A stretch of 25,799 nt of DNA. Source: a virus. Lineage: Duplodnaviria > Caudoviricetes. The notes beneath the pieces were generated by a model, which did not search any database, was not told the DNA's origin, and saw only the letters and a list, made by a program, of their open reading frames with translations. The stretch is taken from positions 1 to 25,799 of IMG/VR virus record IMGVR_UViG_3300024219_000016, one strand, 5' to 3'. The translations under genes were made by a program, and so were the position numbers. Position 1 is the first letter of the stretch. Every line of letters begins with the position of its first letter. This document shows positions 1 to 25,799 of this stretch, one piece after another.

Positions 1-529
1 TCAATAGGGACGGGTTGTTCTTGAATGTATCCTTGGCGTGCGTGATATTGAGTTGCATCGCGACTGGATCGTAGTCATGCGCCTTCACAATTTCCGCAAG
101 CGTCTGCACGTAACTCGTCGTAGCGTTTTCGGCTTTCAGTTGCGATTCCTGCACATTCGCCGCCGCCGTGTCCGCTTCCTGAAACTGCTTCTGCACCGTA
201 GGGCGTAGATGGCCCGGTAGGGCATTAAGAATCGAGTCTCGTCCACCCGGCATCGTAAAGGCTTTGTCCAATGCCTGAAGATCGCGCTGCCGCTGCTGTT
301 CTTCGATGCGTCGTGGATCTCCCATCTGCTGCGCGACTTGACCAACACTTTGCCCGATGTTCTGTGCCGCTCCGCTCCATGCTTGTCCTCGAGCGAGTGC
401 CGCATTCGCTTGAGCCTGTCCAATCGTCTGCGCGGCTTGCGCCTGCGCCTGTGCTGGGGCCAGCATCAATTGCGAGATGCTTTGCACGTAGGGATTGTGA
501 TACGTCTCAAACTGAAACGGGCCGGCCAT
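1..529 (-). CDS. Putative DNA ejection / internal virion protein (3'-partial, runs off window)
   Basis: Not in the ORF track. ATG at 529 with GGAGG 7 nt upstream; frame open to position 1 (MAGPFQFETYHNPYVQSISQLMLAPAQAQAQAAQ...). Ala/Gln-rich; sits after other ejection-type genes. Confidence 0.65.
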   Translation of the reverse strand, partial: MAGPFQFETYHNPYVQSISQLMLAPAQAQAQAAQTIGQAQANAALARGQAWSGAAQNIGQSVGQVAQQMGDPRRIEEQQRQRDLQALDKAFTMPGGRDSILNALPGHLRPTVQKQFQEADTAAANVQESQLKAENATTSYVQTLAEIVKAHDYDPVAMQLNITHAKDTFKNNPSLL

Positions 530-532
530 TCC

Positions 533-1552
533 CTAACCTCCGAGCACTTTATAGAACTTATCAAAGGCATTGTTTTGATTGTCGGTATACATTTTGTAAT
601 CTTCTAGCCATTTATTGTAGGCATTCTGATAATCCGTATTATTCTGAGATTGAATCAGAGGAGCCTTGACAGACCATGCCGTGAGTTTAGGCGCGAACTC
701 GCCTTGGGCATTCTGATAGGCATTCTGATATGGATCCATATATTGGGTCTTATAGTTCGTCATGTAATCGGCCAGATCTCGATTATAGACATTCGTATAT
801 TGTGTTGTTCCAGCCGCTTGACCATAATCGATCAGGGCTTTACCCGTCTCTCCTGAGTTGAGTTTGCCTCCAGCCGCACGGCTATTCAACAAGGACTGCA
901 ATCCCTGCCCAAGCGTGAACTGATAGCCCGGATCCTTCGCAGCTTCCTCTGGACTTGGAGCCGAAAACGGATTGGGCGTCTTGAAATCTGGCGCTTTGAA
1001 TACCGGAGCATCTGGAATATCTTTCCGTTCCGGTGCGTTGAACTGCTCAGTGAATGGCTTTGTGAAGTCTCCGATGTTCATCCCAAAATAGGGATTTCCA
1101 GATGCTGTAGGCGATGCAGTAGTCGGAGCAGGTGCAGGAGCAGACGTTCCACCACCAACTGTCCCAGGATCAGGAGTAGGTGTTGCTGTGGAAGATGGAG
1201 GCGCATTCCATGCCTGTGTCTGAGGATTCCAAGTCGGCGCAGGTGCTCCGGCAGATGTCGGTGGAGGGTTCAGCGCCGTGCCACTCGGTCCATAGATCCC
1301 GTTCAAATAGCTCAGGACATCAGGATCGGTCGCATGGGCCGGATCCGTGAGCCGTGGGTCATTCGGATCTGTGACTGGTCCGGTGGGATTCCATGCCTGT
1401 GTTGGCGCATTCCATGTGCTGGTCGGCGTCGGAGGTGTCATGGCCGTTCCACCAGCACCGTAAATTCCGTTCAGATAGGCAAGAACATCCGGGTCACTGG
1501 CATAGGCCGGATCTGTCAGTCTGGGGTCATTCGGATCGGTAATCGCGGCCAC
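533..1552 (-). CDS. DNA ejection/transfer protein (P22 gp7-like C-terminal motif) with duplicated Pro/Thr-rich N-terminus
   Basis: GTG start with GGAGG. C-half has PGYQFTLGQGLQSLLNSRAAGGKLNSGETGKALIDYGQ, a motif typical of P22-like DNA transfer proteins. Confidence 0.7.
   Translation of the reverse strand: MAAITDPNDPRLTDPAYASDPDVLAYLNGIYGAGGTAMTPPTPTSTWNAPTQAWNPTGPVTDPNDPRLTDPAHATDPDVLSYLNGIYGPSGTALNPPPTSAGAPAPTWNPQTQAWNAPPSSTATPTPDPGTVGGGTSAPAPAPTTASPTASGNPYFGMNIGDFTKPFTEQFNAPERKDIPDAPVFKAPDFKTPNPFSAPSPEEAAKDPGYQFTLGQGLQSLLNSRAAGGKLNSGETGKALIDYGQAAGTTQYTNVYNRDLADYMTNYKTQYMDPYQNAYQNAQGEFAPKLTAWSVKAPLIQSQNNTDYQNAYNKWLEDYKMYTDNQNNAFDKFYKVLGG
1289..1543 (-). repeat. Intragenic duplication, 168-nt (56-aa) period
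   Basis: ITDPNDPRLTDPAYASDPDVLAYLNGIYG versus VTDPNDPRLTDPAHATDPDVLSYLNGIYG; gggtcattcggatc at 1356 and 1524. Confidence 0.9.
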
Positions 1553-1555
1553 GGT

Positions 1556-2239
1556 CTATCCTCCCACGGTCGGCTTCACGCCGGCCTTCGCAATCTCTGC
1601 GGCGATGCGTCCATTCGGTCCCAACCAATATGATAGGGGGCGCTCTCCAGCATCCAACGATGCCTGTGCTTGCTTCGCCATGTAGTCAATGTCTGTCGGC
1701 CCTGTCCCTGGTCCTGTTGGTGCATATCCCAAGCTCTTATAGTTCGCCTTCAGCGCATCCATGATGCTCTGCGAAGGAGGTCCGCTCGAGGCTGTTCCTC
1801 CGCTCGAGAAAGGATCGGCGCTGAAGACTGGAGGAGCCGCGATATGTGCGGCTGGAAGTTGACGTGCTGGCAATCCGAGAAGTTGTCCGAGATACCCCAT
1901 GTTGTTCTGATGGAGTGCCCATCGGTCATAGTCAGTCTGCGTTCCAGCGGCATACTGGCCATAGTTCTCGTTGGCATTCGATTGATATTGTCCGTAGTTT
2001 GCGCTTTGCGTCTTCTGGAAGTTGGCCTGATCGATTGCCGCTTGCTGCTTCTGAAAGTCCAATGCTCGTTGAGCGGCTTGTGATTGCAGATTCGCAGCAT
2101 AGTTCGCTGCCTGCGTCTGAGCATTGACGGCTGTATCGGCAGCTCCTGACTGCTTATTGGCGGCATAAATGCCAGCCCCAGCACCAGCAGTTGCACCGAC
2201 AGCACCCCAAAACAGTGGCATCGCAAGAACCGCAGGCAT
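1556..2239 (-). CDS. DNA ejection protein (gp7-like N-terminal part)
   Basis: Gly/Ala hydrophobic N-terminus (FWGAVGATAGAGAGIYAA) followed by an Ala/Gln coil; follows the GNAT-like gene as in P22-like phages. Confidence 0.65.
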   Translation of the reverse strand: MPAVLAMPLFWGAVGATAGAGAGIYAANKQSGAADTAVNAQTQAANYAANLQSQAAQRALDFQKQQAAIDQANFQKTQSANYGQYQSNANENYGQYAAGTQTDYDRWALHQNNMGYLGQLLGLPARQLPAAHIAAPPVFSADPFSSGGTASSGPPSQSIMDALKANYKSLGYAPTGPGTGPTDIDYMAKQAQASLDAGERPLSYWLGPNGRIAAEIAKAGVKPTVGG

Positions 2240-2241
2240 TG

Positions 2242-2610
2242 CTACCGACCTCCCATTGGCAAGACAAACTGATCTGGTAATGCTTTGGCCCCAGCATGAT
2301 CCAATAGTGCCTTGACTTCATCGGATACGGCACCCGTCAACACGCTTGACGCTCCTCGAGCTGCCACGGTTTCGCTCATGCCATGCAAGAGCCGACGTGC
2401 GACAGATCCTCTCTTACGCGCTTCAGGAGCAATCCATAGCCCTTCGACATGCAGCATTGAGACGAGCATCCAATGAGCGACGATCGTTCCGCCGTCATCT
2501 TCAACGACTACCACGTCAACGTGAGCCGGATCGATCATCGACAGCGGTACCTCTAAATCCATCCCGTTCATACGATGCCATTCTGACGCAGGAAGAATCC
2601 TCGTGGTCAT
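2242..2610 (-). CDS. GNAT-fold acetyltransferase-like protein (P22 gp14 position)
   Basis: HVEGLWIAPEARKRGSVARRLL resembles GNAT motif A; synteny between needle and ejection genes. Confidence 0.7.
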   Translation of the reverse strand: MTTRILPASEWHRMNGMDLEVPLSMIDPAHVDVVVVEDDGGTIVAHWMLVSMLHVEGLWIAPEARKRGSVARRLLHGMSETVAARGASSVLTGAVSDEVKALLDHAGAKALPDQFVLPMGGR

Positions 2611-2612
2611 CT

Positions 2613-3089
2613 CTAGGTGCTCTGCACAATCACGGTCAATCGATATTGCATGGCGTTAGCCGCGTTGCTCGCATAGGTCGTCGAATAGGTGATCGGCGTG
2701 TTTCCATCAGCGATGATCATCTGGCTTCCACTCTGCACTGTGGTAATGGTATTGCCTGTCATCACAGCGCCTGAAAATGACAGCGGAATCGCGCTCTCCG
2801 TCCATCCTAAATTCACCGTCAACGAACTCGAGACGCCGGCTGGTGTGGTAATCCTCGCGTAGTAACTGATGATGTATTGCCCAGCTGAGATGGCCGGCAA
2901 GGGAATGTTCGTCGTCCCAATCGACGCATTCTGCGCTACCAGTCCCACTCGAGCCGAGAACACGGTCGGCGTGCTGCTCAGCACGTTGAACACGCTGGCC
3001 TGAAACCAGCGCATCCACGCACTGCCCATCACTTCGCTTCGCCCTTCGGCTATTGGCGCAATGTAGGGAGGCGGATCGATCGTCGCCAT
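2613..3089 (-). CDS. Tail needle/plug-like protein with C-terminal beta knob
   Basis: N-terminal PPP...AWMRWFQ motif, beta-rich C-terminus; TAATG-coupled directly after the gp10-like gene. Confidence 0.5.
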   Translation of the reverse strand: MATIDPPPYIAPIAEGRSEVMGSAWMRWFQASVFNVLSSTPTVFSARVGLVAQNASIGTTNIPLPAISAGQYIISYYARITTPAGVSSSLTVNLGWTESAIPLSFSGAVMTGNTITTVQSGSQMIIADGNTPITYSTTYASNAANAMQYRLTVIVQST

Positions 3090-4549
3090 TAGAGCCCATC
3101 ATTGTTGATAAACGCATCGATGATGCGCCACGGAATCGGATCCGTGACCACCATCTTATTGACGCGATCTCGTGGGACGCCCATGCGCCACATACGCAAT
3201 CTGCGCTTGAATTGCCCGATCTTGCCAGCATAGACGGATCGTTCATTCCCCCATGTATTGCCGCCGTCATCACTCGTAGAGAATAGCACTTGTGGGTCAG
3301 ATCCTTGGCCGGTATTGAGTCCCAGCCCTGACTGCAGAAAAATCTCCATATTCCGGATCGGAATCTGCTGCTTCTGATCGAAGATGCCTGGAGCAATCCG
3401 AGTGCGACGGATGGCCGATCCGTCCGCTTCGGTCCCTGTCACAACGCTCATGTCGCAGATGTTGTTCGTCGTGAAATCCCCTGTGAGATGCTTCCCGAAG
3501 GCATAGGTATGCACTCTGGCTCTCCACAGCTCGTCTTTCATCGTGTTGGGATTCCAGTAGCTCCGTTTCGCCCACTTGTTCTCTTCAATGTCATAGACCC
3601 ATGTCTGAGGCACTGAGGGGAAGTGCAGCACGTAGAAAGTGTGCCCTTCTTCCTGATAGATCATCGCTTCCGCATCGGTGATGAGGAAATCGCGCTCATA
3701 CGAGGCGATGGCCGTTTCCACAGCGGCATCACTGATCGGTGTCGGAGAATAGCCACGTGTTCGAACGACGATACCTCCTCCATCGTCATTACGACTGAGC
3801 CAGAATAGCGATGCCCCAGAGGCTTTCAGTGTGAATGATGCCACAATCCCAAACTTGTAACTGATGCCGGTGCGAGGGGCGAGCGGCATGGGGAATGTTC
3901 CGGCGTCATACCACACATCCCCAGTCTTGCTGCCGATGAACCAGATGTCTGGTGGAACCACCGCCATCGCCACCCAGTTATCAGGCGCACTGGAGCGCGA
4001 GACGAACTGAGTCGGATCCCAGACGGTTCCATCATTGAGCGCCGAGATGCGGAATGTGCTCGTCAATGGATCTAAGGCAATGAAATAGCCGTCGAGCATA
4101 CCGACCATCACGCAATCACCCGTCAGTTCCTGCGTGACGGCATTCGTGGCTAAATCGTGCAGATAGCCATTGGTCCCGCTCGAGATCATGGCTTGATTTG
4201 CATTCGATCCGTTCGTCACGATCTGCGCTTGATTGGCATCATAGCTAACCGGCGTTCTTAATGTGAAGGTGTTGCTCAGGACGCCAGCCGTAGGCACGAT
4301 GGATAGTTCGCCGTAGTAATTGCCGATGACTGCGAAGGTGCGATCGTTCTCAGTGAAGAGCGCTCGTCCACCTTGAGCAATGGTCGGTGTAATGGTTGTC
4401 CACACGGTGAACCCAGGTGTCGGATAGAGTGCAGCGGTATTCTTCGCATGCTGAGGCTGCGATTCGTAATACCAGTTGATCGTCTCTTCAGGGTTGGCTG
4501 ATAGACTCTGCGTCTTATCACTCACCCCAATGAAGCCCGGATACTTCAT
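3089..4549 (-). CDS. Tail hub / packaged DNA stabilization protein (P22 gp10-like)
   Basis: 486 aa from MKYPGFIG (ATGA overlap with upstream stop). Motifs LYPTPG, LDGYFI, YQEEGHTFYVLHFP, SDDGGNTW, WRMG...R...VTDP are typical of gp10. Confidence 0.85.
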   Translation of the reverse strand: MKYPGFIGVSDKTQSLSANPEETINWYYESQPQHAKNTAALYPTPGFTVWTTITPTIAQGGRALFTENDRTFAVIGNYYGELSIVPTAGVLSNTFTLRTPVSYDANQAQIVTNGSNANQAMISSGTNGYLHDLATNAVTQELTGDCVMVGMLDGYFIALDPLTSTFRISALNDGTVWDPTQFVSRSSAPDNWVAMAVVPPDIWFIGSKTGDVWYDAGTFPMPLAPRTGISYKFGIVASFTLKASGASLFWLSRNDDGGGIVVRTRGYSPTPISDAAVETAIASYERDFLITDAEAMIYQEEGHTFYVLHFPSVPQTWVYDIEENKWAKRSYWNPNTMKDELWRARVHTYAFGKHLTGDFTTNNICDMSVVTGTEADGSAIRRTRIAPGIFDQKQQIPIRNMEIFLQSGLGLNTGQGSDPQVLFSTSDDGGNTWGNERSVYAGKIGQFKRRLRMWRMGVPRDRVNKMVVTDPIPWRIIDAFINNDGL

Positions 4550-5595
4550 GGCCCTGTATAGATGGACCATGCCGAGCGGCCCCACAATAGAATGGGATCG
4601 GTCTGCAAGTCCATTAACCGATTGTTGATGCGCTTCAGGTTTGCCTTCGCTTCCGACGCCGACTGCATGAGCCCGGTATCCATCTGCTGCCCTTCCCTGA
4701 ACTCAGGGAATAGCTCGATGGCCAGATTGTCACGCATGAACCGATTGTAGCCAGGCGGAAGTGCGATCGTATCGTTCACAGTGTTGAATCGATTCACCTG
4801 TTGCGGATAGTAGAGTGCTCCCTGTAGTCCTGTGCCTGTCGCAGTCGGCCAGAGTTTAAGTGACCCGAGTGCGCCGGTGAATGTCGGGTTGTAATAGGCG
4901 TAGAACGGATACGTCGATGTCAGCGACTTGAGCGGCAGTGAGGCTTCGGCATCTTCAGTCAGCAATGTCAGTTGCAGCTCAAACGGCACTGAAAGATTGG
5001 CATTGATCCAGTTCACTTGATTGATGAATTGTGGGCGCACGATGTTCACATCGCCACCGAGTCCGACCGTATAGACAGCCTGGCTTGGGACGAGATTCCA
5101 CGTCGTGCGTGTCACCGTATACATCGTCAGACGTTCATTACCACAGACGCTATCCACCCAATCATTGAAGCGTTCGAAGGCATCGCTCAGCGAATCGCCA
5201 CTGGGATCTTCGTTTTCCTGAATGACGTTGATTCGACGCATCGCGGCCTTGATCAGGTTCCTGACCGTAATCGATGTGCCTCCAGTCGTAGACGCCAAGG
5301 CAGCGGCCTGCTGTGGCGTGAGCGTGCCAATCTGCTTTTCAACGGTGAAGGCACCAGAGCCGACAAACTGAAACGTGAGCAGTTCGCCATCTGTCTCTGA
5401 GGCTGATGGGTTGTAGCTATAGCCTCCGCGACCATCTGAACTGCAGACGCCACCGTTGACCGTTCCAAGTGTTAGCGTGCCGCCATCTTGCTTGACATAG
5501 ACCGTGACGCTACCGGCATAGTCAGCGCCAGTCGAAATCGTGGTGAGCTGCGCCGTGACTCCAGTCCATGCCGTTGCGCGAATAGGAAAAGCCAT
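4546..5595 (-). CDS. Head-tail adaptor (P22 gp4-like) with extra N-terminal beta domain
   Basis: From about aa 110: TVRNLIKAAMRRINVIQENEDPS...FNDWVDS...LPPGYNRFMRDNLAIELFPEF, a gp4-like pattern. The first ~100 aa are beta-rich. Confidence 0.75.
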   Translation of the reverse strand: MAFPIRATAWTGVTAQLTTISTGADYAGSVTVYVKQDGGTLTLGTVNGGVCSSDGRGGYSYNPSASETDGELLTFQFVGSGAFTVEKQIGTLTPQQAAALASTTGGTSITVRNLIKAAMRRINVIQENEDPSGDSLSDAFERFNDWVDSVCGNERLTMYTVTRTTWNLVPSQAVYTVGLGGDVNIVRPQFINQVNWINANLSVPFELQLTLLTEDAEASLPLKSLTSTYPFYAYYNPTFTGALGSLKLWPTATGTGLQGALYYPQQVNRFNTVNDTIALPPGYNRFMRDNLAIELFPEFREGQQMDTGLMQSASEAKANLKRINNRLMDLQTDPILLWGRSAWSIYTGP

Positions 5596-6629
5596 TATTT
5601 AATCCACGGCTGAGGATTGAACGGCACCATCGCGTTCGTCTCCGTATGGAAGGCAATCGGTGGAGGCGTAATCGTGTCAGTCGGCATCAAGCGAGCGCCT
5701 TCTTTTAGCTTAAATGTGAATCCCTTCTCGGGCTGCGATCCTCTCAGCATGTCAAGCGTGATCGGCGCATTGACCTGTGTAGTCTGTGCGAGCGGAAGCG
5801 GAATCTTCGCCCCAAGTCTGATACGTGGAGAATCTGGACGATTTCCGGCGAACATATCCGGCGTCATCTGGACTGGGAATGTCGTCTGTGAATCGGACCA
5901 GCCAGTTTTTGGATACGAGAACGCACGATTCCGATCAGGATGGTAGCCCTGCGTCATGTCAATCGAGAACTGGACCTGATCGGATGTGAGGAATGTCCCA
6001 CCTTGATTCTTTGGCGCAAAGGCTCTATTACGGTCAGGCTTGTTCCCAACCATCATGTCGATCGTGACTGGTGCGAACACTTGCACGAATGTCGGATTCG
6101 TGGGGAGATCGATCTTTGGACCGAGCACGGCACGATTGCGATCAGGATGCGATCCGACCACCATTTCGATGGAGAAGGCGTCCACTGATGGCAGGATCTG
6201 CTGGCCTTGCACTTGCCGCTTTATGATGCGATGCGTAGATGGCTGATAGCCGATGACCTGTTCGACGCTGAACGGTGTCGTCCCTGACCACGGGAAGAAC
6301 GATGGTCCTCGACGCGGCGGGAAGCGCAGCGGTGAATCTGGATGATAGCCGATCGTCTGTTCAATAGCCGCCGATGTGACATCCGGCTCTCGAGACTGCC
6401 ACCCAAGATGAGTGATCTGCGGAATCTTATAGCCGCGATCAGGCTGATAGCCAGCCGACATCGAAGAGGTGAATGGTGCATCGACAACGTGTGGAATGTG
6501 CAGCGGCAACGGAATGCGTGGTCCAAGCACCTGACGGTTGCGTTCAGGCTGGTAGCCAACGAACATCGATGATGTGATTGGAGCCGCATCATTGATGCCT
6601 GGACCGACTGGACGTGCGTGTTGACTCAT
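5595..6629 (-). CDS. Pro-rich protein with nine ~34-aa repeats, probable virion accessory
   Basis: Recurrent [FI][ST]xx[MQ]xxGxxP[DE] motif; conserved Gly at aa 25, 60, 94, 127, 159, 195, 228, 262, 297. Confidence 0.75.
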   Translation of the reverse strand: MSQHARPVGPGINDAAPITSSMFVGYQPERNRQVLGPRIPLPLHIPHVVDAPFTSSMSAGYQPDRGYKIPQITHLGWQSREPDVTSAAIEQTIGYHPDSPLRFPPRRGPSFFPWSGTTPFSVEQVIGYQPSTHRIIKRQVQGQQILPSVDAFSIEMVVGSHPDRNRAVLGPKIDLPTNPTFVQVFAPVTIDMMVGNKPDRNRAFAPKNQGGTFLTSDQVQFSIDMTQGYHPDRNRAFSYPKTGWSDSQTTFPVQMTPDMFAGNRPDSPRIRLGAKIPLPLAQTTQVNAPITLDMLRGSQPEKGFTFKLKEGARLMPTDTITPPPIAFHTETNAMVPFNPQPWIK

Positions 6630-6630
6630 G

Positions 6631-7860
6631 TCAATACATCACATTCCGAATACGCGGACCTTGCTGAGCGAGACTGGGTTGAATCACATCCACAGTAGCG
6701 ACGGCAGCCGCATTGCCTAGCGCCAGATAGATGGATTCCCTAATCGTCGCATCAGACGTGGTGTAGTTGAAGGTAAAGCCGTCCGCATCAAACGAGGTCA
6801 GATCCGCCTTCACGTCTTGCGTCGGTGTGCCGTTATCGGCGTAGTTAATGTTGATGCTGGCCCGATCGAGCGCCGCCACGGGGAACGATCCCGAGCTGTA
6901 TTGCACGCCGGCCCGATTCGTGGTGCTTGAGGCTGCGCAGGTGGACATGAACTGAATTGAGCCGAGTGCGGCTCCAGCCGTCTGACCCGCTGAAAATGTC
7001 AAGAGCCCAGTTGGCGTGAAGCCGACTCCGGTATACGCTTGCGATCCAGCACCGCCAGACTTCTGAAGGAAATTGCCGACATGATACTGCCCACCTTTAA
7101 GACAGAGCGCATAGATCGTGTGGGTATTCGCGCTCGCCGTCGTCCAATTCAATGTAAAGCCGTCGCTATCCAGCGTGACAAGATCCGCCTCGCAGCGCAC
7201 CGATGACCCACCATCGATGTTCGTATAGACCTTGGTCGTCTTCTCGATGCGTCCGCCTGTCGTCGCATTCGCCGCCTGTGATGCCGTGCCTCTAGCCGTC
7301 AACGATTGACCTAAGCCGAAGGTCGTGGAATTATTTGAGGAGGACGTATCCGCCCCCATCAGCAGAATGGTATCCGGCTTGAATCCGGCTCCAGTGGTCG
7401 CTTGATTCCCAGTTGCTGTTGCCGATGTGAACGATACGATCGAGACATTTGACAGATCCGCACCACCGAGCGCCAGAAAGTTCACCACATAGGCTGTCGC
7501 ATTCGCAGTCGTGAAATTGACGGTAAAACCATCCGCGTCCTGTGACACAAAATCGGCGGCAAAGACGACCGTTGGAGTAGCACCAGAGATACGCTTGAGG
7601 CACTTCGTTGCATCCGATCCTGTCGGATTCCCAGTCACCCCGTCATCGGCTTCACCAACCGTAACTCTAGAGGATGAGGAAATACCCACACCCCAATAGA
7701 TCGCCATCGCGGCCGCTGCGCCCGTGCCCAGCGCGGCATCTGCGGTCTGTCCGTTTCCCCAGAACAATACGACCTTCGGCTGAAAACCCACGCCAGTTGT
7801 GGCTTTGTTGCCGGTCGCATTCGGCACCGTGAACGAGCCTACAAACGTGCTGAAGGCCAT
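6631..7860 (-). CDS. Virion fibre/accessory protein with three tandem TG(V/A)GFxP...DxDGFT domains
   Basis: Three ~125-aa units: TGVGFQP/DADGFTVN, TGAGFKP/DSDGFTLN, TGVGFTP/DADGFTFN. Gly/Ala/Thr/Ser-rich. Confidence 0.75.
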   Translation of the reverse strand: MAFSTFVGSFTVPNATGNKATTGVGFQPKVVLFWGNGQTADAALGTGAAAAMAIYWGVGISSSSRVTVGEADDGVTGNPTGSDATKCLKRISGATPTVVFAADFVSQDADGFTVNFTTANATAYVVNFLALGGADLSNVSIVSFTSATATGNQATTGAGFKPDTILLMGADTSSSNNSTTFGLGQSLTARGTASQAANATTGGRIEKTTKVYTNIDGGSSVRCEADLVTLDSDGFTLNWTTASANTHTIYALCLKGGQYHVGNFLQKSGGAGSQAYTGVGFTPTGLLTFSAGQTAGAALGSIQFMSTCAASSTTNRAGVQYSSGSFPVAALDRASININYADNGTPTQDVKADLTSFDADGFTFNYTTSDATIRESIYLALGNAAAVATVDVIQPSLAQQGPRIRNVMY

Positions 7861-8649
7861 TCAGACTTCCGTCACAGCGAGTGTGGTAAATCCGTAGTCT
7901 GATACTGAGCCACTCGCACTGTTGAACCAATGACCAATGCCAGGGTTTCCAGTCGTGAACTTCGCTCCACCGCCAGTTCCGCCTGTATCATCAAAATCCT
8001 GAAGAATAACTTTCACGCCAGGATTCGGTGAATGCGGTCCATAGATGATCCATGTCGTGATACGTGTTCCGACGATCTGAGCACCGACAGTATCGCCATC
8101 ATACAAACCCGGAAATCCATTCTGCGCGAGATTCCCTGCGATCCCGTTTCCATGCGTGGCATCCATCCCATTGCCAGCCGAGTTGATCGAGTTCGGCACG
8201 GCATCAAAAGCACAGCCGAGCGCACATCCACCCTGCACACCAATTGGCCCATACCAATAGCCGATCTGATGGTATTGGTTCCCGTTATGGAAACAGGCCC
8301 AATTGACTTCATAACCTGCGATGCTGTGAGCTGAAATCGTCGTCCTCAGACGAATTTCGACTTCTTCAAAATCTGAGGTGCCGTTCACCTGATTGAGAGA
8401 TTTGACACAGGCTTCAACTTTGTGATTCGCACTCCATGTCCCGCTAATGACTGCGGTCGCATCGTCATAATGGCTGGTGGTGAAGTTGGCTCCTCCAAAG
8501 GCGAGCCCTGATGTCGTCTGAACATTCACCCAATCGAGGCCCGTTGACCCTCCACTGATCCAGTTGCCACCTTCAGAAATAGGATTCTCCGTCAATGGAA
8601 ACACAGTGTTGTATCGCCTCAGCCGTGTGTCTGCCTCTAAGTGGAACAT
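7861..8649 (-). CDS. Putative lectin-like (concanavalin-type beta-sandwich) protein
   Basis: Aromatic/Gly-rich beta pattern (VEIRLR...GYEV, GDTVGAQIVGTRIT, FTTGNPGIG). Fold is an inference. Confidence 0.5.
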   Translation of the reverse strand: MFHLEADTRLRRYNTVFPLTENPISEGGNWISGGSTGLDWVNVQTTSGLAFGGANFTTSHYDDATAVISGTWSANHKVEACVKSLNQVNGTSDFEEVEIRLRTTISAHSIAGYEVNWACFHNGNQYHQIGYWYGPIGVQGGCALGCAFDAVPNSINSAGNGMDATHGNGIAGNLAQNGFPGLYDGDTVGAQIVGTRITTWIIYGPHSPNPGVKVILQDFDDTGGTGGGAKFTTGNPGIGHWFNSASGSVSDYGFTTLAVTEV

Positions 8650-8918
8650 CAGACTTCTCGACGCTGCAGCGATTCAGGATGGAAGTCCGTGCAGACGGTT
8701 CGGCAGGATGGCTTTTCGCAGACACGCGCATCATGCTTCACACAGCGGACGTTGAAGCCCTTGCGAGAGACAAAGTGGCCTCCGCAGTGTGGACACTGAA
8801 GCGTCGTGGCGACTTCTTTGCCATTGATGATGACGAGTCCATGCGCATGCCGTTCATGCTTCGCATCGGCATAGTCAGAGACATCATCGACAGATCGCGG
8901 GAGCCAAATGTCAGACAT
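8649..8918 (-). CDS. Cys/His-rich putative Zn-binding protein
   Basis: CPHC...CVKH...C...C...C cluster; TGATG overlaps at both ends. Confidence 0.65.
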   Translation of the reverse strand: MSDIWLPRSVDDVSDYADAKHERHAHGLVIINGKEVATTLQCPHCGGHFVSRKGFNVRCVKHDARVCEKPSCRTVCTDFHPESLQRREV

Positions 8919-9304
8919 CAGCGACTCGGCGGATTATCAGGTTCCACGATGAGTTCAGGCACGCGCATCGTCGCATCGCCACGCAATAGCGGCAATGGCA
9001 AGCCAGGATAGACACGCTGAAAGGCTAGGCGATAGCATTTCAGACATATCACCTTTTGCAGATGCTCTCGACCGCGCTGAGGCTCTCCATTGTCCTTCAC
9101 CTTATCGCCAATGCTCACATCTCTCGTCTTGGCGAAGTTTCCCCCAGCATCTCCATCACTCTCAGGAGACACAAGCCCACCTGGGAAATCGATGTAGCGT
9201 GGAATCTCCTCCCAGCAATCCTCACAGATCGGCACGGCGCCATACTCGTATTGACGGTAGAACTTCATGTCGCCTGTGTTCTGCACGACATCATCAGGCT
9301 TCAT
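8918..9304 (-). CDS. Hypothetical protein with two CxxC motifs
   Basis: Start MKPDDV at an ATGA overlap; CEDC and CLKC. Confidence 0.6.
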   Translation of the reverse strand: MKPDDVVQNTGDMKFYRQYEYGAVPICEDCWEEIPRYIDFPGGLVSPESDGDAGGNFAKTRDVSIGDKVKDNGEPQRGREHLQKVICLKCYRLAFQRVYPGLPLPLLRGDATMRVPELIVEPDNPPSR

Positions 9305-9678
9305 AATGCCCCACTGCATCGAATGGCCACGAACCATCGCCGCGTTTCATCGGTGCCTTCAGGCTGCTTGTGAAAGGCGACTCGATTATTGAACCAGACC
9401 ACTTCAAACGGCTCGATCGGAAACAGTTCGCCAGTGCTCGAGCGAAGATTTGTCGGCATTTCACTGGACCAGATCACCATATGATCGGTTGTTCCGGCTG
9501 GCCCTCCTCCGTCCTGATGCCATTCGAGGTTGTCTGGATTTGGTGCTGCTGCACGATCGTGTGGGACACGCACGCTGATACGTTCCTTCCGACAACAAGC
9601 TGGAAGGAACGTCAGCGCTCGAAACTCTCGCTCGATACGATCCTCTTGGTATTCCCCAGGTTCGAACCGACCAAGCAC
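9301..9678 (-). CDS. Small 2OG-Fe(II) dioxygenase-like protein
   Basis: WHQDG (HxD) at 9511-9519, distal H in FNNRVAFHKQP, then RRWF. GTG start at 9678 is uncertain. Confidence 0.6.
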   Translation of the reverse strand: MLGRFEPGEYQEDRIEREFRALTFLPACCRKERISVRVPHDRAAAPNPDNLEWHQDGGGPAGTTDHMVIWSSEMPTNLRSSTGELFPIEPFEVVWFNNRVAFHKQPEGTDETRRWFVAIRCSGAL

Positions 9679-9688
9679 ACGCGCTTCG

Positions 9689-10144
9689 TTACTCGTCGTA
9701 TTCGATGCTGAAGACGCCATTGAATGCCGAGGAGACGACGACGGACATCAGCGCCATTCCTTTTCCGGTGCCTGCCTGCGTCTTCAGGAGCTTCGTATAA
9801 TCGTAGGCCACCCAGCGATACGTGGCTCTCTGATGCTGCGCCCATTGCAGAATCTGCGAACTGGCCGTAATCGTTGGGTTGATGTTCCACGCGGTATCGA
9901 ACGTGGAGAGTGCCGCCTGCGTCACGTTCTGATCGACTGCGTTCGCGGTGACGCTGGTCGAAGACGTGCCGCGAGCCGATGCCCTGAAGATGGCGTATTT
10001 CACGGCGTTGTCAGCGGACGCATCCGATCCGGCATTGATCTCGTAGATGCCGATCTGATTCGTCGCCGTCGCCATGCCGCAGATCATCGGGACCGTGGCC
10101 GATGCGGTATTCGTCGCATTAGAGTTCACTGAGAAACTAGCCAT
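9689..10144 (-). CDS. Small beta-sandwich structural protein (paralog family A)
   Basis: Ala/Thr/Ser-rich; ends FSIEYDE. Confidence 0.65.
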   Translation of the reverse strand: MASFSVNSNATNTASATVPMICGMATATNQIGIYEINAGSDASADNAVKYAIFRASARGTSSTSVTANAVDQNVTQAALSTFDTAWNINPTITASSQILQWAQHQRATYRWVAYDYTKLLKTQAGTGKGMALMSVVVSSAFNGVFSIEYDE

Positions 10145-10156
10145 CTATCGGATCTC

Positions 10157-10684
10157 CTAGTAGAGAGTAACTTCTTCCCAAATGAGGCCACACTGAATCA
10201 CCACTGTGGTGAGTGTGGCAGAACCTGCGAGCGAAACCCATCCGCCAGGGGGAACCGTGATCATCCGATTGAGCGGAGTCCACGACATCGTGGATTCACT
10301 CACGGTCAAGGCGCCAGTCGTGATCTGCGCGAGCGGAAAAAAGAATGTGCCGGCATTTGTAGGCGTGCCGATTCGATAGACCGTGCAGGATGACTTGACG
10401 CCACCGAGAAACAGATTGCCCGTGCTCTCGATCGCCGTCGTGCTGCTTGGCGCTGCCGTCTGTCCTGTGGCGCCTGTGAGGCCCAACGCGCCTGCCGCCG
10501 CAGATGCCGTGCTTACAGCAAAACCGACTGCCACAAGACGCGCATTGACATTGGACGAGCTATTCCACAGGAGCGGCCCACCCGTCCCTGCCGCCGTCGT
10601 ATAGATCACCGGAGCGGTCACGGTCGCATGCGCGACATAGAGCCGCTTACCGAGGCTGGCGTCTCCGAAATAGAGATCATCCAT
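10157..10684 (-). CDS. Small beta-sandwich structural protein (paralog family A)
   Basis: LLWNSSSNV...ITVPPGGWVSL...GLIWEE. Confidence 0.65.
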   Translation of the reverse strand: MDDLYFGDASLGKRLYVAHATVTAPVIYTTAAGTGGPLLWNSSSNVNARLVAVGFAVSTASAAAGALGLTGATGQTAAPSSTTAIESTGNLFLGGVKSSCTVYRIGTPTNAGTFFFPLAQITTGALTVSESTMSWTPLNRMITVPPGGWVSLAGSATLTTVVIQCGLIWEEVTLY

Positions 10685-10687
10685 TGG

Positions 10688-11239
10688 CTATTCCGGAATC
10701 TCTACCGCCTCGACGCCTTTTGCTGGACGCCCGCGCTTCCGCTTCGGTTTCACATCAAGGATATGTGTGCTGGTGGACTGATCGGCCTGCCTGAACTCTT
10801 CTCTGGCCTTCTCGCCCATCTTCGACACCTGATAGTGAACCCGTGCCGCCTCTTCAGCCATCGCGGCATACTGCTGTTCGGCGCGTTCCAGTGCTTCGGT
10901 CTGGAGATCGCACCAACCCTGTCCTTTGGCTTTCAGATGCTCATCTTCGTTCTGCACGATCTTCTGGCACTGACGATTGAACGATTCCACATAGTTCGTA
11001 TCGCGCTCCAGATCCTGCATGGACGTATAGAGCCACGGAGCCGGATGCACTTCGCCTACGGACACCTTACCGGTCTTCGGGTTGGTCATGGCCTTAAACA
11101 GCATCTTGGGATACGGCCTGAAGACGTAGGGATTGCCAGGCTTGAAATCCCCATCTGGCGTCATCGCATACATCGTATTGTGCTGCTCCCACTTACGGAG
11201 TTCGTCTGCCGCTGCACCTGACGGATTGTGAATGATCAT
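10688..11239 (-). CDS. Hypothetical protein with C-terminal AT-hook-like KRKRGRPAK
   Basis: Start MIIHNPS with GAGG upstream; YPKML...IVQNEDEH...GW; basic GRP motif. Confidence 0.65.
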   Translation of the reverse strand: MIIHNPSGAAADELRKWEQHNTMYAMTPDGDFKPGNPYVFRPYPKMLFKAMTNPKTGKVSVGEVHPAPWLYTSMQDLERDTNYVESFNRQCQKIVQNEDEHLKAKGQGWCDLQTEALERAEQQYAAMAEEAARVHYQVSKMGEKAREEFRQADQSTSTHILDVKPKRKRGRPAKGVEAVEIPE

Positions 11240-11247
11240 GAACCCTC

Positions 11248-11697
11248 TTAACTCGGTGTCGTGAGTGTGTATTGACGCACACCCAGCGAGCCTGGGAATT
11301 GCACATTCGTGACGAGTTGCCACGAACGATCCTGCGCTCCATCGCCACTATCGTTGCCTTGCACGGTCCACACATTGCCGTTCAAGACGTTGATGTGTGG
11401 AAGGACATAGACGCCGACTGGCGGCACACCGACTGGATCGCTTTCGTAGAGTTGGTTCGGCTGCGCGATCCAGACGGTTTCCAATGGCGAATGTGCCCGA
11501 GTGGCCGTGCCTTCATAGCCACGACGCACATGCACGCCACTGTTGACGCTATCGATATAGGCCACATCCAGAAGTTCACGATTGGCAAAGAGCACGCTAT
11601 TCGGCGTGACTCCAGATGTGCTCGCGAGATAGACGATGGTGTCTCCCGAGAGCACGGGCTGCGTGAATGTCGTGCTGGCCAGATTCACTGTGGCCAT
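11248..11697 (-). CDS. Virion accessory protein (paralog family B, RGxxGTxxxAH domain)
   Basis: VRRGYEGTATRAH; N-domain aligns with that of 12419..13054. Confidence 0.65.
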   Translation of the reverse strand: MATVNLASTTFTQPVLSGDTIVYLASTSGVTPNSVLFANRELLDVAYIDSVNSGVHVRRGYEGTATRAHSPLETVWIAQPNQLYESDPVGVPPVGVYVLPHINVLNGNVWTVQGNDSGDGAQDRSWQLVTNVQFPGSLGVRQYTLTTPS

Positions 11698-11700
11698 TCG

Positions 11701-12417
11701 TTACCTCTCCCACCATCCCATTTCAAATTCAAAGGTCATGGCGGTCGTTGCACCGGATGGCGAAGTCTGGACGAGTCCGAAATTGCCGCCAGGTCCGATG
11801 ACGATCGGCGGTCCACCCGTCGCGACCTGTGCGACCGTCGTCACCTGTGAGTAGGACGCTGCGAAGAGTCCACCGCCAAATGTGAAGTGATACTGGTCCA
11901 GCGCTATGCCTATGCTGGGACGAGTCTCACGCGACATCACTTTACGCGAAGACGTGAAGGCCGTCACGACGGCGCCGGCTTCGATGACAGCTCCGGTCGT
12001 ATTCGTGGAGTTGCTGCGGACGTTGTTCTTGTTCGCTGCACCGATCACCGTGCCGCCAGAACTGAAGGCTGTGGAGCCTTTGTTATCGATATAGGCGGCA
12101 AAGTAGACCTGCGTAGCCGATGCGTTCGCTACCGTTGTCGCGATCGTAATGTAGTCCAAGTAGATGTCCAGCGTTCCACCGTTGAAGAGATGGATGATCG
12201 ACTTGGTGTCGGTATCGGCAATCGCTGGTGCGGCATGCGCAGTGAGCTGCGTGCCAATGGTCGCATTGGTCGCGGTATAGTAACTCCCCTCATCGGCCAT
12301 TGACACGCGGCCAATTCCGTAGGGAATGACTCCCGCTTCTGAATACGAACCCGCACGAGTCGGGGTCGCTGTCGTGGTGCCGTCTTGATTCTTGCCTGGG
12401 CGAAGTTTGGCAAACAT
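11701..12417 (-). CDS. Beta-sandwich structural protein (paralog family A, with N-terminal extension)
   Basis: HLFNGGTLDIYL...IVIGPGGNFGL...FEMGWWER. Confidence 0.65.
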   Translation of the reverse strand: MFAKLRPGKNQDGTTTATPTRAGSYSEAGVIPYGIGRVSMADEGSYYTATNATIGTQLTAHAAPAIADTDTKSIIHLFNGGTLDIYLDYITIATTVANASATQVYFAAYIDNKGSTAFSSGGTVIGAANKNNVRSNSTNTTGAVIEAGAVVTAFTSSRKVMSRETRPSIGIALDQYHFTFGGGLFAASYSQVTTVAQVATGGPPIVIGPGGNFGLVQTSPSGATTAMTFEFEMGWWER

Positions 12418-12418
12418 G

Positions 12419-13054
12419 TTAGGCGATTCCTCCCGTGACCTTCGTCACAGTGCCAGTCCAGCCAGGAGCCGATGGGACGTTCCATGTGCCGCCAGCCGCG
12501 ATGACATGGATGCACAACTGCGCTCCAGCGGCCACGGTCAGGGCGGTGTATCCTGAACCCACACCACCGAGACCGCCCGTGAAGGTCGGGACGTGCGCCG
12601 CAACCGTGGTGCTCACGAGCCAGAGTTCCGTTCCATCCATGTCTTTGGTTGGCACAGGAATCGTGATCGTGGCCGCACTGGTAGAGTTGACGATCACACG
12701 CATATCCGTTCCCGCTGGGGGAAGCGTGAGCGTGAGCGTCGTGGCCGTCGTGCTCGTCACCTGAACGGGACGTGCTACGGCGTAGGTGACAATCGTCTGC
12801 GGAGCCGGAAGCGCGAAGTCAGAGGCTAGTCCATGCTTGACCGCTGCTGTGACGACGTGTGCCGCTGTCGCAGAGCCATCGCGACCACGAAGCACAGGAA
12901 TCGTCGTGCCAGTCGTATAGCTCTGAGCGATCTGCATCACTTCCTGATCGATCAGGACGAGACGCCCAGCCGCTGCACTGGCCGCTGAGGCGACGACAAT
13001 GACGTTATCCGTCAAGGCGACAGCCGATGAGAGCGTTGTATTTGCGAAAGCCAT
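12419..13054 (-). CDS. Putative capsid decoration protein (paralog family B)
   Basis: Directly follows coat; TTLSSAV...LIDQEVM...LRGRDGSATAAH plus a second beta domain. Confidence 0.6.
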   Translation of the reverse strand: MAFANTTLSSAVALTDNVIVVASAASAAAGRLVLIDQEVMQIAQSYTTGTTIPVLRGRDGSATAAHVVTAAVKHGLASDFALPAPQTIVTYAVARPVQVTSTTATTLTLTLPPAGTDMRVIVNSTSAATITIPVPTKDMDGTELWLVSTTVAAHVPTFTGGLGGVGSGYTALTVAAGAQLCIHVIAAGGTWNVPSAPGWTGTVTKVTGGIA

Positions 13055-13058
13055 TGGA

Positions 13059-14300
13059 TTAACCCCACACTCTGCACGCGAGACGTGCCTGAAGAGTGGC
13101 CGCGCCGATCAGAATGTCCATGCGATTCGGATTCTGGTCGGTGCCAATCTGATACTGCTCGACATACCGGATCGAGATGCCGAGTGTTTTGTCCTGCACC
13201 GCATAGCTATTCGCGCCAGCGCCAGGCTTCTTCAAGTCAGCCATGACGAAGGCGAAGGCGTCAGGGTGATACACGAAGGACTGCCGCGAAGTCGTCGCCA
13301 CGAGCGTGCCAGCCGTCTTCGATGATGCACCGAGCACCGTGATGCCAGCACCAGAGGCGGGCGAAGCGTCTACGGTCTGCAACTGGCCAGAGGTGATGAT
13401 GCTGGGAGAAATCGGCAGAGCGGTCATATTGCCTGAGCTGTCCGAAGTCGTTGCGGTGACCACGAACTGCTGGAGTCTACCGTTGCTGGCATAGGACAGC
13501 GGATTCACGCTGTTGACGCCATCGAGCACGATGATGTCGCCCTTGTTCAGCGTGGTGGAACCCGAGGCCCATGCCTGCGTGTTCAGCGTCGAGCCGGTCT
13601 GGTTCGCGCCGTTCACGGTCGGAGTCGCCGTGCTGGTCCATGATCCCGTGGTGTGCGTCGGCGTGACCGGATCCTGATACCACTCACTGATCCCGAGGTT
13701 CATCCCCGAGAACTGGCCTTCCTTCCAAATCTGACTCACGACACCCTGTGGGTTGAAGTTCGTCGTCGTCGTATTGGAGATGGTCTGCATCGCCAGCGGA
13801 TCGAGACAGGCCACGCGCCCCTTGAGAGGAGTGGCAAGGTCCGTCAGTTTGGTGCCCGCCTGCAGATAGGTCAACGTCGCATTGGGAGTCGTGCCGGGCG
13901 TTCCGACCGACGAGTAGATGTCGCGATACACCGCCTGGAAAGCCAGGACTTCCGATGCACTCGCGAGCGCTTCTGCGGCGGGTTTGGTATACCTCTCGCG
14001 GATGAACTGAATCTCAGTCGTCGCCTGAGCGCTCGAGTAGGATGTGGCGACGTTCTTCTGATTCGTCAGCGTGATCGGAACCGTCTGGTCGAAAATATTC
14101 TGGACCTGCAGTGCCTGACCATCTGTGACAGTGAAGCGCTGTGGCAGACGCGCATTGACGGTGTTCCCTACGACGGCGCCAGCCTGCATATACTGGTCGT
14201 CATAGGTCCGGTTGACGTTCGACAGGAACGTCAGATCATTGAGATAGCCGCGAGCAGTGTCCTTGGTGACCCATGATGGGGTCGCAAGTGTATTCGGCAT
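13059..14300 (-). CDS. Major capsid protein, P22 coat (gp5) family
   Basis: 413 aa; NVNRTYDDQY...VGNTVNARLP, insertion domain GDIIVLDGVNSVNP...LQQFVVTA, YHPDAFAFVMADL, RMDILIG...ACRVWG. Confidence 0.92.
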   Translation of the reverse strand: MPNTLATPSWVTKDTARGYLNDLTFLSNVNRTYDDQYMQAGAVVGNTVNARLPQRFTVTDGQALQVQNIFDQTVPITLTNQKNVATSYSSAQATTEIQFIRERYTKPAAEALASASEVLAFQAVYRDIYSSVGTPGTTPNATLTYLQAGTKLTDLATPLKGRVACLDPLAMQTISNTTTTNFNPQGVVSQIWKEGQFSGMNLGISEWYQDPVTPTHTTGSWTSTATPTVNGANQTGSTLNTQAWASGSTTLNKGDIIVLDGVNSVNPLSYASNGRLQQFVVTATTSDSSGNMTALPISPSIITSGQLQTVDASPASGAGITVLGASSKTAGTLVATTSRQSFVYHPDAFAFVMADLKKPGAGANSYAVQDKTLGISIRYVEQYQIGTDQNPNRMDILIGAATLQARLACRVWG

Positions 14301-14312
14301 TCGGGACTCGCA

Positions 14313-15260
14313 TTAGCGCACTCCTCGCTTACCTTCGGCTTTGTTTTCCCTCACATAGAACGAGGAAAAGGGTTCATCATCGCCGGGTTCAGGAGAAGTC
14401 GCTACGGGCGAAGTCCCTAGTGGCTGGATAGGGGGTTTCGCAGAACTCACAACGGGCGGTTTACGCTGAGCCACAGGGGCAGCAGTAGACCGCGCAGACA
14501 GTTTGCCAACGATTTCCCCGATTCGTCCAATCTGATCGATTGGGTGCAGGCTGAGGAGTGCCTGAGCTTCCGAGAGATTCTGCGAGAGGTATTCCGCGAT
14601 TTCCGGCCCTTGTTTGTGGTTCTGCAGGAAGGGCCAGACGCGCTGATCGATGGGTGTCTGACTGAGCAGCTGATCGATGTCTGGCACACGCTGGCGGATC
14701 TCTGCGAGTTTCCCGCCCCATGTCTGTCCTATGCTCGCCTGATGTGCCTGTGCGGCGGCGGCATCAGACTGGCGTCTGAACTCTTGCCGCGCTTCCCAAG
14801 CTGCTGAGGCTCTGACCCAAGTGCTATACGGATCAGGATTGGGCTGGCCATCCGGCAGCTTCATGAAGTCGTTCAGCGAGGGTTCGCGGTCCTCCGTAGG
14901 TGCCGCCTGTGGGGTTGGTCGCTGTGGCGGCTGTGGCCGCTGGACCTGTTCCCTCTCAGACCGAAGTTTCGCGAGTTCGGCGCGTTCGGCTTCAAGTTCT
15001 CGCTGCGTCTGATGTTTCTGAGCGGCGAGTGCATCGATTTCCTGTCGGTAGGTGAGTTTGCGGCCTTCTTTGCCGTATTTATCGGCCCTTGGCTTTTCAA
15101 CGGTTGCGGCTGGGGCAGGTTCGCCTTCAGGTTCCGGTTCTGGTTCCGGTTCTGGCTCTGGTGATTCGCCGCGCTCGATCGCATTCTCACGCGCAACGAA
15201 GTCGCTCAGCGACTCTTCGACTTCAGCAGCGGGCGATTCGACAATCGGTTCGTCGGCCAC
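14313..15260 (-). CDS. Scaffolding protein
   Basis: Acidic/Pro-rich N-terminus, coiled coil, EPSLNDF, GPEIAEYL, SSAKPPIQPL; immediately upstream of coat. Confidence 0.82.
   Translation of the reverse strand: MADEPIVESPAAEVEESLSDFVARENAIERGESPEPEPEPEPEPEGEPAPAATVEKPRADKYGKEGRKLTYRQEIDALAAQKHQTQRELEAERAELAKLRSEREQVQRPQPPQRPTPQAAPTEDREPSLNDFMKLPDGQPNPDPYSTWVRASAAWEARQEFRRQSDAAAAQAHQASIGQTWGGKLAEIRQRVPDIDQLLSQTPIDQRVWPFLQNHKQGPEIAEYLSQNLSEAQALLSLHPIDQIGRIGEIVGKLSARSTAAPVAQRKPPVVSSAKPPIQPLGTSPVATSPEPGDDEPFSSFYVRENKAEGKRGVR
15128..15163 (-). repeat. (Glu-Pro)n 6-nt microrepeat in scaffold
   Basis: caggttccggttctggttccggttctggctctgg encodes PEPEPEPEPEPE. Confidence 0.8.
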
Positions 15261-15482
15261 TTACCGGCCCTTCTTGGAGTGCAAATATTGACCAAGCCGT
15301 GCTGCGTTCGGATGCGAGTTCAACGCAGCGACATGTCCCGGCTTGCCCTTCATGGAACCAGCGGCGAAATCATGCATCTGCGAATGCGTCATGGAACTGC
15401 GGATCTTCTGAGCCATTGGGAAGTTCGCGCCGTGCTCAGCCGCCGCCATGAGTCGTTGCTGGGCGCGTGACTTACTCGGCAT
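15261..15482 (-). CDS. Small basic protein, DUF3008-like
   Basis: MPSKSRAQQRLMAAA...SMTHSQMHDFAAGSMKGKPGH matches the family pattern as I recall it. Confidence 0.6.
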   Translation of the reverse strand: MPSKSRAQQRLMAAAEHGANFPMAQKIRSSMTHSQMHDFAAGSMKGKPGHVAALNSHPNAARLGQYLHSKKGR

Positions 15483-15747
15483 GCTCTGCCCTGCCACTGA
15501 AAGGGAAATAAATGAGTCCTTGGAGTTCTTGCGCCTGTCTTTGATGAAAGGTGCAAATCACGATGTCGTATGAATCAGGTAGCCAAGGCGCGATGCGCTT
15601 GCATCCACACCCGAGAACTGTAGGCATACGCGCATTCAGCAATGCGTTTATCGCCTCTTCATAATCGGTCGGAAATACTGGCTTAGATCCATCACCAAAC
15701 TGATAGCCTTTCGGCAGCGGTTCGCGACGTTCTTGGTGACTTGGCAT
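15472..15747 (-). CDS. Hypothetical protein (CGC...CxxH)
   Basis: 91-aa ORF just downstream of a sigma70-like promoter. Confidence 0.5.
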   Translation of the reverse strand: MPSHQERREPLPKGYQFGDGSKPVFPTDYEEAINALLNARMPTVLGCGCKRIAPWLPDSYDIVICTFHQRQAQELQGLIYFPFSGRAEHAE

Positions 15748-15761
15748 GTTAATTCGTTGGG

Positions 15762-15790
15762 ATATTACACCTGAGTTGACGATCCGTCAA
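15762..15790 (-). promoter_or_regulatory. Sigma70-like promoter with palindrome over the -35
   Basis: Minus strand TTGACG (15790-15785), 17-nt spacer, TAATAT (15767-15762). Perfect palindrome ttgacg-atc-cgtcaa at 15776-15790. Lies in an intergenic gap. Confidence 0.65.
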
Positions 15791-15800
15791 ACAATTCAGA

Positions 15801-16019
15801 TCAATCCCGTTCTGGCCAATGCCAAGTGCCTTCTCCAAATTCGGCATCATGCAGGATCCCGAAGGCCCGAAACATCGAATCCCTGTCAAAGACGGTCAAG
15901 TCGATCCCCACGCCTAATTCGACCTTCGTCACCAGTGCGGCCAAGTGCTCTTTGGACCCATCAGGGACGTAATGGACGATTCGACCGACGCTCGCCTTCT
16001 GGACTGGCGTATCGCTCAT
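15801..16019 (-). CDS. Conserved small phage protein (SVGRIVHY...WxWP)
   Basis: SVGRIVHYV...AALVTKV...LTVF...WHWPER; ATGA overlap with portal stop. Confidence 0.7.
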   Translation of the reverse strand: MSDTPVQKASVGRIVHYVPDGSKEHLAALVTKVELGVGIDLTVFDRDSMFRAFGILHDAEFGEGTWHWPERD

Positions 16020-18388
16020 TGACCGGCTCCTGCTGGTTCTGGCTGTGGGGCTTGTGCCGCTTCTAGCATCGACTGGGACGCATCATTGGCGGCGCCCTGT
16101 TGTGCCTGTGCGACCGCTTGGACATGCGCCTGATCGGCCTGAGCCAATTGCGCCTGATGGTCACCAGACGCCATTGTCGCGGCGTGTGCGCGGTCTAGTG
16201 CGGCTTGCTGGTTCTCGTTCCCCTGAATGCCGAGTCTGGCCCGTTCTTCAAGGAACAGTGAGAGCCGATCGACTTTCGCGCCGAGTTCCGCGACAGCCAG
16301 TTTCGTTTCATTGTTCTCGCGGTTCCGCTGCGTGTCGGCCATCTCCTGCATAGCCGTGACTTTGAGTTTGCCGGCCTGCTCGACTTGCTTCGTTTGGATG
16401 ATTTGTCCAGCCGATTGAAGTTGCTGCTTGAGTTGCTGATTCTCTGCCTGCAGTTTTGCCGCTGCCGATGCGGCATCCTGCTGCGATTGGCTCGAGAGCC
16501 ACGGCATCGTATGATTGCGGTTTTTCTCAAGCAAGTCTGCAACAGGTTCAGCCCACGGCTCGCCACGCTGTCGGAAGTATTCTGGTCCTATCACTTGCAT
16601 CAATTGCGGATCCGCCTGGAGGATGATCGACATCTCTCCGACCGCTTCATCGCGCTTGTCTTTGTAGGACTTACCGATCGTCACTTCGATCCCGTAGCGG
16701 CCTTTGGTCAGGTCGTAATGCTTCGCTCCGGTCTGTGGATTAGAGAGTAGCGCATCGGCTTGCGCCTTCTCCTGATCGGTTTCATAGGGGAGCGCTTGCG
16801 GACGGCCATTTGGTCCCATCACGAAGGGATGATTGAGCATCACCCATGAGGAGACACCTTTGTCATCAAGAATCTTCGCGATACGCTGCGGGCGATCATA
16901 AATCTTCGGAATCAGATCGAGGATGATCATCGCCTCATAGGTCATCGTGATCGAGGCGAAGTTATCGATGTAGGGACTGTTCGCACTGATGGTCTGACCC
17001 TGCAAGGCTTCGATCGCTTTACCTGATCGATGGGCGGGCGTCTGCTCACCACGCGCCGGCCCATACGTAGCCATTGCTGTGGCTACGAAATCCTTGCCCA
17101 TCGTGAGCAATTGCATCGATGGACCGAGGCGGCTCATGTCCACCTGATTGCGTTGCGGTGGAGGCGCTGGACGACCAGAGATGTCGGTGGGCTTATATTC
17201 GAGATAGGGAAAATCCCTGGTATTGGCCATCCCCCATTCAGGATGCCCTTCAAAAACGCCTTCGACGCCAATGAACGGGGCACGCGGCTCCAGCGCGGCC
17301 ATCCGCACGGCATTCGTGGCCGCGTAGTTTGTCAGGCGGATCGCGCCTTTCGCGTTCCCGATCATGCCGAGCCAGGAACGTGTCCCATTCGTGACTTGCA
17401 ATTCACGTCCGATCGCGCTGGGGAATGGAATGTATTGCCCATCCCATTCCACTTCTGGCTCAAGCACCTCGAGGTAGTTGATCACGCGCCTGAACACATG
17501 ACGCTCATTAACCGTGACCGTCCGCGCATCGTCGCCAGTCTTCTTCGTGCGACCTTCTGGCATCTCTTCGTCATCGAAGGCCATCGAATGGTCATCAAGG
17601 AGTGACTTGGTGCGCTCGTTCGTTTCGACTCGCCATTCTTCGCAGACCGTGACGCAGCGATTCTCGTTCGTGCCCTTGCTCAGCCACTTGTTCGCATCGT
17701 TAAGCTCAGAATCGAATGTCTCGTCCGTGAACTTCCCGACACGCGATTTTGGATACTTCTTTTTGTAGGCCGCGAAGGACATCGGCACAGCGATTTGCAA
17801 CCGCGTGCCATCAGACCAATCCGGCTGTTGCGCGTAGGGATCGCGCTTCACCGTGGACTGATCCAAGATGCGCTCGATCATCAATTTCTGATCGAGGTCA
17901 TGTCCTCCGTATTGGTCAAAGACTTTGTTGATGCGATATGAACCACGTCCGCACCACAATGCTCGTTCATACGCCCACCCGCGCCCGATGTCCGCTCGAG
18001 AGTCGCGTTCGATATTCCGATAGAGCCCCTGCAGAATCTGCGCGGTTTCATCGCTCGCATCATCGCTGATGGGATGGATGCGAACGGCCATGTGCGCCTG
18101 TCTGAATTGCGCTACTTGCAGGAGGATCGGTTCATCGGCTGAGGCGACCGAGAGCATGGGCCGAGCTGGAACCGGAACGCTTGAAGGATTCTGCTGAGAG
18201 TTAGCTGGGATCGCGGCAAACTGCCCTTTGACTTCTGCAGGCCATGCGCCTTCAGCATGCTGGAATTGCAGCGCTTCTTGCTCTTGCTGGTCTTGATCGT
18301 GTTCGGTATCACAGACGAAGTGATACCAATCGACTGACGTTTGGATCGAGTCATCGGCTGTTACTTCATCGCCGTTGTCGTCAATCAT
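16016..18388 (-). CDS. Portal protein, P22 gp1 family
   Basis: 790 aa; WPAEVK...RPML, AQILQGLYRNIERDS, WDGQYIPF, SGKAIEALQ, IPKIYDRPQRI, GRYGIEVTIGKSY; long Gln/Ala C-terminal helix. Confidence 0.9.
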   Translation of the reverse strand: MIDDNGDEVTADDSIQTSVDWYHFVCDTEHDQDQQEQEALQFQHAEGAWPAEVKGQFAAIPANSQQNPSSVPVPARPMLSVASADEPILLQVAQFRQAHMAVRIHPISDDASDETAQILQGLYRNIERDSRADIGRGWAYERALWCGRGSYRINKVFDQYGGHDLDQKLMIERILDQSTVKRDPYAQQPDWSDGTRLQIAVPMSFAAYKKKYPKSRVGKFTDETFDSELNDANKWLSKGTNENRCVTVCEEWRVETNERTKSLLDDHSMAFDDEEMPEGRTKKTGDDARTVTVNERHVFRRVINYLEVLEPEVEWDGQYIPFPSAIGRELQVTNGTRSWLGMIGNAKGAIRLTNYAATNAVRMAALEPRAPFIGVEGVFEGHPEWGMANTRDFPYLEYKPTDISGRPAPPPQRNQVDMSRLGPSMQLLTMGKDFVATAMATYGPARGEQTPAHRSGKAIEALQGQTISANSPYIDNFASITMTYEAMIILDLIPKIYDRPQRIAKILDDKGVSSWVMLNHPFVMGPNGRPQALPYETDQEKAQADALLSNPQTGAKHYDLTKGRYGIEVTIGKSYKDKRDEAVGEMSIILQADPQLMQVIGPEYFRQRGEPWAEPVADLLEKNRNHTMPWLSSQSQQDAASAAAKLQAENQQLKQQLQSAGQIIQTKQVEQAGKLKVTAMQEMADTQRNRENNETKLAVAELGAKVDRLSLFLEERARLGIQGNENQQAALDRAHAATMASGDHQAQLAQADQAHVQAVAQAQQGAANDASQSMLEAAQAPQPEPAGAGQ

Positions 18389-18659
18389 GTTGGCAGCATT
18401 CCCAAGGCGAGTGGATTTCTGAGGTCGTCAATCATCCGCAACTTTGCACGGAGCAATTTCCTCATGTCATCCACGCTCATCGCTAAATCAGTCGCGGCTA
18501 TGTGAATTTCCGCAATGCCGTAATCATCGCCATGTATCCATTTGCGCGGTGCTCATCTCCGTAATCAAATACAATGAATACCTCGCTGGCAATCCGCAAG
18601 TTCAAGGCGATTCTCAGACATTCCTTCACGCACCAGCTTGGCGTAAGCATCGGGCTCAC
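18385..18659 (-). pseudogene. Frameshifted ~91-aa gene resembling coat N-terminal segments
   Basis: Frame 1 starts at a GTGA overlap (18659): MLTPSWCVKECLRIALNL, stop 18498. The -1 frame (open below 18553) reads IAATDLAMSVDDMRKLL and stops at an ATGA overlap with the portal start. Span 275 nt = 3n+2. Confidence 0.5.
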
Positions 18660-18922
18660 TTGGCCAGTTCCTTCGCATAAAAGGCCATCATCTTCTCATG
18701 CGGCACGACATCAGCCGCCCACGACGGATCCAGATGGTTCGGATCTTCGCGATCCGCTCGCGCTCGCCAGTCGTACGCTTCCTGCAGCGCGGCTCGCGCC
18801 AGTTCTGGATTCCCTGGCACGGTCGCGATCACTGCCCCCTGTGCGGATTTGCGAGGAATGTTCTGCTGATAGGCGAGATGCGCCGTGCGCGACGAACTGA
18901 GGTAATCCGAGATGGCGCTCAT
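18656..18922 (-). CDS. Hypothetical protein
   Basis: 88 aa, coupled by overlaps at both ends. Confidence 0.6.
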   Translation of the reverse strand: MSAISDYLSSSRTAHLAYQQNIPRKSAQGAVIATVPGNPELARAALQEAYDWRARADREDPNHLDPSWAADVVPHEKMMAFYAKELAK

Positions 18923-19170
18923 CGGCCCTGAAACAGCCAGCGAAGGCGGTCACGGAAGCTGCGGGCGCCCCATGCGGTGAACGACGCCTGATGAACGGCG
19001 ATCTGCTTGGCGTGCTCATCGAGCCGCACTGACATATCCGCGATGACCTCGCCTTGAGCCTTCACCTTTGCGGCATGTTCACCGAGAATGCTGAACGTCG
19101 TCTCCTGAAACTTCGCCCGCGAAATCTCCTGCCAACGGAATCCGCCGTTTGACGTAGGCTGATGTCTCAT
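18919..19170 (-). CDS. Small coiled-coil protein with amphipathic C-terminus
   Basis: Start MRHQ at an ATGA overlap; ends RSFRDRLRWLFQGR. Confidence 0.6.
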   Translation of the reverse strand: MRHQPTSNGGFRWQEISRAKFQETTFSILGEHAAKVKAQGEVIADMSVRLDEHAKQIAVHQASFTAWGARSFRDRLRWLFQGR

Positions 19171-19610
19171 ACCATCCTTGACTGTCGCCGTTCGCGAGGT
19201 GGTAACCATGCTCCACACCCATGCGGCTTGACCGTGCGACCATCAATGAACCTTCCGGTGCTTTTTCCTGTCACTGTCTGATATGGGCCTTCAGTGATCA
19301 GTTTTGGAAAGATGCTCTCTATCGTCAGGACTTCTCCGCCTTGAATATCGGCGGTCACTACGAACTGCTGAAGTTGGCTCGTGGCTTTATACGTTCTTGG
19401 ATTTAAAGCGTAATAGCCTTCAATCGTGAAAATGTCGCCTGTTACCAGAGAGCCATAAAGTGGCTCAATCGTTGGAGGAGAAGGCAGGAAGATCGTTCTC
19501 TCGCCTGGATTCCAGAGCAGACGTTCCACATCGATCGCGCCTGTGGCGGCTGCGGCAGCGGCTACCGTTCCGAAACCGAGGCGACGAAGGAATGTGCGCC
19601 TATCCAGCAT
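19167..19610 (-). CDS. Twin-arginine-signal protein carrying a coat insertion-domain homolog
   Basis: N-terminus MLDRRTFLRRLGFGTVAAAAAATGA; the middle aligns with the coat segment at 13371-13550 (GDI, NP, LQQFVVTA, ITxG, QTV). Confidence 0.8.
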   Translation of the reverse strand: MLDRRTFLRRLGFGTVAAAAAATGAIDVERLLWNPGERTIFLPSPPTIEPLYGSLVTGDIFTIEGYYALNPRTYKATSQLQQFVVTADIQGGEVLTIESIFPKLITEGPYQTVTGKSTGRFIDGRTVKPHGCGAWLPPRERRQSRMV

Positions 19611-19636
19611 GATGTCTCATTTAAGGATTGCCGCAC

Positions 19637-19645
19637 AATATAGCA
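19637..19645 (-). promoter_or_regulatory. Possible extended -10 promoter (TGcTATATT)
   Basis: In the 38-nt gap ahead of the twin-arginine gene; no recognisable -35. Confidence 0.35.
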
Positions 19646-19648
19646 CAG

Positions 19649-19873
19649 TCACCACCGTTGTTTGTATTCTCCGCACCATTCTGCGGCTTTCACATCTGGC
19701 CAAATCGGATCGGCATAGTCGTATCGCGTCGTGGCTATCATGGCCATAGCGATTGGAGCATTGCGACGACACTTGCCTGGAGCATGGAGTGCTGGAGCAC
19801 TGTCCGGATGTTGCTCAGCCCACCACTTGCATGATCCGCACTTGAATTGAAATTCCACACTGGCATAGGTCAT
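19649..19873 (-). CDS. Four-Cys small phage protein (CxxC...CRR...WCGE)
   Basis: CGSCKWW...GKCRRNAP...WPDV...WCGEY; ATGA overlap with terL stop. Confidence 0.7.
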   Translation of the reverse strand: MTYASVEFQFKCGSCKWWAEQHPDSAPALHAPGKCRRNAPIAMAMIATTRYDYADPIWPDVKAAEWCGEYKQRW

Positions 19874-21321
19874 TGCCACATCCATGCATTCGGTGAGTAA
19901 TCGTCTATTGGCTGCTGATGGCTAGCGGCCTTCCGTTGGTCCTGCTCTGATTGCGTCGATTGGCCGGCACAGAAGTTCAGTTCAACATTCTCAATCGCAT
20001 GCATCACATTCGCGAACTTGTCATCTTCTGCTGGCTGTCGTAGTTCTTTGTTCGCCACTGAGACGAAGTGTGGATCCCACACGTAGCCGCCTTCAAAGGC
20101 GTGATGCACGAACGGTGATTCTCGATGCTCATCTCGAGCGGCAATGATGAATCGTTGCGGATTAGTCTCCACACCGATCGATTCCTCGCCTCCGGCATTT
20201 CGCCGACGCAGATAGGCCGAGATGTTCTCGATCATCGCTAGACGCACATCAGGAGAGTTCCCATTGTCCCGGCATTGCGCGGTGAAGCCATGCCGTCGAA
20301 GGATGTCCAGAGGCGTATAGCGTCTGCTCAGCGTTTGTTGCTGCTCACCCATTGGGGCTGTGCATGTTTTGAAGATGGCTGATTTTGGGAACCAGTCTTG
20401 ACGGCACTGCTTCACAAGCGGAAGGAAGTCCTCAAGGATGAGCGATTCTCCGATCATGCCTCCGAGAATCGCAAGCCCTCCGCTATGCATGACTTGAGCG
20501 CAGACCCATACCGGCGTGTGCTTGCCAAACTCAAAAGATTCAAGAATCGGTAACCGCTCTGAATAGGTAATTGACCGCCAGTGAATCGCCTTCTGATAGA
20601 GCCCATCGTAGACAGGCACACCCGTGATGTTGGGTCCGCGCTGGCCCATGATCATGGTCAGGTGCTTCGGATGGTCACTCGGATACTGCCTGAGCAGCGA
20701 TTCAATGCTCTCCTGCGGAAGATGCTTGTTGTCGAAGACGGAGATGGAATGCACTTTCCGTCCCTTGATCCGATCCCCATAGGGGAACTCACGCGATAGC
20801 CAGAACTCATAGTCTGACGGATTCGCGACGAAGGTGAGTTGAAACGGATACCGATCGTTGCGGAGTGTCGCTGTGAGATTCGGTCTGAGCCGGCCACGCA
20901 GTTCAGCAGCTACGGAGGGGCGCACTTCCTCGACCTGATCACCCATGATGCGCGAGACGCCAAGGCCGCGAATCTTGTTGTATTCCTCGATCAGTGAGTT
21001 CGCCTTGAGCCCAAAGACATAGGCGCTGGAGCCGTTCGGTAGGACATAGCGCTTCTCTTTGGCTTCCCACGACGTTTGCACACCGCGAATCGCGCACAGT
21101 TCATCGAAGGCGACTCGCAGTTTTGTCGTTGTCGCATCTTCGGTCCATCGAAAGAGCAGGATGGGAATGCCTGGATACTTCAGGAGCGCTTCGATCTCCT
21201 TGTCGAGTGCCAGTGTCGTCTTCGCGCAGTTCAGACTTCCCTCAATAAGCAGCTCAGGAGTCCTCCAATCTGCGCGAATCCGCTGATGGATAGGCATGCC
21301 TTCCCAGTCAAGTTCAGCCAC
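19870..21321 (-). CDS. terL: Terminase large subunit (variant motifs)
   Basis: 483 aa upstream of portal; Walker A-like GSLNCAKTT, Walker B-like IMGDQVEE, ELRGRLR, motif III ANP, DNKHLP, C-terminal RNase H-like layout. AGGAG upstream of GTG. Confidence 0.85.
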   Translation of the reverse strand: MAELDWEGMPIHQRIRADWRTPELLIEGSLNCAKTTLALDKEIEALLKYPGIPILLFRWTEDATTTKLRVAFDELCAIRGVQTSWEAKEKRYVLPNGSSAYVFGLKANSLIEEYNKIRGLGVSRIMGDQVEEVRPSVAAELRGRLRPNLTATLRNDRYPFQLTFVANPSDYEFWLSREFPYGDRIKGRKVHSISVFDNKHLPQESIESLLRQYPSDHPKHLTMIMGQRGPNITGVPVYDGLYQKAIHWRSITYSERLPILESFEFGKHTPVWVCAQVMHSGGLAILGGMIGESLILEDFLPLVKQCRQDWFPKSAIFKTCTAPMGEQQQTLSRRYTPLDILRRHGFTAQCRDNGNSPDVRLAMIENISAYLRRRNAGGEESIGVETNPQRFIIAARDEHRESPFVHHAFEGGYVWDPHFVSVANKELRQPAEDDKFANVMHAIENVELNFCAGQSTQSEQDQRKAASHQQPIDDYSPNAWMWQ

Positions 21322-21374
21322 GGTCAGACTCCTGGCGGAACGATGATCGGAGGTAATGCAGCGAGCCAGCGCAC

Positions 21375-21485
21375 TTAGGCTTCATGTTCTTTCTTGGCAT
21401 CGATTAAGGCGCCGACACTCATCGGACTGACTGCAAACTGACATTCAGCACAGTAGCAGCGGATGATGGTGACGGTAACCGTCAT
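21375..21485 (-). CDS. 36-aa Cys/His mini-protein
   Basis: Below the ORF-track cutoff; MTVTVTIIRCYCAECQFAVSPMSVGALIDAKKEHEA; ATGA overlap. Confidence 0.45.
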   Translation of the reverse strand: MTVTVTIIRCYCAECQFAVSPMSVGALIDAKKEHEA

Positions 21486-21787
21486 TTCGTGTCACTGTTA
21501 ATAGGTCCGCCAGTATCTCCGCTGTTCGTGGTCGAGGAATCCGTGGGGGCCGGCGCGAATACGGCCATCAGTCCAGTCCACCCCTCCGCTGTGGACTCGC
21601 TGGCGATTGTTGGTAACACGACTTCATCCTTCAGTGGGGCGATCTGAGGCGCGACAGGTGGACCTTTTGCCGTTACTGCGAGAGTGCCATCAGGCCGATA
21701 CATGCGCTCTGTGCCATCCGCCGGATCGACTTCGAATCGATAGCCGATTTTTACCGACATTTCTTTCAGCTTTTCGAGAGTGATCAT
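21482..21787 (-). CDS. Hypothetical protein
   Basis: Start MITLEKLKEM at an ATGA overlap. Confidence 0.55.
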   Translation of the reverse strand: MITLEKLKEMSVKIGYRFEVDPADGTERMYRPDGTLAVTAKGPPVAPQIAPLKDEVVLPTIASESTAEGWTGLMAVFAPAPTDSSTTNSGDTGGPINSDTK

Positions 21788-22074
21788 GATTTCACCATTG
21801 GGTCGATCTGAGGCGGGGAGGGGAGAGGCTCGCGCTTCCTGAACAGTATCGGATGTGATGGCCACAAATCGCCGTCTGATGCAACCCACCAATGGCCGGT
21901 AGGCCATGACCCCTCATACTTACAATCATTAACGCCGGTGCTGCCAGCCTCAATAGCATCGAACCATGAGCCGTCTTTCGGGCAATACATACTGTCGTTC
22001 CAGCCCAGTTGCTTGAGTTCTTGATAGGCGTCGAACATCTTCAGTAGTGCCGCTTCGTCTTCCTTAGTTCTCAT
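21784..22074 (-). CDS. Small Trp-rich phage protein (GW...CPKDG, DUF551-like)
   Basis: Strong GGAGGAGAAGG upstream; LGWNDSMYCPKDGS...WPSHPILF. Confidence 0.6.
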   Translation of the reverse strand: MRTKEDEAALLKMFDAYQELKQLGWNDSMYCPKDGSWFDAIEAGSTGVNDCKYEGSWPTGHWWVASDGDLWPSHPILFRKREPLPSPPQIDPMVKS

Positions 22075-23155
22075 GGTCCTTCTCCTCCGCCGTGGCCTCC
22101 GGGGCGCTCCATGATGGACTCGTATGCCCCGAATCTCCACCGCTCGGGGCCACGCGGTTGGTAACTCCATTCGGCGCGGTTGCGGACGCCTTGGTGAATG
22201 GAGCTGAAGTATCTGGGGCCTCCGGGGCGCTCCCCGACCGCAATTTCCGCAGTTCATCAATCAAGGTGACGACGTTGCGGCCGAGCCATATCGCGGCTCT
22301 ACGTGCAACTACTGGCTCGCCTTCAATCTTCTCGATGCCCCAGTCGAAGGCGGCTTCGCGCAGATGGCCAAGATACTGCTCATCGAGGCGCGGCATGTCG
22401 AATTGAGGCTCCGGGGCGCTCCCGTGGGAGGCTGAAATAATGGCTCGCTTCACGACTTCGAAGGCCACGTTGATGTCAGATGGCGAAGTTCTTGGCGCGG
22501 TTCTATAGAAATACATCAGTCGGTTGAACTCATTACCTTCTAAGAACTCGGCTAGAGGCTCGGTCGCGGTCGTGCTCCCTACTTCCTGATGTAACCCACG
22601 CCCTGACACATGGGGCACTGTCTCGCGTGCAGCTTCGCGTCCCTGAAGTATCGGGACATCGTCCGCGTGCTGACGCCGAGACGCTTCGCCGTCGCCGCGA
22701 TGGATTTGCGCCCCTGCGTCTTGACCATCTTCACGACGTGTTCCGGCTGAATAATCCGTGGTCGTGCCATTAGGTTTCTCCATAGCAGTCTGCCTAACAA
22801 GCACGCAATCAGGGTGCGGACAGACTGCAAACCCTCGGTCGCTGTGGGCGTCCTGCGGGCGGCGACCATCGATTGCGGCAATGTGCTTTCGTAGTTGCTC
22901 ACGATATTCCGCTGTCGGCTGTGTGGGCATGGAGGCGGTCGTGCTCCCGTGCGCGGACAGGGCGGAGTTGGACGCCAGATTCACCGCATTCGGCGCAAGA
23001 CTCGTTGCGTCTATTTCGGCGGGCTTCTTGGTCATGGGGTGATTCCTTTCAAGCAGTTCTGGCGCATAGCCATAGTCTCCGCATTTGGAACAGATTCGTC
23101 TGATACCTTCAGAGCGGATCTCGGCGAGGCAACAGGCGGACATCCGATCAGTCAT
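22064..23155 (-). CDS. Mosaic ORF of concatenated short modules (may not be a single protein)
   Basis: N-terminal Zn-ribbon (SACC...CSKC), in-frame internal RBS+ATG at 23035, repeated HGS/GSAPE linkers; contains a nested gene in another frame. Confidence 0.4.
   Translation of the reverse strand: MTDRMSACCLAEIRSEGIRRICSKCGDYGYAPELLERNHPMTKKPAEIDATSLAPNAVNLASNSALSAHGSTTASMPTQPTAEYREQLRKHIAAIDGRRPQDAHSDRGFAVCPHPDCVLVRQTAMEKPNGTTTDYSAGTRREDGQDAGAQIHRGDGEASRRQHADDVPILQGREAARETVPHVSGRGLHQEVGSTTATEPLAEFLEGNEFNRLMYFYRTAPRTSPSDINVAFEVVKRAIISASHGSAPEPQFDMPRLDEQYLGHLREAAFDWGIEKIEGEPVVARRAAIWLGRNVVTLIDELRKLRSGSAPEAPDTSAPFTKASATAPNGVTNRVAPSGGDSGHTSPSWSAPEATAEEKDHEN
22579..22770 (-). CDS. HTH DNA-binding protein with C-terminal CxxCxGxG
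   Basis: GGAG 7 nt before ATG; MARPRII...SIAATAKRLGVSTRTMSRY...CPMCQGVG. Confidence 0.75.
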   Translation of the reverse strand: MARPRIIQPEHVVKMVKTQGRKSIAATAKRLGVSTRTMSRYFRDAKLHARQCPMCQGVGYIRK

Positions 23156-23285
23156 CGGTCATCACCGTCATGCCGCACCACGGGCACGCCTTACCTTCGC
23201 GTGGCGACTCCTTCACGGTGCCGCCACACGTCGTTTTCCACGAACCGAGTCGCGTTTTCGTCCAGAGACAAATGCCGCCGCTCAT
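23148..23285 (-). CDS. 45-aa Zn-binding mini-protein
   Basis: MSGGICLW...WKTTCG...CPWCG; AGGAAGGA upstream. Confidence 0.65.
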   Translation of the reverse strand: MSGGICLWTKTRLGSWKTTCGGTVKESPREGKACPWCGMTVMTDD

Positions 23286-23802
23286 GTGGGTCCTTCCTGT
23301 TCGCTCCGTGCGCCAATAGCGGTGTATCAACGTAAGCCGTGTCAGCCTCGGGAAACTTCTCCGGCGTCAACTGCATCGCCCATAGCCCCGCTTTTGTGTA
23401 GCCGACGTGAACGAAGCCAGCCTCGAAATAGGAATATGCGATGCACGCGCGCCCGCGCACTTTTCGCGGCTTCACTTCGTTCGGGTCTATAAATGTCACC
23501 ATGCCCAGCGATGGGAGCTCCGGCCATTCAGCGCGAGTCGCCGCGCACGCTTGCCGGATGAAGTCGCTGGCCACACCGCCGCATTCCTTCCGGAACAGCG
23601 AATTGATAAACGCTCCCGGCCACGCATGGCGGACATACTCGGCAAACGGCCACGAGGTCACCCAGAGCGCCCCGTCAGCCTTCAGCACCAAACACCTGCC
23701 CGGAGGCACGAACTGCGGTGAGCCGACCTTCTGGCGGTTGTAGTGCCGATCGGCCAGCGGCAACGCATCAGGATCGAACCGATTGGAGCGGCTCCAGATC
23801 AT
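23191..23802 (-). CDS. Putative Mom/GNAT-like protein (possible DNA modification)
   Basis: Start MIWSRS at an ATGA overlap; ADRHYNRQK...FVPPGRCLVL...GMVTFID...YFEAGFVHVGYTK. Function is inferred. Confidence 0.55.
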   Translation of the reverse strand: MIWSRSNRFDPDALPLADRHYNRQKVGSPQFVPPGRCLVLKADGALWVTSWPFAEYVRHAWPGAFINSLFRKECGGVASDFIRQACAATRAEWPELPSLGMVTFIDPNEVKPRKVRGRACIAYSYFEAGFVHVGYTKAGLWAMQLTPEKFPEADTAYVDTPLLAHGANRKDPHERRHLSLDENATRFVENDVWRHREGVATRR

Positions 23803-23936
23803 TCTCCCTCTCGGCTCCCGTGCGCGGACTGGGTAAATGTTGCGAACGATAGCGGGCCGCCCTTGCATGAGCAGCACTGCATTGACGCGGCGAAACCCTG
23901 CAAGACACCGCAATTCTGACATCTCCAGATGCTCAT
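23799..23936 (-). CDS. 45-aa Zn-ribbon mini-protein
   Basis: Below cutoff; MSIWRCQNCG...QCCSCKGG...SAHGSREGE; ATGA overlaps at both ends. Confidence 0.65.
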   Translation of the reverse strand: MSIWRCQNCGVLQGFAASMQCCSCKGGPLSFATFTQSAHGSREGE

Positions 23937-24262
23937 GTGGGTCCTTCCTGTTCGCTCCCGTGCGCCGCCTTTTCCCACTGGCGACGGTGATACTCCGCGA
24001 CGGCAGCTAAAAACCGTTCTCGTTCACTGAACGAGATTTTCGTATAGCCGTTACGCCTAGCGATCTCATGCTCACAGAGCATGATTTGCTCACTTCCGCC
24101 CCAGATCGGTAGACCATTGAGGGCCGTCACCTCATAGGGGGCTGTGTCGAAATACAGTCGCGGTTGACCGCGAGAGCCATTCGGCACGCGGTCGCAAAGG
24201 TGCAGCATGCCTGAGCCATCTTCTTTGACTTCCACATAAGCCACATGAGCATCTATAGCCAT
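23933..24262 (-). CDS. Hypothetical protein
   Basis: TGATG overlap with GAGGAG; ends AAHGSEQEGPT. Confidence 0.65.
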   Translation of the reverse strand: MAIDAHVAYVEVKEDGSGMLHLCDRVPNGSRGQPRLYFDTAPYEVTALNGLPIWGGSEQIMLCEHEIARRNGYTKISFSERERFLAAVAEYHRRQWEKAAHGSEQEGPT

Positions 24263-24855
24263 CACTCCTCCTCGGCCTCTCGGCTCCCGTGCGCTGAACG
24301 CCAGCGATTGATCACTTCCTGAGCCGCATCGGATGCCGCCTGTTCAACCCACAGCCGCTGTTCATCCGTGAAATCCACGCCGTCCTCGCCCTTAGCCGCT
24401 TGAAGCATCTCCGCGACCATGTCCGCACCGATCCGCTTAGCATCAAGACGCTGCGGTGGGTGCGCTGAACGCCAGCGAGAGAGTTCAGCTCTGAGTGTCC
24501 CAATGTCTCGGACGGCCTTCTCCAGCCCCGTCGCGAGCGTTTGCATCCGCGATGCGAGATGCGGCACTGACGCCCAATGGGTTACGTCTCGACCGTGCGT
24601 GAGTAGGAGCCGCGCCCAGTCGCGAAGCCGGTCCACGTCGAGCATGTCCACGCTCAGGCCAATGTCATCGTCAAGGACCGGCTGTTGGCTCAGAGAACGG
24701 TTAGCCAGCGCGTTACGAAGTTCAATCACCAACTGTTGAGCGGAGCCGTTCTCCATCAACTCGGGATTGAAGAATCCACCCACCTCCAGCCATTCGGTTG
24801 CTCTCGCAACGAGTTCTGCAAGCCGTGCCTCTGCCGTCAGGACGCCGTCAGTCAT
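24262..24855 (-). CDS. Modular hypothetical protein (GGFFNPELME motif)
   Basis: Helical modules, two ending RWRSAH; GAGG upstream of ATG 24855. Confidence 0.6.
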   Translation of the reverse strand: MTDGVLTAEARLAELVARATEWLEVGGFFNPELMENGSAQQLVIELRNALANRSLSQQPVLDDDIGLSVDMLDVDRLRDWARLLLTHGRDVTHWASVPHLASRMQTLATGLEKAVRDIGTLRAELSRWRSAHPPQRLDAKRIGADMVAEMLQAAKGEDGVDFTDEQRLWVEQAASDAAQEVINRWRSAHGSREAEEE

Positions 24856-25042
24856 CCAACACCTCGTCATTCAACGCGTCCGACTGTTCGTCCCACCAGC
24901 CACCGCCGCTCGTGGCAGCGATACCGAAATGGCAGGGACCGCACAGCCCGCTCATTGGAACCGTGGGCTTTGAGCCGCAGTTCTCGCAACCGTGCTGCCA
25001 ATCTGGGCGAAACTCACGCTTGGCGCGCTCGCCTTTGGTCAT
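24848..25042 (-). CDS. Zn-binding mini-protein (CENC...CGPC)
   Basis: GGAGG upstream of MTKGER. Confidence 0.65.
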   Translation of the reverse strand: MTKGERAKREFRPDWQHGCENCGSKPTVPMSGLCGPCHFGIAATSGGGWWDEQSDALNDEVLDD

Positions 25043-25097
25043 AGCAAATTCCTCCCGCCGCGCTCGCTCGTCCCGCCCTCGACGCCCGCTGGAGGAG

Positions 25098-25448
25098 TCA
25101 TGGGTGATTCCTTTCGTGTTCAGGCCAGCACACGTCGCAGAACTCTGGCCCACCGCATTCGTGGCAAGTGATCAACGGATCGCCGAATGTGGGCTCGCCG
25201 CAGCCGTCGCATGTCGCGATCAAGTTCGTGCCGATGCCCCATGATGTGCGCGTGACGTGCTTCACTATCTGGCCGCTGGCGTCATGCTCGGTATAGCAAC
25301 CCTTGTTCGGCGCGTAAGACGGCTTGCCGTAGTTGGCGCAGGCTAGGCGATGCATCTCGATTTCTCTCGGCGAGCAGCACTCATGGTCCGGTTTGAAGTC
25401 GTTCGGGTTAGAGACGCACGGATAGCCATAGACCGGTTGCTTACTCAC
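25098..25448 (-). CDS. Cys-rich hypothetical protein
   Basis: CDGC, CHEC, CDVC...H; GTGA overlap with GAGG. Confidence 0.6.
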   Translation of the reverse strand: MSKQPVYGYPCVSNPNDFKPDHECCSPREIEMHRLACANYGKPSYAPNKGCYTEHDASGQIVKHVTRTSWGIGTNLIATCDGCGEPTFGDPLITCHECGGPEFCDVCWPEHERNHP

Positions 25449-25735
25449 AGCGGTTCCTCACGCCTCGCCGTGACGCAGCGTTCGCACTCGCAGATTTCCG
25501 GCCAATTCTCAGGATCGTCTCCATCATTGAAGTGAACCCCGCAGTGCGGATCGTCGAAACATTCCGGACAGCCGCGATCACATTTCCGGCACCACATCGC
25601 CTGATGATCCGAACAGAACTCGTGCAGTGCCTTGTGCGCTTCAAAGTCACGGCACCACGGCTCGCCGCGAATGCCGTCGTCATCATCGCCGTAATCCGGA
25701 TCGTGCTCGCTCATGTGATTGTCTGAATTGGCCAT
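25445..25735 (-). CDS. Cys/Asp-rich hypothetical protein
   Basis: GGAG upstream of MANSDNH; CSDH, CRKC, CPEC, CECERC. Confidence 0.55.
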   Translation of the reverse strand: MANSDNHMSEHDPDYGDDDDGIRGEPWCRDFEAHKALHEFCSDHQAMWCRKCDRGCPECFDDPHCGVHFNDGDDPENWPEICECERCVTARREEPL

Positions 25736-25740
25736 CGGCT

Positions 25741-25799
25741 TTAATCTCCAAGTCCGCAGCGTGGACACGATTGACCGACCGGAACCGGATAGCCGCAAT
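25741..25799 (-). CDS. 3' end of a Zn-ribbon gene (5'-partial)
   Basis: ...CGYPVPVGQSCPRCGLGD then TAA at 25741. Confidence 0.4.
   Translation of the reverse strand, partial: CGYPVPVGQSCPRCGLGD

Follow-up and report, generated by a model that had tools for sequence, protein, structure and literature searches.

A twin-arginine leader fused to fragments of head proteins in phages, a possible bait for host capsid sensors

Why should a phage place a fragment of a coat protein behind an export signal? The question is raised by a small gene in a 25,799-nucleotide stretch of DNA (the window; IMG/VR record IMGVR_UViG_3300024219_000016, Duplodnaviria, Caudoviricetes), a virus record that CheckV estimates to be 65% complete and that carries a P22-type head module on its minus strand. 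An open reading frame for a protein of 147 aa (P0001) lies between the terminase and the portal, and a first-pass annotation had described it as a twin-arginine signal peptide fused to a stand-alone copy of the insertion domain (I-domain) of the coat. The frame at 19167-19610 proved to be real, and its strand, left unstated in that annotation, is the minus strand; a plus-strand reading was ruled out, as stops close the frame. A Pfam search with P0001 gave nothing at E<=0.1. The features of the locus are listed below.

19167..19610, minus strand: P0001 gene, encoding the leader and capsid-fragment protein (147-aa frame; about 30 relatives with the leader and the same piece; purifying selection relative to the near-twin phage L112)
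19587..19601, minus strand: twin-arginine motif R-R-T-F-L, residues 4-8 of P0001 (invariance of R4 and R5; TIGR01409)
19533..19580, minus strand: h-region, residues 11-26 of P0001, uncharged and Gly/Ala-rich
19482..19532, minus strand: family signature D-[VIL]-E-[RK]-L-L-W-x-P...P, residues 27-43 of P0001 (D27, L31, L32 and W33 invariant)
19260..19457, minus strand: payload, residues 52-117 of P0001, C-terminal part of a P22-type coat I-domain (sequence, profile and fold matches)
19637..19645, minus strand: candidate extended -10 promoter element, TG-n-hexamer, 5/6 to consensus, 26 nt 5' of the ATG
18919..19170, minus strand: next gene, 83 aa, its ATG overlapping the P0001 stop (also behind the leader gene in L112 and L087)
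19870..21321, minus strand: terminase large subunit, upstream landmark (PF04466, E 7e-4, below the cut-off; phrog_3717, E 0.0085)
16016..18388, minus strand: P22-like portal, downstream landmark (PF16510, E 2e-82)
14313-15260, minus strand: scaffold gene, part of the P22-type head module
13059-14300, minus strand: coat gene (PF11651, E 3.5e-29)
13359..13559, minus strand: coat-gene segment homologous to the payload, coat residues 248-314 (alignment and hhalign)

Residues 1-43 of P0001 form a conserved twin-arginine leader that starts with D-R-R-T-F-L. Both this motif and the Ala-rich h-region were present as annotated, the latter as an uncharged stretch of 16 residues that is weakly hydrophobic (best 19-residue Kyte-Doolittle mean 1.18). 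The Tat motif was recognized by TIGR01409 at 18.3 bits (cut-off 16.7), and 14 of 18 leader proteins reached or exceeded this cut-off; PF10518 gave no match for P0001, and the relatives P0105 and P0111 passed it. The arginine pair was conserved in the homologues: R4 and R5, together with D27, L31, L32 and W33, were invariant in 33/33 leaders (alignment A3). The pattern RR-x-[FMLI] occurred in 150/150 of the best matches to a profile that itself includes the motif, RR-x-F lay within the first 16 residues in 124 of 126 leader proteins and further in for the other two, and all 20 loci found through the downstream motif alone carried an RR-x-F-L-type motif. TatFind-like rules ask for an uncharged h-region of 13 or more residues; motif and length together were passed by 107/124, and some leaders in the family have an uncharged stretch of only 9-12 residues. 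A-x-A sites do not discriminate for signal peptidase cleavage here, because several occur in the Ala run of P0001.

The leader thus resembles Tat signal peptides (TIGR01409/PF10518) in having RR-x-F-L near the N-terminus and an uncharged, weakly hydrophobic stretch, and differs from them in being phage-encoded, in being followed by the invariant D-x-E-x-L-L-W-x-P motif and in carrying a virion-protein fragment instead of a folded enzyme. The uncleaved Tat anchors of Rieske proteins (PF25471, TM_PetC) share the RR, the Gly/Ala/Thr stretch and the proline-rich linker, but the matches to TM_PetC were weak and far below its cut-off (P0003, E 0.23; P0043, E 0.08). No transmembrane-grade helix was found after the RR in P0001 (best hydropathy 1.18, TM_PetC below cut-off); unlike in Rieske anchors, the h-region falls short of a transmembrane helix in both length and hydrophobicity, and no cofactor domain is present. 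Judging from these motifs, the leader would be used by the Tat pathway.

The payload showed the likeness to the coat of the window that had been claimed for it. P0001 54-113 (19272-19451) aligned with coat 250-310 (13371-13553) at 27/63 identities (43%; E 9e-11), and hhalign of the P0001 family against the coat family placed P0001 52-117 on coat 248-314 with a probability of 99.5 (E 1.3e-22). In the LQQFVVTA block 4/8 codons differ, all at synonymous third positions, which the first-pass annotation had taken as a sign of selection; this block alone proves little, because it was picked for being identical. The coat segment was rightly placed within the I-domain, as coat 247-324 matched residues 39-117 of 6MNT, an I-domain chain of CUS-3 with 126 residues. 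The P0001 family profile matched only 6MNT 35-107, which is 253-325 of the full CUS-3 coat (E 4e-4). An AlphaFold2 model of P0001 (32 sequences) had a mean pLDDT of 66 and a pTM of 0.43. It showed no barrel, and the region of the 60-69/76-84 hairpin was the only one to approach or exceed pLDDT 80. With partial coverage of the I-domain and no barrel in the model, the payload is therefore not a stand-alone copy. Foldseek gave nothing at E<=0.001 for this model; its top match was 6MNT over 42 columns (E 0.11), followed by the P22 coat, and the nearest model in the ESM Atlas was a PF11651 cluster (TM 0.50).

The I-domain is described as a six-stranded barrel with a D-loop and an S-loop (PMC5701804), and in P22 it is given as residues 222-345 with the D-loop at 239-254 and the S-loop at 277-292 (PMC9965877). 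A complete barrel with both loops was not found in P0001, as judged from the 6MNT coverage and the single confident hairpin, and neither was an insertion in the A-domain of an HK97-fold coat, P0001 being a 147-aa protein. Its relatives are also short: the best 150 leader matches have 56-239 aa, and in a search that allowed lengths up to 2000 aa none of the best 120 exceeds 238 aa. If the CUS-3 and P22 numbering are roughly alike, the payload would begin after the D-loop and hold the S-loop hairpin, and the first I-domain strands and the D-loop appear to be missing from P0001; these domain boundaries rest on sequence matches to 6MNT. Compared with the P22-type I-domain (PF11651; CUS-3 6MNT and 8SKG; P22 gp5 222-345), the payload is alike in sequence, profile and top fold match, and differs in comprising about 65-75 of about 120 residues, in lying outside any HK97 fold and in forming one separate lineage. 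Window coat residues 222-303 (13392-13637) also matched phrog_1302, labelled distal tail protein (E 7e-6), and the same was seen in G006, hinting that the I-domain barrel may be shared with a tail protein.

How far the fusion extends beyond this locus was seen from searches with the whole protein and with the leader. A first search at the protein level yielded 43 proteins out of 215 candidates; about 30 of the 43 combine the leader with the I-domain piece, the others having the same leader on other coat segments. A leader-only profile of 33 rows gave 423 proteins among 7999 candidates, and 3124 clusters (50% identity) at E<=1e-3 or 433 at E<=1e-10; the weaker clusters may include ordinary bacterial Tat signals, and the best 150 were examined. 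GenBank phages gave no match to the leader, the 103 pattern matches in GTDB genomes came down to two loci that were both judged spurious on translation, and an initial viral scan mostly brought up ordinary coat genes. At E<1e-3, 99/126 payloads matched a profile built from 69 P22-type coats (reversed sequences, 3/126). Of 1000 small ORFs taken as a control, 7 did so, and the best-scoring ones were leader genes or a cut coat. Of the 150 representatives, chosen on the leader alone, the P22-type coat profile picked up 79 (reversed, 1). The 71 left over included 13 with matches to other capsids (9), portals (3) or a terminase (1; reversed, 0/71). In all, 92 of the best 150 had a detectable head-protein piece against one reversed. 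For 58/150 payloads no head match was detected, and a further look gave weak hints only. Another 60 payloads, unassigned or derived from loci, yielded 26 hits with E<0.005 (reversed, 0), which fell on coats, on one portal and on one adaptor-like gene.

The I-domain is among the pieces fused to the leader, but it does not define the family, since coat, portal, terminase and adaptor pieces stand in its place elsewhere. The 102 payload clusters comprised pieces of the coat N-arm (36), the I-domain (25, a share inflated by the P0001 seed), the C-terminal strands (6) and the spine (3), spliced pieces (5) and payloads with no coat match (27). Coat residues 141-240 were found in 0/75 clusters with a coat match and in 1/79 of the leader-picked representatives, and windows of held-out coats from 141-240 were mostly detectable. 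As the same leader carries such differing head pieces, the general function of the family is unlikely to depend on a folded domain of the capsid surface. Examples of the leader on pieces of a portal, an adaptor-like protein and a terminase are L113:410-685, L140:9992-10312 and P0178. Five payloads (P0031, P0034, P0037, P0095 and P0123) join two or three coat segments that lie far apart, keep them in the order of the coat and resemble internally deleted coats.

Thirteen carrier records were taken whole, and each of their 14 leader genes was compared with the 49-264 ORFs of its own genome. The own capsid was the top match for 10/14 (E 2e-12 to 0.22; G003 and G004 are near-twins), and for 1/14 the top match was an adaptor-like gene (phrog_12985), whose member in the window has a sub-cut-off match to SU10_adaptor. 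The remaining 3/14 had no match in their own genome, one of them in a genome with its capsid gene in pieces. The matched carriers have four capsid families, namely phrog_283, phrog_212, phrog_9953 and a protein of 439 aa for which its position, together with a language-model hit on a cluster with 10% SU10_MCP, makes a capsid likely. G006, L094, L106 and L133 each carried a pair of leader genes whose pieces differ, and no second leader gene was found in the L112 locus. The leader gene lay 5' of the portal or just after the terminase in 12/14 placeable loci (three near-copies) and on the strand opposite the capsid in 7/13 whole records, and it was absent from 47/47 other P22-type loci in which over 600 nt precede the portal. 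Tyrosine integrase and serine recombinase were sought and found in 0/5 complete carriers; none was found in the 65%-complete window record, and 2/14 records have a tyrosine integrase. Two capsid genes in these genomes are interrupted. In L174:6437-8079 (G013) the gene lies in two pieces about 760 nt apart, possibly because of an intron, and at L112:15408-16146 an insert of 740 nt, which opens with a stop, breaks the coat gene some 33 codons in; this insert holds an HNH-like, cysteine-rich ORF (labelled by eye) and looks like a self-splicing intron. Rfam searches of the window, L112 and L174 gave 0 matches.

In the window itself, the 83-aa gene at 18919..19170 is probably co-translated with P0001. 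Its candidacy as a partner was rejected, as a motif-bearing neighbor was found at 5/30 leader loci and 2/40 controls (P 0.13). The 83-aa protein has an amphipathic tail of the R-L-R-W-L type, and similar tails occur near the portals of several P22-type loci with or without a leader gene. Upstream of the leader gene, 19649-19885 encodes a cysteine-rich protein of 78 aa. G009 has a related one, and the version in run X2 shows 27 differences; L112 has an unrelated ORF in its place, and the position is a variable slot. The 268 nt that precede the portal (18389-18655) are missing in L112 and skipped by one contig of run X2. The candidate extended -10 element lies inside 35 nt that are identical in L112 despite the different upstream ORF there, and a similar element is present in L087; most other loci that were read lack it, so an own promoter as a general trait of the family was ruled out. 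A two-hexamer promoter scan gave 0 sites. When contigs of two runs were compared, the allele of the window was intact in a second soil run and its flanks were variant. One 151-nt contig was identical to the L112 payload, which is too thin to show coexisting alleles.

The history of the payload was investigated with a quick tree of 34 I-domain payloads and 65 coats, which had few columns (71) and long branches. The payloads and all 65 coats lay on opposite sides of one branch (SH-aLRT 99), which points to an old capture. A recent copy of the own coat was rejected, as the own coat ranked 62/65 in likeness to the payload; the coats used for profile and tree had been chosen for their resemblance to the P0001 payload. 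Selection on the protein, proposed in the first-pass annotation, was borne out: payload pN was significantly below pS in 13/15 pairs, which are non-independent and in several cases saturated, and the unsaturated pairs L117-L118 (dN 0.09, dS 0.46) and L102-L103 (dN 0.16, dS 0.58) agree. L104, which is the window itself, and L135-L137, which are not family members, were excluded from the counts. L112 is identical to the window at 95% in the terminase, 97% in the portal, 99% in the coat (pN, 3 of 846 sites) and 90% in the leader, and at 58% in the payload (dN 0.37, dS 1.39). The dS values of the leader (0.22), terminase (0.49), portal (0.63) and coat (0.27) all lie below this payload value and suggest that the payload was exchanged by recombination. 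Of 26 conserved payload columns, 20 share the majority residue of the coat (Spearman 0.49, P 3e-5). Mean column conservation was 0.86 in the leader and 0.54 in the payload, three A1 rows without an I-domain piece being excluded from this comparison; the tail beyond residue 117 of P0001 is poorly conserved, and GC3 is 0.47 in the payload and 0.74 in the coat. By these sequence comparisons the payload appears to have been captured long ago, to be under purifying selection and to change much more rapidly than the coat does.

What, then, may be the use of a fusion that recurs across a family, is kept by purifying selection, turns over its pieces fast and is present in patches? Our leading explanation, to which we give a probability of about 0.4, is that P0001 is a Tat-targeted bait for host proteins that recognize capsids. 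A host protein able to recognize phage head proteins would be caught by the capsid-like piece, and the leader would hold the bound protein at the Tat translocase or drag it from the cytoplasm. This presumes that the piece binds something, that the prey would be a defence sensor and that the leader gene would be expressed apart from the late operon. A bait is favored because it fits a fixed leader, swappable yet selected pieces of the phage's own head, fast turnover and patchy presence. Many head-protein pieces occur on one leader, with the own capsid the best match in 10/14; the payload diverges from L112 in an arms-race-like manner beside a 99% identical coat and keeps coat-conserved residues; and the gene is optional and often on the strand opposite the capsid. 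Bacterial sensors are reported to detect capsid, portal and portal adaptor (PMC13581612; PMC13728456), and in published accounts of Avs7/8/10/11/12, CapRel-SJ46 and S. aureus Thoeris the sensed protein classes are the classes copied by the payloads. A capsid variant is reported to bind the Thoeris sensor without activating it (PMC12578639), and small unfolded cargo to be tolerated by Tat (PMC13673990). The co-export of partners that have no signal of their own, as described for E. coli PaoABC, in which a signal-bearing protein carries a bound partner across the membrane (PMC4273604), is a likeness as well; the partners there are folded subunits of one enzyme, whereas the partner of P0001 is hypothetical. 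The phage inhibitors Tad3-6 and Nip differ, in their published descriptions, in that their targets are signals or defence enzymes; they do not copy the trigger, and they lack an export leader. Against a bait, the bound part in three known Avs capsid sensors is reported to be the A-domain core, with variable extensions unbound (PMC13581612), and the payloads nearly avoid the A-domain region (coat 141-240), the I-domain piece being a variable extension. Exposed hydrophobic cargo is reported to abort Tat transport (PMC13673990), and the captured N-arm and spine segments correspond to scaffold-binding sites of P22 (PMC9965877), which suits a role in assembly too. Moreover, 58/150 payloads have no head match, the promoter candidate is present in few loci, and a bait could also trigger the sensor. 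We know of no sensor for the I-domain hairpin. The wider proposal, that uncultured soil phages share a modular bait-and-export system in which a fixed Tat leader with swappable capsid, portal, terminase or adaptor pieces removes pattern-recognition proteins via the host Tat, is rather doubtful.

Such an assembly role would mean that the payload imitates an interface used in assembly and attaches to coat, scaffold or other head intermediates, which the leader takes to the membrane. These could be those of a co-infecting relative, amounting to interference, or those of the own phage, for timing, removal of free monomers or membrane tethering. The hot spots of the payload clusters agree with this, as the N-arm and R101 of P22 are reported to bind scaffolding protein and the S-loop to affect capsid size (PMC9965877, PMC5701804), and so do the own-family payloads and the placement near portal and terminase. 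However, the payload has drifted far from a coat that itself hardly changes, the I-domain payloads branch apart from all 65 coats, the D-loop that makes the I-domain contacts (PMC9965877) appears to be missing, a carrier would itself suffer from a poison against its own type of capsid, and the gene is optional; we regard this role as unlikely. The procapsid tether of the first-pass annotation, as an obligatory function, is weakened by the 47/47 P22-type loci without a leader gene and the opposite capsid strand in 7/13. It is still less probable that the leader is the working part and occupies or stalls the Tat translocase or stresses the membrane, the capsid pieces being poorly folded plugs from nearby genes. 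The better conserved leader, the interchangeable payloads, the largely unfolded model predicted for P0001, the payloads without a head match and the report that with unfolded, hydrophobic cargo Tat transport stops at a late stage and growth becomes slower (PMC13673990) would all suit a plug; purifying selection on the payloads, their coat-conserved residues, their origin from few coat segments though others are detectable, and the two leader genes with different pieces in several phages, needless for a plug, would not. The function first proposed for P0001, a folded I-domain outside the cytoplasm that mimics the capsid surface and blocks superinfection, has the Tat motif, the I-domain homology and the tyrosine integrase of two records in its favor. 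We consider it very improbable, because the domain is partial with no barrel predicted, most relatives carry other pieces, many of them not from the outer surface, and capsid I-domains are not known to bind host receptors; superinfection exclusion by a lysogen in particular is weakened by the five complete carriers, none of which has an integrase of either searched family. A functionless duplicate decaying after chance recombination could account for the low payload GC3, the poorly conserved tail and the varied lengths, but frames kept open in some 30 relatives, a dN much lower than dS in both leader and payload, an invariant motif and hundreds of clusters largely refute it, and we give it next to no credence.

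Our literature search, which covered few subscription papers, returned no account of phage Tat leaders fused to virion fragments, and the phage passages of a 2026 Tat review (PMC13673990) name no such substrate. The leader proteins are apparently an undescribed, selected class of phage protein with no known counterpart, and hundreds of clusters labelled hypothetical have the same architecture. It is short and modular, and it can be tested in E. coli. If an assembly role or jamming of Tat were true, this would be the first use of the Tat pathway by a phage, as far as the literature was searched. If P0001 is a bait, it would represent a new kind of counter-defence, in which the trigger is copied and host export disposes of the sensor, and each payload would be a probe with which unknown capsid sensors could be fished. 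If the bait-and-export system is real, the payload catalogue would map the virion epitopes that soil bacteria sense, the I-domain hairpin included.
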